A stretch of 53,296 bases of DNA from a virus (lineage: Duplodnaviria; Caudoviricetes), in the IMG/VR virus record IMGVR_UViG_3300037485_000957, positions 1 through 53,296 of that record; one strand, given 5' to 3'. Of the stretch, positions 1 through 53,296 are shown piece by piece (positions within the stretch are counted from its first letter, which is position 1; the number at the start of each line of letters is the position of its first letter). Position numbers and translations under genes: made by a program. The notes beneath the pieces are model-generated. The model made no database searches. It saw nothing but the letters and a program-made list of their open reading frames with translations, and was not told where the DNA came from.

Positions 1-1178
1 TGGAAAGCTGGGGCCATCATACCTGATGTTTGCATTTGAACTGGGGAGAAGTCAAGCATGTAGAAGTTACCAGATGTTTGTGGCAAACCTTCGAAACCAG
101 GCAATGAAGTCAATGTACCCATTCCTTGCATATCAAGCATTTTGTCGCGAACTACGTTTACATACTCGAATCCTGGAATCCAAATGCGTGTAGCGTTCAA
201 ACCGTTGATAGAACCATCAGTAAAGTTAACAGCGATTGTGCTATCAAACTTCATGTAGTCTTTGTACCAGTTGGAGATCAACTTCATTCCGATTGATCCT
301 GTACGGATGATACGGTTTGCGTTGTCATTACCTGGATTACTCAAGAACCAGTTACGTACATAGTTCTCGAAATCAGACTGCTGAAGAGCTGAGTTAAGAG
401 CTGCGTAAGTACCACGATCTTGAATCTGCTGATGGATACCTTTAGTAGCCGTCTGATTCATTCCTGTTGACTCAGGGTTAACTCCTTTAGAAAGGAATTG
501 AGTCATTGCGTTGTTACGGAAGAAACGCTGAAGCGCCTCCTTAACAGGTGCAATAGTGATATACCCTTCTGCGTCGGAGATAACAGTGTTCTGCAATGAA
601 GCGAACAAGTTCTGCTGACCACCATCATCGATGATTGAACAGTAGTTCTCCCAAGTCTGAGGAACGATATAAACACCAGCTGGGCCTTTTGTGCCGTTAG
701 TGTCTACTGAACGTACGTACTGGATAACCAATTTACCTGCAGGGAAATCTCCTGCTACTGGAGCAGTGTGACCTGGTGCTTGTGCAACCTTGATGTATCC
801 TAATCCTGTTTCAACAACACGTGAAAGATTACCACCAAACTTAAGAGCTACTTGGTCATTCTCACGGAATGCTTGGTAGTCTGGGTTGGTGAATGTAATC
901 AACACTGATCCACCTGTAGAAGCTACAGAAGAAGATACTTGTGCTTTGATGGTTGGATCACCAGTGTATGCAATCTCATCCTTGTAGGTGAAAAGCATTT
1001 TATTACCCGTACCACGTGACTCGTAGAAATTGTTAGTTTCTTCGATGATTTTCGTCCAAGCGTAAGCGTGTTGTCCTTCTTGAACAACGCCGTCTACAAC
1101 TCGGTTACGAATTAACCCTTGAAGGTTCAGCTCTTTCGCTAAACTCCCTTTGGTATAAACCGCATTAGTTGCTGCCAT
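1..1178 (-). CDS. Major capsid protein (partial, runs off the left edge; absent from the ORF track)
   Basis: Read manually from the ATG at 1178: MAATNAVYTKGSLAKELNLQGLIRNRVVDG..., open for about 392 codons to the edge. It follows terminase-portal-scaffold, and contains a GMNQTATKGIHQQI segment resembling the conserved 'T-x-G-I/L' region of phage capsid proteins. Confidence 0.8.
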   Translation of the reverse strand, partial: MAATNAVYTKGSLAKELNLQGLIRNRVVDGVVQEGQHAYAWTKIIEETNNFYESRGTGNKMLFTYKDEIAYTGDPTIKAQVSSSVASTGGSVLITFTNPDYQAFRENDQVALKFGGNLSRVVETGLGYIKVAQAPGHTAPVAGDFPAGKLVIQYVRSVDTNGTKGPAGVYIVPQTWENYCSIIDDGGQQNLFASLQNTVISDAEGYITIAPVKEALQRFFRNNAMTQFLSKGVNPESTGMNQTATKGIHQQIQDRGTYAALNSALQQSDFENYVRNWFLSNPGNDNANRIIRTGSIGMKLISNWYKDYMKFDSTIAVNFTDGSINGLNATRIWIPGFEYVNVVRDKMLDMQGMGTLTSLPGFEGLPQTSGNFYMLDFSPVQMQTSGMMAPAF

Positions 1179-1214
1179 TTTATTGTTTTTTAGTTAGTTA
1201 GTTATTTCGATGGG

Positions 1215-2315
1215 TTACAGTTTGAAGTTTGGATTTTGGCGTTGCATTGCACGCTCATATGCTGCATCCTCTTCAGTGATTGTCTTCCCAGACTGCACTT
1301 CTCTTGCGATGCTAGTGTTGTGAGCTTGTACTGCTTTTGCTTCCAGGTTCTCTGCACGTGCACGTCCAATCGTTTTCTTAGAAAGATTGAATAGCTCTTC
1401 GCGATGAATCGCCGTGTCAATGAATCGAACCACATCCTCTACAAGAAGGTCTGATACGCCATTAGCGTCAGGGGCTGTATAGCGAACGAAGTCTGGGTTA
1501 AAGATATCACCTGATCTTTCGATCGCTGACTTCACCTTTGTAGCCCACTCTGAGTTAACAATACGGCCATTGAAACGCTTTCCAATGACATTCTCAATTC
1601 CTGCATGAATCTTTGTCCTTTGACGATCAAGCCACTCCATTTGCATACGCTGTTCTGTGTCGCGCTTGGTCTTGTAGTCTTTCTCAATCGCCTCAAGGGA
1701 AGCATTCGCGTTGCCAGACAACGCCTTCTTCGCTGAACTTACGAGGGATTTTCTTTTTAATGTAGAAGGCTCGTTTACCCATGAATAGACTTCTTCTTCA
1801 ACGGCCTGAGCGAACTCATCGCCCTGTAGCCCTAATTCGGAAGCTTGTCTTTCAAAGTGCATACGTATTAGCGCTTCATCATCCTGTCCGTCAACGGGAG
1901 ACACTGCACCAACCTTCTTAAAGAACCCTCCTACTGAATGAGAATCCCCTTCTGCCATACGGTATTCATTCCACAATTTAACCAATGGATCTCCTGCAAG
2001 TGATTCAAATGAAGCAACCTGCGCCTGTAACGCAGTTATTGTTGTAGTAGCTTCATTTAGTTGTGCTTTCAGTGCCTCCAATGCTGCATCTGGACTAGAG
2101 GTAGATTTATCATTTCCTGTTGAAGGAACTTGTCCAAAATCTACATCATCATCATACGTACCATCATCTGCCGCTTGGGCCGATGACGCTTCAGGTGTTT
2201 CAGTACTGGCCGCTGCTTGTGGTGTTGCATTCGTAGTCGTTTCTACCGTTGCTTCGCCTGCTGCCGCTGCCGTTACTTCTTCTTTTTCAATAGGTTCATT
2301 CAATACTGATTCCAT
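1215..2315 (-). CDS. Probable capsid scaffolding protein
   Basis: 366 aa with an acidic, Ala/Thr-rich disordered N-terminus and a coiled coil; lies between portal and capsid. Confidence 0.65.
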   Translation of the reverse strand: MESVLNEPIEKEEVTAAAAGEATVETTTNATPQAAASTETPEASSAQAADDGTYDDDVDFGQVPSTGNDKSTSSPDAALEALKAQLNEATTTITALQAQVASFESLAGDPLVKLWNEYRMAEGDSHSVGGFFKKVGAVSPVDGQDDEALIRMHFERQASELGLQGDEFAQAVEEEVYSWVNEPSTLKRKSLVSSAKKALSGNANASLEAIEKDYKTKRDTEQRMQMEWLDRQRTKIHAGIENVIGKRFNGRIVNSEWATKVKSAIERSGDIFNPDFVRYTAPDANGVSDLLVEDVVRFIDTAIHREELFNLSKKTIGRARAENLEAKAVQAHNTSIAREVQSGKTITEEDAAYERAMQRQNPNFKL

Positions 2316-2403
2316 ATTAATTGCAAATTTATGTTTGTTTTCCGTTTTATTAAACTATTAATTTAATCAACACTTGCTATCGTGTTGATTATCAGTCCTA
2401 TTA

Positions 2404-4737
2404 TTATTGCTGAGGTGGTTGCCCACCTTGCTGTTGCATCATTTGTTGCATCATTTCCGGAGGCATACCGCCACCTTGCTGCTGCATTTGCTCTTGAGGA
2501 GCGCCTTGAGGTGGCATTCCCTGTTGCTCTGCACCGCCCTGGGCCGAAGCCCCTGACATGAACTGTGCAATCTCTTCTTGGGAATACCCTTGCTTGAGCA
2601 TCTCCTTCGCCATGTTGCCTGTCGTAGCGATCGTCTGCTTAGCCAAGTTACCCTCCATCTCCACTTGCTTAGTCTGAGACTGACCTTGTGCCATAGCCTC
2701 TGTAGACTGCAATCTTGATGCATTAGCCATCATCTCTTGAACACGCTGAATCTCACGTTTCTTAGCAACAGAGTATTTAGCGTAATCCTTAAGCTCACTG
2801 ATGGTTTTAGCATCTTCAACATTAAGCCAGTCAGCAAAGTCGATTTGACCTGTAGCCATCAAGTTATCCAATGCAGAAAGCATTCTTGCCTTACGTGCAG
2901 GATCGATGATGTCGCGAGTGGAAATGCTTAGAAGGAAGTCTGTGTATGTATCATTCTTCAAATCAAGAATACGCTGAACGCCCTCTTCGCCAAGTAGCGA
3001 TTGCCATTTCAACTTATCAGGATTCTTCTGGATGTCATTCTTTACGTATTCAATAGCAAACTGAGCAGCATCAGCAAACAGCTGAAGCACTCCTGTCATT
3101 GTGTACTGGATACTGTTTGATGCTAATCCTGCAGAGTTCTGCTGCGTACGCAGGCCGATGTACCCCGTCTGTGTTCCCATGATTGCTGCAGAGACATTTG
3201 CAATCTCTTTAAGCTCAGCCTTCATGCTGTCTTTGATAGCTAGGTAGTTTTGGATATCTCGCATCAACGAAACATCCTCCTTCTGCATTAGCGGTTCTCT
3301 GTCGGTGTAATCTCCATCCTCTCCAGAGGCCGTAGACATCGTGAATCGTGTCTTGCGTAACTGAGAATAGATTTGTGATGGAGTCATGCCATTCTTGAAC
3401 TTCTTACCGTTTAGCGCGATAATAGTCCCCAAGTCCATTGTGTAGTTCTCTCGTACACGATAGCTAATAGCATCAAGCTCTTTCTGCTTAGGCTTCAGCT
3501 GATCTACCAAACACTGGTTGATACCAATGTATGTATCGGGCTGGAAGCACATGATAGGGAACAGCTTATTCCCTGCTTGGTTAGGATCATCGATAACGTC
3601 ATGAACGCCGAAGTCAACAATGAACATATTGGCTAGGAGTGTGGCCTTACGGATAACCTGTACTGGCGTACCCTTTTTGCCCTTACCGTTCTTTAGCTTG
3701 ATAGCCACCCTGTCGCCATCCTGATCTTTCACTACGCGATACCCAGAGTCTATCGTTGCTTTCCAATACACAGTGATCTCACTCATGTATTGATTGATAG
3801 AATTGAATAGCGTGTAATTGTACAATGCAGCAAGCTGCGTGAAGATTGTGGTATTGGTATATGATCCATTACGAATCTGTGCAATATCCTCGTTGCTCAG
3901 GTACTTACGATACTTGGCAATAGCGGCATCTTTGTGGATGAAGTTAATCTTACCCCTTGATACATCGTATCGGCCGAAGTCATCATCCTTCGCTGACATG
4001 GCGAAGTACAAGTAAGGAGGGACATCCTCAAGACGGCCTTCGTCTGTAACATTCAATATGGCCCGACGACCAATCGTTACATTCATGAACTGGCGAGAGT
4101 AATCCTGCGTGTTCATGTTATTCTCCCGTACGTAATCGAGAATCAATCCAGCGTCATGCTGTAGGTCAGAAGAGAATGACATGAAGATTGTCTTGGCAAT
4201 CTCCTCTTCTGTAGCTGCTGGGTTAGCAGGAGGGACGAACTTAAGCCCCGTTGACTCTTCTATCTGCTCCAGCTGCTTTGAGAACTTACGAGCAACCTGA
4301 ACCATCTTAAGCTTCTTGGTTGCTTCATTCTTCATTTCTGGGTTGACTACATTCACGTGCGGTTCAGCACTTGAAGCGACACCTAGGAACTGACCACGCA
4401 AGAAGTTAACAATCGTGTACGTATCCTTCCCTGGCATGTATGGAGTTGACAAATCCTCAATCTGTCCATCTGATCCTTCTATCTGACCGAGGTACACATT
4501 CGTATTGGCTTGAAGCCCCATAGCATACAAGAAGTTATCTTGTATCTGCGTCACCTCTGAACCACCCACCCCAATCTGAGTCTTGTCATAGTCTCTCGTT
4601 GGGAGTCGGTTGTATGCCCGACAATAGAACAAAGCGCTCAGTCGATAGTAATTCGCATACGTCCCATATCGCTTTAGGATCTGGTCGTTGCTTAATCCTT
4701 GGTCAGGAAGCGTTGCTAATATTGCCGAATCGTACAT
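2404..4737 (-). CDS. Portal protein
   Basis: 777 aa downstream of the terminase, with helical segments and a Gln/Met/Gly/Pro-rich C-terminal tail typical of podovirus-type portals. Confidence 0.75.
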   Translation of the reverse strand: MYDSAILATLPDQGLSNDQILKRYGTYANYYRLSALFYCRAYNRLPTRDYDKTQIGVGGSEVTQIQDNFLYAMGLQANTNVYLGQIEGSDGQIEDLSTPYMPGKDTYTIVNFLRGQFLGVASSAEPHVNVVNPEMKNEATKKLKMVQVARKFSKQLEQIEESTGLKFVPPANPAATEEEIAKTIFMSFSSDLQHDAGLILDYVRENNMNTQDYSRQFMNVTIGRRAILNVTDEGRLEDVPPYLYFAMSAKDDDFGRYDVSRGKINFIHKDAAIAKYRKYLSNEDIAQIRNGSYTNTTIFTQLAALYNYTLFNSINQYMSEITVYWKATIDSGYRVVKDQDGDRVAIKLKNGKGKKGTPVQVIRKATLLANMFIVDFGVHDVIDDPNQAGNKLFPIMCFQPDTYIGINQCLVDQLKPKQKELDAISYRVRENYTMDLGTIIALNGKKFKNGMTPSQIYSQLRKTRFTMSTASGEDGDYTDREPLMQKEDVSLMRDIQNYLAIKDSMKAELKEIANVSAAIMGTQTGYIGLRTQQNSAGLASNSIQYTMTGVLQLFADAAQFAIEYVKNDIQKNPDKLKWQSLLGEEGVQRILDLKNDTYTDFLLSISTRDIIDPARKARMLSALDNLMATGQIDFADWLNVEDAKTISELKDYAKYSVAKKREIQRVQEMMANASRLQSTEAMAQGQSQTKQVEMEGNLAKQTIATTGNMAKEMLKQGYSQEEIAQFMSGASAQGGAEQQGMPPQGAPQEQMQQQGGGMPPEMMQQMMQQQGGQPPQQ

Positions 4738-4930
4738 GTTCTAGTTTCCAGATTTTGAATACGTCACCATTTTGATCTACGACAAGCCAGAACAAGTCGC
4801 ACGTTTGATTGCCGCTCAATAGCGATCCTTGTGGAAATACATTCAACACAAGACACTTCTCCCATATAACCTGACCCTTCTTAAGGCACTCTGCCTCACA
4901 GGGGAAATGTATTTGAGAGAAGTCTATCAT
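4703..4930 (-). CDS. Hypothetical protein
   Basis: 75 aa filling the terminase-portal gap, with a TAAATTTG box (4936-4943, minus) just upstream. Confidence 0.5.
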   Translation of the reverse strand: MIDFSQIHFPCEAECLKKGQVIWEKCLVLNVFPQGSLLSGNQTCDLFWLVVDQNGDVFKIWKLEHVRFGNISNAS

Positions 4931-4953
4931 CGTAGCAAATTTACGTATTTACT

Positions 4954-6882
4954 TTACTTCTTCTGCATAGTAAATAAATGGGAAAAGTCTCCCCCTGGTT
5001 TCGCTGCTCCTCCGTTACCCGTCACCATCACCCTTTCGCCTTTCGCATTTGTAGTGAACGAAACCGACGATGCAGGGAACTTCTCCTCTATCGTTCGCTT
5101 GTGCATGATGGTTCTGTACTCTTCGTGTAACGCTTCGGCCATCGCCATAGCATCCATGAAATCCGTATTCTCAAAAGGGAAGTTGAAGAACTCTGCAAAG
5201 AATCGATCGATCCAGATGTCCTGCATATTACTCTTCACGTAATCGCGTACGAGCAACCTCAACTCCGTTGTGTTCTTATCCTTATTTAGCCCCTTCTCTG
5301 GCCTGGCATTCTTCGCCCTAAACCTCCTAGGACACCATGCCAGCATATCCATGTTCCCGCTATGCTTATATGATGTCTTGAGCGCCCCAATGGAGTTCTT
5401 CTCGACAAGGGCGACAGCGTTGTTGTATAGCTTCTGCAGGTATATAGTTCTCCTTGCTGCATCATCAGCATCATAGGTTCTCTCTGCGTAGTACGCGACA
5501 TATTGATTGGTGTCAAAGCACTTCACTGCTGCGATGTGGTCTGATCCCTTCTCATTGATAGTGGTGAATGGAATCGTATCAATCCCTACTCCATACGTAC
5601 GGCCGATCACAGGAAGCTCAAATATGTAGTACTTCGCGCCTTCTCTCTTTTCGATGAACTTAATCTCCATGTCTCCATCCAGCTTTGGATGTATGTATGC
5701 TGGCTGATCGCACTTGTTGAAGTTCCTATTCTTGACAGCGACATCCACCTCGTGCTTCTGATCCTTATACATCATCACTGTCTCATCTTCCCACCATGAG
5801 TCAGTTGCTATATCAAGAAGCTCATTGATGTCGTTAGGATACTGTAGGCAGTGCTCCATGAAGGCTTTCTTATTAGGAAGCTTCTCTAATATCCTTCTGT
5901 TGTTCAATAGCGCCTCACGCGCCTTTACTCTATCGACGTATCCTTTTGAATCACGTACGTCTGTGTACTTATTATTGACAAGCGATCCATCCTCGTTGTA
6001 CACTGGGATGAATGGATTGAACCATGACGCATCAACAAAGAGAGGAACGATGCCATACGTTGCAGCATTCTGCCACATGTCAAGTGCATTCTTCAATCCC
6101 TTCGCTGTAGCATCAGATAAAGATCCTACGTAGTAAAGACTTCCCTCCTTACGCATAAACTCCCTCACCAATGCTGCTCCTCGGCTTCTCACCTCCTCTA
6201 CGTATGGATGCTTGAATATCTCATCCACAATAACGGCACGCGCTCCTTGGCCTTCTAGCTTACTCGGACTCTTGGCGCTGAATGCCGTCTCCACGCTCTG
6301 TATCGTAGAGAGTAGCCCTGAGTCATTCTGCCCCTTCTCGCGCTTACCGAACTTAACGAACTGCTTATCGCTCTTCTCATCGGGCCACGTACCAATAACG
6401 CCTGGCCGATAGAACTCATCCATCCCATCATAGGATATCTTGAGCTTGTCGGAGAAGTTCATCTTCGTCGTATCGACAGCCTCCGATGTCATAATCACTT
6501 TACATCCTGGATTCCATATCGCGGTCTTGAGTGGTAAGAACCCGTTCATGATGGTTGACTTCCCTGCACCACGCTGAGTAATCCACATACCATCAGCCTT
6601 CTTCTTATCCACCTCAGCAAGCCAAGGGAATATCACATCTTTATCGACAGGGCGCATGTCAGGGGATAAGCGCTCTCCCGTAACCCTGTTCTTTATCGTG
6701 AACTGCGTCAGGTAATAGTAATAGTCACCAGACAACCCATCAAACCCACTGTGCCAACGCTTCTCTTCCCTGATGTAATACTTAAGCTTCTCCCCTTCAT
6801 TCCTAAAGTCAGGCTGTTCGTGCTTCCATATCCCGTGTCTGAATCCCATACTAATTTGTTTCGTTACCGTTTCGTTTGTCAA
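4954..6882 (-). CDS. terL: Terminase large subunit
   Basis: Walker A QRGAGKST, Walker B VIVDE, nuclease motif YGVGID and C-terminal DFMDA. Confidence 0.9.
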   Translation of the reverse strand: MTNETVTKQISMGFRHGIWKHEQPDFRNEGEKLKYYIREEKRWHSGFDGLSGDYYYYLTQFTIKNRVTGERLSPDMRPVDKDVIFPWLAEVDKKKADGMWITQRGAGKSTIMNGFLPLKTAIWNPGCKVIMTSEAVDTTKMNFSDKLKISYDGMDEFYRPGVIGTWPDEKSDKQFVKFGKREKGQNDSGLLSTIQSVETAFSAKSPSKLEGQGARAVIVDEIFKHPYVEEVRSRGAALVREFMRKEGSLYYVGSLSDATAKGLKNALDMWQNAATYGIVPLFVDASWFNPFIPVYNEDGSLVNNKYTDVRDSKGYVDRVKAREALLNNRRILEKLPNKKAFMEHCLQYPNDINELLDIATDSWWEDETVMMYKDQKHEVDVAVKNRNFNKCDQPAYIHPKLDGDMEIKFIEKREGAKYYIFELPVIGRTYGVGIDTIPFTTINEKGSDHIAAVKCFDTNQYVAYYAERTYDADDAARRTIYLQKLYNNAVALVEKNSIGALKTSYKHSGNMDMLAWCPRRFRAKNARPEKGLNKDKNTTELRLLVRDYVKSNMQDIWIDRFFAEFFNFPFENTDFMDAMAMAEALHEEYRTIMHKRTIEEKFPASSVSFTTNAKGERVMVTGNGGAAKPGGDFSHLFTMQKK

Positions 6883-7456
6883 ATCCCTTTCCAGTAATCT
6901 TGACGTATCCCTTATTCTTCATTACAGAGAAAGCATTAATCAAGTCCTTTGGCTTCGATATCTGCTTGAGTGATTGCTTCCTTATCGTTTTCGCAATTTG
7001 CGTATTGCGATTTGAAACCATTATCATCTCCCCCTTGTGATTCTTTCTGCGCTTCTCGATGTACATATCCTTGTACAACCCATACTGCATAAGATCAATC
7101 TCCTTCTCCTCAATGTCGTAATTAAGAAGTAGCTGCATCGGCAAAGAGAAGATCATGGCCATCACGCCAAAGAACAGCAGATCGAATCCCAAATGTGTTC
7201 CTTTGTGTAATCCCCGTATCGTACGTGAGGCACTCTTTACTCCGCTGCTATGCACTCTTGCTTCATACGTACGCTGACTCATGCCCGTGAACGCAAGGAT
7301 GTATCGCAGATTACGAAAGTAATTCATACGATAGAAGTCAAGCATAGAAGATAGCTGCAAAGGTAAAGTGTCCTGTGTGCTGTACTTCCTCCTTATCCTC
7401 TGCTCCAACAGAGTACCGCTTACATCCTTATATACGTCCTTCGATATTATTGTCAT
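6851..7456 (-). CDS. Hypothetical basic protein upstream of terL
   Basis: 201 aa overlapping the terL start; no motif recognised. Confidence 0.55.
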   Translation of the reverse strand: MTIISKDVYKDVSGTLLEQRIRRKYSTQDTLPLQLSSMLDFYRMNYFRNLRYILAFTGMSQRTYEARVHSSGVKSASRTIRGLHKGTHLGFDLLFFGVMAMIFSLPMQLLLNYDIEEKEIDLMQYGLYKDMYIEKRRKNHKGEMIMVSNRNTQIAKTIRKQSLKQISKPKDLINAFSVMKNKGYVKITGKGFDKRNGNETN

Positions 7457-7488
7457 ATTCTAATACAAAAATACTTATTTTTGATGAC

Positions 7489-7788
7489 ATGGATTCTATA
7501 CAAAACGCAGAGCAGGATGCGCAACTGGCCGCATTGAAGAAATTAATACTTTCTCTAAAGCCAGGTAACGGGAAGTCGTTCTATAAAATGAATGTCGAGA
7601 CACTCGAAGTGTCAAGGGTTCATGGCGATGATTACCGAAGCTACGTGTCGGCCCTGTCGGAACGAAAGGAAGATATCGTCCCAAAGCCCAACCACCTATA
7701 CTGCGTTGCTAAGTCACAACTCAAAGCATGCACCCAGTTTGGAAAGATTCTTCACGCACTAACACTTGAGTATGCAGTCAATAACTGA
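7489..7788 (+). CDS. Hypothetical protein
   Basis: Likely starts at MDSIQNAEQ, just after a TATTTTTG box. Confidence 0.5.
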   Translation: MDSIQNAEQDAQLAALKKLILSLKPGNGKSFYKMNVETLEVSRVHGDDYRSYVSALSERKEDIVPKPNHLYCVAKSQLKACTQFGKILHALTLEYAVNN

Positions 7789-7918
7789 AATCCCTCAGTG
7801 GGAACACACTACAGTTACCACTCTCGATGAAAGTGGAGTAATCATCTACGAGTACTACAGAGAATACGATATGTAAATTGTTTTATTTTATTTGTTTATG
7901 CCAGAATAATACCTATTT

Positions 7919-8164
7919 TTGGCACGAACTTATAACATAAATCATATGCAAAATTCTGTTTCTATCATTGGTTTAACCTTTGATATCGCTAGTGTCGGAC
8001 TCGACCAAAGCACCAAATTGTCAAACTTGCTATCTTATAGGAATGATCTCCTCTGTAGCCTTATGGAGGAGACTAGTAAATCAACGCCATGTAAGTCTCT
8101 CATATCGTTATACGCGAATGAGCTTAAGGGTTCTGATTCCATCCTAGAAAAGTTAGTAAAATGA
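7919..8164 (+). CDS. Hypothetical protein
   Basis: ORF with an ATGA overlap into the recombinase start. Confidence 0.5.
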   Translation: MARTYNINHMQNSVSIIGLTFDIASVGLDQSTKLSNLLSYRNDLLCSLMEETSKSTPCKSLISLYANELKGSDSILEKLVK

Positions 8165-8856
8165 ACGTAGGACTTTATTTAAGAGTGAGCACCGACGAAC
8201 AGCAGTCGGGCCTAAAGGTGTACATACAGCAAGCTAAAGACTTCTGCGAGAGATACGGCCACACATACACCGACCTATTCATTGACGAAGACGTATCGGG
8301 AGACAAAGAGCTACAGAAGCGCCCTGCAGGATCGAAGATATTACAGGCTCTTGAGTCAGGTAAGATACAGGGAATTGTTTCGCCAAACGTAACTCGTCTA
8401 TTCCGTAACTTGCGTAATGGTGTAAATACGATACATGAATTCGAGAATAAGAATTGGAAGATGTTCGTTTCAGATGGGTATGGGCTTCCTGTTGACATAT
8501 CATCAATCATGGGGTTCTCCATGTTCGTAGATCAACTCAAGTATGCACAGATAGAACGCATGCAGATTGCAGAACGTACCAAGAACGGAATGACCTATCG
8601 CCGTAACAACGGGAAGGCCACCTCTCACACCCCATACGGATACTATAGAATCGAAGACGATAAGACGCTTTATCATGATGATGATGAAATGGCTTATGTC
8701 AACGTAATGGTAGACCTGCACAACGAAGGAATGCCATACCTTGGCATCGCTAAGGAGCTAAACGAAGCTTCTGTCACCGCAAAGAAAGGAGGCTCATGGA
8801 CTGCCAAGACTGTTCGTGGCGTAATCCAATACCAACAATCCATAATGAAAAAATGA
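8161..8856 (+). CDS. Serine recombinase (resolvase domain plus short recombinase/HTH domain)
   Basis: Catalytic YLRVSTDEQ, DEDVSG, RLFRN, then ERTKNG, PYGY and IAKELN...GGSW...TVRGV. Confidence 0.9.
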   Translation: MNVGLYLRVSTDEQQSGLKVYIQQAKDFCERYGHTYTDLFIDEDVSGDKELQKRPAGSKILQALESGKIQGIVSPNVTRLFRNLRNGVNTIHEFENKNWKMFVSDGYGLPVDISSIMGFSMFVDQLKYAQIERMQIAERTKNGMTYRRNNGKATSHTPYGYYRIEDDKTLYHDDDEMAYVNVMVDLHNEGMPYLGIAKELNEASVTAKKGGSWTAKTVRGVIQYQQSIMKK

Positions 8857-8857
8857 T

Positions 8858-9094
8858 ATGATGATAAACGTACCCATACTATATACCGAGGTTTCCAAAA
8901 GGAAAGAGTTCTCTCCTGCAATTCGTAATGGAGTGATTAAGATTGACAACAAAGAATACATGTACGTCAGATCGAAAGATGCCCTGATCGTCAAGGATTA
9001 CATAGCGAAATACAAAGAGCGAAAGGACGAAGGAGAAGAATGGGAAGAGTTTGTGGAGTTTGCCAATAACAATAGCAATGGAGTCAAGATATAA
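8858..9094 (+). CDS. Hypothetical protein
   Basis: 78-aa ORF in operon context. Confidence 0.55.
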   Translation: MMINVPILYTEVSKRKEFSPAIRNGVIKIDNKEYMYVRSKDALIVKDYIAKYKERKDEGEEWEEFVEFANNNSNGVKI

Positions 9095-9296
9095 GGCGTG
9101 TGATAAGAAGTCGTTCCAATCAAAGAAAGAGGCGCAGAAGGCAGCTAAGACGCTGCAGAGTTCTCCTATTGTTGATGTAAGGACATTGCTTCGTGCTTAT
9201 AGATGTGAGCAGTGTGAATTCTGGCATCTAACGCATCACATAAATTCAGAGTCTAAAGTATTCTTCAGAGAGATGAATAAAAAAAGCCCCGATTAA
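9078..9296 (+). CDS. Small Zn-binding-like protein
   Basis: C-x-K...AYRCEQCEFWHLTH motif common in small phage proteins. Confidence 0.6.
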   Translation: MESRYKACDKKSFQSKKEAQKAAKTLQSSPIVDVRTLLRAYRCEQCEFWHLTHHINSESKVFFREMNKKSPD

Positions 9297-9304
9297 GGGG
9301 CTTT
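9281..9304. terminator. Bidirectional intrinsic terminator between convergent operons
   Basis: AAAGCCCC-gattaa-GGGGCTTT flanked by A and T runs. Confidence 0.75.
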
Positions 9305-9309
9305 GCTAT

Positions 9310-9726
9310 TTATTTTACTTTGTAAGCGTTACGAACAGTCTTTTCGCTCATTGGCTTAGAGGACTTCACTTTGGGGGCGCGTTCCATTTTTCCTGTATTA
9401 GGATTGGAAACATAATCTCCCTTCTTCTGGAATGCACCTTTGATTGCTGCTCCTACTTTCTTAGCTCCTTTAACGATTCCTTTACGAACCTTAGGGCTTG
9501 ACAAAGCTGCTGCTGCTGCAGTTCCTAATATTGCTCCTCCAGCGATCTTCATTCCCTGACGACTTGCTCCGCTGCTAATCTTACGGCTTCCTCTGGGATG
9601 CGTTTCGTCGAAGAACTCTTTCTTCATCGGGCCTGGGCTTACTCCGTACTTTCCTGATTTAGCTCCAGAAGGAGCGCCTTTTGGCGGCTTACCTGGGCCA
9701 CCATCTTTTGGTTTCATAATTGCCAT
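9310..9726 (-). CDS. Small Lys/Gly-rich basic protein
   Basis: 138 aa, highly basic, one hydrophobic Ala stretch. Confidence 0.65.
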   Translation of the reverse strand: MAIMKPKDGGPGKPPKGAPSGAKSGKYGVSPGPMKKEFFDETHPRGSRKISSGASRQGMKIAGGAILGTAAAAALSSPKVRKGIVKGAKKVGAAIKGAFQKKGDYVSNPNTGKMERAPKVKSSKPMSEKTVRNAYKVK

Positions 9727-9728
9727 GA

Positions 9729-9881
9729 TTATTTCTTTTTAGCGGTTTTTAATGATTCAACAAAATCCTGCTTAGTAGGCGCTCCCTTAGAACCTGGCTT
9801 ACGCATAGCCTCCCCTGATCCTGCTTTTATACGATCCTTCTTGGCTTTAATATTGGCATACAGCCCTTTCTTAGCAGCCAT
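9729..9881 (-). CDS. Small basic protein (50 aa; not in ORF track)
   Basis: Manual translation MAAKKGLYANIKAKKDRIKAGSGEAMRKPGSKGAPTKQDFVESLKTAKKK; tight packing with neighbours. Confidence 0.7.
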   Translation of the reverse strand: MAAKKGLYANIKAKKDRIKAGSGEAMRKPGSKGAPTKQDFVESLKTAKKK

Positions 9882-9884
9882 CGC

Positions 9885-10061
9885 TTATCGTTTTACAAGT
9901 CCTTTTGCTTTGATCTTCATCTTAGCCTTCACTATCTTACCGCCTTTCTTAGTCGATTTGATAGCGTCTGCGACAGAAGCACCAGAGCGCTCCATCGTGC
10001 TTTTGTCTGATTTCTTAACCACCGTACTTGCCATACCGCAGCTTTTCATTGCTTTTGCCAT
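9885..10061 (-). CDS. Small basic protein (58 aa; not in ORF track)
   Basis: Manual translation MAKAMKSCGMASTVVKKSDK...KAKMKIKAKGLVKR; fills the gap exactly. Confidence 0.65.
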   Translation of the reverse strand: MAKAMKSCGMASTVVKKSDKSTMERSGASVADAIKSTKKGGKIVKAKMKIKAKGLVKR

Positions 10062-10065
10062 GATT

Positions 10066-10431
10066 TTATTTTTTTACTGTTGGTTTTCTTATCGTTGTAA
10101 CGGACAGTTTCTTCTGTGACTTTACAGGCATCGCTTTAGGATATCCCTTTACAGCAGCTAAAGAGTCTTTTGTAGCTGATGTTCTTAAGTTTTTAGCGAT
10201 TGTGAGCCTTTCCTTCCCTGATGCTGACATGTTCCCCTTAAGGTCAATGAGTCTCGTTTCATCGCCCTTCCCAGCTTTAATAGACGATTTGCCCATCTTT
10301 TCTTGTTGAGTAGCAAATAGTTTCTTTCTATTGGATTCTCGCATCAAAGAATCTGAATTAACAGGCTTCTTTGTTGGTGGTTGCACTATCTTCTTTGCCA
10401 TGATTATTTTCGTTTTAACAAAGTTAATCAA
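10066..10431 (-). CDS. Small basic protein
   Basis: Lys-rich; probable start at MAKKIVQ (10401). Confidence 0.6.
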   Translation of the reverse strand: MINFVKTKIIMAKKIVQPPTKKPVNSDSLMRESNRKKLFATQQEKMGKSSIKAGKGDETRLIDLKGNMSASGKERLTIAKNLRTSATKDSLAAVKGYPKAMPVKSQKKLSVTTIRKPTVKK

Positions 10432-10699
10432 TACTCTTTATGTAGTAACCTGTAATATTCGTTTGCCAATTATCGTGAATCAACTTACTCTCGACATTTG
10501 ACAACACATGTACCTTATCACCAACCCTGTGCGTAGAAAGATGACTACACACCTTCTCGCCCCAGAACTTAACCATTACGTGTTTAGGGAACTCTCCTGG
10601 CACATACAACAGCACCTCACGCTTAAAGTGAACTGGCTTATTAGGGAGAGCTATACGCTCAATATCCCCAATGCTCTCTATTACTCCTGATACATCCAT
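10424..10699 (-). CDS. DUF3127-like OB-fold protein (SSB-like)
   Basis: MDVSGVI...FKREVLL...VKFWG...VGDKVHV...WQTNITGY pattern. Confidence 0.6.
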   Translation of the reverse strand: MDVSGVIESIGDIERIALPNKPVHFKREVLLYVPGEFPKHVMVKFWGEKVCSHLSTHRVGDKVHVLSNVESKLIHDNWQTNITGYYIKSID

Positions 10700-10705
10700 A
10701 TACTA

Positions 10706-10747
10706 CAAAAAAAAAAGCGACCTCATACGTATTGTAAGAGGCCGCTA
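10706..10747 (-). terminator. Intrinsic terminator after the 300-aa gene
   Basis: Minus-strand AGCGGCCTC...GAGGTCGCT hairpin followed by a long T run. Confidence 0.65.
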
Positions 10748-10765
10748 ATGTAATGATTATATCAA

Positions 10766-11668
10766 TCAAGCCTCCTTGACACTGCCAGCAAGGGCAAACG
10801 AGCCACCCTCAATTCCAAGATCACTCATCTCTTCTTTTATCGCTTTACTCTTTGCCGCGGCCTTAGCAGCGCCCTTCGCCTTACCATTGTCAAATGGAGC
10901 TAAGTAACGACCACGCTCCTTCAACTTGCGCTCAAGGATGCTATACAGGTCAGAGCGCTCTGCGAACGTAGCTGATGCATATTCCTTCGTCTTACCAAGG
11001 CTAACACCCTCCAGCGTATAAACGCCGTCCTCGTTAACGATAACCCCACAAAGGATACCACTCTGGATATTCAACTCCTTATAGTCGAACATAGCGTCTA
11101 CGTGATTCAAGAACTCCACACGCTTCGTGCGATCGCAAGAGATCACTCCCGTGCTAAACCCAACCAAAGCATTGCGCAACTCACGCTCATCAAGCTTCCA
11201 AGGCTCTACCCCAAAGTGGATAGCGATACCCTTGTGCTCAACCTCATTCATCGACTTGTACTTATCGAACACATCACTCTTCTCATCGTCATCATTGAAT
11301 GTCGCTTCCAATGCTTCCCCTGTGATAGTGAATAGATACAATGAGTCACTACGGCGTACTCCCGTCAATCCTAAGGCATCTTCCATGTCTGGATGATTCT
11401 CAATCCAACGCTTCACCTTCTCGTCGCTGATACCTGTCTTACCAAGCTCAATCTCGATGGAGTACATGTTGTCGCGATTAAGCTCCAATAGCGCCTTCTT
11501 AACCTCTTTGCTGCGATCCACCTCTACAACGTCGCCGTTATCAAGAAGCGCTCGAAGCATCGTCTTATTCTTGTCCTCATCGTAGTACTCATAGGCAGCG
11601 TCGATCATACGCTTACCTGTGATTCTATCCGCGTGCTTTGCAGATATGATTAACTTGTTACTTGCCAT
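10766..11668 (-). CDS. Hypothetical phage protein
   Basis: 300 aa with its own promoter box (11694-11701) and terminator. Confidence 0.7.
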   Translation of the reverse strand: MASNKLIISAKHADRITGKRMIDAAYEYYDEDKNKTMLRALLDNGDVVEVDRSKEVKKALLELNRDNMYSIEIELGKTGISDEKVKRWIENHPDMEDALGLTGVRRSDSLYLFTITGEALEATFNDDDEKSDVFDKYKSMNEVEHKGIAIHFGVEPWKLDERELRNALVGFSTGVISCDRTKRVEFLNHVDAMFDYKELNIQSGILCGVIVNEDGVYTLEGVSLGKTKEYASATFAERSDLYSILERKLKERGRYLAPFDNGKAKGAAKAAAKSKAIKEEMSDLGIEGGSFALAGSVKEA

Positions 11669-11994
11669 ATAGCTATATTGAAATGTTTACATGCAAATGT
11701 AATAAATAAATAATACTTAAATGGAAACGCCCCAGCTATTGCCGAGGCGTGCCATACATGAGAAACACAACTATACTAAGTGACTATCGTAAACCCATTG
11801 TAATGTAACACTTATGTTACTCTTCCGCAAGGTGTTTATTCCCAAAGAAAGAGAAAAGAAAAACGAAACAAGCAATAAGAAAGTAAAAAGAAAAAAGAAA
11901 GAAAAGCCCCCAGAAAAGAATTAGTTTCTTTAATCAGTTATGCGATCCAATACGTGTTACGTAAAGTCAGTGGGGAACAGTCATCCAGTTCATC

Positions 11995-12097
11995 CAAAAA
12001 AAAGAAACCCTCCAATAGTTTGCACACCATAAGAGGGAGGGTTCTTTTAAATAAGAGAAGTGAATGTCTTATTCTTATGATGTGCACAGCAAATGTA
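11995..12097 (-). promoter_or_regulatory. Promoter plus structured leader/terminator RNA (copy 1)
   Basis: TACATTTG box at 12090-12097; segment 12074-12086 is complementary (12/13) to 12021-12033 inside a terminator hairpin with a T tail. Confidence 0.55.
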
Positions 12098-12170
12098 CAA
12101 ACCCATTTTGAATAAGCAAGCAATCATGCAAATATATTTGCATTACCGTATTCAAGCAATAAAGGTTACG

Positions 12171-12178
12171 TAACTTTG
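12171..12178 (+). promoter_or_regulatory. Bacteroidota-type -7 promoter box
   Basis: TAACTTTG four nt before the tail fibre ATG. Confidence 0.6.
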
Positions 12179-12182
12179 TATT

Positions 12183-14621
12183 ATGGCAACCCCAACACTA
12201 TCAGACTTCTTGGTAGTACCCATAAATGGTACAGACCTGATTGCCTTTTACAGAGGATCAAATACATCAAGACCCCTATACCTACGATACAGCACGTTCC
12301 TTGATATCCTATCACAATCCATAGGTGGCGGCACGTCATTGCTATTAAAGACCAATGGTGTACAGAATCCTGTACAAACCATCCTCAACCTTGTAGATGG
12401 ATCAGGGATGACCATCACCGATGATGGATTGGGTAACATCACATTCACGTCCTCTGGAGGAGCGCCATACATCACCTCAACGTCCGACTCAGCAGATATT
12501 GAACTTGATGTCACAGCAGGGGACTTAAACGCTGTATTGACAGCTATAGGCACGGCAGGCACATTCGGGGACTCTACACATGTTCCGCAGATTACAGTTG
12601 ATAGCAAAGGACGTATCACAGGGGTGACGCTTGTTGCTATTACAGCAGGGACGGGAACGGTAACGTCTGTTGCTACAGCAGGATTGATTAGTGGAGGCCC
12701 TATAACGGTGTCGGGAACAATTACCACGTTCATGTCCACCAATAAAATGGTTGGCAGATATTCGGTTGGAAGCGGAGTGATGGAAGAAGTGAGTGTAGGG
12801 GCGGGACTTGCCATTAGCGGAAGCTCTCTTATCGCTACGGGTAGCGCAAGTGGTGGATCATCCATCAGCTATTACCTCAACGGGGGTACAGCGGCATCTG
12901 TCGCCACCTATTACCAAATGAGTAAGACGGCTGTTGTTGGAACAAACGTAGACTTTCCATTAGCAGGCAACGGACTCATAACACAATGGCTAACGGACGT
13001 AGGTGATCCTAATAGGATTGAAATACCTGCAGGTAACTGGAACTTCGAGATATTCATGTCTGCTTCTTCAGCAGGGGGTACGCCAGCATTTTATGTTGAG
13101 TTGCTGAAATACAACGGGACATTCACCACCATCGCCAATAGCTCGGCAGCACCAGAGAACATAACAGGAGGCACGAGCATTGATCTATATCTCACCTCCC
13201 TTGCCATCCCATACACCACGCTACTTGCAACTGATCGTCTTGCGCTTCGCGTGTATATTGTCAATTCAGTACCCGGAAGGACAATCACCATGCACACGCA
13301 GGACAGCCATCTATGCCAAGTGATAACAAACTTCGCAGGTGGCGTTGTTTCAATCAACGGCGTTGGGGCTAACACGCAATTCCTCACCACAGGGGCGGCA
13401 GGCACGGATTTCAATATTGATAGCACATCCACCCCTGACACGCACATATTCAATCTACCAACAGCATCAGCAATAAATCGCGGTGCGTTAAGCACAACAG
13501 ATTGGAGTGAGTTTAAGGGAAAGCAGAATCTTCTTACCACAACAAAGTCGGTAAAGGTCATTGCTAACAACGTAGAGCTTGAAAATGATGAAGCCGCTCC
13601 ATTAGCCAGAAAATTCTATTCCACAGATGGAGCAGCAGCAAGAGGATGGAGATACATTGAGAAAGCAGACCTTCCTGTATTGATACAAGGAGCAGCCTAT
13701 CCATACGTTGAGCGGGAATATATAAGCTACACCGGAGCGAGTGCGATTATTAAGATTCCCGGAAGCAATGTAATATTCGTTGCATACACCAATACCGCCA
13801 CGGTAGTGGCATATAACACGGTCACTGGAAATATACTTTCTACAACAGCGGTTGCCGCCGCGTCAGGATTGGTTTACGTTACATTAACAGCCGAGGTTTG
13901 GGCGTTTGGATCGGGAGCAAGCGTGAGCCGGTTTAATGCAACAACGGGGGCATTAATAGCAACCACAGCGGTAGCCTCATTGACGGCAAGCTGTCGTGGA
14001 GTGTATGACGATTCTCTTGTCACGGGAAACGTCTACGCCTACAACGGGTCAACAATGAATGTTATCAATGCGACAACATACGTAAGAACGGGTGTTTCAT
14101 TGGTTTCAGGAACAGGAAGTTGGGAGCTTACGCTTGTGACTTCCGGCGTTCAGGCTGGGTTATTGATAGGCTTTGTGAATACAGGTGTTTTTGGCTTCAA
14201 CAAAGCAACGAACACATTAGCATACGCACCTAATGGCATGGTCTATAACTTCATAAAGCACGTTCCTTCGCTGAATGTGTTTATTGGGGTTTCGCTTGGA
14301 ACTAATGTTATTAGCCTGTTATCTGCTCCAACGTCAACATCGTTAGCCATAACGTCATCCCTCGGAGGATTGCAAACACCTTATTCATTTGAATTTGACG
14401 AAGCTGAGGATAGGATTTTTATTCTTAACTCCGCAATATCTACTAGCCCACTTCGACTTCATATTATGGAATTATCCACATTCACATTTATCAAGTCGAT
14501 TGTATTGACGGCGAATGCTTTCAGTTCAATAAGCTGGATGGATATTGACAAGGCAAATAAAGCAATGTATGTTGTAGCGACACCTGCGGGTGGATCAATT
14601 AACAAAGTGATATACGCATAA
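12183..14621 (+). CDS. Tail fibre / receptor-binding protein
   Basis: 812 aa, Gly/Thr/Ser-rich; motifs ITVDSKGRITG, GTGTVTSV, GVVSING and LPTASAINRGALSTTDW; propeller-like C-terminus. Confidence 0.8.
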   Translation: MATPTLSDFLVVPINGTDLIAFYRGSNTSRPLYLRYSTFLDILSQSIGGGTSLLLKTNGVQNPVQTILNLVDGSGMTITDDGLGNITFTSSGGAPYITSTSDSADIELDVTAGDLNAVLTAIGTAGTFGDSTHVPQITVDSKGRITGVTLVAITAGTGTVTSVATAGLISGGPITVSGTITTFMSTNKMVGRYSVGSGVMEEVSVGAGLAISGSSLIATGSASGGSSISYYLNGGTAASVATYYQMSKTAVVGTNVDFPLAGNGLITQWLTDVGDPNRIEIPAGNWNFEIFMSASSAGGTPAFYVELLKYNGTFTTIANSSAAPENITGGTSIDLYLTSLAIPYTTLLATDRLALRVYIVNSVPGRTITMHTQDSHLCQVITNFAGGVVSINGVGANTQFLTTGAAGTDFNIDSTSTPDTHIFNLPTASAINRGALSTTDWSEFKGKQNLLTTTKSVKVIANNVELENDEAAPLARKFYSTDGAAARGWRYIEKADLPVLIQGAAYPYVEREYISYTGASAIIKIPGSNVIFVAYTNTATVVAYNTVTGNILSTTAVAAASGLVYVTLTAEVWAFGSGASVSRFNATTGALIATTAVASLTASCRGVYDDSLVTGNVYAYNGSTMNVINATTYVRTGVSLVSGTGSWELTLVTSGVQAGLLIGFVNTGVFGFNKATNTLAYAPNGMVYNFIKHVPSLNVFIGVSLGTNVISLLSAPTSTSLAITSSLGGLQTPYSFEFDEAEDRIFILNSAISTSPLRLHIMELSTFTFIKSIVLTANAFSSISWMDIDKANKAMYVVATPAGGSINKVIYA

Positions 14622-15124
14622 TGAAAGGACTATTTTCAATTGAACAGGATACGATTGTCAGCTACGGTGTTGCATACGAAAATATGGGGACAATAGATAG
14701 CGTGTACGACATTCCTGATGACTACACGCCTGATAGGTATCGTTACGCATCAATTACTCCAGGCACATTCAATCCAAATGGATTCACACCCATATCCACT
14801 GTTTCTGTTGACTTTATTAAAAGGCAATCCAACGTCAACGCAATGAGTCAATACATGACCGCTGTTAAGGATGCAGGAGGCATCACACAGGCGAATCTTG
14901 AACTATTCCTTTCGGACACCGCAGCATTCGTTCCTGCATACGTAGGAGGAAGTTCGCGCCTTATAACATGGATTGAAACGGTGAATAGAAATGGATATAA
15001 CGCTATAACAACAGGATTCAAGACGAAGACCGGTTATCGAGGAGCATTGCTTTCCGGCACAGCAGGTGCAACAGGAGAATACCAAAGAGCAACAGACATT
15101 TTAGCCATACTAAACAACCTATAA
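14621..15124 (+). CDS. Tail fibre-associated protein
   Basis: Coupled (TAATG) to the tail fibre gene. Confidence 0.5.
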   Translation: MKGLFSIEQDTIVSYGVAYENMGTIDSVYDIPDDYTPDRYRYASITPGTFNPNGFTPISTVSVDFIKRQSNVNAMSQYMTAVKDAGGITQANLELFLSDTAAFVPAYVGGSSRLITWIETVNRNGYNAITTGFKTKTGYRGALLSGTAGATGEYQRATDILAILNNL

Positions 15125-15126
15125 TC

Positions 15127-15408
15127 ATGGCACGCGCATCAAAGGCAATAGCAAAGACAACAACGGGGAAGAATAAGCATTATCTCCCGACATCGCAGGG
15201 GGCTGGCATGACAGCCAAAGGACGTGCCGCGTACAACAAAGCCAACAGCTCCAATCTCAAAGCGCCAGCTCCCAATCCAAAGACACCAAAGGACAAAGCT
15301 CGTAAGAAGTCATTCTGCGCTCGAATGGGCGGCATGCCAGGGGCTACATCAAAAGAAGGCAAGCCAACACGTAAGGGAGCTGCATTGAAGCGTTGGGGGT
15401 GTAGCTGA
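15127..15408 (+). CDS. Small basic DUF6321-like protein
   Basis: GMTAKGRAAYN...LKAP...RKKSFCARM...ALKRWGC. Confidence 0.65.
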   Translation: MARASKAIAKTTTGKNKHYLPTSQGAGMTAKGRAAYNKANSSNLKAPAPNPKTPKDKARKKSFCARMGGMPGATSKEGKPTRKGAALKRWGCS

Positions 15409-15440
15409 CATTTTCTTATCTTTGGGGAAAACTACACGAT

Positions 15441-15941
15441 ATGTCAACATCACCGATAGGAACAGTGTTCCCTGCAGTAGCGCCAAGCGCATTAGTAAGA
15501 GTGGGCATCCCCACAGGAGACGGATTCTCTATGTTAGATGGATCAGTGCCAGTAGAATCGCTAACAGGAGGCGTTCGTAGATTCGATGTCACATTCCCTG
15601 CTTCTGAGTTTAAGAGCATAGGCACAATGCCATTGGTGATTATTGAATCTAACAGAACCGTAATTGTCACATCTGCAGCCGTAGTTCTATCAGGGCAAAC
15701 AGAGGCGTTTGATTTCAGTGGAGGGGTTGCTATTAAGAGTGAAGGAGCAGCCGATCTTCAACTGAGTTCAGCTTCTGTGTATCTTGAAGTTAATTCAAAT
15801 CAATTAATGTGGCAGCCTGCAGATGGTCTTAATCAAATCGGACAAGGTAGTGTTTACATTTTTGCTAAGTCAGGAGAAGATGCCACCACTGGCGATGGCT
15901 TCGTACGCATCATAGGACTTTACTACGAAATTGATTTATGA
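15441..15941 (+). CDS. Probable virion beta-sandwich protein
   Basis: TATCTTTG box at 15417-15424; resembles the C-terminal domain of the 45006-46220 protein. Confidence 0.5.
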   Translation: MSTSPIGTVFPAVAPSALVRVGIPTGDGFSMLDGSVPVESLTGGVRRFDVTFPASEFKSIGTMPLVIIESNRTVIVTSAAVVLSGQTEAFDFSGGVAIKSEGAADLQLSSASVYLEVNSNQLMWQPADGLNQIGQGSVYIFAKSGEDATTGDGFVRIIGLYYEIDL

Positions 15942-16417
15942 TGGACGCAGTATCAGTATCGCGAATAAGCCTCTTACACCCCGTATTGCGTGTTAATGCT
16001 ATGCAGATGTACGAAGAGATAACAAAAGCACTCTCAGGGCGTGCTATGTGCAGAATAACGCATACTCTACGTACTATAGAAGAGCAGGACGCTCTATACG
16101 CACAGGGACGCACCAAGCCAGGTAAGAAAGTAACCAACGCAAAAGGAGGCCAGTCATACCATAACTACGGCATGGCATTCGACATATGCCTCATCGTAGA
16201 TGGCAAGACAGCGTCATGGGATATGGAGGAGGACTTCGACAAGGATCACGAAGCCGACTGGATGGAAATCGTACACATCGCCAAGAAGTACGGATGGGAA
16301 TGGGGAGGCGGATGGGAAAAATTCAAAGACGCCCCGCACTTCCAGAAGACATACGGCTACACCACCACCAAACTCAAGACCATGGTGAAGAATTCAGGGT
16401 ATCCTGCTCCTCTATAA
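15938..16417 (+). CDS. Endolysin, peptidase M15 (L-Ala-D-Glu endopeptidase type)
   Basis: RTIEEQDALYAQGRTKPG, SYHNYGMAFD, WGGGW..FKDAPHFQ. Confidence 0.9.
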   Translation: MMDAVSVSRISLLHPVLRVNAMQMYEEITKALSGRAMCRITHTLRTIEEQDALYAQGRTKPGKKVTNAKGGQSYHNYGMAFDICLIVDGKTASWDMEEDFDKDHEADWMEIVHIAKKYGWEWGGGWEKFKDAPHFQKTYGYTTTKLKTMVKNSGYPAPL

Positions 16418-16571
16418 TGTGCTGACGTATAGCAAACCTACTTATCTTACCATTAGCGCACTTCCTAACAGCAGCGTTCCATACCTCACGCATCAACCAC
16501 TCCGTACGCTTCTCATCCAGCTCACGTAGCCCGTGTAGCGTAACCTTATTGAGTATCTCCTGGAACTCCAT
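16374..16571 (-). CDS. Hypothetical protein
   Basis: Last ORF of a minus-strand chain. Confidence 0.45.
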   Translation of the reverse strand: MEFQEILNKVTLHGLRELDEKRTEWLMREVWNAAVRKCANGKISRFAIRQHIIEEQDTLNSSPWS

Positions 16572-16746
16572 CTATCTTAGCCGACACTATCGTACCACGC
16601 TCTCCACGCTCATGATGGAAGCTAAACTCACAACTATCATACTCCTTCATACCCTCAGGGATGGCATCGCCATGCACCTTAAGAGCGTTACCATGTGATG
16701 TCAATACACACCACACCCCATCCTCTTTAAACAACGTACCAATCAT
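16546..16746 (-). CDS. Hypothetical protein
   Basis: Coupled ORF in the minus-strand chain. Confidence 0.55.
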   Translation of the reverse strand: MIGTLFKEDGVWCVLTSHGNALKVHGDAIPEGMKEYDSCEFSFHHERGERGTIVSAKIDGVPGDTQ

Positions 16747-16940
16747 AGTATTCTCTTTAGTGAAATGTTTGTACAGAACCTGATGTCCTGATTACTCAAC
16801 GTCCATATCTGGCCATCAGCCATAGCACACGTGAATAGTAAATTATGCTCCTGGCTGTAGTCGATAACCAGAAAGGCGTATCCTTCCATACCATCGCTAA
16901 TCCTCTCGATAGGAAGCATAGGGGATAGCTGTAGCATCAT
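16743..16940 (-). CDS. Hypothetical phage protein
   Basis: AFLVIDYSQEHNLLF...GQIWT segment; coupled ORF. Confidence 0.6.
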   Translation of the reverse strand: MMLQLSPMLPIERISDGMEGYAFLVIDYSQEHNLLFTCAMADGQIWTLSNQDIRFCTNISLKRIL

Positions 16941-17281
16941 GGCTCTTTAATCGTTAGTTCCTGCCCTGTGAGGGCGAATATGAAATTCTGGAACGTATGC
17001 ACATACTTAATCTCAATGTCTAATTCATTGTGCTTAAAGAAACAAACCCCGCCACTCACTCTAACAATTCCTCCAAGCGCTTTATTGGGATACTCATACA
17101 CGCCAAACTTCCAAAACCATTCTTCTGTGAGGGGAATAGCAGAATAATACTGATTGAAATAACCATTCTCAACAGAAGCCATTCTTATATCCTGCCAATC
17201 TAACACAGTGAGCTCATGCCCCTCACTTGTATCGTAATTCAAAAAATTGCCAACACGAAATTCTTCTGCTTTCATCATCAT
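16937..17281 (-). CDS. Hypothetical phage protein
   Basis: EFRVGN...IPLTEEWFWKFG...IKYVHTFQNFIFALTGQEL pattern, frequent in Bacteroidota phages. Confidence 0.7.
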   Translation of the reverse strand: MMMKAEEFRVGNFLNYDTSEGHELTVLDWQDIRMASVENGYFNQYYSAIPLTEEWFWKFGVYEYPNKALGGIVRVSGGVCFFKHNELDIEIKYVHTFQNFIFALTGQELTIKEP

Positions 17282-17297
17282 ATGTATTTAGTATTAA

Positions 17298-17675
17298 TCA
17301 AAACTCTTCATTCGGTTGCAACGCACTAACAGGAGCTTTAGGAATACTCAAATCCACAAACACCCACTTCTTCACCAGTACTCCCCTACCCCTTCCTGAT
17401 CCCTTATAACACACATAGGGATTGATTACATAATAACCCCGCCTGGGCCTTATCACATACCCAGCCTTCATCAACCTAACCAACGCCACATCTCTCGTCC
17501 CCACACTAACACCAGCAACCTCACATATCTTATCCCCATGACGCTTCAACGTGAAGTCCCCATCGTTAAAACCACACACACAACAACACGCAAACAACAC
17601 ATCCTTATCCTTACCCCGCAACTCATTCAACTGTGCAACACACTCCTCATAAACAGCAAAGAATCTACCCTCCAT
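17298..17675 (-). CDS. RepL-like winged-helix protein
   Basis: HTH-like segment followed by RGYYVINPYVCYKG; own TACATTTG box at 17680-17687. Confidence 0.55.
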   Translation of the reverse strand: MEGRFFAVYEECVAQLNELRGKDKDVLFACCCVCGFNDGDFTLKRHGDKICEVAGVSVGTRDVALVRLMKAGYVIRPRRGYYVINPYVCYKGSGRGRGVLVKKWVFVDLSIPKAPVSALQPNEEF

Positions 17676-18340
17676 TATGCAAATGTATACGATTTATAAT
17701 AATACCCAAAATCCGATAAGGATTTCCTTACCTATAAGTAAGCTCAACACCTCCCAATCCCACGCTATCACTACTTCTCAATATGTTATAAGTGTACAAA
17801 AAAAGCATTACATAACTCTTACTCCATTTCTTATTACATAGAATGTTCCATTCAAGCACTCTAATGTTGCTCAAGGGTATCAATACACCATAACTATGTC
17901 GTGACTGCGTCAGAACGCTTTAAAAGGGCATTAGCGTCGATGTGCGCTATGTGTGTGGTGTGTGATATCGTGTCACATAATGACAATAATACCACAGGAT
18001 CGTATCATGGCGATTCTACTTCGAGATAGTATGTACATTCTATGGCGTGTTGTATCGTAAAAAAACAGCACCCCCACTACGAAAATAATAAGCCAGCAAA
18101 ATAGCGGGAAATAGCGCGACCTGCTCACATAGTAACGTAAAATAAATACGTTCCTTCCGTTCGGGTGGTAAAATATAATAAGTTGATCCAATAAATACCA
18201 CCACACCACCACCACACCACACAAAAAAAAAACTACGTTTCTGTTTGTACTTTTCTAATGATATGCAAACCTACCTTTGCCTTATCTCGTCCCTTTGGTT
18301 GTTTGGTTGTTTGTTTGTCGCGTCCATTTGCGCGTGTCTT

Positions 18341-18384
18341 ATATATATGTAATATGAATGTAATATATATGTAATATGAATGTG
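18341..18384. repeat. 22-bp tandem repeat, two copies
   Basis: ATATATATGTAATATGAATGT(A/G) at 18341-18362 and 18363-18384. Confidence 0.85.
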
Positions 18385-18479
18385 AAATGTATCTTGCTTA
18401 TTTTCAGGTACTTAAGTATTTTATTGTTTTATTTTATTGTTTTATTGCAGTACGATTGTAAAACCTATTGTATTTAGTT

Positions 18480-18487
18480 TACCTTTG
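18480..18487 (+). promoter_or_regulatory. Bacteroidota-type -7 promoter box for the early operon
   Basis: TACCTTTG with an upstream TTG and AT-rich tract; a second TACCTTTG lies at 18272-18279. Confidence 0.65.
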
Positions 18488-18563
18488 TTCCTGTGTTACA
18501 AACGACACACGTTCTTTTTACTCTTTACTCACACACACACACTCACACTAAACACTCAATATC

Positions 18564-18935
18564 ATGGTAACTACAGTAAACAAGTCAGACGCAAAGAAAT
18601 TAGCTAAAATTGCAACATTCAGCGAAAAAAGTAATTCCCTTGAGCGTCTGCAAATAACGAGCGCAGCAACGACTATTGAAGGCAAAGGTTTGAACGCAGC
18701 CCTAAAAAACTTTTTAACCGTTGGGGAGAAATACCTTACAGACGCGCAAAAAACGTTACTAACCTTTACAGCCGTTAAAAATGCAATAAGTAAACATGAG
18801 ACGTTGAAAAATAAGACGTTGTTTTCTTATTTTGATTTGCAGCTAACTTGTCAGCGTATCATCAAAGAACAGGATAAGAACACGCAAAGAGCCGAAAGAG
18901 CCGCCAAACAAGCAGCTAAAACAGCGAAAAAGTAA
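18564..18935 (+). CDS. Hypothetical basic protein, first gene of the plus-strand region
   Basis: 123 aa, preceded by a promoter and CA-rich leader. Confidence 0.7.
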   Translation: MVTTVNKSDAKKLAKIATFSEKSNSLERLQITSAATTIEGKGLNAALKNFLTVGEKYLTDAQKTLLTFTAVKNAISKHETLKNKTLFSYFDLQLTCQRIIKEQDKNTQRAERAAKQAAKTAKK

Positions 18936-18940
18936 TACCA

Positions 18941-19002
18941 AACGGGGCTAAATGTGGCACACGTGCGCACATTGGAAAAATCGAACTTTTGCCCCGTTTC
19001 CA
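18941..19002 (+). ncRNA. tRNA-like module A (no anticodon arm, ends in CCA)
   Basis: AACGGGGC/GCCCCGTT stem, AAAA-ATCGAAC-TTTT T-like arm, T-CCA end, one internal ATGTG/CACAT hairpin. Confidence 0.4.
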
Positions 19003-19407
19003 TTTATCAAACTTATTTTACTTGTCTCTTTAGCTTGTCAACTCTTTAGTTGAATTGTTAAAATTGTCTCTTTAGCCAATTTATACACTAAGCAACGGAA
19101 CCAACACGGGTAAAATATGTAATGCGCTCACCTGTTCCTTGACGTATTTAAAACACTAAAGCAAGCAAGAAATGTAGCTTAGTGTAATTGTATTGTTTAA
19201 GTCTTCACATAGTTCTGTGCTATGGTTTGACGTTCCTTTGCCGTGACAGCGTAAGCTATAGCGAGGGAACTATATATTTGGGAGCATATACAAGCGAAAA
19301 AAACTACGGTAAATATGCCTTGAAAATAAACGCCTTTGTGCGTATTGCGTTGCAGTACGTACAATTTGAATGTAATCTAATTTGACCGCTCCTGTATTGG
19401 GAGCATT

Positions 19408-19457
19408 CGCTATGCAGTAATGGACTTTCTGTTCCCGTTCGATTCGGGAGCATAGCG
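19408..19457 (+). ncRNA. tRNA-like module B (acceptor, T arm and mini D arm only)
   Basis: CGCTATGC/GCATAGCG stem, TCCCG-TTCGATT-CGGGA T arm, AGT-AATGG-ACT D-like hairpin. Confidence 0.55.
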
Positions 19458-19473
19458 CTAACTATATACACAC

Positions 19474-19656
19474 ATGAGAACAAAAATGATTATTCAGGAC
19501 GTATGCTTCATCCTTGTATGGTGTTGCGTATGTATTGCATTGATGGGCGCTGCGTTTGGCGTTTATTATAATGATGGCTTCTTGCTATGCTTTGCAGCAG
19601 CGACGGCAGTAATTGCCTTTGCGCTTACACTAATCGGAATAACTATAGACGTATGA
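19474..19656 (+). CDS. Small membrane protein with two TM segments
   Basis: Two hydrophobic segments; TACACACATG start context. Confidence 0.6.
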   Translation: MRTKMIIQDVCFILVWCCVCIALMGAAFGVYYNDGFLLCFAAATAVIAFALTLIGITIDV

Positions 19657-19856
19657 GAACTATTGCAAATGTATTGGGGGTGGTGGCACTGGTGTCACTC
19701 TTCACAGGGCTTGCGCTCTACAATTATAACCAGACAGCCGGTATTGTGCTGATGTGTGAGGGGTTGATACTGTTTATCATCTTCACCCTCGTGGACGATA
19801 AAATTGTCGAGCAGAAGCAATCTGACGCAATGCGTCGTAACACATACAGATATTGA
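19653..19856 (+). CDS. Small membrane protein with two TM segments
   Basis: Likely start MRTIANVLG through an ATGA overlap. Confidence 0.6.
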   Translation: MRTIANVLGVVALVSLFTGLALYNYNQTAGIVLMCEGLILFIIFTLVDDKIVEQKQSDAMRRNTYRY

Positions 19857-19959
19857 ACGATCTATTGGTATTGCTTAACGAGGCTGACAAGCTACGGGAG
19901 GCACGTATGGCGGACGAGAAGCGCCTATTGAGGATACAATCACTACTAAATTCAATCAA

Positions 19960-20199
19960 ATGAACCATTATGAAGTACAGGGGACGTACGGCAGTTCCCA
20001 AACGCCATGCACAATTTATGTGTATGATAATAGAGACGGCAGTAAGTGGTACTGCGTCGAAGGTAGTAAGAACGTAAACAAAACCAACGACGACCTCGAT
20101 GAGGGCGTTGACGTGGAATATGTAGGGGACATTGACACCTTCACATGCAGTGAAGAGATCAACTCACTTGCGGATCTTGTTATAGAAATCGAATACTAA
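19960..20199 (+). CDS. Hypothetical acidic protein
   Basis: 79-aa ORF. Confidence 0.65.
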   Translation: MNHYEVQGTYGSSQTPCTIYVYDNRDGSKWYCVEGSKNVNKTNDDLDEGVDVEYVGDIDTFTCSEEINSLADLVIEIEY

Positions 20200-20225
20200 T
20201 CACACACACTTAATTCTACACACAC

Positions 20226-20381
20226 ATGAAAAATTCCTTTGTAATCATCAAACTAATGGTGGCGATAATGCTTGTCGCTGCAATGACACAGGGCTGCGCT
20301 ACACATAATTCCACGTATAGTAAGAGGGGACTTGTAAAGCACGGATGTCGCGGAGCTAAGGTTATCCCGCATCGTCGATGA
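20226..20381 (+). CDS. Small putative lipoprotein (51 aa; not in ORF track)
   Basis: MKNSFVIIKLMVAIMLVAAMTQG-C...; TACACACACATG start context. Confidence 0.5.
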   Translation: MKNSFVIIKLMVAIMLVAAMTQGCATHNSTYSKRGLVKHGCRGAKVIPHRR

Positions 20382-20472
20382 ATGCGGATGCAGAAGTAAT
20401 CACGGGCGTTAATTGCGCCCATTTTTCAACTTACAAATACAAACACAATTCACTTTTTAATCCTACACACAC

Positions 20473-21780
20473 ATGGAAGATTTAGTATTAATTACCGACG
20501 GAAGCAGAGCAGGTGAAATCCTGCCACAATCACAAGTGGTAACGCTCAGTAGCGAGTGGTACGCAGGTTTTATAAACGACGGCATCCAGTACGGGCCGAC
20601 AGCGCATGTTGATAGCACAGTTACGCTGTGTGAATACTCAGAGTATGCCGATCAAATCATCCTTTCTGGCGACGGCACAGAGACAGAAGACGGATGGGTA
20701 CACTTGACCGAACGCACGATTCGTGACGAGTCAGGGCATTGCGAATATCCTGTCATGTACACCAGAAGAGGTTATTACAATATGGTGGAGTTGTACGATG
20801 GGCTGTATGCTTCTAGTGAAAGCGATGACATTTACCACGGGTTTATCAACACCAGCGGCAGGATGGGGTACTTCGTCGATAGTGATGGCGACAGAGTGGA
20901 GGATGCTAGTGGGGTTTGGTATCGCACTAGCTACATAGCGAATCACCTGGGGCTTGAGGACGATGGCTGTGGTATCTATCGCACTCCTGAGCAGTGGACT
21001 GCTGACTATGCAGACTACAGCCATCCCGACAAGAGCGATGACGCTGTTATCAAGTTCGGCATCGAGGTGGAGAAGGAAGACTCCTCTGCACTTGAATCTA
21101 TCAGGAGTCGTGAGTTGTATGACGCTACAGGATGGGCTAAAGAGCGCGATGGATCACTTAATAACGACGGATACGAACTCGTATCACCCACGTATGATCT
21201 TATGAACTTACGTAAGTTCAAAGAGGCGCTATCGGATAGCGACATTGCACGTCACGTCAATGGCGACTACAGCGACAACTGCGGAGGGCACATCACCATA
21301 TCACATGGCGACTACACACCAAGCGAACTGTTCGAAGGTATCACAGGGTTCTTCCCTCTCATCTACGGGCTGTATCCTAAGCGTACACAGCAGGACTACT
21401 GCCATGCAAAGAGCAAGCGTGTGATGGGTAATGATCCCGACAAGCGTAGCGCGTTCTTTATCAAGCACAAAATGCTTGAGTGTAGAATCTTCCCTGCCTT
21501 CCGTAATGTAGACAACACCATCTGGCGCATAGAGCTGATGCAAATCATGCTCAGCAACATCAACATGTCAGAGAACGAGGTACTTAAGATGTTGGTGAAC
21601 ACCAAGAGCAAGCTACATAAGCACATCATGCTCATGTACAAGAAGGCAGAACGTGAGAATGCTTCCGAGTGCCTGATGGAATTATGCACACGATTCGTGC
21701 AGTACGCTCGCCAATACAATCACGTCAACCTAAGCAGCACGTTGACTATCATTCAGAACAATAACAAAAAAGCTGCATAA
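20473..21780 (+). CDS. Putative amidoligase (COOH-NH2 ligase family)
   Basis: FGIEVE, ERDGSL..GYELVSP, CGGHITIS and LECRIF motifs. Confidence 0.85.
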   Translation: MEDLVLITDGSRAGEILPQSQVVTLSSEWYAGFINDGIQYGPTAHVDSTVTLCEYSEYADQIILSGDGTETEDGWVHLTERTIRDESGHCEYPVMYTRRGYYNMVELYDGLYASSESDDIYHGFINTSGRMGYFVDSDGDRVEDASGVWYRTSYIANHLGLEDDGCGIYRTPEQWTADYADYSHPDKSDDAVIKFGIEVEKEDSSALESIRSRELYDATGWAKERDGSLNNDGYELVSPTYDLMNLRKFKEALSDSDIARHVNGDYSDNCGGHITISHGDYTPSELFEGITGFFPLIYGLYPKRTQQDYCHAKSKRVMGNDPDKRSAFFIKHKMLECRIFPAFRNVDNTIWRIELMQIMLSNINMSENEVLKMLVNTKSKLHKHIMLMYKKAERENASECLMELCTRFVQYARQYNHVNLSSTLTIIQNNNKKAA

Positions 21781-21801
21781 CCTTTTAATACTACGACAAT
21801 C

Positions 21802-22914
21802 ATGTGTATAGCAATATTGAACAAGACAGGAATCATCTCTAAGGACGCATTCAAGAATTCATGGGAGAATAATTATGATGGTGCAGGATTCGCCTACAGC
21901 GACGGCAACAAAATCTTTGTACATAAGGATGACAAAGGCTATGAGTCTTTCTATAAGATGTATGCAAAGCATCGTAAGAAATTCCCTCAGCAGACGTTTC
22001 TCGTACACTTCCGCATCTCCACGCACGGCACTGTAACCAAAGACAACCTACATCCATTCGTCATCAATGACAACGTGGCTTTGATTCACAATGGTATGGT
22101 GGATCTCAAGGATCATAGCATGAAGGATAACCGTAGCGATACACGCTTCCTATGCGAGGAGATACTATCGCACATGCCTGATGGATGGCATCTGTCCACA
22201 GGTGTGCATAAGATGATTGGTGAGTTTGGTGGAGGATCGAAGTTCGTCATGCTCGACATCGACAACAATCACTCATTCGTCAATGAGAAGTCAGGGCATT
22301 GGTTCGAGGATAACTGGTACTCTAACAAGAGCTATGTCGCTGTAGAGCGTTACGTTGACTACGGAGGCACTCGTAAGGAAAAGGACTTCATGGGTTATTC
22401 GTTGCCAAGCTACGGCAAATCTTCAGGGTATCTCGGGAATTATCAGACAGCAGTACAGTCTATCCCATACACCAAAGTTACTATGCTTGAGAAGCATCTG
22501 AAGAGCATAGCGGTTATTGATAGCAAGCGTTATGTGTTCTCAGGTAATGTAGATCAGAAGACAGCCAACGACTACGCTGTTGTAGAGAGCACCTCTCGCT
22601 CATCATCCATCCTGCCTGATACATGGTATCACATCGATGGGCATCAAGACAATAAGAAGTACTACGCTATGCTGTGGACTACGTACCTCGGAGAGAAGTA
22701 TAGCTTCATCGCAGAGAATGGCATGCATGGGTTTAGTGGTGTTGTTGCGCTACCTGTTGTAGTGACTAATGAAACGCTACTGTGTGCCGTCATCGAGCAG
22801 TGGGAATCAGCTAAGCCTCACTCCACATCTGCCGATAAGCTAGACATAGCTATTGACAACTGCTTCAACTTAGTAGCAGACGCTTACGACATGGTCGAAT
22901 CTATTAACGCCTAA
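21802..22914 (+). CDS. Class II glutamine amidotransferase
   Basis: N-terminal MCIAI, NYDGAG, HFRISTHG, NLHPF, HNG and SDT. Confidence 0.9.
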   Translation: MCIAILNKTGIISKDAFKNSWENNYDGAGFAYSDGNKIFVHKDDKGYESFYKMYAKHRKKFPQQTFLVHFRISTHGTVTKDNLHPFVINDNVALIHNGMVDLKDHSMKDNRSDTRFLCEEILSHMPDGWHLSTGVHKMIGEFGGGSKFVMLDIDNNHSFVNEKSGHWFEDNWYSNKSYVAVERYVDYGGTRKEKDFMGYSLPSYGKSSGYLGNYQTAVQSIPYTKVTMLEKHLKSIAVIDSKRYVFSGNVDQKTANDYAVVESTSRSSSILPDTWYHIDGHQDNKKYYAMLWTTYLGEKYSFIAENGMHGFSGVVALPVVVTNETLLCAVIEQWESAKPHSTSADKLDIAIDNCFNLVADAYDMVESINA

Positions 22915-22924
22915 TCCAACTACA

Positions 22925-23287
22925 ATGTACAAGATATCAAAATCCAAACTGCATGTCAGCCATTTCCGTAACGCATCTCCAATGGAACTGCGCAATTACG
23001 TTATCGAGCAATTTCCTCGCCTTGTGCCATTCCTTACTACCTCTGTCTTGCCAATACAATTCAAGGCAGCGGATATGCTATGGACTCCTGTATTACTGGA
23101 GCGAATTGACTATGTCATTACTGATGAAGACTTGCGTGCCCAGGTTGCTGAGATAGGAGTTAAATACACGGAGACTAATGACGCTCTTCACTCTCGTGAC
23201 TGCTTCATTCATGATCTAAACACCCTGCTCCAAACATGGAATGAGAAGTATGCCATCCTACGATTGGCTGGCATAGAAGTCAAATGA
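22925..23287 (+). CDS. Hypothetical protein
   Basis: 120-aa ORF in operon context. Confidence 0.6.
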   Translation: MYKISKSKLHVSHFRNASPMELRNYVIEQFPRLVPFLTTSVLPIQFKAADMLWTPVLLERIDYVITDEDLRAQVAEIGVKYTETNDALHSRDCFIHDLNTLLQTWNEKYAILRLAGIEVK

Positions 23288-23311
23288 TATATTGTGTGTG
23301 TGTATAGAACG

Positions 23312-23348
23312 CTTTGTGTCCACTGAATGTGGATGCAAAGCTTCTTTA
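23312..23348 (+). terminator. Probable terminator hairpin
   Basis: CTTTGTGTCCAC-tgaat-GTGGATGCAAAG followed by CTTCTTT. Confidence 0.5.
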
Positions 23349-23415
23349 ATCGCACAATCAGCACAATCTGTAGACTTCAAAATCGAAACACACTTCACTA
23401 ACTAAATACACAAAC

Positions 23416-23691
23416 ATGAAAGTATTCATTATTGCCAATGGAATGCATGCACCACAGATTGTGTCGTGCGCAGCGTTCGGACTCGATGAGATCACCACCA
23501 CCCGTAATGGCTGCATTGAAGCCAGTCAAGAATTCCGCACTATAGTAGAGGCCCGTGAGTATCTCAAGGAGGTTGCTTATAGCTTCTACGAAGGAGAGGA
23601 CGCTGAGCGTAAGGCTAACCACACCAAGAACTCACTGACGATTAATGACGTGACGGCACGTATCTATCAACTACGGGAGATTACATCATGA
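23416..23691 (+). CDS. Hypothetical protein
   Basis: ORF with an A/C-rich leader. Confidence 0.6.
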   Translation: MKVFIIANGMHAPQIVSCAAFGLDEITTTRNGCIEASQEFRTIVEAREYLKEVAYSFYEGEDAERKANHTKNSLTINDVTARIYQLREITS

Positions 23692-23829
23692 GCGACGTTA
23701 ATACAGAGCAGGAGGCTATCGTGCTATTGAAGCAAGCAGCTGACCTAATAGAGAAAGCAATGCAGACACACCCTACCTCGCTGGGGTTGTGTCTCAATTA
23801 CATTGAAGTACAACTAACAAAGAAAGATC

Positions 23830-24099
23830 ATGAAGACTGAACAATTCCCAAACGGATTTGAGGATTGGCATGAGACGCACTACGAGATAGTAGAGCGTCT
23901 CACCCTGATTCTATGTGACGACGAACTTGATGAGGACAGCGTCATAGCTAAGCGATACGATGAGCAAGGGCGTGGCGGTATGTATGAACTCGCTCAGGAA
24001 CTAACCGATGCCTTTGAATTAGAATACGAAGGCGCTGTATGGGGCGATGAAATGGACTACCAAGAGACACTTGGAAACTTCTTAAGCGCTAAGCTATGA
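23830..24099 (+). CDS. Hypothetical acidic protein
   Basis: 89 aa, FPNGFEDWHETHYEIV, very Asp/Glu-rich. Confidence 0.65.
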   Translation: MKTEQFPNGFEDWHETHYEIVERLTLILCDDELDEDSVIAKRYDEQGRGGMYELAQELTDAFELEYEGAVWGDEMDYQETLGNFLSAKL

Positions 24100-24428
24100 A
24101 CAACACTATCATATCGCCTCGATACTTCGGAGACTTATCAGGCATAGACTCACTACTACCTTTCGATAACAAAGAAGTGGGCGTGTATAACATCGAATAC
24201 TGTAGGTCAGGCTATGGTAGGTACAAGCTGACGTTAAGTATAGACGTTGATAACGTACGCGCCCTACTTACCTCATACACGGACGACTCACGTATGATTG
24301 ATGAATGGCGTACACGTGACGGGGAGCTTAACATTAAGTCTATCAGGAAAGCTATTGAGCACGTGCTTGAGCACAATCAATTAGAGCTTGAAGAATTCAT
24401 TCACATGACTAACGACAACGAGCTATGA
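24096..24428 (+). CDS. Hypothetical protein
   Basis: Coupled ORF. Confidence 0.6.
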   Translation: MNNTIISPRYFGDLSGIDSLLPFDNKEVGVYNIEYCRSGYGRYKLTLSIDVDNVRALLTSYTDDSRMIDEWRTRDGELNIKSIRKAIEHVLEHNQLELEEFIHMTNDNEL

Positions 24429-24905
24429 GACAAAGCATTGTAAGTATGATATGGAAATGCTTAAAGCCCCTTTGGGTGTTCTTCACTATCGTGGGGATTC
24501 CGCTGGCTTTGATAAGCGGGAACGCACTTTATTGGATGATGGCATGGATTGTATTAGTATGCGGATTATTCATCGCTATCCTTAGATGGAACTAGCGTGA
24601 GGCCCGTGATACGATACAGCCGATGGTACTATCCTATCGCTATCCCCTGCATGATCGTGCTGATATACGTACTGGATTCCCCGTATGGTATCGCTTTAAT
24701 CTTCGCATGGGAGTCAGCGCTAGGATGGCTACTCATCTGCCTGCAAAATAAGAAGTGAGCAATAATACGTATAAGTGTGGTAATTAAGTAGTTACGCATA
24801 AATCGCACATAACTCGACAGGGTACTTTGTAGTGATACCAAGGCTTTGCGGTGAGTTGCGATTTATGTTTAGTATTTGTTTATCTTTACAGCATAAAACG
24901 TATAT

Positions 24906-25295
24906 TTGATGGAGGGTGATGATTTTGAATCAAGGAGAATGGAGTTGCTTAACGCAAGATTTGTATTCGTTACAGCAAAGGATGTACTCAGGATACTCAA
25001 TAAACACCTACCTATAGAGCTTGTTGGCAAGAGAAAGAACAGAGCGAAAGTTATAGGGTGCTATCTCTTTTTGATGCAGAACTATACAAACGAAGTCTAC
25101 TCGTATAGAGATTATGCGAATCAGTGGGGATTGAAATACACTCAATCAATCCACCATTATATAGGCAGGCACAAACAGATATATCAAACGAGCGAGGGGT
25201 ATCAGCACTTGGTGCTCCTGTGCTTGCGCGATATGAAACGGAAGAACGACAGACTCAAAAAGGTATTTGAAACTAAAATAACAAGCTTGGAATAA
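24906..25295 (+). CDS. Hypothetical protein, possibly DNA-binding
   Basis: 129 aa, basic. Confidence 0.5.
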   Translation: MMEGDDFESRRMELLNARFVFVTAKDVLRILNKHLPIELVGKRKNRAKVIGCYLFLMQNYTNEVYSYRDYANQWGLKYTQSIHHYIGRHKQIYQTSEGYQHLVLLCLRDMKRKNDRLKKVFETKITSLE

Positions 25296-25501
25296 TGACG
25301 ACGTTTAAGAACTATGAATCGTGGGTATTTACTAATGGGATTGTTGGAGACGTGTTCTTCTCGCAGAAGTCAGAGCGCACCCTTACCGCATCAGCTGGAT
25401 ACTACAATAGAAAGATTACCACAGAAAGAATCGTGGCCGTCTCAGGGACAAGAGAAGCACCTGAGGCTTCAAGTATCGTCAAGGTGACTATACTACAATA
25501 A
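25295..25501 (+). CDS. Hypothetical protein
   Basis: Coupled ORF. Confidence 0.55.
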   Translation: MTTFKNYESWVFTNGIVGDVFFSQKSERTLTASAGYYNRKITTERIVAVSGTREAPEASSIVKVTILQ

Positions 25502-25517
25502 CTCTAAACTAAACAAC

Positions 25518-25907
25518 ATGAGAACACTACTAACATCAATTTGCTTAATGGCATGCTTGTCATCAAGCGCACAGGCCCTGCTTGGGTACTCGTACATGGA
25601 TATATCCGAAACTCTGGATGATCGTGATGTAAAGATTGGCAATACGGATGATGATAATACGCTGTATATGTCGTACTCGTCAACGAACAACCAGCATGTG
25701 TATTACTTCGACAAGGACAAGGTGTGCTATATGTACGTGATGAGTCCTCTAACTCAGGTGTCTCTTAATGCTGGCGTTGAGTTCTATAATAAGAACTACG
25801 TGATTATGTCTGATACGCATTGGATGATGTATACGTCAGGAGGGACGTGCGACATACACCTGATCCGTGACGGGAAACTAACTTACTTCTTATGGAAAAT
25901 ACTATGA
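25518..25907 (+). CDS. Putative secreted protein
   Basis: Signal peptide-like MRTLLTSICLMACLSSSA-Q. Confidence 0.65.
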   Translation: MRTLLTSICLMACLSSSAQALLGYSYMDISETLDDRDVKIGNTDDDNTLYMSYSSTNNQHVYYFDKDKVCYMYVMSPLTQVSLNAGVEFYNKNYVIMSDTHWMMYTSGGTCDIHLIRDGKLTYFLWKIL

Positions 25908-26323
25908 GCACCTACTACACACCAAAGCTTGAAGAGTTTCGTATTGGGTTTCAGTACGAATGGCTTAATGAAGATAAAGAGTGGGTTAAAGTTGATTCCC
26001 CAGAAGTAATAACTCCTGATGGTTATGATGAACAATTCTGTGGATTAAGAGTCAAGCACCTCGACCGCGATGATATTGAAGGGGAGGGATGGGCGTTTAC
26101 AGGTCGTTCAATTGATATTTGGTTTAAGATACCATGTAACGAAACGCCTGGAGGAAGGAATAAGCTGACACATTTGACTATGCATTATAATGTTAAAGAC
26201 CATGAAATGAAAATCACGGCATTTTTTGGTGATACTGACGAGGGCTGTTTATTTGAAGGCTTTATCCTCAACCTATCCGAGTTCCGCAAACTGATGAAAC
26301 AACTTAACATCAAGAAACCATGA
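25892..26323 (+). CDS. Hypothetical phage protein
   Basis: YYTPKLEEFRIGFQYE...RVKHLDRDDIEGEGW. Confidence 0.65.
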   Translation: MENTMSTYYTPKLEEFRIGFQYEWLNEDKEWVKVDSPEVITPDGYDEQFCGLRVKHLDRDDIEGEGWAFTGRSIDIWFKIPCNETPGGRNKLTHLTMHYNVKDHEMKITAFFGDTDEGCLFEGFILNLSEFRKLMKQLNIKKP

Positions 26324-26763
26324 AAACACAAGAAGAACTAATCGCAATCGCAAAAACAATTTTAGACGAGAACAAACACGCGGCACTAAGCGGTTCGCTT
26401 GGGCTGGCGATACAAGGAATCAATATCAGAAGAAAGCCACAAGACATTGACATCAACGTGCCAAGCGGAGTGCGATTTATGATGCTTCCTAACATGAAAA
26501 TAAGAGAAGCTTCATCCGATCAGTATGAATCGGATGGATATACTCTAGAAGCATACACTCTCGAAGGCGTAAATATTGATGTTTTGATTAGCGATTATGA
26601 AGATACGGATATAGGAGAGATCATCTTTAATGCTAAAAACAAAATAAGGCTAGTCGAATCAGTAAAGATTCTTTCTTTCAAAATGCAGCACTCGTTGGAC
26701 GATAATGTCTCTACTCGACACAAACACAAATACGACCTCATTCACATTCTTGTAAACAACTGA
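26320..26763 (+). CDS. Nucleotidyltransferase-fold protein
   Basis: LSGSLGLAIQG...RKPQDIDI (GS...DxD motif). Confidence 0.6.
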   Translation: MKTQEELIAIAKTILDENKHAALSGSLGLAIQGINIRRKPQDIDINVPSGVRFMMLPNMKIREASSDQYESDGYTLEAYTLEGVNIDVLISDYEDTDIGEIIFNAKNKIRLVESVKILSFKMQHSLDDNVSTRHKHKYDLIHILVNN

Positions 26764-26766
26764 ACC

Positions 26767-27054
26767 ATGACGAACCTAATCATCTCACCAATCATCTACA
26801 CAAACTATCACCACGCACCAGTGACTACTGAACAAGAGCATACGCTAATTTCTGTGTTCGCTATATTGACTTTCATTTGGATAGTATCCATTATTGTAAG
26901 ATTGATTCAAATGAAAGGGGACTTTAAACGCGCAGTAGCGATTGACACTTGCGACTCGCTAGTATTCTTCACCTCGCATACGTCTATGGTTATTATGTGG
27001 GGAATTGTCTTACTCTTCATCGCTGGTAATTACATTTCTAAACTAATCTTCTAA
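26767..27054 (+). CDS. Membrane protein with two TM segments
   Basis: Two hydrophobic stretches. Confidence 0.6.
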   Translation: MTNLIISPIIYTNYHHAPVTTEQEHTLISVFAILTFIWIVSIIVRLIQMKGDFKRAVAIDTCDSLVFFTSHTSMVIMWGIVLLFIAGNYISKLIF

Positions 27055-27314
27055 TGAAACGACTCCTATTCCTCCTGCTCATAGCAATCTCGCTAACATC
27101 CTGCGAGAAGTCATGCTACCGATTCATCGTCACTAGCAAGACGACAACGTACAACAACTACAACGACAAGACAACCACCTCATACATCACGCAGTGCAAT
27201 CTAACGGCTAGGAAAGCACGTAAGGTGTCAGAGGGTATGACTAACACGGTGCGCACAGGCGTTGGCAAGCAGCTGGTTACGGTGGAAACGACGTGTATGT
27301 ATATGATTAATTGA
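27054..27314 (+). CDS. Putative lipoprotein
   Basis: MKRLLFLLLIAISLTS-C lipobox. Confidence 0.7.
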   Translation: MKRLLFLLLIAISLTSCEKSCYRFIVTSKTTTYNNYNDKTTTSYITQCNLTARKARKVSEGMTNTVRTGVGKQLVTVETTCMYMIN

Positions 27315-27320
27315 TAACAG

Positions 27321-27426
27321 GGTTGGGTGGCGGAAATTGGATAGACGCTAACTCGGAGGTCTAAGATGAAATGTAAGTCAGCGAGCGAGTACTTTCATCA
27401 TGCAGGATCATACCCTGCCCCAACCA
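27321..27426 (+). ncRNA. tRNA-Leu-like RNA C (aberrant anticodon arm, extended variable arm)
   Basis: Perfect GGTTGGG/CCCAACC acceptor, TGGCGGAAATTGGATAGACGC D arm, GCAGG-ATCATAC-CCTGC T arm, A discriminator. Confidence 0.7.
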
Positions 27427-27468
27427 CAAGCACTTCTGGGCGGAGTTATAAAACCCACAACAAATACC

Positions 27469-27771
27469 ATGAACCAAGAAGGATTATTACCAAACCCAAA
27501 TGACCGAGCAGAATTAGGGCAAGAGCAACCACCACTAGATCACGTCCCAGGGCTAACTAGAGGGGAAGCGAAAGAATACAGACCATCTAATTCAGAAGTA
27601 CTTCGTGAGTATGAGATCAAAATATCATTCCTCAATAGAGGGTGTATTGTGAACGTGGGCTGTAAGTCTATTGCTTTTGAATCAGTAACCTCAGCGATGA
27701 AGGAAATCAACGAGTATGTAAATGCCCCTTTTGAGACTCAGAAGAAATGGAGAGCGGTGTTAGATAGCTAG
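27469..27771 (+). CDS. Hypothetical protein between the two tRNA-like RNAs
   Basis: Likely start MNQEGLLP; the longer track start at 27400 lies inside the RNA. Confidence 0.6.
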   Translation: MNQEGLLPNPNDRAELGQEQPPLDHVPGLTRGEAKEYRPSNSEVLREYEIKISFLNRGCIVNVGCKSIAFESVTSAMKEINEYVNAPFETQKKWRAVLDS

Positions 27772-27778
27772 AATAAAT

Positions 27779-27865
27779 GAAGGGGTGGCGGAACTGGTAG
27801 ACGCTATACTTAAGCAGTTGAAGCTGGGAAATTCAACAATGCAGGATCATACCCTGCCCCCTTCA
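27779..27865 (+). ncRNA. tRNA-Leu-like RNA D (collapsed anticodon stem)
   Basis: Perfect GAAGGGG/CCCCTTC acceptor, TGGCGGAACTGGTAGACGC D arm, T arm identical to RNA C, GTTGAA/TTCAAC variable arm, CTTAAGC pseudo-anticodon loop. Confidence 0.7.
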
Positions 27866-27887
27866 CAAACATTAAATAACGAACATC

Positions 27888-28331
27888 ATGAGCAACTACA
27901 GAGAATACGACAACGCACCGAATATGAAGCAGAATATCGGAAGAAGGTTTGAGTTTATAGATATTGGGAATAAAAGCAAGGAATACACTTTGCATTACGA
28001 TGTTCAAGACGGTTATTATGGAGTCAATGAAAAGAGTAAAGTCTTTTTCGTAATGGACGGTTACGGCATTGCTGTTATACACAGTAATAACACATTCACT
28101 TGGATTGAGCCACCCCTCGCCACCGCCAGCGAGGTATCGCACCCACATTACTACGGAGGCGAGGATAACGTCTACGAGGCGATTAAAGTCATCCAAGCAC
28201 ACGATCTGAACTTCTGCCTCGGTAATGCTATCAAGTACGTCCTACGGGCAGGTAAGAAGGAATCCGACACACGAATCAAAGACCTTCAGAAAGCGATTGA
28301 ATATTTACAGTTTGAAATTGAGAAAGGATGA
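27888..28331 (+). CDS. DUF3310-domain protein
   Basis: VSHPHYY...EAIKVI...FCLGNAIKYVLRAGKK...DLQKAIEYL. Confidence 0.8.
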   Translation: MSNYREYDNAPNMKQNIGRRFEFIDIGNKSKEYTLHYDVQDGYYGVNEKSKVFFVMDGYGIAVIHSNNTFTWIEPPLATASEVSHPHYYGGEDNVYEAIKVIQAHDLNFCLGNAIKYVLRAGKKESDTRIKDLQKAIEYLQFEIEKG

Positions 28332-29152
28332 AAAACATACACGTATTGCCAACGGAGAAATGCACTCGGTTATACTTTTCTAATTATGGCAAAGAATTTA
28401 ATTTAGCAAGTCGTCCTGCTACACTTTATCACACAGGTCAACACATCTACGTCACTTCATCAGAAGAGATTAAAGTAGGAGATTGGTTTTACTTATATGA
28501 TGCGGATATTATCGCCAAGTACGTGAGTGTAAAACCTGTGGGAGAAAGTAAAAAAATCATCCTAACGACAGACCAAGACTTAATTGCTGATGGTGTACAA
28601 GCTATTGATGATGAGTTTCTGCAATGGTTTGTTAAGAATCCAAGTTGTGAGGATGTTAAGGTAGATGACTGGTTAGATAATGCGGGATGTATTGCTTGGG
28701 GATTGTCTGGTAGATACCAAATAATCATTCCAACCGAAGAGCCTAAAAGAAAAATAGATTCTTGCAAGTATTTTAATGAAGAGATAGGATGCAATCAAAT
28801 TGATTGTAAATGTGAAAAAGAAGAACCTAAACAGGATTATAAAAAGCTGTCTGAAGAATTTACAGAAGCCTTAAAAAGCATTCCTGATGATGTATTTCTT
28901 GAATACACTAAACCTAAAAAAGAAACGATTGAAGAAGCAACTGATAGAGTTAGAGAAGAATATCCATTTTGGTTTGAGGATAATTCTTTTGGTTTAGGTG
29001 CTGCATGGCAAGAAGGAAGGATGTATAGCGAGGAGGAGGTGTTGCAAATAGTAGATAATTACAGACATCAGTTTGAATTATACAGGAATATTCAAGTATT
29101 GCCTGATATGTTCTTTGAGTGGTTTGATAAAACAAGAAAACAGAAATCATGA
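28328..29152 (+). CDS. Hypothetical modular phage protein
   Basis: MKNIHVLPTEK, KKIILTTDQDLIADGVQAIDDEFLQWFVKNPSCE, ETIEEA and RMYSEEEV segments. Confidence 0.75.
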   Translation: MKNIHVLPTEKCTRLYFSNYGKEFNLASRPATLYHTGQHIYVTSSEEIKVGDWFYLYDADIIAKYVSVKPVGESKKIILTTDQDLIADGVQAIDDEFLQWFVKNPSCEDVKVDDWLDNAGCIAWGLSGRYQIIIPTEEPKRKIDSCKYFNEEIGCNQIDCKCEKEEPKQDYKKLSEEFTEALKSIPDDVFLEYTKPKKETIEEATDRVREEYPFWFEDNSFGLGAAWQEGRMYSEEEVLQIVDNYRHQFELYRNIQVLPDMFFEWFDKTRKQKS

Positions 29153-29334
29153 GCGACACAAAAACAAAATTGTATTCACCATCGCCATATTGGAATGATT
29201 GTCCAATACTAGGATGCAGAAACAAAGTGTGCTTGGCTCTGAATAGTGACAAGTGCTTTCCGCACACAAAAGGGAATAAACAGTGGAAACTATTGAAAAT
29301 ATGGTTCAACCAATTCAAAAAACAGAAATCATGA
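29149..29334 (+). CDS. Small Cys-containing hypothetical protein
   Basis: Bounded by junction repeats. Confidence 0.6.
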   Translation: MSDTKTKLYSPSPYWNDCPILGCRNKVCLALNSDKCFPHTKGNKQWKLLKIWFNQFKKQKS

Positions 29335-29540
29335 ACAGAGAAACGATTAAAGAAGCGGCTAAAGCGTACCTGAATAGTGGTAAAGTACATAATGCTTATG
29401 CATCATTTATTGATGGCGCTGCATGGCAAGCGGAAAGGATGTATAGTGAGGAGGAGATGGAACGAGCATTTCATGAAGGAGTTAAATCTAAAGCGACATT
29501 TTTAGAATGGTTTGACCAAAACAAAAAACAGAAATCATGA
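29331..29540 (+). CDS. Hypothetical protein, paralogue of the C-terminus of 28328-29152
   Basis: ETIKEAA...GAAWQAERMYSEEEM...WFDQNKKQKS. Confidence 0.7.
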   Translation: MNRETIKEAAKAYLNSGKVHNAYASFIDGAAWQAERMYSEEEMERAFHEGVKSKATFLEWFDQNKKQKS

Positions 29541-29971
29541 GGAGAAAAATAAAATTCAGGGGCTTAACAAAAGCCAACAATGTGATGGTGTTTGGTGATT
29601 TAATCCATTGTCCTAACGGTAGCCATAGAATCATAGGGTATGAGCAAAAGGGCGAAATTCCATTAGATGTAGATTACAACGACTTTAACGAACTTATTCA
29701 ATCCAGCACCATCGGAGAGTTCACAGGACTTCATGACAAGAACGGCGTTGATATTTATGAGGGGGATATTTTAGGAGGGTATCCACATGGCTCTGTAATT
29801 GTTAAATGGGACGACCAATATGCCTGTTTTAGCTGTTATGATTTAGAAGAACAAGAAACTGACTACGGGCTATTCGGAAACATCTTAGACGATTGCAAGG
29901 ATGAATTTATAGTCATCGGCAACATCTACCAAAATCCTGAATTACTAACTTCTAACACAACTCAATCATGA
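29537..29971 (+). CDS. YopX family protein
   Basis: RKIKFRG...GEFTGLHDKNGVDIYEGDIL...VIGNIYQNPELL. Confidence 0.9.
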   Translation: MRRKIKFRGLTKANNVMVFGDLIHCPNGSHRIIGYEQKGEIPLDVDYNDFNELIQSSTIGEFTGLHDKNGVDIYEGDILGGYPHGSVIVKWDDQYACFSCYDLEEQETDYGLFGNILDDCKDEFIVIGNIYQNPELLTSNTTQS

Positions 29972-30204
29972 AAGCAGTAGCGATAGCCTGCATATCAGTT
30001 GTATTGACAGCTGGATTTTTAATAGCAATAGATAAGACACTTCCTTACCCATCCACGCCAAGAAAAAAATATCCGATAGAGGTTGTGACTGGCTATGGAC
30101 AGATTGCATTAACATTTGAATGCGACAGCATGAAGGGCGATACGTTCTACAAGGATGGCAATAGCATTGTAGTTAAGAACATTTTAAACATAAAATTCAA
30201 ATGA
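29968..30204 (+). CDS. Small membrane-anchored protein
   Basis: N-terminal hydrophobic segment. Confidence 0.55.
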   Translation: MKAVAIACISVVLTAGFLIAIDKTLPYPSTPRKKYPIEVVTGYGQIALTFECDSMKGDTFYKDGNSIVVKNILNIKFK

Positions 30205-30205
30205 C

Positions 30206-30508
30206 ATGGGAAAATTCAGAAAAAAGCCAGTAGTAATTGAAGCCTTTAGAATGGGAATTGATGCAAGGCCCGATTGGTTTCAAGACAAAGTAACTGCAAA
30301 TGAAATAATAACATTTGCAGTAGCAGAGAATGAAGATGATGGAACAGGGAATCCATTTGAGTTTAACAAGACAGCATGCATAATAACTACGCTCGAAGGC
30401 GACATGACAGGCGATTATGGCGATTACATAATCCAAGGCGTTAAAGGCGAGGTTTACCCCTGCAAACCCGATATTTTTGAACTCACTTACGAAGCATACG
30501 AATCATGA
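30206..30508 (+). CDS. Conserved phage protein (KKPVVIEA / GDYII family)
   Basis: KFRKKPVVIEA...TLEG...GDYIIQGVKGEVYPCKPDIFELTYE. Confidence 0.8.
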   Translation: MGKFRKKPVVIEAFRMGIDARPDWFQDKVTANEIITFAVAENEDDGTGNPFEFNKTACIITTLEGDMTGDYGDYIIQGVKGEVYPCKPDIFELTYEAYES

Positions 30509-30759
30509 GCGACAAGACACAAACGGCAGTAGAATGGCTGGTTCAGCAGTTATCAAATTCAAGATATTTTTATAGTATCATGGAAGAAATAGAAAGCAGA
30601 AGCACAATAGTTCAACCTAATAGTATTTTGCACCAAGCCATCGAAATGGAGAAGCAGCAGATAATGAGCGCATATGTAACAAATTTACCAATCCAAGATG
30701 GGGTAATAAATGCCGTACAAAAAGCCGAACAATACTACACCGATATCTACAAGCCATGA
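30505..30759 (+). CDS. Hypothetical phage protein
   Basis: QTAVEWL...QAIEMEKQQIMSAY...AEQYY. Confidence 0.7.
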   Translation: MSDKTQTAVEWLVQQLSNSRYFYSIMEEIESRSTIVQPNSILHQAIEMEKQQIMSAYVTNLPIQDGVINAVQKAEQYYTDIYKP

Positions 30760-31283
30760 GCGAAGCACCAAAGAAAACCAAGGAAGCCATACTGATTACA
30801 TTGGTAAAGGCGACAATGCTTAAATCGGATGAACTTAAACGCATGGAGAAACTCAAGGATAAGGATGAGGCCGTCGGTAAGCTATTGGATATCTACTACG
30901 CCTTCAAGGATCAAGTGCTGGGAGAACCAATGCAATCGATGGTGAACTACCTACAGTTCGCTAAGTCATCACTCGACGAAGCTATGGTGTATCTCTCAGG
31001 TGACGAACTTGTAGAGGTGCATGAAGGCGATGACGAGGACGGCAGCCCAATTATTAAACTTATGCCTCAAAAGGTGGCTGTGATGGTGGATAAGCAGAAC
31101 GGAATGCCTGAGCGTTTTCGTGACATAGGCAAGAACATCAAAGACGTAGCGATAGACATCATGGAAATGGTGAACTCACAACGATCACTACTCGGAGGTA
31201 ATCCGACAGACGAGAATGACATACCAATGCTCAAAGCAGGGCAGAGTTATGCTGACCATGTAGCAACTAAAAAGAAGCGATGA
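30756..31283 (+). CDS. Hypothetical helical protein
   Basis: 175-aa coupled ORF. Confidence 0.65.
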   Translation: MSEAPKKTKEAILITLVKATMLKSDELKRMEKLKDKDEAVGKLLDIYYAFKDQVLGEPMQSMVNYLQFAKSSLDEAMVYLSGDELVEVHEGDDEDGSPIIKLMPQKVAVMVDKQNGMPERFRDIGKNIKDVAIDIMEMVNSQRSLLGGNPTDENDIPMLKAGQSYADHVATKKKR

Positions 31284-31459
31284 TGAAATCAATCTGTAAG
31301 AAATGCAAAGTAGTAACAAGTCGTAAGTACCTGAGCACTGAGAAAATGCTATCCAATGGAGAGATGTTCGTGCTTAATAAGTGGAAGTGTATGGAATGTA
31401 ATAATGAATTTACAGTAGAGGTGAAGGATCTTGATGGTTATCTTATCCCTGCTTAATAT

Positions 31460-31487
31460 AAGGCCCTCCTTGATTGGCAGGGCCTTT
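31460..31487. terminator. Bidirectional terminator at the convergence of the plus and minus regions
   Basis: AAGGCCCT...AGGGCCTTT. Confidence 0.65.
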
Positions 31488-31492
31488 CTATT

Positions 31493-31717
31493 CTATATAA
31501 GATAAGCCTCCAATGCATTTATGAATCTATCACGCTGAGCATCGCTTATATATTTATTACCAAGCTCAGTCTGCGATACCAATGTCTGAGAGCATGCCTT
31601 ACCAGACCACATGAAAATAACAGTAGCAGCTTCTGTCTGTGTCAATCCTTTAGAAATCCTAAGCGCTTTTATTTGCTTAGCAATATCTACTATCCTCTTA
31701 CGCTTCTCTGTTGTCAT
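31493..31717 (-). CDS. XRE-family HTH regulator
   Basis: IKALRISKGLTQTEAA...VSQTELG; own TATCTTTG box at 31723-31730. Confidence 0.75.
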   Translation of the reverse strand: MTTEKRKRIVDIAKQIKALRISKGLTQTEAATVIFMWSGKACSQTLVSQTELGNKYISDAQRDRFINALEAYLI

Positions 31718-31737
31718 GAGAGCAAAGATAATAAGTA

Positions 31738-32175
31738 TTATTCAAAGGAGATTATCATCTCTTCTCCTGGATCAGGAATGTATAGCGATAACCTTTCCGA
31801 GCAGTATTGCTGAATGCGCTCGATGAACTCATTGAACTCCCATGTCGATAAAGCGGAACTCTTTCCCAACGACTTCAGCACCTCCCCCGTTTCTCTGTTT
31901 ACTATCTCCGTCACCAAGCAGTTAGCCTTGACGAAATCAAACACCCATTCTTTACTCTGAGCCTCTGTGATACCAAGCTCTATCAATCTATTACGCACCA
32001 AAGGAAGCACTCCGCCATGCAGATAACTATTCTGCGGATTGGAGCGCTTCCTTGTATGTCTCTCGATTGTGATGTCTACATCCATCCCTTCGAACGAAGC
32101 CAACGAATCAGCAAGTAGCTGTCTGTTGCTCGTCATTCGTCCGTCAACTACGGATGTCTTAATCTTTACCTTCAT
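31738..32175 (-). CDS. NinB/DUF1367-like protein
   Basis: KRSNPQNSYLHG...SSALSTWEFNEFIERI...IPDP. Confidence 0.65.
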   Translation of the reverse strand: MKVKIKTSVVDGRMTSNRQLLADSLASFEGMDVDITIERHTRKRSNPQNSYLHGGVLPLVRNRLIELGITEAQSKEWVFDFVKANCLVTEIVNRETGEVLKSLGKSSALSTWEFNEFIERIQQYCSERLSLYIPDPGEEMIISFE

Positions 32176-32555
32176 GGTAAAATGATAGAAGCCAAATCTG
32201 GCTTGCTATAAAACTCCCCCTTAATCACTTTACCATCGGCCCGATACACGGGCTTACCATTCACATCAAGCTTACTCATGTTGCTACGATGCACCTCGTT
32301 AAAGCATGCAACCAAGCGATCAGCTATACCGAACTCATGTGCTGTACCAAGCAGGATGTACATACAGTCTATGATGGCATCTGCCACCTCAACGATGTCC
32401 CCTTGGATGGAAGCATCCCATAGTTCGTTCACTTCCTCCTGAAGGATGTTTTGACGCAGCACAGCACGCGATGATTCGATGATAAAATTATTCTCTTCAA
32501 CACCCTGACCAAAGGCTAATTGAAATTCCTTCACTTGACTTATTTGCTTCTCCAT
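32172..32555 (-). CDS. MazG-like NTP pyrophosphohydrolase
   Basis: EEVNEL...EVADAIIDCMY...EVHRSNMSKL...DGKVIKG. Confidence 0.85.
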   Translation of the reverse strand: MEKQISQVKEFQLAFGQGVEENNFIIESSRAVLRQNILQEEVNELWDASIQGDIVEVADAIIDCMYILLGTAHEFGIADRLVACFNEVHRSNMSKLDVNGKPVYRADGKVIKGEFYSKPDLASIILP

Positions 32556-32567
32556 AACACCACAAAA

Positions 32568-32816
32568 TTAGGTATTATTTTCATTCTTCACCATCTCTAC
32601 GCCCTTTAATTTTATCAATCGTAAAAGGAATAAACACTCCTTGGCGTACGAGATATATACTTTAGCCTTTGGATCAGCGTGATTAAGGTAGCTGCGGTGA
32701 CTCAGGAACGCTTTTCTTATCTCAATGGACTGTATGTGCCTCCATGAGATAGTTACGTCGTCAGGAGTGTAGTTATTCATTATCTGCTGTACGTTATCAA
32801 TATCCTGTTGCGTCAT
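32568..32816 (-). CDS. Hypothetical protein
   Basis: Coupled to dnaB. Confidence 0.6.
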   Translation of the reverse strand: MTQQDIDNVQQIMNNYTPDDVTISWRHIQSIEIRKAFLSHRSYLNHADPKAKVYISYAKECLFLLRLIKLKGVEMVKNENNT

Positions 32817-34204
32817 ATCATCTCGTCGTTTCTATCCCACTGTGGATCAGTGAAGCTCCTGAAGTCTGTCGCAACGACAGGGACAGGTAATGGCGATACG
32901 TAATCATTGACAGCGAAGAACTGACTAAGGTTGTAGTTGTGCCTAAACTCAACAGAGCCTGTCGCACCGTGCCGATGCTTCTCGAACAGATAGAATATCT
33001 CATTCGTATACGGAGTGCCATCGTCTTTCTGTAATCCATAGTACGCAGGCCGATAGATGAAAGCAACAGTATCTGCATCCTGCTCCATCGATCCCGATTC
33101 ACGTAAATCAGAAAGCAATGGCTTCTTATCGGGACGCTTCTCACAATCCCTATTCAACTGAGCTAACGCTATAATTGGGATGTTCAGCTCTTTCTGAGCT
33201 GCCTTAAGCGCTCTGCTTATCTCCGCTATCTCATTCTCCCTGCTCATCCCCTTACTTCCCTCCAGCGTCATCAACTGCAAGTAATCAATGATAGCCCAAT
33301 TACATTTCCCCTTACGGTGCTGCTGCCTCATCACACGTATAGCCTGATGAACTCCGCAACGTGCCTTATCGTAAATCGTAAATGGGATATTCTCAATATT
33401 CCCAATGGTTCTTTCGAACTCAAGTATCTCCTCCTTTGTCATCGTGCCATCACGTAGATGAGAACCTTCGATGTTATCCGTATGCTGTAGGATCAGTCGC
33501 TGCGCTAACTGGCTCTTATTCATCTCAAGGTTGAAGTAAATGCCAGGCTCTCCACTCTTAACGCCATGAAACAACGCCAATGCCGTCTTTCCCATTGATG
33601 GACGAGCAGCGATAATAATGAATTCATTCTGCCATCCTCCTGTGTATTTGTTTATAGATGCCACTCCCGTATGTAACCCCGATGTCTTCCCGCTTGCAGC
33701 GAGAGCTGAACGATCGTAATACAAATGCCGCTCATCACTCGTTAGTTCCGAAAGTGTGATTAACTCATCTCCACTTGCATTGGTATCCAGTAACTCTGTC
33801 ATCTTGGTGCTTATGCTCATCGCAATCTCAGCGCCCGACTTCTTCTCCAATAACCCCATGCTCTCTTGTGCAATGACAAACGACACCTGCCTCTTGATGT
33901 ATCCATCCTTCAGCTCATCAACATACTCGTTGATAGGTTCGTTGTATGTAATGCCAGTAGTCCATGAAGCAATCATAGGGATGTCCAATGCCGTGATTAA
34001 ATCCATCATCTTCCCTTTGGTGAATAGATTAATCATGTTTGGTGTCTTCCCCTCCTTAAACAGCGCATCTATAATCTTGAACACTTTGATTGTTAAATCC
34101 TGAGTGAATAGATTCACGTTAAGCTGTGGAACGATTTCCTTGTAGTGATCCCCTGGAGACAATAGCACTCCTAATGCTGCTTCTTCTGTCGTAGTATTTC
34201 TCAT
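32813..34204 (-). CDS. dnaB: Replicative DNA helicase
   Basis: AARPSMGKT, IIDYLQL, LAQLNR, DLRESGSMEQDAD and KHRHG. Confidence 0.95.
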   Translation of the reverse strand: MRNTTTEEAALGVLLSPGDHYKEIVPQLNVNLFTQDLTIKVFKIIDALFKEGKTPNMINLFTKGKMMDLITALDIPMIASWTTGITYNEPINEYVDELKDGYIKRQVSFVIAQESMGLLEKKSGAEIAMSISTKMTELLDTNASGDELITLSELTSDERHLYYDRSALAASGKTSGLHTGVASINKYTGGWQNEFIIIAARPSMGKTALALFHGVKSGEPGIYFNLEMNKSQLAQRLILQHTDNIEGSHLRDGTMTKEEILEFERTIGNIENIPFTIYDKARCGVHQAIRVMRQQHRKGKCNWAIIDYLQLMTLEGSKGMSRENEIAEISRALKAAQKELNIPIIALAQLNRDCEKRPDKKPLLSDLRESGSMEQDADTVAFIYRPAYYGLQKDDGTPYTNEIFYLFEKHRHGATGSVEFRHNYNLSQFFAVNDYVSPLPVPVVATDFRSFTDPQWDRNDEMI

Positions 34205-34206
34205 TG

Positions 34207-34989
34207 TTATTTTATTTGTAGTCCGTTAGATGCTCGGCTGAATGTGTTGGGCGAAGCCGTCGGCCCAGTTGTCTTTTTTTCAAAAGGTTGGTCATAAGAG
34301 GAAGATAGAATCTTCCATCTAGCTAATCTCTTTTTTGTTTCCCAAGTTTCATTCAACTGGAATCTCATAATTCCTTTTCCATTTAACTCTGACCAAGTTC
34401 CGTGAAACTTAGCAAGCATCTCTGGACTGTACCCTTTGCCATTCTTTTTAATATCCTCTGCAAATTCTCTTGATGTCCATTTCTTAAAATCTTGTTTCTC
34501 ACTGTTTACTTGTTTCTTTTTTGCTTTAATTTTTGGGATAATAAGTGTTGATTCTTCAACACGTACTTCTTCATACTCTTTATATTCTTTATTGTCTTTA
34601 ATAGTCTTATTATGTGTCCAGTTGGTTTCCATGTGCTTTTCAAGTGGTATCCAAGTGCTTTCCACGTGCTTTCCATTTAATGGAAGGCGTATGACTCTGT
34701 TTTTGTATTGATTATTCGTCTTTGAAATTGTATTCACGAACCCATACTCCTCTAATTTTGAAAGGACTTTTAGCATCGTTGTCCTAGAGCATATACCACA
34801 ATCTTCTTGAAGGTCGATTAGAATAATAGCGAAACTATCTTTCCAGCCAGTCTTATTTGCTCTGTTTAATAAAGCAAAATACACAGCGCAAATAGAAGGA
34901 TCAACCTTATCAGGATTATCACTAACCCATTTCCAAAATCCATTGAAGTATTCAAACATAATGGAACGGATTAGATTCTGATTGTTCAT
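34207..34989 (-). CDS. Phage replication initiator (N-terminal winged helix)
   Basis: VYFALLNRANKTGWK...LSKLEEYGFV; directly upstream of dnaB; internal short peptide repeats (HVES, HMET). Confidence 0.65.
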   Translation of the reverse strand: MNNQNLIRSIMFEYFNGFWKWVSDNPDKVDPSICAVYFALLNRANKTGWKDSFAIILIDLQEDCGICSRTTMLKVLSKLEEYGFVNTISKTNNQYKNRVIRLPLNGKHVESTWIPLEKHMETNWTHNKTIKDNKEYKEYEEVRVEESTLIIPKIKAKKKQVNSEKQDFKKWTSREFAEDIKKNGKGYSPEMLAKFHGTWSELNGKGIMRFQLNETWETKKRLARWKILSSSYDQPFEKKTTGPTASPNTFSRASNGLQIK

Positions 34990-35149
34990 CCCATCTTATT
35001 GCTTTCTCTAGCAAAAATGTCTTTGGTACATCTATAAGATCTCTGAAAATAGCTTCTCTGCTTTCTTCATATGTATCATGCGCCCTAAGGCTACAGTCTA
35101 TAATCCATAGAGAATACTTCTTAATCAATTCATTTTGCTTCTTATTCAT
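34952..35149 (-). CDS. Hypothetical protein
   Basis: First ORF after the structured leader. Confidence 0.5.
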   Translation of the reverse strand: MNKKQNELIKKYSLWIIDCSLRAHDTYEESREAIFRDLIDVPKTFLLEKAIRWDEQSESNPFHYV

Positions 35150-35157
35150 AACATCAA

Positions 35158-35279
35158 ACGAAAATGCCCAAAGATGGGCTACGGTGAGATCGACAAGTTT
35201 TACCCTGTCTCGTAACCCGCCTTTGGGCGGAATGTCTTGTTATCGTCCAGGATCTCACCTCTGAATCTTCACAAATTTA
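35158..35279 (-). promoter_or_regulatory. Promoter plus structured leader RNA (copy 2) before the replication genes
   Basis: TAAATTTG at 35272-35279; GCCCAAAG/CTTTGGGC hairpin with T tail; 35251-35259 is complementary to 35183-35191. Confidence 0.6.
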
Positions 35280-35289
35280 ATTATTTTTT

Positions 35290-35562
35290 TTAAACGTACT
35301 CAAAATTTACCCACTGCTCCATCACAAATTGGAAGGAGTTCTCCATATCAGCATACACAGTACGTATGTAGTTGATGAACGACCTAGCCTCATCCTCTGA
35401 TATACCTGCGTCAATGGTGTAGTATCCGTACGTGTTTGGTTCTTTGTCTCCCGTGTTGATATGGAAGCTCTGCTGCGTCTCGTTGTATTCTAAACGTACG
35501 TTCATGTCATGTAGTATTAAATTACTCTCCCTCTCTCCTCGTTCGTCTTCTTCAGATGGCAT
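35290..35562 (-). CDS. Hypothetical protein
   Basis: ORF in operon context; start uncertain. Confidence 0.55.
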   Translation of the reverse strand: MPSEEDERGERESNLILHDMNVRLEYNETQQSFHINTGDKEPNTYGYYTIDAGISEDEARSFINYIRTVYADMENSFQFVMEQWVNFEYV

Positions 35563-35939
35563 GCTTTACACAGCACCTGAAACGCCTTAGGATCTTCTGG
35601 TGTCAAGCGCTCAATGAACATAGCTACGTCATCGTACCCTCTTAGTGAACCACAGGGAATGATATGATCCACCTCAACGCTTGTCCTTGCGTACCAGTTC
35701 GTGCATATAGCACATTGGTATTCAAACTTTATCTTGCGATTTAAACTGCGTGAGTTGCGCTTAGAGCTATCAAGTGCCATCTTCATCGGTGTCCACCATC
35801 TGAATGCACTACGAAGGGCGCTACGTAGCTTCTGAAAGTACTGCGCCTCTGTCATCGTTCCCCCGTTTCTCGTACGTGGAACTCTCGTGGCTTGCTTTTT
35901 CTTTACAACGCCGCCTCTTCTTCTTAATACTATAGCCAT
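35517..35939 (-). CDS. HNH endonuclease
   Basis: YQCAIC...VEVDHIIPCG...QVLCKACHLKKT. Confidence 0.85.
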   Translation of the reverse strand: MAIVLRRRGGVVKKKQATRVPRTRNGGTMTEAQYFQKLRSALRSAFRWWTPMKMALDSSKRNSRSLNRKIKFEYQCAICTNWYARTSVEVDHIIPCGSLRGYDDVAMFIERLTPEDPKAFQVLCKACHLKKTNEERGRVI

Positions 35940-35986
35940 CGCAACTCAAGATTTTTTCAAATTTACGCTCTGGAGCGCTTTCTTTA

Positions 35987-36346
35987 TTATTCAAATGATT
36001 CATTTCCTTTAGCAATGTAGTAAAACAATTCAAGCGAATAAGGAACGCTGTAAATGCTGGCCTTTGGATACGCTCTGTCGATCTCCTCTATTGTATTCAT
36101 CACCTCAATGCGAGGCGCTGTATTAGGTAAGTCTACACCCATATGCTCAGCCATCTGCTTTTGGATAAGGATGGTTAGCTTACCCAAGGGCACTTCATGG
36201 GAGTCAGCAAAATACGATGCTCTTACATGGCCCTTCTCTGCCCACCACCTACGGGCAGCGTTCTCTAGGCATATCTCTTCCATCTTTACCTCAACACGCT
36301 TCCTATCTTGATAGGTGTCGTTTATCATCTTATCCTCTAATGTCAT
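35987..36346 (-). CDS. Hypothetical protein
   Basis: Coupled ORF. Confidence 0.6.
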   Translation of the reverse strand: MTLEDKMINDTYQDRKRVEVKMEEICLENAARRWWAEKGHVRASYFADSHEVPLGKLTILIQKQMAEHMGVDLPNTAPRIEVMNTIEEIDRAYPKASIYSVPYSLELFYYIAKGNESFE

Positions 36347-36756
36347 AGCGATAGGATTTTAATAGACAACCCATCCCCTCCTGATGTGTAGAATGCTGGC
36401 TCTATAACACACCCCTCGTCATCAATGACAAGCATACCCTTCTGTGATTGCGTATAGGCAACCTTCGCTTGCTCCTGCACTTCCTTAGTCTTATCGGCCA
36501 GCTCCACTACACGTGGGCAGTTCTTATAATCCCACTTGCCAGGATTGGATTTCTTCGTTACCTCAGCGCCATTGCATGCAAATGACTTCTCGGAATACTT
36601 ACTAGCCTCTACAAGTGCTTCATTGAACACTTGCTTCATCGAAGCCTCAAGCACTTTCTCTATGCGCTTAAAGTCAACGTATGCGCTTAACGCATTAGCA
36701 TCACCATCTTCTACTGCTGCAGCCATCGCCGCAATTTGATCTACAATGTTTTTCAT
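36343..36756 (-). CDS. Hypothetical phage protein
   Basis: 137 aa with a helical N-terminus. Confidence 0.7.
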   Translation of the reverse strand: MKNIVDQIAAMAAAVEDGDANALSAYVDFKRIEKVLEASMKQVFNEALVEASKYSEKSFACNGAEVTKKSNPGKWDYKNCPRVVELADKTKEVQEQAKVAYTQSQKGMLVIDDEGCVIEPAFYTSGGDGLSIKILSL

Positions 36757-36780
36757 GTTTGTTTTGTTTTAAGTTATTTG

Positions 36781-36826
36781 TCGCTGCATTAGCGAAAGAA
36801 TGTTACGGGTATAAGTAGTTATAAGC
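36781..36826 (+). other. Candidate attI-like primary site of the cassette array
   Basis: Core GTTATAAGC at 36818-36826 has no matching attC left half upstream; small TCGCT/AGCGA hairpin at 36781-36795. Confidence 0.4.
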
Positions 36827-37463
36827 AAGCTGCTACGTTCCTGCTCCGAATGAAAGTTCCCCATTGTTCAGCCATAGCTTTTGCCACCCCACTAAAAGTT
36901 TTTGAGCTTTCCTTTTGGCTTATGCTTACAGAATGGTATTTCTGTCCTCGTTTTTTCCCTCCAGTATTGCTCGGTAAATACGGCTTATAGTTGCTTTGAA
37001 TATCAGTCGGCTTTAATAGTGGCAAATTTTTCAACCACAATAAAGTTCGTTTACTGTATTCATGTCCATATTCGTATGGCTGTATCGCTTGGCTATGTTT
37101 TGGCAATTCAACTACTTTTAATGGTGTTGGGTTTTCAACTGCAATAAATTCAATCGGTGCATTAAGTAGTTCCAAAAACATAGCTTTCGCTTCCATTGCT
37201 TTTGAGTATCTATCTTGGCACAAATTACCTGCCGTTGGGTACATCCATCTTGCTCCAGCCTTACTCATATAAGTACAAGGCGGGTGTGCAATCATCATAT
37301 CGTATTTGCCACTATAAGCCTCTTTTACTGCATCGCCTACAATATGCCATTCGGGTTTATTACCGCTACATTCTTGTAGGTCGCAACTATAAGCCTCAAA
37401 TCCTAATTCTCGGAAAGCTCTGCAAACTTCTTGGCTCTCCTCACAAGCTATTAATATTTTCAT
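36819..37463 (-). CDS. Compact DNA cytosine-5 methyltransferase-like protein
   Basis: MKILIACEESQ, YSCDL, catalytic IAHPPCTY and AVENP motifs. Confidence 0.8.
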   Translation of the reverse strand: MKILIACEESQEVCRAFRELGFEAYSCDLQECSGNKPEWHIVGDAVKEAYSGKYDMMIAHPPCTYMSKAGARWMYPTAGNLCQDRYSKAMEAKAMFLELLNAPIEFIAVENPTPLKVVELPKHSQAIQPYEYGHEYSKRTLLWLKNLPLLKPTDIQSNYKPYLPSNTGGKKRGQKYHSVSISQKESSKTFSGVAKAMAEQWGTFIRSRNVAACL

Positions 37464-37548
37464 TTCAATTTAAGTTTTTAGTTAATAATCCGCAGCCAGC
37501 TTATAACAGCGGTTTGGCGGCATTAAAACGACCGCCAAGCCGCAACCG
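36819..37548 (+). mobile_element. Integron-like gene cassette 1 (methyltransferase cargo, antisense)
   Basis: Start core GTTATAAGC is the exact reverse complement of GCTTATAAC (37499-37507), which opens its attC-like site. Confidence 0.75.
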
Positions 37549-37556
37549 TTATACGC
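37499..37556 (+). repeat. attC-like site A
   Basis: GCTTATAAC-a-GCGGTTTGGCGG-loop-CCGCCAAGCCGC-aacc-GTTATACGC. Confidence 0.75.
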
Positions 37557-37594
37557 AAGCACTACATTCGTTCTCCGATTTAACTTTTGTGGAA

Positions 37595-38079
37595 GTAAAA
37601 AAGAAAATAAAAATTTACCCACGCTTTTAATAAGGTTTAATTACACTTTTGTTTAATCCGTATTCAATAGCATAATTAATACACTCCATCAGTGATGTTA
37701 TTGAGTTTGTTTTTGTTTTGTGTCCGTAATATTTCTCATCGTCATAATACAACTGCAAATCATTTTTGAACTTTGGAAAGAAGTATTTGCCACACAAATC
37801 AATTTCGGCAATCCACTCCGTTTCGTATTCAGGTAACCCTATTGTTAATCCATTTACCAATCCTTCTGTTTCAAAATGATTATCTAAAATGTCAGTTGTA
37901 TATATTTTAACTAACGCATTGCCTTCAAATCTTCCTTCGCAAAGTTCAATTAAATATTGCGTTGAAATATCGTTTTCAGATTTGAAGTAAACACCAAATT
38001 TTAAGTATTCGTTTGGTGTGTCTTTTGGTTTAAAATTTGTTTCCATAATTCCCTCCTAAATTTTTATTTTCTTTTTTAC
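37595..38079. repeat. Perfect 23-bp inverted repeat enclosing the cassette 2 gene
   Basis: GTAAAAAAGAAAATAAAAATTTA (37595-37617) and TAAATTTTTATTTTCTTTTTTAC (38057-38079). Confidence 0.9.
37627..38046 (-). CDS. Hypothetical protein (cassette cargo)
   Basis: 139 aa, AT-rich, GGAGGG just upstream of the ATG. Confidence 0.7.
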   Translation of the reverse strand: METNFKPKDTPNEYLKFGVYFKSENDISTQYLIELCEGRFEGNALVKIYTTDILDNHFETEGLVNGLTIGLPEYETEWIAEIDLCGKYFFPKFKNDLQLYYDDEKYYGHKTKTNSITSLMECINYAIEYGLNKSVIKPY

Positions 38080-38118
38080 CGTGTTTCAATTAAACATTCT
38101 ACTAAATCAACCGTGCCA

Positions 38119-38217
38119 GCGTATAACACGTGCTATAAGCAAGTTTGCCAATAACTTTTTCGGTAACTTGAACATTTTTGCAAGGCAAACCTGCTCATAG
38201 CACCATACGTTAGCAGC
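38119..38217 (+). repeat. attC-like site B
   Basis: GCGTATAAC-ac-GTGCTATAAGCAAGTTTGCC...GGCAAACCTGCTCATAGCAC-catac-GTTAGCAGC; arms pair at 18/20. Confidence 0.75.
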
Positions 38218-38221
38218 AATT

Positions 38222-38545
38222 TCACGATAGCCTCAAAGCCCTGAACCAATTCAATAATCGATTCTTTTCTCCAAGTGAATAACCCCACCTTCCTGTAATC
38301 AAAAAAGTAATAGGTAGGATCAGGATCATTAACAACATTGTCAGTGTTGCAAACGGCAGTGTTAATCTCATCCAGAAATTAACAGGCGTTTGTTCTTCGC
38401 AATAAAACTCAATGTTTAATTCAATAAACCTATCGCACAACTCCTCGCTACCAATATTCGAAAGCTCTGGAAATACTTTTTTGAAGTTCGGCATGTAATT
38501 AGCATAACCGTTTGACCAAGTCCTTCTTAATTTCCTGTACATCAT
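38222..38545 (-). CDS. Hypothetical membrane protein (cargo of incomplete cassette 3)
   Basis: 107 aa with one TM segment; its stop lies just beyond GTTAGCAGC. Confidence 0.65.
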   Translation of the reverse strand: MMYRKLRRTWSNGYANYMPNFKKVFPELSNIGSEELCDRFIELNIEFYCEEQTPVNFWMRLTLPFATLTMLLMILILPITFLITGRWGYSLGEKNRLLNWFRALRLS

Positions 38546-38586
38546 GATTTCGTTTCAAATTAAGTTTGGGGTGTGGGTGGCTGGAG

Positions 38587-39117
38587 TCAGGCTACAACCG
38601 TGTAGCCTAAACACCTTTTTAAATCATTGACAATATCTCGGTAGTGGTGCATTTCGCTTTCATTCGGAAACAATGATTGCAAAAAAGCAACATTTTCTTG
38701 CTGATAAACACCATACATATTTGACCTAGTTTCGTAACTGTACTGCGCATTTGCAAATCTATCACAAAGCTTTACATACTTTGCCCACATCGTTTTTCTG
38801 ATACCATCGTAATAAGCATCGTTTGCCCTTTCTTTTCGGTTCTTACCTTTTTCGTTGGTTACAGCGTAAACAATGTTCGCAACGGATGCTCCAGCAACTT
38901 GTTTAATATCGTTGTAGGTCATTCTACAATCTTCAATAGTATCGTGCAACCAACAAGCGTCTAATACATCGCCTTGCGCTTGCTCAGGGATGCAGTCAAT
39001 ATACTTTTGTGCAATCATTGCTACCATTGATAAATGTACCGAATAAGGTTTCCCATCGTATAAATGGTTTGTGTTGTTGTGTGCTTCGATTGCGAAGCTG
39101 ATTATTTCACTGTTCAT
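38587..39117 (-). CDS. HD-domain phosphohydrolase (SpoT/Mesh1-like small alarmone hydrolase)
   Basis: FAIEAH...YDGKPYSVHL...WLHDTIEDC...VKLCDRFAN. Confidence 0.8.
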   Translation of the reverse strand: MNSEIISFAIEAHNNTNHLYDGKPYSVHLSMVAMIAQKYIDCIPEQAQGDVLDACWLHDTIEDCRMTYNDIKQVAGASVANIVYAVTNEKGKNRKERANDAYYDGIRKTMWAKYVKLCDRFANAQYSYETRSNMYGVYQQENVAFLQSLFPNESEMHHYRDIVNDLKRCLGYTVVA

Positions 39118-39182
39118 ATTAAAAACTTCAATCTCGTTTCAACTCTATTTTCACTCTTACGTGACTCATCGCCTTTGAATTT

Positions 39183-39210
39183 AAAAGGGAGGAGATTACG
39201 CCCCTCCCTT
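39183..39210 (-). terminator. Intrinsic terminator after the 247-aa gene
   Basis: Minus-strand AAGGGAGG...CCTCCCTTTT. Confidence 0.6.
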
Positions 39211-39219
39211 ATGTTGTGA

Positions 39220-39963
39220 TTAAATCATATCCTCAGCGCCGTCGAAGAAGTCAGCAGGGAGATCGTCTGTATTAGGCAGCTCCGCTTTCTTCTTTGATGC
39301 TGGACGCTTCTCTTCTTCGAAGGAAGGGACAGGTACTTCTTTGCGTTCGTTAGTAAGAGGATTTACAGCAGGGATCGATTGGATACCAGCATCCATCATA
39401 GAGGCGAACTCAGGTGATTTCTTAATCTCCTCTTGCAACCACTCAGGTAGCGTCTTAAACACTTCCTCGTCATGCATAAGTGGAGAATACGATACCAATG
39501 GATTGATTGGCAGTGGAGCAGGAAAGCCCTTAGGGATAGGCATGAACGCTTTGATGTTAGCGTATGTCTTTGTCCCGTCCTTCGATGGCTCATGCACCAC
39601 GTTAATCATACACGCTTTACCAAGCAGGTTACGGAAGTCATAAGAAGACGCTTCTTTATCGGAGGCGAACGCCTTACCAGCAATACCTTCAATCATCTTG
39701 CGTAGTCCTGCCTTCTCGTTCATAGTACGAGTGTACTTACATCCCAGTACCATAGGCTTCTCAGGATCGCCTTCTTTGAATACTCGCATTTCTGTCGAGC
39801 TTTCAAATGTGAAACGCATTGTGTCTTTAAGCCCAGGGAATTGTCCCCCTTGCTCCTGATGACCAACGTGGATCATAGAATACAATACTGCGATTTGTGC
39901 TCCTGCGGGGAACAGCTCTTTGTCGAATGATGCACCAGACGTTGGTGCTGTGAATGGATTCAT
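39220..39963 (-). CDS. Probable single-stranded DNA-binding / replication protein
   Basis: LLGKACMINVVH...YANI motif and an acidic tail (TDDLPADFFDGAEDMI). Confidence 0.6.
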   Translation of the reverse strand: MNPFTAPTSGASFDKELFPAGAQIAVLYSMIHVGHQEQGGQFPGLKDTMRFTFESSTEMRVFKEGDPEKPMVLGCKYTRTMNEKAGLRKMIEGIAGKAFASDKEASSYDFRNLLGKACMINVVHEPSKDGTKTYANIKAFMPIPKGFPAPLPINPLVSYSPLMHDEEVFKTLPEWLQEEIKKSPEFASMMDAGIQSIPAVNPLTNERKEVPVPSFEEEKRPASKKKAELPNTDDLPADFFDGAEDMI

Positions 39964-39974
39964 AGTTATTGGTT

Positions 39975-40250
39975 TTAGTTGTTAAATTGTTCGCTGTAAA
40001 GCACCTCTTGATTACCGGCCAGTTCTGTAATGATGTCATTGTGGACATCGAAGAACTCAGCTGTTGAGATGGCTGTGTATTGTGGGCTATCGCTCAGTAG
40101 CGTATGTATGATGGTTTTGATAGTTTCGAACTCATCAACCACTCTGATGCCGCGCTGGCCCTTCTGGCAATAGACGCTTATCATTCTCTTGGAGGTGTAG
40201 TCAACACGGAAGTACTCTTCCTCCGAGCTAAGCTTGAATGTGAATATCAT
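39975..40250 (-). CDS. Hypothetical protein
   Basis: ORF in operon context. Confidence 0.6.
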   Translation of the reverse strand: MIFTFKLSSEEEYFRVDYTSKRMISVYCQKGQRGIRVVDEFETIKTIIHTLLSDSPQYTAISTAEFFDVHNDIITELAGNQEVLYSEQFNN

Positions 40251-40561
40251 AGTATGTCCTCCAGTATTAAGTCAACAAAAAACTCCTGACTGCCACACGC
40301 TTTAGCATGCAAGGCGTAACGCTTTATCTTATCAATGCGCGTCTCTTCAATAGGCTTCCTTTTCAAGTAAAGGGGCTGCTCCTGAGGAGTCTCGGTAATA
40401 GAGAATCTGTTTGACGAGTATCTATTCCCATTTACTAGAAAGTAAGAGCCGTATAACTCCCCTTTGTATAGATTGCCATAAACAAGATCAGTGTCCTGAT
40501 CGCTTATGCAATACATTTCAATGTCACGCTTTGCCATATATAGTCTGTTTGTTTGATGCAA
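40247..40561 (-). CDS. Hypothetical protein
   Basis: Likely start MAKRDIE (40537), after a TATATTTG box at 40559-40566. Confidence 0.55.
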   Translation of the reverse strand: MHQTNRLYMAKRDIEMYCISDQDTDLVYGNLYKGELYGSYFLVNGNRYSSNRFSITETPQEQPLYLKRKPIEETRIDKIKRYALHAKACGSQEFFVDLILEDIL

Positions 40562-40647
40562 ATATACACTGTAAATAATACCTATTACAATATTGTTTTA
40601 TTTTATATGGTATTTTGCGTTAAACGATTGATAGAGAGTGGATTATT

Positions 40648-41268
40648 TTACTGCTTAATCACCTCTATATCCTGTATGATTACATCGGCCTCATCGCAGT
40701 TGGTGTTCATCTTCGCTGACGTGATGCGCTTACCATAGCGGAATAGGTTCATCCCGAATAACTTCGCCTGCTTGCTTCTGTTGCCTTCGTATACGATAAC
40801 GCTTCCTTTGATACTTAAGAACGTAGAGACGAACGCAGAGTCGCTGTTTGCTGGCTCAAATACGGATACTGATAGGCAAGAGTCTTTGCTTGAAATAATA
40901 CGTCCCACACGAATAGTGTCACCCATCACCAAACTATCTCGCCACTCAACTGTATTCTGTGTCTTGCGGGATAAGCGAAACTGAGTCAACCTCAACACGC
41001 GAGACAGCTCAATCTTATCGTCCATCAATTCATTCAAGCTATCCAAGTACGCATCCTCGCGCTGAGCAAACTGCTCTTCCGTTAGCTTGAGTGTACGTGT
41101 GAATCCATCAGCCTCATGCAGCCCATTAAGAACCTCGGCCTCATAGTTGCCCGTAGCGATGAGAGCCTTGTTCTTCCATGATCTGCGCTCCATAGATTGC
41201 AGAAACAAAAGCAACAGTAATACAGCAATGATAGCTACGGCAATAATGGTTTTATTCAACTTTTCCAT
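40648..41268 (-). CDS. Membrane-anchored coiled-coil protein, possible spanin-like lysis protein
   Basis: N-terminal TM segment, coiled coil and beta-rich C-terminus. Confidence 0.5.
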   Translation of the reverse strand: MEKLNKTIIAVAIIAVLLLLLFLQSMERRSWKNKALIATGNYEAEVLNGLHEADGFTRTLKLTEEQFAQREDAYLDSLNELMDDKIELSRVLRLTQFRLSRKTQNTVEWRDSLVMGDTIRVGRIISSKDSCLSVSVFEPANSDSAFVSTFLSIKGSVIVYEGNRSKQAKLFGMNLFRYGKRITSAKMNTNCDEADVIIQDIEVIKQ

Positions 41269-41545
41269 TGGGATTCATTTGGAGCTTAAAGTTACGAATG
41301 GATACCTCTTGCTCAACCTTACGATTCCTTATTCTTTCATAGCGTAACAATGCCTTCATCATACTACCATAATGGCGCATGGTGATTCTCTTTGTCCTGC
41401 CCTTCTCAAACATACTCACCTGCACCTGAGTGAGTCCAGCCATCTCGGCCAGCTCCGTCTGTGATACGCCAAGCACCACCCGACACATACCAACTTTAAG
41501 ATGCGCAGGGTAATCCAGCTTAATCAATTCTGTAATGCTTGTCAT
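41252..41545 (-). CDS. XRE-family HTH regulator
   Basis: LGVSQTELAEMAGLTQVQVSMFEKG. Confidence 0.8.
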   Translation of the reverse strand: MTSITELIKLDYPAHLKVGMCRVVLGVSQTELAEMAGLTQVQVSMFEKGRTKRITMRHYGSMMKALLRYERIRNRKVEQEVSIRNFKLQMNPNGKVE

Positions 41546-41751
41546 TTCGACTTATCATATTTAATGAATCGGCCATCAGTGCCACGTAAACGAATGCTCT
41601 CGCAACACTTCTTAAGGCGTTCAATCTCCTTCAGAGTTTCTTCATGCTCCTTGCTTAGCTTGTTGTAGTAATGAGCTAATGTAAAAAGAGGAACAATGCA
41701 TGACACTGCAAGCACTACTGATTCAACAAATGATAATGTATATTCGCTCAT
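41542..41751 (-). CDS. Small membrane protein
   Basis: TM segment, coiled coil and RGTDGRF tail; TAAGTTTG box at 41774-41781. Confidence 0.6.
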   Translation of the reverse strand: MSEYTLSFVESVVLAVSCIVPLFTLAHYYNKLSKEHEETLKEIERLKKCCESIRLRGTDGRFIKYDKSK

Positions 41752-41812
41752 TTCTGATTATTTTAATCAGAGGCAAACTTAGGTATTATTTTAATACAAA
41801 TGGATTATTTTA

Positions 41813-42025
41813 TTATGCTTGCTCCAGCTTGAGCATCCTATCGAAGTGCTTTCCCCACATCATATTGAGGATGATCTCGTCTTTATCTGTGAATGATCCT
41901 GTTATTGTTCTCCATGAATCTTTCGCTATAATCATTGCCGAAACTTCACACATCGTATTACAAGCCACTCTGAATGCTAATACATTTATGAGTCTCTTAT
42001 TATGCTCTCTATTAGACAAGTCCAT
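41813..42025 (-). CDS. Hypothetical protein
   Basis: Follows the PAS-HisKA gene by 6 nt. Confidence 0.55.
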   Translation of the reverse strand: MDLSNREHNKRLINVLAFRVACNTMCEVSAMIIAKDSWRTITGSFTDKDEIILNMMWGKHFDRMLKLEQA

Positions 42026-42031
42026 CTACAG

Positions 42032-42598
42032 TCATTTGACACTGTTGCACAATGTAGTAATTTCTCTGATAACATCGTCAAGTTCTTCAGAAGATGTTTT
42101 TAACATAGAAATCACTTCAAGCTTATCCTTATCTATTCCAGGAGTTTTTGCAATCAGCTCTGACAATGCAATTATATTAGCCAATGGCTTTCTTACTTTG
42201 TGAGATTGTATCCAGGCGATATTCTCAAGCACCCTGCGCTGAGTGTCATACTCATGAGAAGAGATGCTAACAACATCGAATAGCTGTATGCCCATGAAAT
42301 GAAACGTACCTAATCCAAAGGCCACCTCCCATGTGCTCCATCTACTAGCCCCGTTCTTTTGCTTTAAACGACATTGAAAAGAAGAAGGGAATGGGCTGCG
42401 CTCAACAGCTTTGTCCATCGCCTTCTTCATTAAATCCTTATCGTTATCAATGGTGATAAAATGCTCTATGTTCGTCGGGGAGATATGTGATGCGAAGTCA
42501 TTAAACAACTCATTACTGTATGTTATTTCACCTTCATCGGAACTGCATAAGTAAAAAGCATGCAACGAATTCTCTAATATCACATTGGCTGGTATCAT
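42032..42598 (-). CDS. PAS plus HisKA (DHp) protein lacking the ATPase domain
   Basis: PAS-like GEITYSNELF...FQCRLKQKNGASRW; H-box IAWIQSHKVRKPLANIIAL; ends after ELDDVIREI. Confidence 0.75.
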   Translation of the reverse strand: MIPANVILENSLHAFYLCSSDEGEITYSNELFNDFASHISPTNIEHFITIDNDKDLMKKAMDKAVERSPFPSSFQCRLKQKNGASRWSTWEVAFGLGTFHFMGIQLFDVVSISSHEYDTQRRVLENIAWIQSHKVRKPLANIIALSELIAKTPGIDKDKLEVISMLKTSSEELDDVIREITTLCNSVK

Positions 42599-42698
42599 CT
42601 CCTTATTTTACAAAGGCTAATTTATAACATAAGCAGCGACCTACAAGACAAATAATGTAGGTATTCGATACAATGTGGGGGGACTCCCCTATATGAGA

Positions 42699-43193
42699 TT
42701 ATGCCTTGTTAATGTCCCTCAAAAGAGCGGCCCAATACCCATTAGTTACCGACCTTACTATGTACGCAACTGTGATAAGAACCAATGCAGGGAACATGGC
42801 AGCGTGGAATGCGCTGTCTGTTGAGGTTGTTACTGGATGGCTATGCGAAGGGTGATGAACAGTGAAGGCTATCGCAGCTGGATGCTGATTGTCGTTAGGC
42901 TGGATGGTATCTGAAGCGCGTAGAGGTTGAATCATCATCGGTAATTGGTACTCAAATGTACTCAATTCCTGACTCAAGGCGACCGTATCTCCTGTGATTG
43001 ACACATACCAATACAGCATGCCCACCCCATCAGGATCGACAGTAGGCTTCAGTGTCACCAATTCATGCGCTATCACCTCCCTATACTCACGGATATGGAT
43101 GAGGGTATCGGAGGTAAACCAAGAGCCGTTTTCATTGTGCACAGTATCTCTACTCATCAGCTGCATCATTACCTCCTTTCTTGTAATTACCAA
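42699..43193 (-). CDS. Hypothetical protein with a C-terminal TM segment
   Basis: 164 aa next to the holin-like gene. Confidence 0.55.
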   Translation of the reverse strand: MVITRKEVMMQLMSRDTVHNENGSWFTSDTLIHIREYREVIAHELVTLKPTVDPDGVGMLYWYVSITGDTVALSQELSTFEYQLPMMIQPLRASDTIQPNDNQHPAAIAFTVHHPSHSHPVTTSTDSAFHAAMFPALVLITVAYIVRSVTNGYWAALLRDINKA

Positions 43194-43437
43194 TGTATTT
43201 AAACAGTCCTATGAAATCAAATGTGTTATTAATGAACCCACCAGCAACCAACAGAATAAGCCCGAATACTGCCTTCTCCTGCGTTATCTGATCGAAGTAC
43301 CACAGATATAAGGTAGCGAGAATTGCAACACTCCCAAAGGTCTCTTTCCAGTTCTTTAGGATTGCTATCAGCACACGTAACCAACGAGGGTAATCAGGAT
43401 TCATAGGTGCGAAGATAGTGTTAATGCCCACCAACAT
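43150..43437 (-). CDS. Holin-like small membrane protein
   Basis: KNWKETFGS...; two TM segments and a charged C-terminus. Confidence 0.55.
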   Translation of the reverse strand: MLVGINTIFAPMNPDYPRWLRVLIAILKNWKETFGSVAILATLYLWYFDQITQEKAVFGLILLVAGGFINNTFDFIGLFKYIGNYKKGGNDAADE

Positions 43438-44182
43438 AGTACATGAACTTGGAATCAGACACAGAGCGCCCTAACAGATCGAACATCTGCCCATCCTTAG
43501 ATGGATAAGGCACTTCGCAATACACAATATCCGATACATGAACACCGCCATTGACATCATGCTCCCGAACAGCAAAGTAATTCATACCGCCCCTGTTGAA
43601 TGGAATACAGACATTGTAGTTGCTCTCAGTAGACTTCGTCTCCACCTCTGGCAGCACGTTAACCAGCGATGTCCAGTTAATAGCATCCGTTGAAGTGATA
43701 ATCTCATAGCTCTTTGTCCCTGCGTTTGAACACGTCATAAACCTCACCTTAACGCTCCCGTCAGCGTGATACGCATAAATACCACACCACTGAACAGCAA
43801 GGCCACCAGCGAGTACTGTATACGGGCAGAAGTTATCAATCAACTGCGCCTGTATCGTATAGCATACAGTGATAGTGTCACTACCTGCTGGAATCAGCGT
43901 TCCATTCTCGATGAACACGCATGCGCTATTGTACTGCTTCACCGCTGTCACATAAGCAGGCTGTCCGCTTGGGGATGAGTAGCTGAACGCTGCTATCTGC
44001 CCTTGGTTAACACGTGCCACCTTAACACAAATAGTAGTGTCACGTATCGCTCCCGACACACACTGCCCTGAGAAATACAAACCAAAGAACGAAGGGAGCG
44101 CCAAGTATGGCTGTGCCGTCCTCGTTACATTACATTGCGCCGTAGCTGCTACGCTTAACAGCAAAAAGAAAAGTGTCTTCAT
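43421..44182 (-). CDS. Secreted Cys-rich protein resembling Bacteroidota T9SS cargo proteins
   Basis: Signal peptide, LAVQW...YEIITSTDAINW...YFAVREHDVNG Ig-like segment, terminal MFDLLGR. Confidence 0.55.
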   Translation of the reverse strand: MKTLFFLLLSVAATAQCNVTRTAQPYLALPSFFGLYFSGQCVSGAIRDTTICVKVARVNQGQIAAFSYSSPSGQPAYVTAVKQYNSACVFIENGTLIPAGSDTITVCYTIQAQLIDNFCPYTVLAGGLAVQWCGIYAYHADGSVKVRFMTCSNAGTKSYEIITSTDAINWTSLVNVLPEVETKSTESNYNVCIPFNRGGMNYFAVREHDVNGGVHVSDIVYCEVPYPSKDGQMFDLLGRSVSDSKFMYYVGGH

Positions 44183-44248
44183 GCGCTATTATACGCACCA
44201 AGACACTCTCCTGTTATTCCTACTTAGTAGGTATTAGTTACATGTATT

Positions 44249-44665
44249 TTACACAATCGTTCCAGCGAACCCTGTCATCAACCACGCTGTGTCAGTGAGA
44301 GAATAAGTGATTGTATCAAATGCTGCAGCAGACATTGTTCCAACTGCGTTACCATCAGAATCTTTCACAGATAGCGTCCCTACAGTCCCTGTTGGGCCGA
44401 TGAAAATAACTACCTTCTGACCTAATTGAGCTGCAGCAGGGAGCTTTACAGTGTATGTAGATACAGAATTAGACAACACCGCTGATCCGCATTGATTAGA
44501 CAACTGAGTTGTAGCGGCATTAACCATACTAATCTCTTCTACGGCATTGCCATAGAACGCTTGATTCAAAATACCCTGCAACAAAGGATTCATTTTCGCT
44601 GCAGTAAACTGCCCGTTAGGGATAATCATATTAAGCAATGCTTGTAATTCTGCCTGTGATGCCAT
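44249..44665 (-). CDS. Probable virion protein
   Basis: Lies in the structural operon; beta-rich C-terminus. Confidence 0.55.
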   Translation of the reverse strand: MASQAELQALLNMIIPNGQFTAAKMNPLLQGILNQAFYGNAVEEISMVNAATTQLSNQCGSAVLSNSVSTYTVKLPAAAQLGQKVVIFIGPTGTVGTLSVKDSDGNAVGTMSAAAFDTITYSLTDTAWLMTGFAGTIV

Positions 44666-45006
44666 TATGCGAAGTCGTTTATGTTAAAATCGTTGTGATT
44701 GAAGTCCCAGCTTCCGTTTACGTATGTCTCTGGTAATGTTGCAATAGGAGCTGTAGTGAAATTTACATTACGGCAAATCCAATTACATATAGTGACAATG
44801 TCCATCTCCCTTAATCCAATCACACTAATGCAGTTGGTGGCGTATGACATCACTGTGTCTGTGTAGTTCTTTGCTATGTACAGCGTCTCAGGAACACACC
44901 CTTCATCGCACCCAATAGCAATCTGCTCGTTGAGGTACGCTAACTGCGTCTTAATAGCTGAATAGCTTATTAACGCGAATGATTGATATTGTCCTAGTGT
45001 AGCCAT
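44665..45006 (-). CDS. Probable virion protein
   Basis: Coupled ORF ending DFNHNDFNINDFA. Confidence 0.55.
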   Translation of the reverse strand: MATLGQYQSFALISYSAIKTQLAYLNEQIAIGCDEGCVPETLYIAKNYTDTVMSYATNCISVIGLREMDIVTICNWICRNVNFTTAPIATLPETYVNGSWDFNHNDFNINDFA

Positions 45007-46220
45007 TAGACAGCAAGAGTTGTGTATGTTACGTATACCGTAGCCGTACCATCGCCAGCAGCAGGATTACCAACAGATGTCGCTAATCGCAAAATGTCAT
45101 TCACCACATATTGGTTAGATGACGCTCCTGGGTTATACAGGAAGAACTGATCTATCCCCGATGCAGCAAATCCCCACAACCCCGTTGCTACCATAAGCTT
45201 CTCGCTTCCTGAGAAGGATACGATGTTCGCGTTTAGGTTAGTGGTATATGCCGTCGTGTTGAACGTGCACTTAACAAGCACACTGTACACCACGTTGACA
45301 TACCCAGCACCTGGAGCATCCAGCACCTTAATTGGCGTTGTGTAGCTTGCTAATATCTGAGCAGATGACACTGGTACAATCGCCACCTTCATCACTTGTA
45401 GTGAAGAGTCGATGTTAGCCGATGTAATAAGCCCTGCAGTAAGTCCCGTTCCGCTGCGCTTTAAAACAGCCCCGTCTACAGCAAATGGTACTGCCGTAGG
45501 TGATGCTGAAGCGTTTGTCGCGTTAGCTACAACAGAGAGCGCTGCGATAGCGTCAAGGTCTGTCGTTGATAATGGCTTCGATGTAGACACTCCGCGCCAT
45601 ACAGAGCCATCAAACGTGGCGATAATGATGATACCTCCGTTGAGTGCTTGGTTCGCATTGACGCTAATCCCAAACACTGTCATCGTATTAGCACCAAGCG
45701 TCACACCACCCGACACCTCAATCTGGAATTGACTCCCTGCTTTGATGCCTGACGTACCTGCCGTTACAGTGTAGTTGCTCGTTAATGTCGTTGGACTACC
45801 AACAAGCACCTGATACGCCGTATCAACACCAGCGACAAGCGTAAGTGTGCCTCCTACTGGAACAATGGCGTTCGTTACTCCTTGTGCTGCCTGTGGGGCA
45901 TCTATCCCATTTGCGAAGTATTGTACATCCCATGCCGTCCCGTCAAAGAAGCACGTGAACGTACCACTCTGATTAACCTGATCCTGAGAGATCGTTACCC
46001 CTGCAATGACAACACTGAATGTACTCAGTGTTACATCTGCTGTCCATAGCACACTGAAGCTTGCTGGCTCTAATGCTGTAGTAGTCGGGTTGATTGCAAC
46101 ATTACCCACCAGCGTAACAGGGCCAGATGAGTATAAGTTGAGATTAAGCATTACGCCAGGCGCAACGTAGTTGTCTAAAGAGAGTCCCGTAGACGTTATT
46201 TCTATAGAAGCGTAGTTCAT
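45006..46220 (-). CDS. Virion structural / fibre-like protein
   Basis: 404 aa, Thr/Gly/Ala/Val-rich, duplicated domain (FFDGTAW and TFDGSVW). Confidence 0.65.
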   Translation of the reverse strand: MNYASIEITSTGLSLDNYVAPGVMLNLNLYSSGPVTLVGNVAINPTTTALEPASFSVLWTADVTLSTFSVVIAGVTISQDQVNQSGTFTCFFDGTAWDVQYFANGIDAPQAAQGVTNAIVPVGGTLTLVAGVDTAYQVLVGSPTTLTSNYTVTAGTSGIKAGSQFQIEVSGGVTLGANTMTVFGISVNANQALNGGIIIIATFDGSVWRGVSTSKPLSTTDLDAIAALSVVANATNASASPTAVPFAVDGAVLKRSGTGLTAGLITSANIDSSLQVMKVAIVPVSSAQILASYTTPIKVLDAPGAGYVNVVYSVLVKCTFNTTAYTTNLNANIVSFSGSEKLMVATGLWGFAASGIDQFFLYNPGASSNQYVVNDILRLATSVGNPAAGDGTATVYVTYTTLAV

Positions 46221-46855
46221 TGCGCTGTGATTTTATCGATTGTGATTGATGTCATTACGCTCTCATTAGCAACCTGCTGCTTCACATTGTATGCAATAGC
46301 ATTTACGATACCGAAGTTCAGTCCTGTCAAATTACGCTGAAGGCAAGTAGTTTGATTTCCACTTGACGTAGCATTCAATGGCAGGAAGTCTGCCTGAACT
46401 CTACACGTAGCCGTAGTTACTCCAGTTTTTATAATCTCCACAACAAGGCGATATAGATTCTTGCCATTAAACATCGAGGTAGGCTCAAATGTAAATAAAG
46501 TGCATGACTGCGAAGCGAATGTAACCTGACGCAATGGAGGATTAGTTTGATTCACAGGAGCGTCCTGCCGACTCCATACCGACACCACGATAGAATCCCC
46601 GTCATTCACAAGCTGATTCGCCCCCAATGCGTATGTAGCTAAGTTGAAATAGTCTCCTGTTGTAATTGTTTTAGCTTCTTCCACATCGTAATACAGGCGA
46701 TACACGCCACTTGGGCCTGCGACACCTGGATCACCTGGATCACCTGGATCACCTGGAGTACCTGGAGCGCCTGGAGCGCCTGGAGTACCAGCCACTGAGA
46801 TGTATTGTATCGGGATACTTAAACACCCTAAATTCGTTAAACAGCAACCTGCCAT
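46217..46855 (-). CDS. Virion protein with a collagen-like repeat
   Basis: GTPGAPGAPGTPGDPGDPGDPGVAGP. Confidence 0.7.
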   Translation of the reverse strand: MAGCCLTNLGCLSIPIQYISVAGTPGAPGAPGTPGDPGDPGDPGVAGPSGVYRLYYDVEEAKTITTGDYFNLATYALGANQLVNDGDSIVVSVWSRQDAPVNQTNPPLRQVTFASQSCTLFTFEPTSMFNGKNLYRLVVEIIKTGVTTATCRVQADFLPLNATSSGNQTTCLQRNLTGLNFGIVNAIAYNVKQQVANESVMTSITIDKITAQ

Positions 46856-46874
46856 GTCTTGTCTTTTTTATAGT

Positions 46875-47504
46875 TTAACAGCCGCATCCGCAGTCAAGGC
46901 ATAAGCTTGCCATTGCGTCCACCTGTGCGTTAACAAAATCCTTATCACCCAAACTAACCCCACCTAAAATGTATTCGTAGTTCAGGAATATCTTTATCTG
47001 ATTCTCAGTCGTCACATGACCAGCAGCACCACGAACAATAGTGTCGTCCTTGCAGCGCTTTGATAAACATGTGAAGAATACCCACTGCTCATTCATTGAC
47101 ACATCAGTGCCATCAGAACAAGAGTAGTTAACCCAATATGAGCCATCAGACAGATCGCTATCGATGCTTGCGTTAAACAGCAACAAGCTATTGAACTCAA
47201 ACTCGTAGAAAGGAAATATCGTGCTATTGATTAACGCCGTAACATTCACTGGCGTTCCGAATTGATCCTCTCGGATAACCTGCGTGATTACATTGTCCTC
47301 AATCGTAAACGTAAACGTGATAGGATCAATGTATCCCTTAGGGATGATGGTGATGATAGCAGAGGTGATTGTAGAGCTTTCTGCGTTAGGAGTACCCCAT
47401 CCACCAGTATTAGTGATGGGATCATATAAGCCAGTAGTGTCGTTAAACATAGCTGTCTTACACGTACATTGCTCTGCAAGGCAGAAGTTAAGATCTACAA
47501 CCAT
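46875..47504 (-). CDS. Probable tail / virion structural protein
   Basis: DTTGLYDPITNTGGWGTPN, Cys-rich ends; TAAATTTG box at 47529-47536. Confidence 0.6.
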   Translation of the reverse strand: MVVDLNFCLAEQCTCKTAMFNDTTGLYDPITNTGGWGTPNAESSTITSAIITIIPKGYIDPITFTFTIEDNVITQVIREDQFGTPVNVTALINSTIFPFYEFEFNSLLLFNASIDSDLSDGSYWVNYSCSDGTDVSMNEQWVFFTCLSKRCKDDTIVRGAAGHVTTENQIKIFLNYEYILGGVSLGDKDFVNAQVDAMASLCLDCGCGC

Positions 47505-47574
47505 TATGCAATTCTGTTTTTACGATTTCAAATTTACAACAATATTCTTAGTACTGCAGATTGAGGTTTCCTCC

Positions 47575-50500
47575 TTATTCAAAGATTGGTTTCTTTTTGA
47601 TTCTAAACTCAAGCTTGCCAACATCTCTACTCCGCTCTGGCTCTTTTTCCACTCTATTCATCCTGTCTTTAAACTCCTGTTCGCTATACGTTTCACTTAA
47701 CCTAGGATTCACCTTCAGGTTAAGCTCGTAGAATGAACGCTCTTTCGCTCGTCCCCATATCAATGAAACAATCTCCTGAGCCTCTTTCTCTGTAGCCGCT
47801 ATCATAACATCACGATCAGATCCCCAGTATTCAGTGATCTCCTTATTAAATAACTGAGCCGCTCTCTTATTGAAATCGTACACCTCGTAATTATCCATAA
47901 ATCTGAATGGAGCATTACCTGGCGTTTCGGGTACAATCAATGAATATCTGAACTGATCCTCTTCCTTGTCATTGTCAGTCTTCGGCCCAACAGTCTTTAC
48001 GTTCTTATTAGCAGCCCACTTATCAATATCATCGGCCTTAAGGATGTTTTTAGTAATCCCCATGTTCGTTGTAAAAGCACGTGGATTAGATGCATAGAAA
48101 TCTCCTGTCGCGAAAGGACGGCCTCTCCAATCAAACTTCTCACGATCGATTGCCCATGTAGTATAAATGCCGCCTTCATTCATTAGGTTGTCAAAGAATC
48201 CTATTGCTTCTTTCTTGACAGGAGACTTCAAGTCACCACCCTGCTTCGCCATACCCGCGGCAGGAAGGAGAGAGTTAGCCAAGACCTGAGAAGCCTTCTT
48301 GCTTAGAAACTTTGACTTATCTACTACTCCTATATTGTCAAGCAAGTCAATTATCTCTGCCCCTGACTTCAGGATTGATGAAGCAAGTACAGCTGTTTTA
48401 TATGCATTTACTGCATACTGTAACAAATCCATATTCGTATAATCTGGATTCTCTTCAACCTGTTGTCTGTAGTCAGCTATTACCAATAATGCAGTTTGCA
48501 ATGACGCTGTAATGTCGAGAGAGACACCAAGTATTGTTCTGTCTTTCTCCTCTCCTGGGATTGGATTCTTCCTTACATACTTTCCTCCAGTACCTTTAAC
48601 CAAGTCAAAGTATGACATGATCTCTTTCTCATCATCATCATCTCCTGCCAAAAGCATTGCGATAACATATGCGGACGCTGTTAGAGTTATAGCTTGCTTG
48701 GCATATATCTGACGTAATGCAACCTTTAGCTTAACAGCCTTCTCTCCTGTCTTGTCAGTCGTGAAAGCGTGGTAATTTATAATACCACCAATCATTTTTG
48801 TTGTTCCATATATAGGCAACCAGTCAAGACTCGTCTCTGTTACGTTAGCTCCAATGCCAGCAAACGGAACTACTGTATTAAGTCCATACTTCCCAGCCTC
48901 TGCCAGCGCTCCTGCTACTTTAGGGTTAAGGTGCTTTGATTTAGAAAACTTATCAAGCGCCCTTGACATTGCATTAATACTAAAAGGCAATGCATGCGTT
49001 ATGCCATATAGTCCAGGCTTCTTATAAGTAAGTTGATTGGCCGCCTCTTCCGCTAAGTCTTTAGTGATTTGAGGAATCTCCCTATTCTCGTCAATTATCT
49101 CATACGCTCTGCGCTTCACCATATTTTCAGAAGCATCGACACCCATTTTGGCAATCTCGCCTCTGGCCTGATCCATTGCATCGTTGAACTTCTCCTCCGT
49201 CACATACAGGTCGGTATACGCTGCCGCTCCCGCAGCATTACGGCTCATTCCCTTGTTTTGGTCTTTGTAATACTGCTTGAGCATCGCATACTTCGTCATA
49301 CTGGCAGAGACAGAGCCAAATAGACTATCTACTCCTTCGTTCGTACGAGCCATGTACTTAGCAATATTCCATACATTGGAAGCCCTTGCTACATTGCGCC
49401 CCATCCTTGAGCTAGGAACGATATCAAATACGAATTCTGCTATTCGAGGGGTCATATTCTGCTTCCCCCCTTGCTGCATATCTAAAGCTGAAATTGTACG
49501 TCCAGCATACCCTTTACCAATTACGTTTTTACCAATAACAAACCCCTCTTTCATCCCTGCCAATGCAGACTTCAATACGTTCTTATCGAATCCAGAACGC
49601 ACGTATTCTGATCCAATTTGGAATATCAAATCTGCAAGTACTGTTGAGTTCTTTAAACTTGTCAACGGCCCAGAAATTAATCCTGCAACAAAATGCTGAT
49701 GCAATGTAGCAATGATATACCGCCCCTTACCTTTTGATATCAAGTCAATATAATGAGTCATTCTCTCAAGCTCCGCTGCTCTCAAGTACCCGTTAGGAGC
49801 ATTGAAATAGCTCTGGCTCAATTCATCTAACCTCGCTGACTGCTGTGGCGTGATAGATGTCGTGCCAAGCAAATGACCAATAGCGCTCTGCACATTAGCT
49901 CCGGTTGCAGAGCCATTGAGCGCAATCAATCGATTCAATTTATATACGACAGATGGCAAGTGACCTCGCTTAACAGGAGGCTTCCCTTGCGCTTTAAGTA
50001 TTTTGTCGATAGCTTTCAATTTCTTTTTAGCTATCATGTTATCGTAAACAGCGTCTAGTTGTGGCTTCATTTGATTAGCCGCATCTTCCCCTGATACTTC
50101 CTTTATCTTGTCATAGATAGCTTGCTTGGCCTCCACTGATGTATTAGGATTCCCAATTATGCTATTCCAGTCAACAAGCCCACCTGGAGTTACATATCCA
50201 GCATCTTTGAGCGCTTGACTTATCTTCTGCTTATTACTTAATTGCTCTTTGTTTTTCTGACTCTTGATTTTCTTTTCAGCTGCAGCCTCAGTCTTCATCA
50301 CTTTAACCTTCGCCTCAATCTCTTTCTTCTTCGCCTTTAACTCAGTAAGCTTCTTCTGTAAATTAGACGGCTGTGGTGCTGAAAAGAGGTTTCTTATACC
50401 TGATGGAATAGAGCTTGGCGCTCCTCCTTTGCCTTTACCTCGCTTCTTATTAGCACGTTCTTCTGCAATCTGTGCTTCTAACGCAGCTATATCAGCGTCA

Positions 50501-51855
50501 ATGCCAGCAAGCTCCGCTTCTAACCCAATAATAACATCTTCCTTCGTCTTCGCGTCGTCATTAAGCACTTGATCGGCTGCCGCTGCTGCTGTTTCAGTTA
50601 CTTCTTCCGCTCTTGCCTTTTCCGCTTCCTGTGGACTTATGCTTTCGGATTCTTTGCCATTGATGATATTGGCTATATCCTCAAGCATTAACTCATTCTT
50701 CCTTTGCGTTTCAGCTGTATTTATAGCAACATCAATTTTATTCTTAGTATGACGAGCATATGCAATAGGGCTTTGTCTGTATACCTCTTGAATGAATCTG
50801 AGTGTACGGCCTGCTTCTTCTCCTATACCTGCAATAACACTTATCATTGAGACAGCCCTATCGATAGCAATATCTTTATCGGCCTTCGTCTCTGCTGCCC
50901 TTTCTTGTAGATACAGGATGTCATTAATCTTACCCGCTGCTAATACTCTGAACCAAGCAGGAATCCTGACATCGCTTGCAACATCCATCATCTTACTAAT
51001 ACCATTAGGCCCTAATTTCTCAATCAGTTCATCAATGATTTTAGCAACGTCTTTAATATGCACACTCTCTTCTGCCCAAACGAAACTACCATCAGCATTT
51101 TCATTTTGTCCAATTATCGCAGCAAGTTCTTTAGATAAGCTACCTCCTTGTAGCGCTCTTTGTACTATTTTCGAAATACGATTCTTACTATACTTCTGCC
51201 CCTCAGCATACCCCTCTGGATTCAAATCATCCTCCATTGGAATAGCTGCTTCAGAATACTCATCATTGAACTCGTCAATAGCAGACTGCTTATCCTCGCT
51301 GTCCATTGCCTTGAAGTCAGGATGAGAACGCATTGCATCTAGCCCTGCTTTAACAGCCTCTTTCAACGTAGCTCCGCTAGTGTATGCTTCGCTTAGTTCG
51401 TTAACGCCATCCATCACCTTAGCGAATGCCTCAAGTGCTGCAATGTGCGCATCAACAGGAATAAATGAGCTACTCGCTAGGTATGGCTTAGGGTTATTAG
51501 GATCATAAGGCTTCTTCGATTCTTTTAGCTCTTTGATCTTCGCTCTCGCCTTATCAGCCAGCGTGGCATATACCGAAGGTGTCTTTACTTCTTCTGTCCC
51601 TTGCTCTTCTGTGATCGAGCTTGTGACAGGGCGATTGCCACCGCCTGCTTCTGCGGTTTTCCCGCCTTCAACTCCTTCTTTATATTCAGGCTTATCACCT
51701 TCTTCGACTTTCCCTTTAGTAGTGGCATCGTATTGAGCTTTAAGTGTTGGTGAATCTTTGATTAGGTCAGCAATGTTATCCATGACGTACTGACGTGCCT
51801 GATCGAAATCAAGAACAGTACCGTCTTTCAATGTGTACTTACATGGTTTAGCCAT
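47575..51855 (-). CDS. Large virion (ejected/core-type) protein
   Basis: 1426 aa, helical and coiled-coil; no catalytic motif recognised. Confidence 0.6.
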   Translation of the reverse strand: MAKPCKYTLKDGTVLDFDQARQYVMDNIADLIKDSPTLKAQYDATTKGKVEEGDKPEYKEGVEGGKTAEAGGGNRPVTSSITEEQGTEEVKTPSVYATLADKARAKIKELKESKKPYDPNNPKPYLASSSFIPVDAHIAALEAFAKVMDGVNELSEAYTSGATLKEAVKAGLDAMRSHPDFKAMDSEDKQSAIDEFNDEYSEAAIPMEDDLNPEGYAEGQKYSKNRISKIVQRALQGGSLSKELAAIIGQNENADGSFVWAEESVHIKDVAKIIDELIEKLGPNGISKMMDVASDVRIPAWFRVLAAGKINDILYLQERAAETKADKDIAIDRAVSMISVIAGIGEEAGRTLRFIQEVYRQSPIAYARHTKNKIDVAINTAETQRKNELMLEDIANIINGKESESISPQEAEKARAEEVTETAAAAADQVLNDDAKTKEDVIIGLEAELAGIDADIAALEAQIAEERANKKRGKGKGGAPSSIPSGIRNLFSAPQPSNLQKKLTELKAKKKEIEAKVKVMKTEAAAEKKIKSQKNKEQLSNKQKISQALKDAGYVTPGGLVDWNSIIGNPNTSVEAKQAIYDKIKEVSGEDAANQMKPQLDAVYDNMIAKKKLKAIDKILKAQGKPPVKRGHLPSVVYKLNRLIALNGSATGANVQSAIGHLLGTTSITPQQSARLDELSQSYFNAPNGYLRAAELERMTHYIDLISKGKGRYIIATLHQHFVAGLISGPLTSLKNSTVLADLIFQIGSEYVRSGFDKNVLKSALAGMKEGFVIGKNVIGKGYAGRTISALDMQQGGKQNMTPRIAEFVFDIVPSSRMGRNVARASNVWNIAKYMARTNEGVDSLFGSVSASMTKYAMLKQYYKDQNKGMSRNAAGAAAYTDLYVTEEKFNDAMDQARGEIAKMGVDASENMVKRRAYEIIDENREIPQITKDLAEEAANQLTYKKPGLYGITHALPFSINAMSRALDKFSKSKHLNPKVAGALAEAGKYGLNTVVPFAGIGANVTETSLDWLPIYGTTKMIGGIINYHAFTTDKTGEKAVKLKVALRQIYAKQAITLTASAYVIAMLLAGDDDDEKEIMSYFDLVKGTGGKYVRKNPIPGEEKDRTILGVSLDITASLQTALLVIADYRQQVEENPDYTNMDLLQYAVNAYKTAVLASSILKSGAEIIDLLDNIGVVDKSKFLSKKASQVLANSLLPAAGMAKQGGDLKSPVKKEAIGFFDNLMNEGGIYTTWAIDREKFDWRGRPFATGDFYASNPRAFTTNMGITKNILKADDIDKWAANKNVKTVGPKTDNDKEEDQFRYSLIVPETPGNAPFRFMDNYEVYDFNKRAAQLFNKEITEYWGSDRDVMIAATEKEAQEIVSLIWGRAKERSFYELNLKVNPRLSETYSEQEFKDRMNRVEKEPERSRDVGKLEFRIKKKPIFE

Positions 51856-52340
51856 TATGCTCCTCGTTGTTGGTCAAACATTAATTCTCCTGCGCTATTA
51901 CCCGCCACTCGGTCAAGCGTAGCCAATAAGTCTCCCGCCTCTCCGATGCTCGTACGCTGTGTCTCTACAAAGAACAATAGCTGCTGATGAATAGTGGCAT
52001 CATCGCAGTCCATATACCAGTCATTATAGAACTCACCAAGAGTAACCTCTTTGTTGTAGTACAGCTCAAAAGCTGAACGTAGCGATGGGATAGATTCCTT
52101 CATGGCTTTCACCATAGGAACGTCTGCCACATCACCTCTGTCGTTCACGAAGTCCACCCATATCTGGTAGTGCTTTAACTCATCTTTCGATTCTTTCTGA
52201 AAGAATGATGTGCTGCCAAACCACCCTAATCCTTGAAGATGGTTCGCTATATGCTTGTATGTATTTGACGCATCAAGCTCATATCCAATGGCTTCGTTTA
52301 TCTTCTTTTTGTATTCTGTACTGAGTAGTGAAGTCTTCAT
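51855..52340 (-). CDS. Ferritin (non-haem, FtnA-like)
   Basis: INEAIGYELDASNTY, FFQKESKDELKH, YNKEVTL and LLFFVETQ in a ferritin helix pattern. Confidence 0.85.
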   Translation of the reverse strand: MKTSLLSTEYKKKINEAIGYELDASNTYKHIANHLQGLGWFGSTSFFQKESKDELKHYQIWVDFVNDRGDVADVPMVKAMKESIPSLRSAFELYYNKEVTLGEFYNDWYMDCDDATIHQQLLFFVETQRTSIGEAGDLLATLDRVAGNSAGELMFDQQRGA

Positions 52341-52756
52341 TATTTACAATCTATTTCTGTGAATACATCCTTCGATTTTAACTCGTCAGCGATTGCCTCA
52401 AAGTTAGCACTTATTGCTTTAGCGACATCGGCTGCGTTGCCATACTTCTCCTTAAACGACTTCTTCGCTTCTTGCTGAGCCTTCAGCCCACCACGCTTAT
52501 TAGTAGCATCCAGGTCAGTGAATATGCTTGGCGCTTTTGGTGCTGCTGCCGTTGGTTGTGGCGCTGCTTCAGCTACCTTCTTACGAATCAGCATAGGATC
52601 GCCCTCACGGAAGCTGTTATCGTATTCGATAGACTTGAGGTATGGAGACGAATCAACCACAGCATCATCCAAATGCAACGTATCAAGCATCCTATGGATG
52701 AAGTCATCCTTAAAGAACACATGATCCCCAAACGTAACCCTACAAGGTTTGCCCAT
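52340..52756 (-). CDS. Hypothetical protein
   Basis: N-terminus MGKPCRVT resembles MAKPCKYT of the 1426-aa protein. Confidence 0.6.
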   Translation of the reverse strand: MGKPCRVTFGDHVFFKDDFIHRMLDTLHLDDAVVDSSPYLKSIEYDNSFREGDPMLIRKKVAEAAPQPTAAAPKAPSIFTDLDATNKRGGLKAQQEAKKSFKEKYGNAADVAKAISANFEAIADELKSKDVFTEIDCK

Positions 52757-52768
52757 AACTTTTGATTC

Positions 52769-53254
52769 TTAATGTAATCGACCAGAGCTTAGTGTACGCA
52801 TGTACTCCGATTGCTTCGTCTGCATTGTGTTTGTGTAATCCCGCTCTTTTACCTCTTGGTCTCTCTTGGCCTCCACCGCCTTGTACTCACTCATCTCCTT
52901 CTCAGACTCACGCTTCAGCTTACTACCCTTCGCCCATCCCGATGCTGCACCAGCGATAGCACCAACGCCCGTTCCTATGAGCGTCCCTACTGCTGCGCCT
53001 GCTGCTGTTCCAGCTCCTGGTATAATAGAGCCAATAGCGCCTCCTACGGAGCTTCCTATCTTAGAGCCTGTCATCACCCCTTTCACTGCTTGCTTTCCAA
53101 CTAGCGCTTTAGTATCGCTATTGTCGAACACCTCTGGCTTAGGTAATGGTGCTGTATAAGGATCTTCGTTAGGATAGCGTTGCTGGAAGTGTGAGTTAGC
53201 AGCGTCCATGTATGGCTGATCCTTTAGCTTCGTAGAAAGGTCAGAACTACTCAT
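52769..53254 (-). CDS. Glycine-zipper virion (ejection-type) protein
   Basis: GSSVGGAIGSIIPGAGTAAGAAVGTLIGTGVGAIAG followed by a coiled coil. Confidence 0.6.
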   Translation of the reverse strand: MSSSDLSTKLKDQPYMDAANSHFQQRYPNEDPYTAPLPKPEVFDNSDTKALVGKQAVKGVMTGSKIGSSVGGAIGSIIPGAGTAAGAAVGTLIGTGVGAIAGAASGWAKGSKLKRESEKEMSEYKAVEAKRDQEVKERDYTNTMQTKQSEYMRTLSSGRLH

Positions 53255-53296
53255 GTCTGGGTAGTGGTGGTATTGCAGGTAATTTACATACGGATC

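What the first reader, a model, noticed from the sequence alone, without database searches (positions are those of the whole stretch)
27321..27865. Pair of tRNA-Leu mimics with a swapped T-loop and no functional anticodon arm
Seen: both RNAs have perfect but different 7-bp acceptor stems, a Leu-type D arm, an A discriminator followed by CA, and an identical T arm with loop ATCATAC. This places A at 54 and U at 58, the reverse of the near-universal U54-A58 pair. The anticodon region cannot form a 5-bp stem with a 7-nt loop in either RNA, while a long variable stem is kept (GATGAAA/TTTCATC and GTTGAA/TTCAAC). Known: LeuRS generally relies on A73 and tRNA shape rather than the anticodon. Inference: fully paired yet different acceptor stems argue against random decay. 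These may be decoys for tRNA-targeting defence or for synthetases, or RNase P/Z processing signals that release the ORF between them.
Basis: partly seen in the sequence, partly recalled or inferred. Interest (0 to 1): 0.72.

Follow-up and report, generated by a model that had tools for sequence, protein, structure and literature searches.

The report
Anticodon-less leucine-tRNA-shaped phage RNAs
Two small genes in an uncultured phage make RNAs shaped like the top half of a leucine tRNA, but with no codon-reading arm and a rare swapped base pair in the elbow loop; they belong to a large, barely described phage RNA family whose job is still unknown.

Summary
RNA1 (27321-27427) and RNA2 (27779-27866) each have a perfect 7-bp acceptor stem, and the two stems differ. 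Both have a Leu-type D arm, A73 followed by CA, and the same T arm GCAGG-ATCATAC-CCTGC (A54/U58). Neither has an anticodon arm.

The pair is not a one-off.
- RNA2's insert is 34/36 identical to the inserts of two of these canonical-frame elements, although acceptor stem, T stem and T loop differ. All 63 pair cells still pair, and 7 pairs changed on both sides.
- The swapped T loop is a recurrent, co-varying variant in otherwise normal phage tRNAs (57 of 339 tRNAs examined, 44 of them picked by my pattern).

Best reading: these are non-decoding tRNA-Leu-framed carrier RNAs. Host tRNA enzymes probably excise them. LeuRS can probably charge them, because it does not need the anticodon arm. The insert is probably the working part, and the swapped elbow may escape T-loop-directed enzymes. 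None of these functional steps has been tested.

It is a new variant of a poorly known kind; phage T5 RNA1 is the nearest described example.

The parts
27321..27427 (+). RNA1: a tRNA-Leu-framed, anticodon-less RNA gene. Acceptor 27321-27327/27419-27425, D arm 27330-27348, 15-nt linker 27350-27364, hairpin 27365-27399, T arm 27402-27418, A73 at 27426.
   Evidence: Sequence and MFE fold. ARAGORN and Rfam do not call it. A 627-nt metagenome contig bridges 27102-27740, with all 10 listed indels inside 27336-27386. A relative's ORF keeps the 23 codons that cover the T arm and the 3' acceptor strand identical.
27779..27866 (+). RNA2: a tRNA-Leu-framed, anticodon-less RNA gene. Acceptor 27779-27785/27858-27864, D arm 27788-27804, 11-nt linker 27806-27816, hairpin 27817-27837, T arm 27841-27857, A73 at 27865.
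   Evidence: Sequence and MFE fold. ARAGORN calls it tRNA-Leu(aag) with a 3/5-pair anticodon stem. The insert is 34/36 identical to L293 and L241. Alignment A1 shows 100% pairing and 7 double-sided changes.
27402..27418 (+). Swapped T arm of RNA1, GCAGG-ATCATAC-CCTGC (A54/U58).
   Evidence: Exact repeat within the window. The same 17-mer occurs in 38 viral loci, 18 of them in a tRNA-like context by my reading.
27841..27857 (+). Swapped T arm of RNA2, identical to that of RNA1.
27469..27771 (+). Conserved 100-aa ORF of unknown function lying between the two RNAs. It starts 42 nt after RNA1 ends, and its stop codon lies 7 nt before RNA2.
   Evidence: 227 homologues at E<=0.001. No Pfam or PHROG family. 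Metagenome contigs cover it with no listed indels. Homologues sit next to canonical-frame scaffold RNAs in L234 and L194.

Best explanation
RNA1 and RNA2 are genes for non-decoding, leucine-tRNA-framed carrier RNAs. This is a large family seen so far only in viral and metagenome contigs. Its members keep the acceptor stem, A73, the Leu-type D arm and the T arm of a class II tRNA-Leu, and carry a variable insert where the anticodon arm, and usually the variable arm, would be.

Shown here:
- The frame is under selection for pairing.
- The insert of RNA2 is conserved between otherwise unrelated phage contigs while its frame differs.
- No usable anticodon arm exists.

Inferred:
- The RNAs are transcribed with the + strand block of small genes (about 18.5-31.3 kb).
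- RNase P cuts them out at the 5' end, and the 3' tRNA-trimming and CCA-adding enzymes finish the 3' end.
- They fold into an L shape through G18G19 with U55C56 and accumulate as stable RNAs of about 90-110 nt.
- They carry every known bacterial leucine identity element, so host LeuRS probably charges them.
- The insert, displayed where the anticodon arm would sit, is the specificity part. It most likely binds or titrates a host factor.
- As a by-product, excision trims the mRNA of the 100-aa ORF between them.

This phage carries a rare frame variant with new, fully compensated acceptor stems and a T loop with 54/58 swapped. The swap is a co-varying alternative to U54-A58 that recurs in phage tRNAs. 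It removes U54, so it may protect the RNA from enzymes that need U54. Examples are T-loop-cutting Schlafen-type nucleases and the m5U54 methyltransferase.
For: Family:
- 115 elements in 107 loci have a clear frame. The 5' acceptor strand is AGTCAGG in 106/115, the 3' strand CCTGACT in 88/115, and the T arm ACAGG-TTCGAAT-CCTGT in 58/115.
- There are 101 distinct inserts in 87 clusters, 26-196 nt long, median 60.
- ARAGORN of the 115, with unrelated 'anticodons'.

Membership of RNA2:
- Its insert matches L293 and L241 at 34/36.
- The three differ in 5 acceptor pairs and 2 T-stem pairs, all compensated, with 63/63 cells paired. Only 1 of 500 shuffles reached the observed pairing, and slid controls pair 29-54%.
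- Outside the RNA, the window and L293 share only one stretch, 83% nt and 72% aa. L241 shares nothing else.

Non-decoding:
- The ARAGORN 'anticodon' is AAG in RNA2 and L293 but ATG in L241.

Relatives of this phage:
- A contig bridging RNA1 has its 10 listed indels only inside the insert and D loop.
- P0003, 86% identical in the ORF, has an identical 23-residue extension that corresponds to the T arm plus the 3' acceptor strand.

Leucine identity:
- A73, U8, A14, A15 with U48, G18G19 and U55C56 are all present.
- LeuRS needs A73 and the D/T core, and the anticodon arm is dispensable for charging (PMC2377443, passages).

T loop:
- Of 339 ARAGORN tRNAs in loci L001-L163, 54/58 is T/A in 273 and A/T in 57. 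My pattern picked 44 of the 57; the other 13 were not picked. Every other combination occurs 3 times or fewer.
- A bacterial Schlafen nuclease cuts 5' of U55, and single U54 or U55 mutations abolish cutting (PMC13462974, passages).
Against: - No expression, processing, CCA addition or charging data exist for these RNAs.
- An A58G change in the T loop impairs leucylation in Aquifex (PMC2377443), so the swapped loop could equally weaken charging.
- In phage tRNA arrays, usually only one member, at most about three of the tRNAs, carries the swap. That is not what general hardening against a T-loop nuclease predicts.
- No function of any insert is known. Inserts are only moderately more structured than shuffles: mean z -1.09, 41 of 87 below -1, and RNA1's insert at -0.24.
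- RNA1's insert has no homologue among the loci fetched.
- The closest relatives of the downstream DUF3310 gene in viral contigs have no tRNA-like element upstream.
Confidence: 0.65

Rival explanations
1. Decoys. The RNAs soak up a host tRNA-targeting defence nuclease, or LeuRS itself, through their tRNA-Leu body. On this view the insert is irrelevant filler.
For: The intact tRNA-Leu upper body and identity elements are present. tRNA-directed defence nucleases exist, including one that cuts the T loop (PMC13462974).
Against: The insert is not filler. RNA2's insert is conserved 34/36 across contigs whose frames differ. Inserts also fall into recurring families shared between contigs. A decoy for a T-loop nuclease should keep the canonical U54-U55 target, but these two have lost U54.
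Confidence: 0.14
2. Pure processing signals (tRNA punctuation). Their only role is to recruit RNase P and RNase Z to cut the polycistronic transcript and release or stabilise the mRNA of the 100-aa ORF between them.
For: The ORF is flanked tightly: RNA1 ends 42 nt before its start, and RNA2 begins 7 nt after its stop. Homologues of the ORF lie next to canonical-frame elements in L234 and L194, 2 of 107 loci.
Against: RNase P needs only the acceptor/T minihelix and the elbow. That would not explain the strict Leu-type D arm, A73, or the conserved inserts. In addition, 105 of 107 family loci show no such ORF, and the ORF family has 227 members, most found without reference to any such RNA.
Confidence: 0.1
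3. Decaying pseudogenes of a former phage tRNA-Leu, or leftovers of recombination at a tRNA-Leu integration site.
For: The anticodon arm is lost, and the linker length of 11-15 nt is close to the 17 nt of an anticodon arm.
Against: Decay would hit all stems, yet the acceptor, D, hairpin and T stems are fully paired in both RNAs. Changed pairs are compensated. The insert and the T arm are conserved in relatives more strongly than the neighbouring coding sequence. In total, 115 elements keep the same frame.
Confidence: 0.04
4. Genuine decoding tRNAs with an odd anticodon arm, with RNA2 as tRNA-Leu(AAG) or (UAA).
For: ARAGORN calls RNA2 tRNA-Leu(aag). The linker holds CUUAAGC, which looks like a Leu(UAA) anticodon loop.
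Against: - The proposed stem has 3 of 5 pairs and competes with a perfect 6-bp hairpin.
- The homologue L241 changes the middle 'anticodon' base, so it is called His(atg).
- RNA1 has no candidate arm at all.
- RF00005 gives no hit even at E<=10.
Confidence: 0.02

Closest known systems
Canonical-frame phage tRNA-Leu-framed scaffold RNAs. This is an unnamed family (loci L175-L294 here) that was also noted earlier in this scan.
   Same: They share the Leu-type D arm TGGCGGAAnTGGTAGACGC, A73 followed by CA or CT, a 5-bp T stem with a 7-nt loop, an insert in place of the anticodon arm, and a viral-contig source. RNA2 shares its insert with L293 and L241 at 34/36.
   Different: The window RNAs have other acceptor stems (GGTTGGG and GAAGGGG, against AGTCAGG in 106/115) and the swapped T loop ATCATAC. 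None of the 115 canonical-frame elements has that loop. Canonical-frame homologues score 38-39 bits with RF00005, whereas the window RNAs get no hit.
Phage T5 RNA1, annotated as misc_RNA 'RNA1' at AY692264.1 30504-30647, in the T5 tRNA region.
   Same: It is a phage-encoded RNA with a 6-7-bp end helix, a class II type D arm (UGCCGGAAUUGGUAGACGG), a T arm (GAAGG-UUCAACU-CCUUC) and a long structured insert instead of an anticodon arm.
   Different: T5 RNA1 has a canonical T loop, a closing helix on its insert, and sits inside a dense tRNA array. No sequence similarity was detected: a canonical-frame element found no match in 50,697 phage records. That T5 RNA1 is a stable RNA of unknown function is recalled, not shown by any search.
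Phage tRNAs with a swapped A54/U58 T loop.
   Same: They have the same loop A-U-C-R-U-N-N with U55 and C56 kept and a G53-C61 closing pair. The same 17-nt T arm also occurs in a tRNA-Asn (L008) and a tRNA-Met (L010).
   Different: Those are otherwise normal cloverleaf tRNAs with anticodon arms and mostly an encoded CCA. The window RNAs cannot decode.
Bacterial class II tRNA-Leu (Rfam RF00005).
   Same: The acceptor stem, A73, D arm sequence, A15-U48, G18G19 and 5-bp T stem are shared.
   Different: The window RNAs have no anticodon arm, have A54/U58 instead of U54/A58, encode no CCA, and score below the RF00005 threshold.
Eukaryotic initiator tRNA and tRNA-Ala(AGC) with A54-A58.
   Same: A non-U54 T loop is tolerated in working tRNAs (PMC7566577 and PMC7912444, passages).
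   Different: In those tRNAs A58 is kept (A54-A58). Here both partners are exchanged (A54-U58). My search found no paper that holds the terms A54-U58, U58-A54, A54-T58 or A54U58.

Membership tests
Decoding tRNA-Leu (Rfam RF00005) | 7-bp acceptor stem with discriminator A73 | tested here: met
   7/7 pairs and A73 in both RNAs.
Decoding tRNA-Leu (Rfam RF00005) | Anticodon arm: 5-bp stem, 7-nt loop with U33 and a Leu anticodon conserved in homologues | tested here: not met
   The MFE folds have no such arm. ARAGORN's stem for RNA2 has 3/5 pairs. The homologue L241 changes the 'anticodon' from AAG to ATG.
Decoding tRNA-Leu (Rfam RF00005) | Score at or above the RF00005 gathering score of 29 bits | tested here: not met
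   No hit at gathering score, nor at E<=10 on 27200-28000.
Decoding tRNA-Leu (Rfam RF00005) | T loop with U54 and A58 | tested here: not met
   The loop is ATCATAC, giving A54 and U58.
Phage tRNA-Leu-framed scaffold RNAs (unnamed) | Leu-type D arm TGGCGGAAnTGGTAGACGC directly after the acceptor stem | tested here: met
   RNA2 matches exactly. RNA1 has a D loop one base longer and GGATAGACGC.
Phage tRNA-Leu-framed scaffold RNAs (unnamed) | Variable insert replaces the anticodon arm while the T arm and acceptor stem stay intact | tested here: met
   By the definition (after GACGC to the T stem), the inserts of RNA1 and RNA2 are 53 and 36 nt. The family range is 26-196 nt.
Phage tRNA-Leu-framed scaffold RNAs (unnamed) | An insert shared with other family members (cassette-like) | tested here: inconclusive
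   Met for RNA2 (34/36 with L293 and L241). RNA1's insert has no match among the fetched loci and only diverged metagenome relatives.
Phage tRNA-Leu-framed scaffold RNAs (unnamed) | Conserved frame sequence: acceptor AGTCAGG/CCTGACT and T arm ACAGG-TTCGAAT-CCTGT | tested here: not met
   The window RNAs have other, fully paired stems and a swapped loop. They are frame variants.
Phage T5 RNA1-type stable tRNA-like RNAs | Accumulates as a stable processed RNA during infection | not testable with these tools
   The host is unknown and no RNA data exist for this phage.
Swapped-T-loop (A54/U58) phage tRNA class | Loop A54-U55-C56-R57-U58 on a 5-bp stem closed by G53-C61 | tested here: met
tmRNA (RF00023) | Alanine identity pair G3-U70, a tag reading frame, and an Rfam tmRNA hit | tested here: not met
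   Position 3-70 is U-A in RNA1 and A-U in RNA2. Neither Rfam nor ARAGORN reports a tmRNA.

The most novel reading that the evidence does not exclude
Phages run an exchangeable RNA cassette system. A leucine-tRNA frame lets host enzymes excise, CCA-tag and leucylate the RNA, and it displays swappable inserts that act on host factors. In this lineage the frame has been re-coded: new acceptor stems and an A54/U58 elbow. The re-coded RNA, like the swapped-loop tRNAs of other phages, would then escape host enzymes that cut or modify the canonical U54-U55 T loop. That would make the tRNA elbow a second front, beside the anticodon loop, in the phage-host contest over tRNA.
Probability: 0.18. Interest if true: 0.85.

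Novelty: new variant of a known kind. Interest (0 to 1): 0.62.

Why it matters
- Standard tRNA finders either miss these genes or mislabel them. Here ARAGORN calls one of the two as tRNA-Leu(aag), and Rfam calls neither. A whole class of phage small RNAs is therefore hidden in 'intergenic' DNA or in odd tRNA calls.
- This window adds two points to what is known of the family. First, one insert can sit in quite different frames, which points to the insert as the conserved functional part. Second, the frame itself can be re-coded at the nearly universal U54-A58 pair.
- The same swap in many otherwise normal phage tRNAs shows that A54-U58 is a viable alternative elbow pair. This gives a simple testable hypothesis about enzymes that read U54, such as T-loop nucleases and the m5U54 and pseudouridine-55 enzymes.
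- If the RNAs are leucylated, they would be natural examples of charged tRNA bodies used outside decoding.

Tried and rejected
Expression:
- The look-up of sequencing runs listed no RNA holder, so expression could not be examined.

Close relatives:
- The 100-aa ORF found no relative in viral contigs.
- Relatives of the DUF3310 gene (4 loci, 45-92% identity over their matched segments) carry no tRNA-like element upstream.
- The genome search does not draw relatives for a virus record.

More swapped-frame Leu-type elements:
- TGGCGGAA..GGATCATACCC in viral contigs gave 3 hits, none tRNA-like.
- A similar pattern in metagenome contigs gave 3 hits, of which L162 and L163 are real.
- In genome contigs it gave 7 hits, none tRNA-like and about the number expected by chance.
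- GGTAGACGC..GGATCATACCC in viral contigs found only L030 and one chance hit.
- The exact RNA2 hairpin gave 0 viral hits.

Cultured phages:
- The region matched only a hypothetical gene of Synechococcus phage S-CBS2.
- A 32-nt query around the T arm gave 6 partial matches and no exact 17-mer. BLAST is weak at this length.
- A canonical-frame element gave no match.
- The nearest cultured relative of one swapped-loop tRNA-Gly, in Serratia phage Muldoon, has a canonical loop.

Antisense targets:
- No complement of 11 nt or more to either insert exists elsewhere in the window. The 10-mer counts are at chance: 8 against 5.3, and 3 against 4.1.

Shared motif in inserts:
- My impression of a recurrent UAAGUCC motif did not survive a k-mer test on 87 insert clusters.

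Protein link:
- The window ORF and the ORF that surrounds the Glu-type element of L002 share only the heptapeptide encoded by the T arm.

Promoters and terminators:
- The consensus scan gave no more promoter-like sites than shuffles, and none obviously serves the RNAs.

Literature:
- None of these searches returned a paper describing this RNA family or an A54-U58 T loop.
- The October 2026 preprint on bacterial tRNA mimics (abstract and outline read) concerns other families.
- Supplementary files were not consulted.
Full report
**What is there**

The window is a 53,296-base viral record that CheckV estimates as 64% complete. It has 43% G+C. It encodes a terminase-like protein, a DnaB-type helicase and a replication initiator. 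Most other genes have no family.

The two elements lie in a block of small genes on the + strand. The nearest genes are a lipoprotein-like ORF (27054-27314), a 100-aa ORF between the elements (27469-27771), a DUF3310 protein (27888-28331) and a YopX protein.

| Feature | RNA1 | RNA2 |
|---|---|---|
| Acceptor 5' strand | GGTTGGG, 27321-27327 | GAAGGGG, 27779-27785 |
| Acceptor 3' strand | CCCAACC, 27419-27425 | CCCCTTC, 27858-27864 |
| Discriminator | A73 at 27426, then CA | A73 at 27865, then CA |
| D arm | 27330-27348 | 27788-27804 |
| Unpaired linker | 15 nt, 27350-27364 | 11 nt, 27806-27816 |
| Hairpin | 7 bp, 27365-27399 | 6 bp, 27817-27837 |
| T arm | 27402-27418 | 27841-27857 |

- Both RNAs have a tRNA-Leu type D arm with A14, A15 and G18G19.
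- The T arm GCAGG-ATCATAC-CCTGC is identical in both.
- The 17-mer occurs twice in the window, against 0.13 expected with up to 3 mismatches. None of 100 shuffles gave two matches.
- In standard numbering the loop is A54 U55 C56 A57 U58 A59 C60.

**No anticodon arm**

- MFE folds of both RNAs give acceptor stem, D arm, one hairpin and T arm, and leave the linker unpaired.
- ARAGORN finds only RNA2 and calls it tRNA-Leu(aag). The anticodon stem it draws has 3 pairs of 5 and uses one strand of the perfect hairpin.
- Rfam gives no match in the window at gathering scores. It gives no tRNA match even at E<=10 on 27200-28000.
- A homologue of RNA2 (L241) differs in the middle base of that 'anticodon', so ARAGORN calls it tRNA-His(atg). 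A decoding tRNA-Leu would not tolerate that change.

**The swapped T loop is a recurrent class**

The exact 17-mer occurs in 38 viral contig stretches. By my reading of the contexts, 18 of them are tRNA-like:
- a Glu-type family (L002, L007, L019, L023, L026, L029; and L014, L024, L031, L038);
- Leu-type elements (L006, L030);
- L005, L015/L027 and L028;
- two normal tRNAs, Asn in L008 and Met in L010.

The other 20 look coding or otherwise not tRNA-like.

A second scan used GGATCATACCC, then 11 N, then CCA. Many of these are ordinary cloverleaf tRNAs with a variety of T stems.

ARAGORN run on loci L001-L163 called 347 tRNAs. Of these, 44 have the loop ATCATAC, one per locus. Their anticodons are Met 8, Gly(tcc) 8, Lys 7, His 5, Asn 3 and ten others, including a normal class II tRNA-Leu(taa).

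Among the 339 tRNAs with a T stem of at least 4 pairs, positions 54/58 read as follows:

| 54/58 | Count |
|---|---|
| T/A | 273 |
| A/T | 57 (44 picked by my pattern, 13 not) |
| any other combination | 3 or fewer each |

So the two positions co-vary. The swapped tRNAs are mostly A15-U48 (37 of 41), against 68 A-T and 74 G-C among canonical-loop tRNAs.

No paper in the library holds 'A54-U58' or its variants. A54-A58 is known in eukaryotic initiator tRNA and in tRNA-Ala (PMC7566577 and PMC7912444, passages).

**The family**

Laying contigs from four lake or freshwater metagenome runs on 26800-28400 gave three results.
- One 627-nt contig bridges RNA1 (27102-27740). All 10 listed indels lie within 27336-27386.
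- Another contig matches 27795-27845 of RNA2 with 2 differences, but continues with a canonical T loop (TTCGATT). It is preceded by the acceptor strand GGTCAGG.
- Several other loose ends show AGTCAGG-TG-GCGGAA.

| Property | Result (call) |
|---|---|
| Elements with a clear frame | 115, in 107 loci (68) |
| 5' acceptor strand AGTCAGG | 106/115 (68) |
| 3' acceptor strand CCTGACT | 88/115 (68) |
| T arm ACAGG-TTCGAAT-CCTGT | 58/115 (68) |
| Tail A then CAA | 46/115 (68) |
| Tail A then CTA | 20/115 (68) |
| Distinct inserts | 101, in 87 clusters (68) |
| Insert length | 26-196 nt, median 60 (68) |
| Called by ARAGORN | 16/115, with scattered 'anticodons' (74, 75) |
| Another ARAGORN tRNA within 500 nt | 38/115 (74) |
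| Loci with no ARAGORN tRNA at all | 50/107 (74) |

- RF00005 matches many canonical-frame elements at 33-41 bits, so they would pass as odd tRNAs.
- The swapped-loop elements of L030, L162 and L163 get no hit.
- Inserts are moderately more structured than shuffles: mean z -1.09, and 15 of 87 below -2. They share no motif.

**RNA2 is a member with a different frame**

- Its insert matches L293 and L241 at 34/36.
- In the three-way alignment, the D arm and insert are nearly identical, while 5 acceptor pairs and 2 T-stem pairs are changed on both sides.
- All 63 pair cells stay paired. Only 1 of 500 shuffles reached the observed values, and slid controls pair 29-54%.
- Outside the RNA, the window and the 13,982-base L293 locus share only one stretch inside the 274-aa ORF (83% nt, 72% aa). 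L241 shares nothing else.
- The RNA is therefore an island of conservation. The insert is what is kept, and the frame can vary.

For RNA1:
- The fetched loci hold no insert homologue.
- A relative's protein (P0003, 86% identical in the ORF) has an N-terminal extension identical over the 23 codons that span RNA1's T arm and 3' acceptor strand.

**How it most likely works**

Shown: the stems are under selection, one insert is conserved, and there is no anticodon arm. The rest is inferred.
- The upper half of a tRNA is what RNase P, the 3' trimming enzymes and the CCA-adding enzyme recognise. This is established knowledge of tRNA maturation.
- The RNAs lie in the sense orientation inside a gene block. 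Excision from the polycistronic transcript into stable small RNAs is therefore the simplest course.
- LeuRS uses A73 and the D/T-loop core. Deleting the whole anticodon stem-loop costs only 2.5-fold in affinity (PMC2377443, passages). Charging with leucine is therefore plausible. However, the same paper reports that an A58G change impairs charging, so the swap could act either way.
- The swap removes U54. A cA4-activated bacterial Schlafen nuclease cuts tRNAs 5' of U55 and is blocked by single U54 or U55 mutations (PMC13462974, passages). Escape from such enzymes is a reasonable but untested reason for the variant.
- One fact counts against this idea: arrays usually hold only one to three swapped tRNAs.

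What the inserts do is unknown. I commit to a protein-binding or titrating role. I found no antisense target in the window, and inserts behave like conserved, exchangeable modules.

**Comparison with what is known**

- Phage T5 carries annotated misc_RNAs in its tRNA region.
- Folded, T5 RNA1 shows an end helix, a class II type D arm, a T arm and a long insert. This is the same architecture in a cultured phage.
- The T4 'species 1 and 2' RNAs and the engineered tRNA scaffolds used to express recombinant RNA are resemblances I recall. No call tested them.

Earlier notes of this scan describe the same Leu-framed family and, separately, swapped T loops in phage and Patescibacteria tRNAs. I reached the family through before reading those notes, and I treat them as leads only.

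**Verdict**

- The pair is a frame variant of a large phage RNA family, and its odd T loop belongs to a wider phage tRNA class.
- Function remains untested.

Noticed in passing
L002 4077-4370; L031 5573-5899 (also L007, L014, L019, L023, L024, L026, L029, L038): A Glu-type tRNA-like element carries the same swapped 17-nt T arm. Its anticodon loop is replaced by UUCG (L002 type) or CATTTGT (L014/L031 type). It lies inside a conserved 97-108-aa ORF (63% identity between L002 and L031), with synonymous-looking changes upstream of it. It sits directly before an NAD-dependent DNA ligase gene.
   Followed up: partly
window 27469-27771: A 100-aa ORF with a strongly conserved C-terminal ~65 residues (EYRPSN...FLNRGCIV..GCKSIAFE...KWR). 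It has 227 homologues at E<=0.001 and no Pfam or PHROG family. Homologues lie beside canonical-frame scaffold RNAs in L234 and L194.
   Followed up: partly
window 27355-27503: RNA1's unpaired linker holds a perfect Shine-Dalgarno-like GGAGGT. Five bases after it, an ATG opens a 45-aa ORF (27366-27503). The start codons of the neighbouring genes that I looked at have no such motif.
   Followed up: no
L005 1667-1826: Inside a 12-tRNA array there is a class II type tRNA-like element (D arm TGCCGGAATTGGTATACGG). It has the same swapped T arm, one C-A mismatch in the acceptor stem, and an insert of about 105 nt.
   Followed up: partly
L015 and L027 (T arm at L015 5656-5672): A class I type tRNA-like element with an encoded CCA and the same swapped T arm. 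An insert of about 56 nt forms a long stem where the anticodon arm should be. ARAGORN does not call it.
   Followed up: no
L030 about 4800-4930: A Leu-type scaffold RNA with the swapped T arm also carries a hairpin insertion inside its D loop (GGATCGGGGTGTCCCCGGTCG). It therefore has two insertion slots.
   Followed up: no
L192 553-939; L006 1939-2077: Rfam tmRNA matches (68.8 bits; 47.7 bits, just at threshold) in viral contigs, within a few hundred bases of scaffold RNAs.
   Followed up: no
loci L041-L157: Swapped-loop tRNAs are mostly A15-U48 (37 of 41), whereas canonical-loop tRNAs in the same loci split 74 G15-C48 to 68 A15-U48. Further swapped loops with G57 (ATCGTnn) occur in 13 tRNAs that my search pattern did not select.
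   Followed up: partly
window 28442-28750 vs L293 4637-4972: The 274-aa ORF downstream of the DUF3310 gene has a homologue (72% aa over the best segment) near the RNA2-like element of L293, but on the other side of it. This suggests a mosaic accessory region.
   Followed up: no

What the first reader, a model, noticed from the sequence alone, without database searches (positions are those of the whole stretch)
36781..39117. Phage-borne integron-like cassette array with antisense cargo and no integrase
Seen: two attC-like palindromes (37499-37556, 38119-38217) separate single AT-rich genes inside the replication region. The core sites follow the integron cassette rule. Cassette 1 starts GTTATAAGC (36818) and its attC opens with the exact complement GCTTATAAC. 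Cassette 2 starts GTTATACGC (37548) and its attC opens with GCGTATAAC. Each left core therefore matches the start of its own cassette rather than the right core beside it, as expected for circles inserted at G|TT. Both arm mismatches in site B are A-C on the top strand and G-T on the bottom strand, which favours bottom-strand folding (site A's single mismatch goes the other way). Known: in classical integrons cargo usually reads toward its attC and an IntI tyrosine recombinase lies beside attI. Here the cargo reads away from its attC, co-directional with the phage minus-strand genes, and the window has no tyrosine recombinase. Inference: the phage runs its own cassette system, probably using a host Bacteroidota integrase, to swap accessory or counter-defence genes at a fixed locus. 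Caveat: spacers and extrahelical bases do not match textbook attC exactly.
Basis: partly seen in the sequence, partly recalled or inferred. Interest (0 to 1): 0.93.

Follow-up and report, generated by a model that had tools for sequence, protein, structure and literature searches.

The report
Phage gene-cassette array without integrase
This phage carries a short piece of an integron-like gene-cassette array (hairpin recombination sites bracketing single accessory genes) that turns out to belong to a large, apparently undescribed family of such arrays in Flavobacterium-type phages and their bacterial hosts.

Summary
Sites A (37499-37556) and B (38119-38217) are imperfect hairpins of attC architecture, and each unit's first 9 nt are the exact reverse complement of the core that opens its own hairpin. 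The same site family forms 10-14-unit arrays in five complete, integrase-free virulent Flavobacterium phage genomes. There the rule holds in 45 of 53 consecutive pairs, unit content is shuffled, and breakpoints fall at AAC|GTTA. A covariance model built from phage sites alone finds only these two sites in the window. It also finds co-oriented arrays downstream of a 375-aa Xer/IntI-like recombinase in Flavobacterium-family chromosomes, and arrays abutting a 267-276-aa recombinase in 37 of 80 viral contigs. Those viral arrays have the window's inverted cargo polarity. Cargo does read away from its hairpin. The window's array is not a fixed locus, however. The 2.4-kb low-GC block 36762-39174 is missing from three relatives and from one metagenome contig. 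It looks like a fragment of a phage-type array: an attI-like junction, two intact units and two cargo genes without sites. Phage clusters of attC sites lacking an integrase are already in print, including a homologous Polaribacter phage site that IntI1 recombines. The wider system is not in the papers I could search. No recombination was observed directly.

The parts
36762..39174 (.). Accessory low-GC block holding the whole feature. Related phages lack it.
   Evidence: L007 aligns to window 40610-39203 and 36785-35511 with only 82 nt (a tRNA-like gene) between. L009 and L010 likewise skip it. A 5.3-kb contig of run X4 joins 36761 to 39175. GC is 30-40% against 45-47% in the flanks.
36795..36818 (+). 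attI-like left junction, ..GGGTATAAGTA|G, in front of the first unit.
   Evidence: It resembles the junction ..TAyATATAGTA|GTTA that lies 65-92 nt from the recombinase start codon in 12 of 21 viral arrays. This is resemblance only.
36819..37548 (+). Unit 1 (730 nt): TTATAAGC, gene, own core GCTTATAAC, hairpin A, G.
   Evidence: The first 9 nt are the exact reverse complement of 37499-37507. blastn to 37 Flavobacterium phage records covers only window 36815-37515.
36819..37463 (-). 214-aa DNA methyltransferase-family gene, the cargo of unit 1.
   Evidence: phrog_757 'DNA methyltransferase', E 4.7e-50. 38-40% aa identity to the gene annotated as DNA methyltransferase in the Flavobacterium phages. 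No Pfam hit and no PDB hit.
37499..37556 (+). Site A: R'' GCTTATAAC, A, 12-nt arm, 11-nt loop, 12-nt arm, AACC, R' GTTATACGC.
   Evidence: R1 gives 46.4 bits, E 5.7e-6. The 41-nt core is identical in 14 sites from 14 loci, although 13 of these were ascertained by a pattern taken from it. Polaribacter phage P12002L site 30003-30061 has the same 11-nt loop.
37549..38209 (+). Unit 2 (661 nt): TTATACGC, gene, own core GCGTATAAC, hairpin B, G.
   Evidence: Own-core complement is 9/9. In other metagenomes the context changes at 37545/37548 (loose ends).
37627..38046 (-). 139-aa gene of unknown function, the cargo of unit 2.
   Evidence: No Pfam or PHROG hit. A 35%-identical homologue (E 4e-11) lies between two sites of a recombinase-linked viral array, L135 4613-4966.
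37595..37617 (.). Left arm of a perfect 23-nt inverted repeat around the 139-aa gene (right arm 38057-38079).
   Evidence: I1, 100% complementary. A 26-kb contig of run X2 matches 37548-37625 and resumes at 38058, so the interior is absent or replaced.
38057..38079 (.). Right arm of the 23-nt inverted repeat.
   Evidence: I1.
38119..38217 (+). Site B: R'' GCGTATAAC, 20-nt arms with two A.C mispairs on the + strand, 34-nt loop, R' GTTAGCAGC.
   Evidence: R1 gives 39.9 bits, E 9.5e-5; (I6). 38122-38212 is deep in runs X2, X4 and X7, where the neighbouring genes are not.
38222..38545 (-). 107-aa membrane-like gene. Probably a third cargo gene whose own hairpin is missing.
   Evidence: phrog_36118, E 5.9e-35. 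It starts after R' GTTAGCAGC, but no GCTGCTAAC core or R1 hit follows.
38587..39117 (-). 176-aa HD-domain phosphohydrolase. Probably a fourth cargo gene without a recognisable site.
   Evidence: Pfam HD_4, 6.8e-9; phrog_990, 2.2e-27. A 59%-identical homologue (E 8e-59) lies between two sites of a recombinase-linked viral array, L149 1493-1936.

Best explanation
Window 36762-39174 is an accessory block that is a fragment of a phage-type, integron-like gene-cassette array. It consists of an attI-like junction, two intact units (a methyltransferase gene and a 139-aa gene), and two further cargo genes that have lost recognisable sites.

Each intact unit is one gene plus a hairpin site of attC architecture: R'' xxxxxTAAC, imperfect stem, loop, stem, R' G|TTAxxxxx.

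Proposed mechanism (inferred, not observed):
- A tyrosine recombinase cuts at G|TT of R' in the folded or paired site.
- A unit leaves as a circle in which its two half-cores pair perfectly. It re-enters at an attI-like or another hairpin site.
- This would explain why every unit starts with the complement of its own R''.

Unlike classical integrons, the gene lies inverted in the unit. Its 5' end abuts, and often enters, its own hairpin, and transcription runs toward the attI side.

The window has no recombinase. The cognate enzyme is most likely the 267-276-aa Xer-like recombinase found beside arrays of the same polarity in other viral contigs, supplied in trans. A related host enzyme is the alternative.

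In this phage lineage the block is probably a passively acquired piece rather than a working platform.
For: 1. Site structure. In 34 sites of 128-141 nt, RNAalifold predicts 15 pairs, and 14 of them show compensatory changes.

2. Own-core rule in five complete Flavobacterium phage genomes. 9/9 matches were seen in 12 of 13, 7 of 9, 8 of 9, 7 of 9 and 11 of 13 consecutive pairs. Non-redundant set: 27 of 42 perfect in the five variable bases, against 1 of 76 adjacent pairs and at most 5 of 42 in 2000 shuffles.

3. Mobility.
- Lillamy9-1 has an extra 342-bp unit exactly at GTTATAAGCAAG compared with snork6-2.
- The methyltransferase unit is followed by 4 different units in 5 phages.
- Three-way junction comparisons switch within AAC|GTTA.
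- Metagenome contigs diverge at 37545/37548.

4. Polarity. The hairpin on the gene's 5' side is kept in 32 of 38 informative pairs; the one on its 3' side in 3 of 38.

5. Recombinase linkage.
- Host chromosomes: 16 of 21 loci with a 375-aa recombinase orthologue have R1 sites. All 39 sites are downstream and co-oriented. An exact own-start lies 40-144 nt after the stop codon in 10 of 16.
- Viral contigs: 37 of 80 recombinase loci have R1 sites. All 143 are on the opposite strand. An own-start lies 65-92 nt from the ATG in 12 of 21 loci, and cargo is antisense in 77 of 87 units.

6. Homologues of the window's 139-aa and HD genes are units in such complete viral arrays.

7. Qi et al. 2023 report that IntI1 recombined an attC of Polaribacter phage P12002L with attI1 (PMC9892861, section 3.4 read). 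That phage has a site with the architecture and the 11-nt loop of site A.
Against: - No recombination product was seen. All runs laid were assembled contigs, which cannot show circles.
- Three relatives and one metagenome contig lack the whole block, and its outer ends (36761/39175) are not at GTT cores. The block itself therefore moved by some other route.
- Two of the four genes have no site.
- Some hairpin bodies occur with different left-hand genes, for example L005 5350 against L022/L025. Exchange inside hairpins by homology, or at R'', therefore also happens.
- The recombinases lack a match to the middle of the IntI model and score below its cut-off: 192, 145 and 140 bits against 265.
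- Stem mispairs do not favour one strand: 54 G.T against 89 A.C on the + strand.
- I could not tell which of the two P12002L sites Qi et al. tested successfully. Figures and supplements are not held.
- R1 did not detect the P12002L site.
Confidence: 0.78

Rival explanations
1. The hairpins are conserved regulatory elements (terminators or 5' leaders). They shuffle genes through ordinary homologous recombination between similar copies, as the promoter-stem-loop (PeSL) cassettes of T4-type phages do. No dedicated recombinase is involved.
For: Hairpin bodies fall into sequence families shared by different units; an identical 41-nt core occurs in 14 sites. One hairpin family occurs with different left-hand genes. 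The hairpin sits 5' of its gene and often contains the start codon. The virulent phages that carry 10-14 units have no tyrosine recombinase (0 of 5). Arbiol et al. 2010 (PMC2839356, abstract read) show such shuffling and mini-circles in T4-type phages.
Against: Homology-driven exchange does not explain why each unit's first 9 nt complement its own R'' when the variable bases differ between units (27 of 42 against 1 of 76). It does not explain the fixed spacing of the first unit from a recombinase gene in host and viral loci. Nor does it explain the strict strand relation of all 39 and all 143 sites to the recombinase.
Confidence: 0.12
2. In this particular phage the array is an inert relic. 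The 2.4-kb block was picked up once by illegitimate or homologous recombination with another phage, and the sites no longer do anything here.
For: The block is absent from three relatives and one metagenome contig. Its ends are not at cores. Two of the four genes lack sites. There is no recombinase in the window.
Against: Both intact sites keep perfect own-core complementarity and score as full-length model matches. The window is only 64% complete. A recombinase could also act in trans. This reading is compatible with the best explanation for what the sites are; it differs only on present activity.
Confidence: 0.4
3. The units move as single-stranded DNA through a hairpin-recognising HUH enzyme (IS200/IS605 TnpA or a REP-associated transposase) rather than through a tyrosine recombinase.
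For: The sites are conserved hairpins with short conserved flanking motifs, and covariation shows selection on a single-strand fold.
Against: I ran no search for HUH families, so there is no evidence either way on their presence. There is one hairpin per unit rather than two subterminal ones. The enzyme that is consistently positioned next to arrays is a tyrosine recombinase.
Confidence: 0.03

Closest known systems
Clusters of attC sites lacking an integrase (CALIN) in virulent phages (Qi et al. 2023, Front Microbiol, PMC9892861), in particular Polaribacter phage P12002L
   Same: An integrase-less run of attC-type hairpins separating single genes in a virulent phage of a Flavobacteriaceae host, with methyltransferase cargo. 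P12002L site 30003-30061 has the same layout and the same 11-nt loop as window site A, and its unit starts with the complement of its own R''. The paper reports IntI1-mediated recombination of one P12002L site.
   Different: The paper reports two sites in that phage, called in 'divergent directions'. It does not describe the 10-14-unit arrays, the own-core rule, the consistent inverted cargo or the linked small recombinases.
Classical integrons (IntI, attI, attC cassettes; class 1, Vibrio superintegron)
   Same: The R''-L''-loop-L'-R' imperfect palindrome with AAC...GTT triplets. Variable length (58-204 nt) and sequence with a conserved fold. The unit starts with the complement of its own R''. 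Arrays begin next to a tyrosine recombinase gene. Content is shuffled. A group II intron reverse transcriptase lies beside sites in one host genome; that such introns associate with attC sites is from the abstract of PMC7923331 seen in a search listing.
   Different: The recombinases are 267-276 aa (viral) or 375 aa (host). Their best match is an XerA/integron-integrase model, and they fall below the IntI model's cut-off with its middle part unmatched. In phage arrays cargo is antisense and co-directional with the recombinase. In host arrays the recombinase is co-oriented with the cassettes instead of divergent. In place of the textbook extrahelical bases (recalled) there are position-conserved T.G and A.C mispairs and an asymmetric 1-nt against 3-5-nt spacer.
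PeSL mobile regulatory cassettes of T4-type phages (Arbiol et al. 2010, PMC2839356; Comeau et al. 2014, PMC4122927, seen in listing only)
   Same: Stem-loop elements lie 5' of small accessory genes in hyperplastic regions of virulent phages. They are associated with gain, loss and replacement of single genes.
   Different: PeSL exchange is homologous recombination between promoter-plus-terminator motifs. Here there is a crossover core, an own-core complement rule and a linked recombinase. I did not test promoter content of the hairpins.

Membership tests
Integron (sensu IntegronFinder: IntI + attI + attC cassettes) | An integron integrase: a tyrosine recombinase with the IntI-specific extra domain that scores above the IntI model's cut-off | tested here: not met
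   None in the window (PF00589). Linked recombinases elsewhere score 192 bits (host) and 145 and 140 bits (viral) on TIGR02249, against a cut-off of 265. They match in two stretches that leave the middle of the model unmatched. That this middle is the IntI-specific domain is recalled, not tested.
Integron (sensu IntegronFinder: IntI + attI + attC cassettes) | attC sites: imperfect palindrome R''(..AAC)-L''-loop-L'-R'(GTT..) with conserved structure and variable sequence and length | tested here: met
   14 of 15 stem pairs show compensatory change across 34 sites. Lengths range from 58 to 204 nt.
Integron (sensu IntegronFinder: IntI + attI + attC cassettes) | Crossover at G|TT of R', so that each cassette begins with the complement of its own R'' | tested here: met
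   Window 2 of 2. Non-redundant set 27 of 42 perfect, against 1 of 76 adjacent pairs. Junctions switch within AAC|GTTA. The exact phosphodiester bond cannot be resolved from sequence.
Integron (sensu IntegronFinder: IntI + attI + attC cassettes) | Cargo reads toward its attC and is expressed from a promoter at the attI/intI end | tested here: not met
   The window's genes are antisense to site polarity. The same holds in 77 of 87 units of recombinase-linked viral arrays. Host-chromosome arrays do meet this feature (35 of 36). Promoters were not tested.
Integron (sensu IntegronFinder: IntI + attI + attC cassettes) | Detection by the standard attC covariance model or HattCI | not testable with these tools
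   IntegronFinder and HattCI are not available. Rfam 15 gave no attC-type match in 36500-39300. Qi et al. detected two sites in P12002L with those tools.
CALIN (cluster of attC sites lacking an integrase) | At least 2 attC sites within a few kb and no integrase nearby | tested here: met
   Two sites 620 nt apart. No tyrosine recombinase in the 53-kb window. This holds only if these sites are accepted as attC.
PeSL-type regulatory cassette | A strong early promoter joined to a terminator stem-loop, with exchange by homology | not tested
   No promoter model for this host group was available. The own-core rule argues against homology alone.

The most novel reading that the evidence does not exclude
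A previously unrecognised lineage of integron-like elements is widespread in Flavobacterium-family bacteria and their phages.

It uses short Xer-like recombinases without the IntI signature and hairpin sites of about 60-140 nt. It comes in two mirror-image builds:
- a host build: recombinase, then attI, then sense cargo;
- a phage build: antisense cargo running into attI and then the recombinase.

Virulent phages that lack the enzyme still keep arrays of 10-14 units, about 18% of a 38-kb genome. These arrays are rich in DNA methyltransferases, and variation in methyltransferase content was reported to track plating efficiency on alternative hosts. The arrays would then be a shared exchange for counter-defence genes, serviced in trans. 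The window holds a stray fragment of one.
Probability: 0.55. Interest if true: 0.9.

Novelty: new variant of a known kind. Interest (0 to 1): 0.8.

Why it matters
The papers I read treat integrons as nearly absent from Bacteroidota. The IntegronFinder 2.0 paper names one complete integron, in Salinibacter. A 2024 preprint lists Bacteroidota among clades 'previously found without any integrons'.

Here a model built from phage sites alone hits 101 of 151 sampled genomes of a Flavobacterium-containing family. The arrays it finds are tied to a recombinase in a strict geometry.

If this is confirmed:
- It extends cassette-based gene capture to a major aquatic and host-associated phylum.
- It shows that virulent phages maintain large cassette arrays.
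- It offers a natural experiment in which cargo orientation is inverted relative to the recombination site.
- It gives a concrete mechanism for the rapid turnover of phage methyltransferases that Nilsson et al. linked to host range.
- It shows that standard integron detectors miss a whole lineage.

Tried and rejected
- **Chance palindromes:** rejected.
- **Canonical cargo orientation:** Which hairpin travels with which gene rejects this. So does the fact that R'' and L'' lie inside the 5' coding end of several genes.
- **Host IntI:** a TIGR02249 search over 301 genomes at E<=1e-40 gave 0 hits. This is uninformative. Six-frame matches to this model split into two weaker stretches, and no control genome rang.
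- **Close relatives of the host recombinase in viral contigs:** none with a single-protein query. An alignment query succeeded.
- **Host of the window phage:** a tblastn of its DnaB-type helicase against isolated phages gave only about 32% identity to unrelated phages. The host is not established. 'Bacteroidota' rests only on cassette and site homology.
- **Rfam:** nothing relevant.
- **Read evidence for 730-bp or 661-bp circles:** not obtainable, because all four runs laid are assembled contigs. One X4 contig places a site-A-like hairpin in front of a unit-1 start (37538 to 36818 with 10 other letters between). That is another array context, not a circle. The X7 joint 37483 to 38105 has only 21 letters on its short side and was not used.
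- **Exact-pattern scan of 185,579 genomes:** 14 hits, with real arrays only on small contigs of three metagenome-assembled genomes. This first suggested the sites were phage-only. The covariance model overturned that.
- **My hairpin parser:** it needed TAAC/GTTA and a fixed arm geometry. It missed weak sites and produced many false hits at loose thresholds. Only thresholded results are used.
- **R1 model:** it was built from sites that this parser chose.
- **Not done:** no structure prediction, complex prediction or large protein search.


Full report
**1. What is in the window**

All genes between 32.8 and 41.5 kb lie on the minus strand. Within 36818-38217 there are two imperfect hairpins, site A (37499-37556) and site B (38119-38217).

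- Each opens with a 9-mer ending in TAAC and closes with a 9-mer starting with GTTA.
- The 9-mer that starts each gene-bearing unit (36818 GTTATAAGC; 37548 GTTATACGC) is the exact reverse complement of the 9-mer that opens that unit's own hairpin (37499 GCTTATAAC; 38119 GCGTATAAC). The two 9-mers of a single hairpin match less well (8/9 and 6/9).
Site A has one T.G on the + strand and site B has two A.C.
- The cargo is a 214-aa methyltransferase-family protein (phrog_757, E 4.7e-50) and a 139-aa protein with no family. Next come a 107-aa protein (phrog_36118) and an HD-domain phosphohydrolase (Pfam HD_4; phrog_990).
- The window is a 53,296-nt virus record rated 64% complete, and it has no tyrosine recombinase.

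**2. The same sites form long arrays in isolated virulent phages**

- blastn of 35500-40300 against isolated phages matched only window 36815-37515, which is unit 1. The matches were 37 Flavobacterium phage records at 78-80% identity.
- In lillamy9-1 the whole minus-strand early block (2037-8961, about 18% of the genome) is an array of 14 such hairpins. Mumin6-1, hattifnatt9-1 and snusmum6-1 have 10 each, and filifjonk9-1 has 14.
- Own-core complementarity is 9/9 in 12 of 13, 7 of 9, 8 of 9, 7 of 9 and 11 of 13 consecutive pairs (45 of 53). The two cores of one hairpin share 4-9 of 9 bases, reaching 9 only where neighbouring units carry the same core.
- I merged these arrays with those from 15 IMG/VR loci and removed duplicates. 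27 of 42 own pairs are perfect in the five variable bases, against 1 of 76 adjacent pairs and at most 5 of 42 in 2000 partner shuffles.
- The imperfect cases include places where my parser probably missed a hairpin.
- None of the five complete phage genomes encodes a tyrosine recombinase (0 of 5; all 14 control genomes rang).

**3. The fold is under selection**

- An alignment of 34 sites of 128-141 nt gives 15 predicted stem pairs, and 14 of them show compensatory double changes.
- Mispairs are position-specific. There is a T.G near the stem base (21 of 34 sequences) and two A.C higher up on the + strand.
- Overall, 61 unique sites show 54 G.T and 89 A.C on the + strand, so neither strand is clearly the folding one.
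- The spacer is asymmetric: 1 nt after R'' and 3-5 nt (usually ending in AAC) before R'.
- In many sites of about 135 nt the gene's start codon lies in the loop, so R'' and the 5' arm are coding.

**4. The units move, and the gene goes with the hairpin on its 5' side**

- Snork6-2 and lillamy9-1 differ by one 342-bp unit inserted at GTTATAAGCAAG.
- The methyltransferase unit is followed by four different units in five phages. A PF06006-annotated gene with its 85-nt hairpin is ninth in the lillamy9-1 array and second in the hattifnatt9-1 array.
- Three-way comparisons show identity switching within the shared AAC|GTTA.
- I took pairs of the same gene (>=80% DNA identity) whose far neighbour differs. 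The 5'-side hairpin is conserved in 32 of 38 pairs and the 3'-side hairpin in 3 of 38. These pairs are not independent.
- A looser, protein-level version gives 20 of 69 against 2 of 43.
- There are exceptions. One hairpin family occurs with two different left-hand genes, so some exchange also happens within hairpins or at R''.

**5. Where the enzyme is**

I built a covariance model (R1) from the phage sites alone.

Host side:
- R1 hits 101 of 151 sampled genomes of the family of G003, a metagenome-assembled genome titled 'uncultured Flavobacterium sp.'. Scores reach 100 bits, and hits are often clustered on large chromosomal contigs.
- In these arrays the own-core rule holds; L066, for example, has eight consecutive 9/9 pairs.
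- In one complete 4.04-Mb chromosome, a 375-aa tyrosine recombinase ends 40 nt before the exact own-start of the first unit. Its scores are Pfam Phage_integrase 1.7e-39; NCBIfam NF040815 'XerA/integron integrase' 232 bits, above the 220 cut-off; and TIGR02249 192 bits, below the 265 cut-off.
- I fetched 21 of the 33 matches with >=54% identity (30 genomes). 16 have R1 hits, and all 39 hits are downstream of the recombinase and co-oriented with it. Of the 5 without hits, 2 have no downstream DNA and 2 have only about 2 kb.
- An exact own-start lies 40-144 nt after the stop codon in 10 of the 16. The longest ORF of each unit is on the recombinase's strand in 35 of 36 units. The one exception is a group II intron reverse transcriptase.

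Viral side:
- An alignment of 16 host recombinases retrieved 80 IMG/VR loci with Xer-like recombinases.
- 37 of these loci (my count of the table) carry R1 sites. All 143 sites lie on the strand opposite to the recombinase, and nearly all sit just upstream of it.
- In 21 loci analysed, the first unit's own-start lies 65-92 nt from the recombinase ATG in 12. The own-core rule gives 62 pairs at 9/9 and 9 at 8/9 out of 93. The longest ORF is antisense to site polarity in 77 of 87 units. This is the window's polarity, with cargo co-directional with the recombinase.
- These recombinases are 267-276 aa (NF040815 176-188 bits; TIGR02249 140-145 bits).
- One such contig carries phage RNA ligase, phosphoesterase and polynucleotide-kinase families next to the recombinase.
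- Homologues of the window's 139-aa gene (35% identity) and HD gene (59% identity) are units in two such arrays.
- The junction before the first unit has a consensus ..TAyATATAGTA|GTTA. The window reads GGGTATAAGTA|GTTA.

**6. The locus in this phage lineage**

- Three related IMG/VR contigs (about 69-90% DNA identity in the flanks) lack window 36786-39202 entirely. One has a tRNA-like gene there.
- A 5.3-kb contig in run X4, from another study, joins 36761 to 39175.
- In unrelated freshwater and wastewater runs, unit 1 and hairpins A and B are deeply covered at >=90% identity, but the 139-aa, 107-aa and HD genes are not. Contexts diverge at 37545/37548 and at 38122/38220.
- The block is thus a mosaic insert whose own ends are not cassette cores. 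Its last two genes have no recognisable site.
- I read it as a fragment of a phage-type array acquired by another route. Whether its two intact units are still mobilised here is open.

**7. Relation to what is known**

- Qi et al. 2023 (PMC9892861; abstract, section 3.4 and passages read) screened 10,705 phage genomes with IntegronFinder and HattCI. They reported 17 integrase-less attC clusters. One is in Polaribacter phage P12002L, with methyltransferase cargo and sites 'in divergent directions'. One P12002L site recombined with attI1 under IntI1.
- P12002L site 30003-30061 shares site A's architecture and loop. The kind is therefore published.
- That paper's main text does not mention Flavobacterium, and I could not see its supplements.
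- Nilsson et al. 2020 (PMC7077304; passages read) described the Flavobacterium phages without mentioning hairpins, palindromes or integrons (0 occurrences). They did link methyltransferase content to plating efficiency.
- The IntegronFinder 2.0 paper names one complete integron in Bacteroidetes, in Salinibacter.
- Six full-text searches found no description of these arrays or their recombinases. Subscription journals are outside that library.
- The closest phage analogue by behaviour is the PeSL cassette of T4-type phages (PMC2839356, abstract read). It works by homology and does not predict the own-core rule.

**8. Verdict**

It is wrong about a fixed locus in this phage, and probably wrong about the enzyme being a classical host IntI.
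- The finding itself is a new member of a published kind.
- The family it led to is not described in the papers I could search. Its features are Xer-like recombinases, two mirror-image builds, and long arrays in virulent phages. It deserves experimental testing.
- All mechanistic steps (folding, cut position, circles, action in trans) are inferred from sequence patterns. None was observed.

Noticed in passing
window 37595-37617 and 38057-38079: A perfect 23-nt AT-rich inverted repeat brackets the 139-aa gene. That gene is preceded by a GGAGG-type ribosome-binding motif, unlike its neighbours. A 26-kb contig of run X2 keeps both outer flanks, but its interior is absent or replaced. This suggests a second, nested level of module exchange.
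   Followed up: partly
L007 1412-1501 (the empty-site equivalent of window 36786-39202): ARAGORN calls a 90-nt tRNA-like gene of undetermined anticodon exactly where the window has the 2.4-kb block. The intergenic spot is therefore a general hot spot for insertions.
   Followed up: no
L062 13564-14880(-), L069 7170-8486(-), L070 4750-6066(-) (one host chromosome, G097): Three copies of a 438-aa group II intron reverse transcriptase/maturase (RVT_1 6e-37, GIIM 6e-15) each lie about 490 nt from an R1 site whose R'' position reads ACACACA.. instead of ..AAC. This is reminiscent of attC-targeting group II introns.
   Followed up: partly
window 36818-36921 and 37377-37515, against L001-L005: The two ends of the methyltransferase unit are 74-84% identical at DNA level to the Flavobacterium phage unit, but the proteins are only 38-40% identical. 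The first ~35 nt of unit 2 (37548-37590) resemble the start of unit 1. The unit ends appear to be conserved or exchanged separately from the gene body.
   Followed up: partly
L004 4094-4233, 8346-8485 and other ~135-nt sites (alignment A1): In this size class the gene's ATG lies inside the hairpin loop, so R'' and the 5' arm encode the first ~17-20 residues. The narrow length mode (128-141 nt in 41 of 70 sites) is unexplained.
   Followed up: partly
L064 1392-3779, L069 47-1147 (host arrays and flanks): Host-array cargo and neighbours include a NACHT/STAND NTPase and a weak SIR2-like hit, along with glycosyltransferases and oxidoreductases. Some units may be defence genes.
   Followed up: no
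window 38569-38600 and 39172-39207: A short GC-rich hairpin (AGGCTACA..TGTAGCCT) lies inside the 3' coding end of the HD gene. A terminator-like hairpin (AAGGGAGG..CCTCCCTT) spans the block's right end (39174). Neither matches R1.
   Followed up: no
window 35517-35939 (-): A 140-aa ORF about 0.8 kb from the block gives weak HNH-endonuclease hits, below Pfam's cut-offs.
   Followed up: no

Follow-up and report, generated by a model that had tools for sequence, protein, structure and literature searches.

Integron-type cassettes without an integrase gene in a phage of Bacteroidota, with a two-layer scaffold shared by their ends

The window, that is, the whole stretch of 53,296 nucleotides of viral DNA analysed here (53 kb), contains at positions 36818-38232 an array of integron-type cassettes without an integrase gene. 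The array belongs to a low-GC island of 2.46 kb (GC 0.30-0.40 vs 0.45-0.47 in the flanks), which is missing from all three related phage contigs (L198, L199, and L200), where the gene homologous to 39220-39963 and the one homologous to 36343-36756 are neighbours with a gap of 58-312 nt. The island is probably foreign DNA in a phage of Bacteroidota. The whole of it looks as if it had been taken up as a single block. Its main components are the following.

36757..39219, no strand assigned: low-GC island with cassettes 1 and 2, ORF107, and an HD-domain gene, sitting between two backbone genes
36818..37507, plus strand (site strand): cassette 1, with a DNA methyltransferase ORF (37463..36819) on the minus strand
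37548..38127, plus strand: cassette 2, with a 139-aa ORF (38046..37627, minus strand) of no assigned function, and with own-end pairing
38209..39160, plus strand: remainder of the island, with a start arm (GTTAGCAGC), ORF107 (38545..38222), and the HD-domain gene (39117..38587); a terminal site is absent
38553..38563, plus strand: copy 3 of the leader motif TTTCAAWTWAA, 8 nt upstream of the start codon of ORF107 (CAT at 38543-38545 on the plus strand)

The methyltransferase ORF at 37463..36819 matches phrog_757 (DNA methyltransferase, E 4.7e-50) and the HD-domain gene at 39117..38587 matches PF13328 (HD_4, E 6.8e-9), while the remainder of the island (38209..39160) also has matches to phrog_36118 and phrog_990. 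A partner for the start arm at 38209, which would open a "cassette 3", was not found, the best candidate being matched at 10 of 15 positions and devoid of TAAC. The recurrence of a short motif upstream of the gene of cassette 3, at 38553, which had been noticed from the letters alone, is borne out, since the 11-mer TTTCAAWTWAA has three copies in the 53-kb window (37463, 38084, and 38553), every one inside the array, against 0.32 expected, and at least three copies appeared in 0/100 shuffles. This leader motif adjoins start codons. The -7 promoter box of Bacteroidota is TAnnTTTG, and the motif fits it only loosely as a promoter. No Rfam match was obtained in the window.

No tyrosine-family recombinase (PF00589) is encoded in the 53-kb window of a record rated 64% complete, and a tyrosine recombinase was not found either in three complete Flavobacterium phage genomes that carry such arrays. 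A small serine recombinase at 8173-8616 was discarded as the cassette enzyme, as it lies 28 kb from the array and its counterpart is absent from the three array-bearing Flavobacterium phages.

The ends of the cassettes are best considered through their arms, those of cassette 1 being located as follows.

36818..36832, plus strand: start arm of cassette 1, a GTTA core plus extension; its minus strand supplies the final methyltransferase codons and the stop codon
37493..37507, plus strand: end arm of cassette 1, an extension plus TAAC core

Cassette 1 starts with GTTATAAGCAAGC at 36818, one base before the 36819 first proposed, and cassette 2 with GTTATACGCAAGC at 37548. The predicted likeness of both starts is real and continues past position 15, where 16 of 21 bases are still in common; their local score of 11 ranks 6 of 351 cassette pairs and was reached by only 3/2000 shuffles. 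As for the ends, which had also been described as alike, the arms stand, GCAGCCAGCTTATAAC (37492-37507) and GTGCCAGCGTATAAC (38113-38127) being the inverted partners of the starts, whereas the AT-rich remainder of the two ends, taken as a pair, is not above chance, with 446/2000 shuffles equalling it. This last result is what would be expected if the resemblance of the ends were a chance similarity in AT-rich DNA, a reading that retains almost no probability, as it is refuted for the arms and the cassette 2 frame by the junction pairing, the motif copies, the frame identity, the inner repeats, and the own-end permutations.

Complementarity between start and end extends beyond the core, as originally predicted from two cassettes, and this covariation holds in a set of 31 unique cassettes, where positions 5-15 of each start match the reverse complement of the cassette's own end at 8.52 of 11 positions, versus 4.28 (sd 0.29) when ends are permuted, a value as high appearing in 0/10,000 permutations. 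At least 8 of 11 matches are present in 25/31 cassettes and fewer in 6/31, and arm position 11 is unpaired in all 31. Three of those six cassettes seem to reflect missed sites, and L089 looks like a hybrid. In cassette 1, the start arm pairs with 37493-37507 at 13/15 positions, with mismatches at 10-11. Across 27 unique starts and 25 unique ends, the scaffold persists in the first and last ~12-15 nt but in nothing beyond, and therefore most of the scaffold originally noted is a recombination site split by linearisation and not a special frame.

A loose regular expression was too unspecific for the detection of cassette junctions and gave way to a hairpin scan and then to a covariance model, R1. 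One L001 site listed by the hairpin scan is missing from the R1 matches. Two attC-like sites are recognised in the array, and, with filters off, the window yielded no other R1 match at E<=10.

37484..37571, plus strand: attC-like site 1, made up of the end arm, A, the L stem (37509-37546) with a ATTAAAAC loop, the spacer AACC, and the cassette 2 start arm
38104..38232, plus strand: attC-like site 2, whose L stem (38130-38149 with 38184-38203) resembles the arms

Site 1 scores 63.8 bits (E 1e-12) and agrees in design and loop with a junction of Polaribacter phage P12002L, and site 2 scores 83.3 bits (E 2.1e-17), its stem being 90% complementary over 20 nt. A count of the 18 model pairs over 20 junctions gave 91% pairing in the L stem, with compensatory changes in 7 of its 11 pairs, and the TAAC/GTTA pairs were invariant or nearly so in 20/20, enclosing loops of 40-122 nt. 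The junctions have the imperfect inverted repeat of attC sites, R''-L''...L'-R', with AAC/GTT cores and a variable loop. The spacer is asymmetric (1 nt vs 4-5 nt) and a T.G pair is kept in the L stem in 16/20 junctions, features that, together with the unpaired arm position 11, could correspond to the unpaired central spacer and extrahelical bases governing strand choice in classical sites. Two R1 sites 533 nt apart in a record with no integron integrase constitute a CALIN, with the sites defined here by the R1 model, and the arrangement of a complete integron, an IntI with its family-specific insertion beside the array, is absent, since there is no PF00589 match in the window.

Across junctions, the pairing comprises the 4-nt cores only, the positions beyond them failing to pair in 7, 13, and 15 of 20 junctions. 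It is the start of each cassette that is complementary to its own end, as in a circularisable unit, while junction pairs are at background. With RNA parameters, the circular-form sites fold at -43.9 and -43.1 kcal/mol, versus -32.2 and -33.8 kcal/mol for the sites in the array. Mobility is supported by a comparison of L003 with L001, which reveals one additional unit of 342 nt in L003 with the same 12 nt on both flanks, by the varied neighbours of the methyltransferase cassette described below, and by the absence of the island from the three related phages. In L001 and L002, start codons and N-termini are found inside hairpin loops. In phage-type contigs, 28/29 ORFs run antisense to the sites, and in chromosomal loci of the Hymenobacter-genome family 20/20 upstream ORFs run sense to them, so that the layout of attC cassettes, with the ORF in the orientation of the site and the site at its 3' end, is not that of the phage-type contigs.

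Units also occur singly in chromosomes. With this, and with 15-nt terminal inverted repeats on every unit, each unit could be regarded as a small non-autonomous transposon moved by a transposase encoded elsewhere. This is very improbable, since neither the L003/L001 polymorphism nor the Hymenobacter insertions show a target-site duplication other than the shared arm, every unit adjoins a structured, covarying hairpin, and the linkage is to a tyrosine recombinase and not to a transposase.

That linkage is found in chromosomes. Of 101 genomes from the family to which the Hymenobacter genome G001 belongs, 43 have R1 sites. Thirteen of the 43 contain, at 14 loci, a site located downstream of a recombinase homologue at a distance of 0.7-5.4 kb and in every case on its strand, and long rows of low-GC ORFs follow the recombinase gene. 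In the array-linked recombinases, 3 residues take the place of residues 202-247 of VchIntIA, so they lack the integron-integrase insertion, and they score 181-210 bits with TIGR02249 against a cut-off of 265. Judged by sequence, the linked chromosomal enzyme is an Xer-type tyrosine recombinase without that insertion.

These observations also bear on the possibility that no site-specific recombination takes place in the phages, the junctions having a regulatory role (as a terminator-like hairpin with a promoter or leader) and the conserved flanks serving as short homology arms for general or phage-encoded homologous recombination. Such an account, which we consider unlikely, would accommodate the lack of a recombinase in the phage genomes, the mosaic boundaries, which fall variously after TAAC, 7-8 nt inside the hairpin, and at GTTA, the leader motif beside start codons, the start codons and N-termini within the loops of L001 and L002, and the apparent acquisition of the island as one block. 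Nevertheless, regulation does not predict the own-end pairing, the invariant unpaired position 11, or the conserved T.G pair, and the same sites follow a recombinase gene in strict polarity at 14 chromosomal loci. In addition, a P12002L site of the same design is recombined by IntI1, according to Qi et al. 2023 (PMC9892861).

In cassette 1, the stop codon of the methyltransferase lies within TTATAAC. The claim that its C-terminus and stop are encoded by the scaffold has survived comparison with relatives, as the arm encodes both and no non-cassette homologue has such a tail. The ...AC-x-stop tail encoded by GCTTGCnnnTAAC is present in 20/155 methyltransferase relatives and in mutated versions in two more, and the remaining relatives, which are not cassette-borne, end in ...AEQWG or in unrelated short tails. 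In a quick tree, the cassette-borne methyltransferases form two groups nested among non-cassette ones. Positions 36815-37515 of the window alone match 37 Flavobacterium phage records at 78-80%. The methyltransferase gene (92-96% amino acid identity) was found between different neighbours in nine contexts, with five different hairpins on one side and eight different sequences on the other, a diversity that is not predicted by a strict one-crossover integron rule and that counts against the explanation favoured below. One hairpin type accompanies the methyltransferase in three independent contexts and also follows another gene in L008.

Cassette 2 exhibits, in addition to the arms, an extended frame around its gene.

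37548..37620, plus strand: 3' module of the frame, conserved, located after the stop codon on the gene strand
37595..37617, plus strand: inner inverted repeat arm 1, GTAAAAAAGAAAATAAAAATTTA, with 23/23 bases complementary to 38057-38079
38057..38079, plus strand: inner inverted repeat arm 2, the partner of arm 1
38080..38127, plus strand: 5' module of the frame, a leader with the TTTCAATTAAA motif plus the end arm

Seven other cassettes, which hold unrelated genes whose ORFs (118-345 aa) have no mutual BLASTP similarity, match the first 73 nt of cassette 2 at 85-97% identity. In L089, 64/65 bases of the 3' module are identical beside an unrelated 228-aa gene. Altogether, the frame is common to eight unrelated gene families, and R1 sites are present on the matching strand in 11/16 frame-bearing contigs. 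Since these contigs were retrieved with a 26-mer of the frame, they share the 3' module by construction, and the informative observations are the difference of the genes and the 5' module, which is shared by 5/8 families and lies upstream of unrelated genes in L202, L203, L204, and L205. A perfect inverted repeat of 15-23 nt surrounds the ORF in 5/8 families, including repeats of 22, 20, 18, and 15 nt around unrelated ORFs in L204, L209, L202, and L089, and is missing in 3/8. The 23-mer of the inner repeat gave 0 matches in an exact-word search of IMG/VR, from which the window's own record was possibly left out; this rules out the repeat as a repeated mobile end.

The scaffold of the cassette ends is, therefore, confirmed as real, and it has two layers, namely the general 15-nt arms beside GTTA/TAAC cores and the frame of the cassette 2 family. 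The original prediction went further and proposed that genes were placed into a pre-existing empty frame. Its observational part stands, unrelated genes being held in a common frame, but no empty frame was found and the prior existence of one stays an inference. The corresponding possibility, of rather low probability, is that empty backbones came first and that a dedicated mechanism loads ORFs into the loop of the inner-repeat hairpin, which would be the origin of new cassettes. It is in line with the repeats of 23, 22, 20, 18, and 15 nt that hug unrelated ORFs with different sequences and preserved pairing, with the identity between cassette 2 and L089, which stops inside the repeat arm, and with the frame motif AGCGTGGG, which starts 0-3 nt past the stop codon in 5/8 families. 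Moreover, the cassette 2 gene has a 70%-identical homologue in L086 that has the same C-terminus and lies outside any cassette and without the frame. Against it, no empty frame appeared among 12 frame-bearing loci with an ORF of at least 100 aa, IMG/VR gave 0 matches with two repeat arms 4-34 nt apart, the repeat is missing in three of the eight families, all of the shortest cassettes (160-250 nt) contain small ORFs without any frame outside the arms, and there is no candidate enzyme. Tentatively, the inner inverted repeat may mark a dedicated gene-loading site, where complete ORFs, cut near their start and stop, would enter the loop of a long A/T-rich hairpin in an otherwise empty backbone.

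The explanation that we regard as probable is that of an integron-type cassette row without integrase, belonging to a Bacteroidota system with Xer-type platforms and with a two-layer end scaffold. In the first layer, each cassette starts with GTTA and ends with TAAC, with ~11 further start bases pairing with its own end and an obligatory mismatch at position 11. Excision as a circle would bring both arms together around the hairpin as a single long, folded recombination site, which presumably folds as single-stranded DNA and could be the substrate of an enzyme acting on the phage copies. This site is split in the linear array, and therefore every cassette would show look-alike, covarying ends. 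In the second layer, the cassette 2 family shares ~75-90 nt after the gene and ~80 nt before it, with the leader motif upstream and one inverted-repeat arm on each side, close against the ORF, and unrelated ORFs have apparently been exchanged within this constant backbone. Cassette 1 has a shorter relative of the cassette 2 ends, its methyltransferase reading on into the arm and gaining an extra tail and stop codon. Besides the varied methyltransferase contexts, the points against this explanation are the lack of a tyrosine recombinase in the phage genomes, the six cassettes without own-end pairing, the three families devoid of the inner repeat, and the lack of a site in the right part of the island.

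In sedentary chromosomal integrons, such as the one with the Vibrio cholerae repeats, the cassettes all carry near-identical attC sites, and in classical cassettes the stop codon is often found in an AAC-containing box and the first bases come from the cassette's own site, which makes start and end complementary. As in sedentary integrons, many unrelated genes are here each joined to one conserved non-coding element; however, the end complementarity covers 15 nt instead of about 7 nt, the conserved backbone is present on both sides of the gene, with an inner inverted repeat flanking the ORF, the phage ORFs are antisense (28/29), and the linked recombinase lacks the integron-integrase insertion. 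In T4-type phages, promoter-stem-loop modules flank small genes in variable regions and have been proposed as homology arms for gene shuffling. They resemble the present system in being short conserved non-coding modules between small accessory phage genes, but have no AAC/GTT cores, own-end covariation, or link to a tyrosine recombinase.

The nearest relatives are the phage CALINs of Qi et al. 2023 (PMC9892861), whose passages compared here describe CALINs in phage genomes, among them that of Polaribacter phage P12002L with its methyltransferase genes, attC-model calls for P12002L (IntegronFinder or HattCI), 17 CALINs in the supplementary tables, and IntI1-mediated recombination of P12002L attC2. 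Like the window, they are integrase-less rows of small genes with folded sites bounded by AAC...GTT and with methyltransferase cargo, in a phage of Flavobacteriia relatives. The same passages are silent on extended own-end arms, an unpaired arm position 11, antisense ORFs, the frame, and an Xer-type platform, and the main text does not mention Flavobacterium. A literature search retrieved no description of the frame, the inner repeat, or an Xer-type cassette platform in Hymenobacter or its relatives.

The way in which ordinary genes become integron cassettes has long been debated as an open question, and the group IIC-attC intron model is reportedly the main published proposal. The present system is a favourable case, as a near-identical backbone (85-97%) surrounds at least eight unrelated genes. 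Non-cassette homologues are available for two of these genes, which allows capture junctions to be placed with single-base precision; one of them coincides with the stop codon, and the other gene reads through into the site. If the gene-loading proposal were true, one backbone would give rise to whole families of cassettes, antisense and equipped with a leader of their own, which would work in phages without an integron promoter, and cassette genesis would be visible for a first time at the sequence level. The Xer-type Bacteroidota system has a recombination site with arms longer than those of classical attC sites and with a fixed unpaired base, both of which can be tested at the bench. To judge from their sequences, the cassettes that phages carry form a distinct class within this system, antisense and putatively self-expressed, and they trade anti-restriction genes, such as those for DNA methyltransferases, between unrelated phages.

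The two units under study start at 36818 and 37548 and end at 37507 and 38127, as the original prediction had placed them, apart from a shift of one base in the first start. Each start is an inverted repeat of its own unit's end (16 nt at 88% and 15 nt at 87%), and hairpins lie between the units:

36818-37507, cassette 1, with a DNA methyltransferase ORF on the minus strand
37508-37547, hairpin between units
37548-38127, cassette 2, with a 139-aa ORF on the minus strand
38128-38208, hairpin between units

Of the 7 kb searched, only 36815-37515 finds relatives at the DNA level in Flavobacterium phages (37 records, 78-80% identity), and in the matched phages such units stand in rows. The Flavobacterium phage L003 carries one extra 342-nt unit relative to L001, at a place where 12 bases are common to both; the units are thus mobile cassettes. 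One methyltransferase gene occurs with 5 different hairpins upstream and 8 different sequences downstream, so cassette exchange is not limited to one crossover point. No tyrosine- or serine-family recombinase was found in 3 complete array-bearing Flavobacterium phage genomes, and the only recombinase found in the window is a small serine recombinase (8173-8616, plus strand; PF00239, 85.7 bits; 239-aa open frame), 28 kb from the cassette array.

The IMG/VR record (53,296 bases) coincides with the whole window and is rated 64% complete. Genes around the array are coded on the minus strand, and GC is 0.30-0.40 across 36750-39150 versus 0.45-0.47 on both sides. The flanking genes of the window at 39220-39963 and 36343-36756 have homologues in the related phage contigs L198, L199, and L200 (neighbouring proteins 41-96% identical), where the two lie side by side with 58-312 nt between them; the 2.46 kb that separate the pair in the window are thus an inserted island. 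A start arm is present in the right part of the island, with ORF107 and an HD-domain gene, and no terminal site was found for this part with R1, a covariance model of attC-like sites, or with a partner-arm search. At the same intergenic spot, the closest related contig, L198, carries a tRNA-like sequence (1393-1523; T-arm GCGGGTTCGAATCCCGC, recognized by eye) and L199 an additional small ORF; the spot appears to be an insertion hotspot.

R1 was built from an alignment of 20 junctions in which pairs were counted. The L stem is 91% paired, with two-sided changes in 7 of its 11 pairs and one T.G pair kept in 16 of the 20 junctions, and pairing across a junction is confined to the TAAC and GTTA cores. 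A search with filters off and E up to 10 gives exactly two R1 sites in the window, both on the plus strand. Among 85 loci fetched with the methyltransferase there are 33 sites, none of them in loci where the gene is not cassette-borne. Window site 1 shares its design, and even its loop, with a junction of Polaribacter phage P12002L; in Qi et al. 2023 (PMC9892861), that phage's array was published as a CALIN (cluster of attC sites lacking an integron integrase), IntI1 recombined one of its sites, and the supplements list all 17 phage CALINs. Both the cassette arms and the two ends of the extra L003 cassette are similar to the L stem of site 2 (38130-38203; GTGCTATAAGCAAGTTTGCC with GGCAAACCTGCTCATAGCAC). 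The L boxes of this site may mimic R boxes, or the site may be what is left of an emptied cassette.

The proposed covariation of the cassette ends is clear in 31 unique cassettes, where a start agrees with the reverse complement of its own end at 8.52 of 11 bases (positions 5-15), against 4.28 in permuted pairs and with none of 10,000 permutations as high; matches reach at least 8 of 11 in 25 cassettes and are lower in six. Position 11, whose mismatch was first found in 18 cassettes, is never complementary in the final 31 (A against G in 27, A against T in 4). Across starts (27 unique) and ends (25 unique), information stays within the outermost 12-15 nt, and the joined circular form folds at -43.9 and -43.1 kcal/mol versus -32.2 and -33.8 for the array junctions, with RNA parameters as a proxy. 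Given own-end pairing, confined information, and the stronger circular fold, the covarying ends are the halves of a single recombination site, which would be whole only in the circular cassette. The classical integron logic behind such a split site reportedly goes back to the cross-over work of Hall and Stokes. Classical integrons share this logic, whereas here the arms, the 15 nt next to the cores, are about twice as long and carry a fixed unpaired base.

The arms also reach into genes. The methyltransferase is a member of phrog_757, and in 20 of 155 relatives its tail reads ...AC-x-stop, encoded by GCTTGCnnnTAAC, with mutated versions in two more; tails vary in length (GTFIRSRNVAACL, GNFIKSENVAACG, SSYACR, LLACC, TLACW, and SVVLTACT), whereas the other, non-cassette-borne relatives end at ...AEQWG or in unrelated tails. 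Thus, the tail and stop codon are gifts of the arm, which bears out the claim that the scaffold encodes them. A quick tree of 76 rows splits the 20 cassette-borne ones into two clades, of 18 rows (support 91) and of 2 rows (support 100), both placed within the non-cassette rows; the minimum is 2 changes. One copy, at L007 177-848, continues past the normal stop into the hairpin that follows; its product has 223 aa and a different tail, probably after a frameshift near the C-terminus. In L014 (4001-4099), the frame from the usual start codon ends after 32 codons and the gene appears broken.

In phage-type contigs every R1 site is antisense to the genes, and in 28 of 29 cassettes the longest ORF is antisense to the site; the site thus lies upstream of the gene, whose end adjoins the start of the cassette. 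Flavobacterium phage cassettes with N6/N4-type methyltransferases have, in two cases (L001 3757-3883, L002 3179-3295), a start codon within the hairpin loop, and their first ~17 codons extend across the L'' and R'' boxes, which encode CDKTTVIAST and CQTRVSGST. In chromosomal loci of the Hymenobacter family, ORFs are sense to the sites (20/20 upstream, 13/14 downstream).

A tyrosine recombinase gene of the Hymenobacter lapidiphilus chromosome has, 95 nt from its 3' end, a methyltransferase cassette with 66% identity. R1 sites occur in 43 of 101 sampled genomes of its family, 13 of which (14 loci) have a site 0.7-5.4 kb downstream of a recombinase homologue, always on the same strand; in the other 30, no homologue neighbours a site among the matches listed. 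Rows of small, low-GC ORFs run behind the recombinase gene. These recombinases score 181-210 bits, below the curated integron integrase cut-off of 265, have three residues in place of VchIntIA residues 202-247, the integron-specific insertion, and find their best solved relative in an archaeal XerA-type protein; the insertion is not conserved throughout the integron-like subgroup, according to Smyshlyaev et al. 2021 (PMC8138268). The Hymenobacter genome G001 has a second copy of the recombinase, 72% identical (L174 9352-10397; contig C13), whose matches fall into overlapping pieces, suggesting a frameshift, and which adjoins another low-GC cassette island.

Beyond the arms, cassettes 1 and 2 have 16 of 21 bases in common past position 15 of the start (3/2000 shuffles; rank 6 of 351 pairs), and their ends as a pair are not significantly alike (446/2000). 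Counted from 5 nt before GTTA, cassette 2 is identical at 64 of 65 bases to L089, a locus with an unrelated 228-aa gene. This conserved backbone, or frame, comprises a 3' module (37548-37620), an inner inverted repeat, and a 5' module with the leader motif TTTCAAWTWAA. A 26-mer of it was found in 16 metagenome contigs; together with L089 and the window, these hold 8 families of adjacent ORFs (118 to 345 aa; 10 script clusters before three truncated loci were merged by eye) without mutual BLASTP similarity at E 1e-5. Over the first 73 nt the identity to the window is 85-97%, and the mean of 28 pairs is 89%, while the gene bodies align at 55%, the random level. As the 26-mer search makes the 3' module shared by construction, the informative features are that the genes differ and that the 5' module accompanies the frame in 5 of the 8 families. 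These five carry a perfect inverted repeat of 23, 22, 20, 18, or 15 nt close against the ORF, compared with 11, 8, and 7 nt in the other three. In 5 of the 8 families the motif AGCGTGGG begins 0-3 nt past the stop codon, in two at 9 and 22 nt, and in one it is missing; 11 of the 16 contigs have matching-strand R1 sites. L086 carries a homologue of the cassette 2 gene (70% identical) in an ordinary operon, with the same C-terminus and with neither frame nor repeat. In cassette 2, a GGAGG precedes the start codon by 6 nt (38036-38056), and related frames have AGGAAGG or AGGGAGG; Shine-Dalgarno use is unusual in Bacteroidota.

Literature searches found no paper on the frame, its inner repeat, or the Xer-type platform. 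The original observation is borne out, its interpretation in part. Genes may have entered a pre-existing empty frame; no empty one was found among the frame-bearing loci or in IMG/VR with the two repeat arms 4-34 nt apart, and the shortest cassettes (160-250 nt) all carry small ORFs and lack the frame. A common frame around unrelated genes does exist in the cassette 2 family, with its 8 unrelated ORF families, whereas the general end similarity of the cassettes, which had been attributed to the same scaffold, is the split recombination site.
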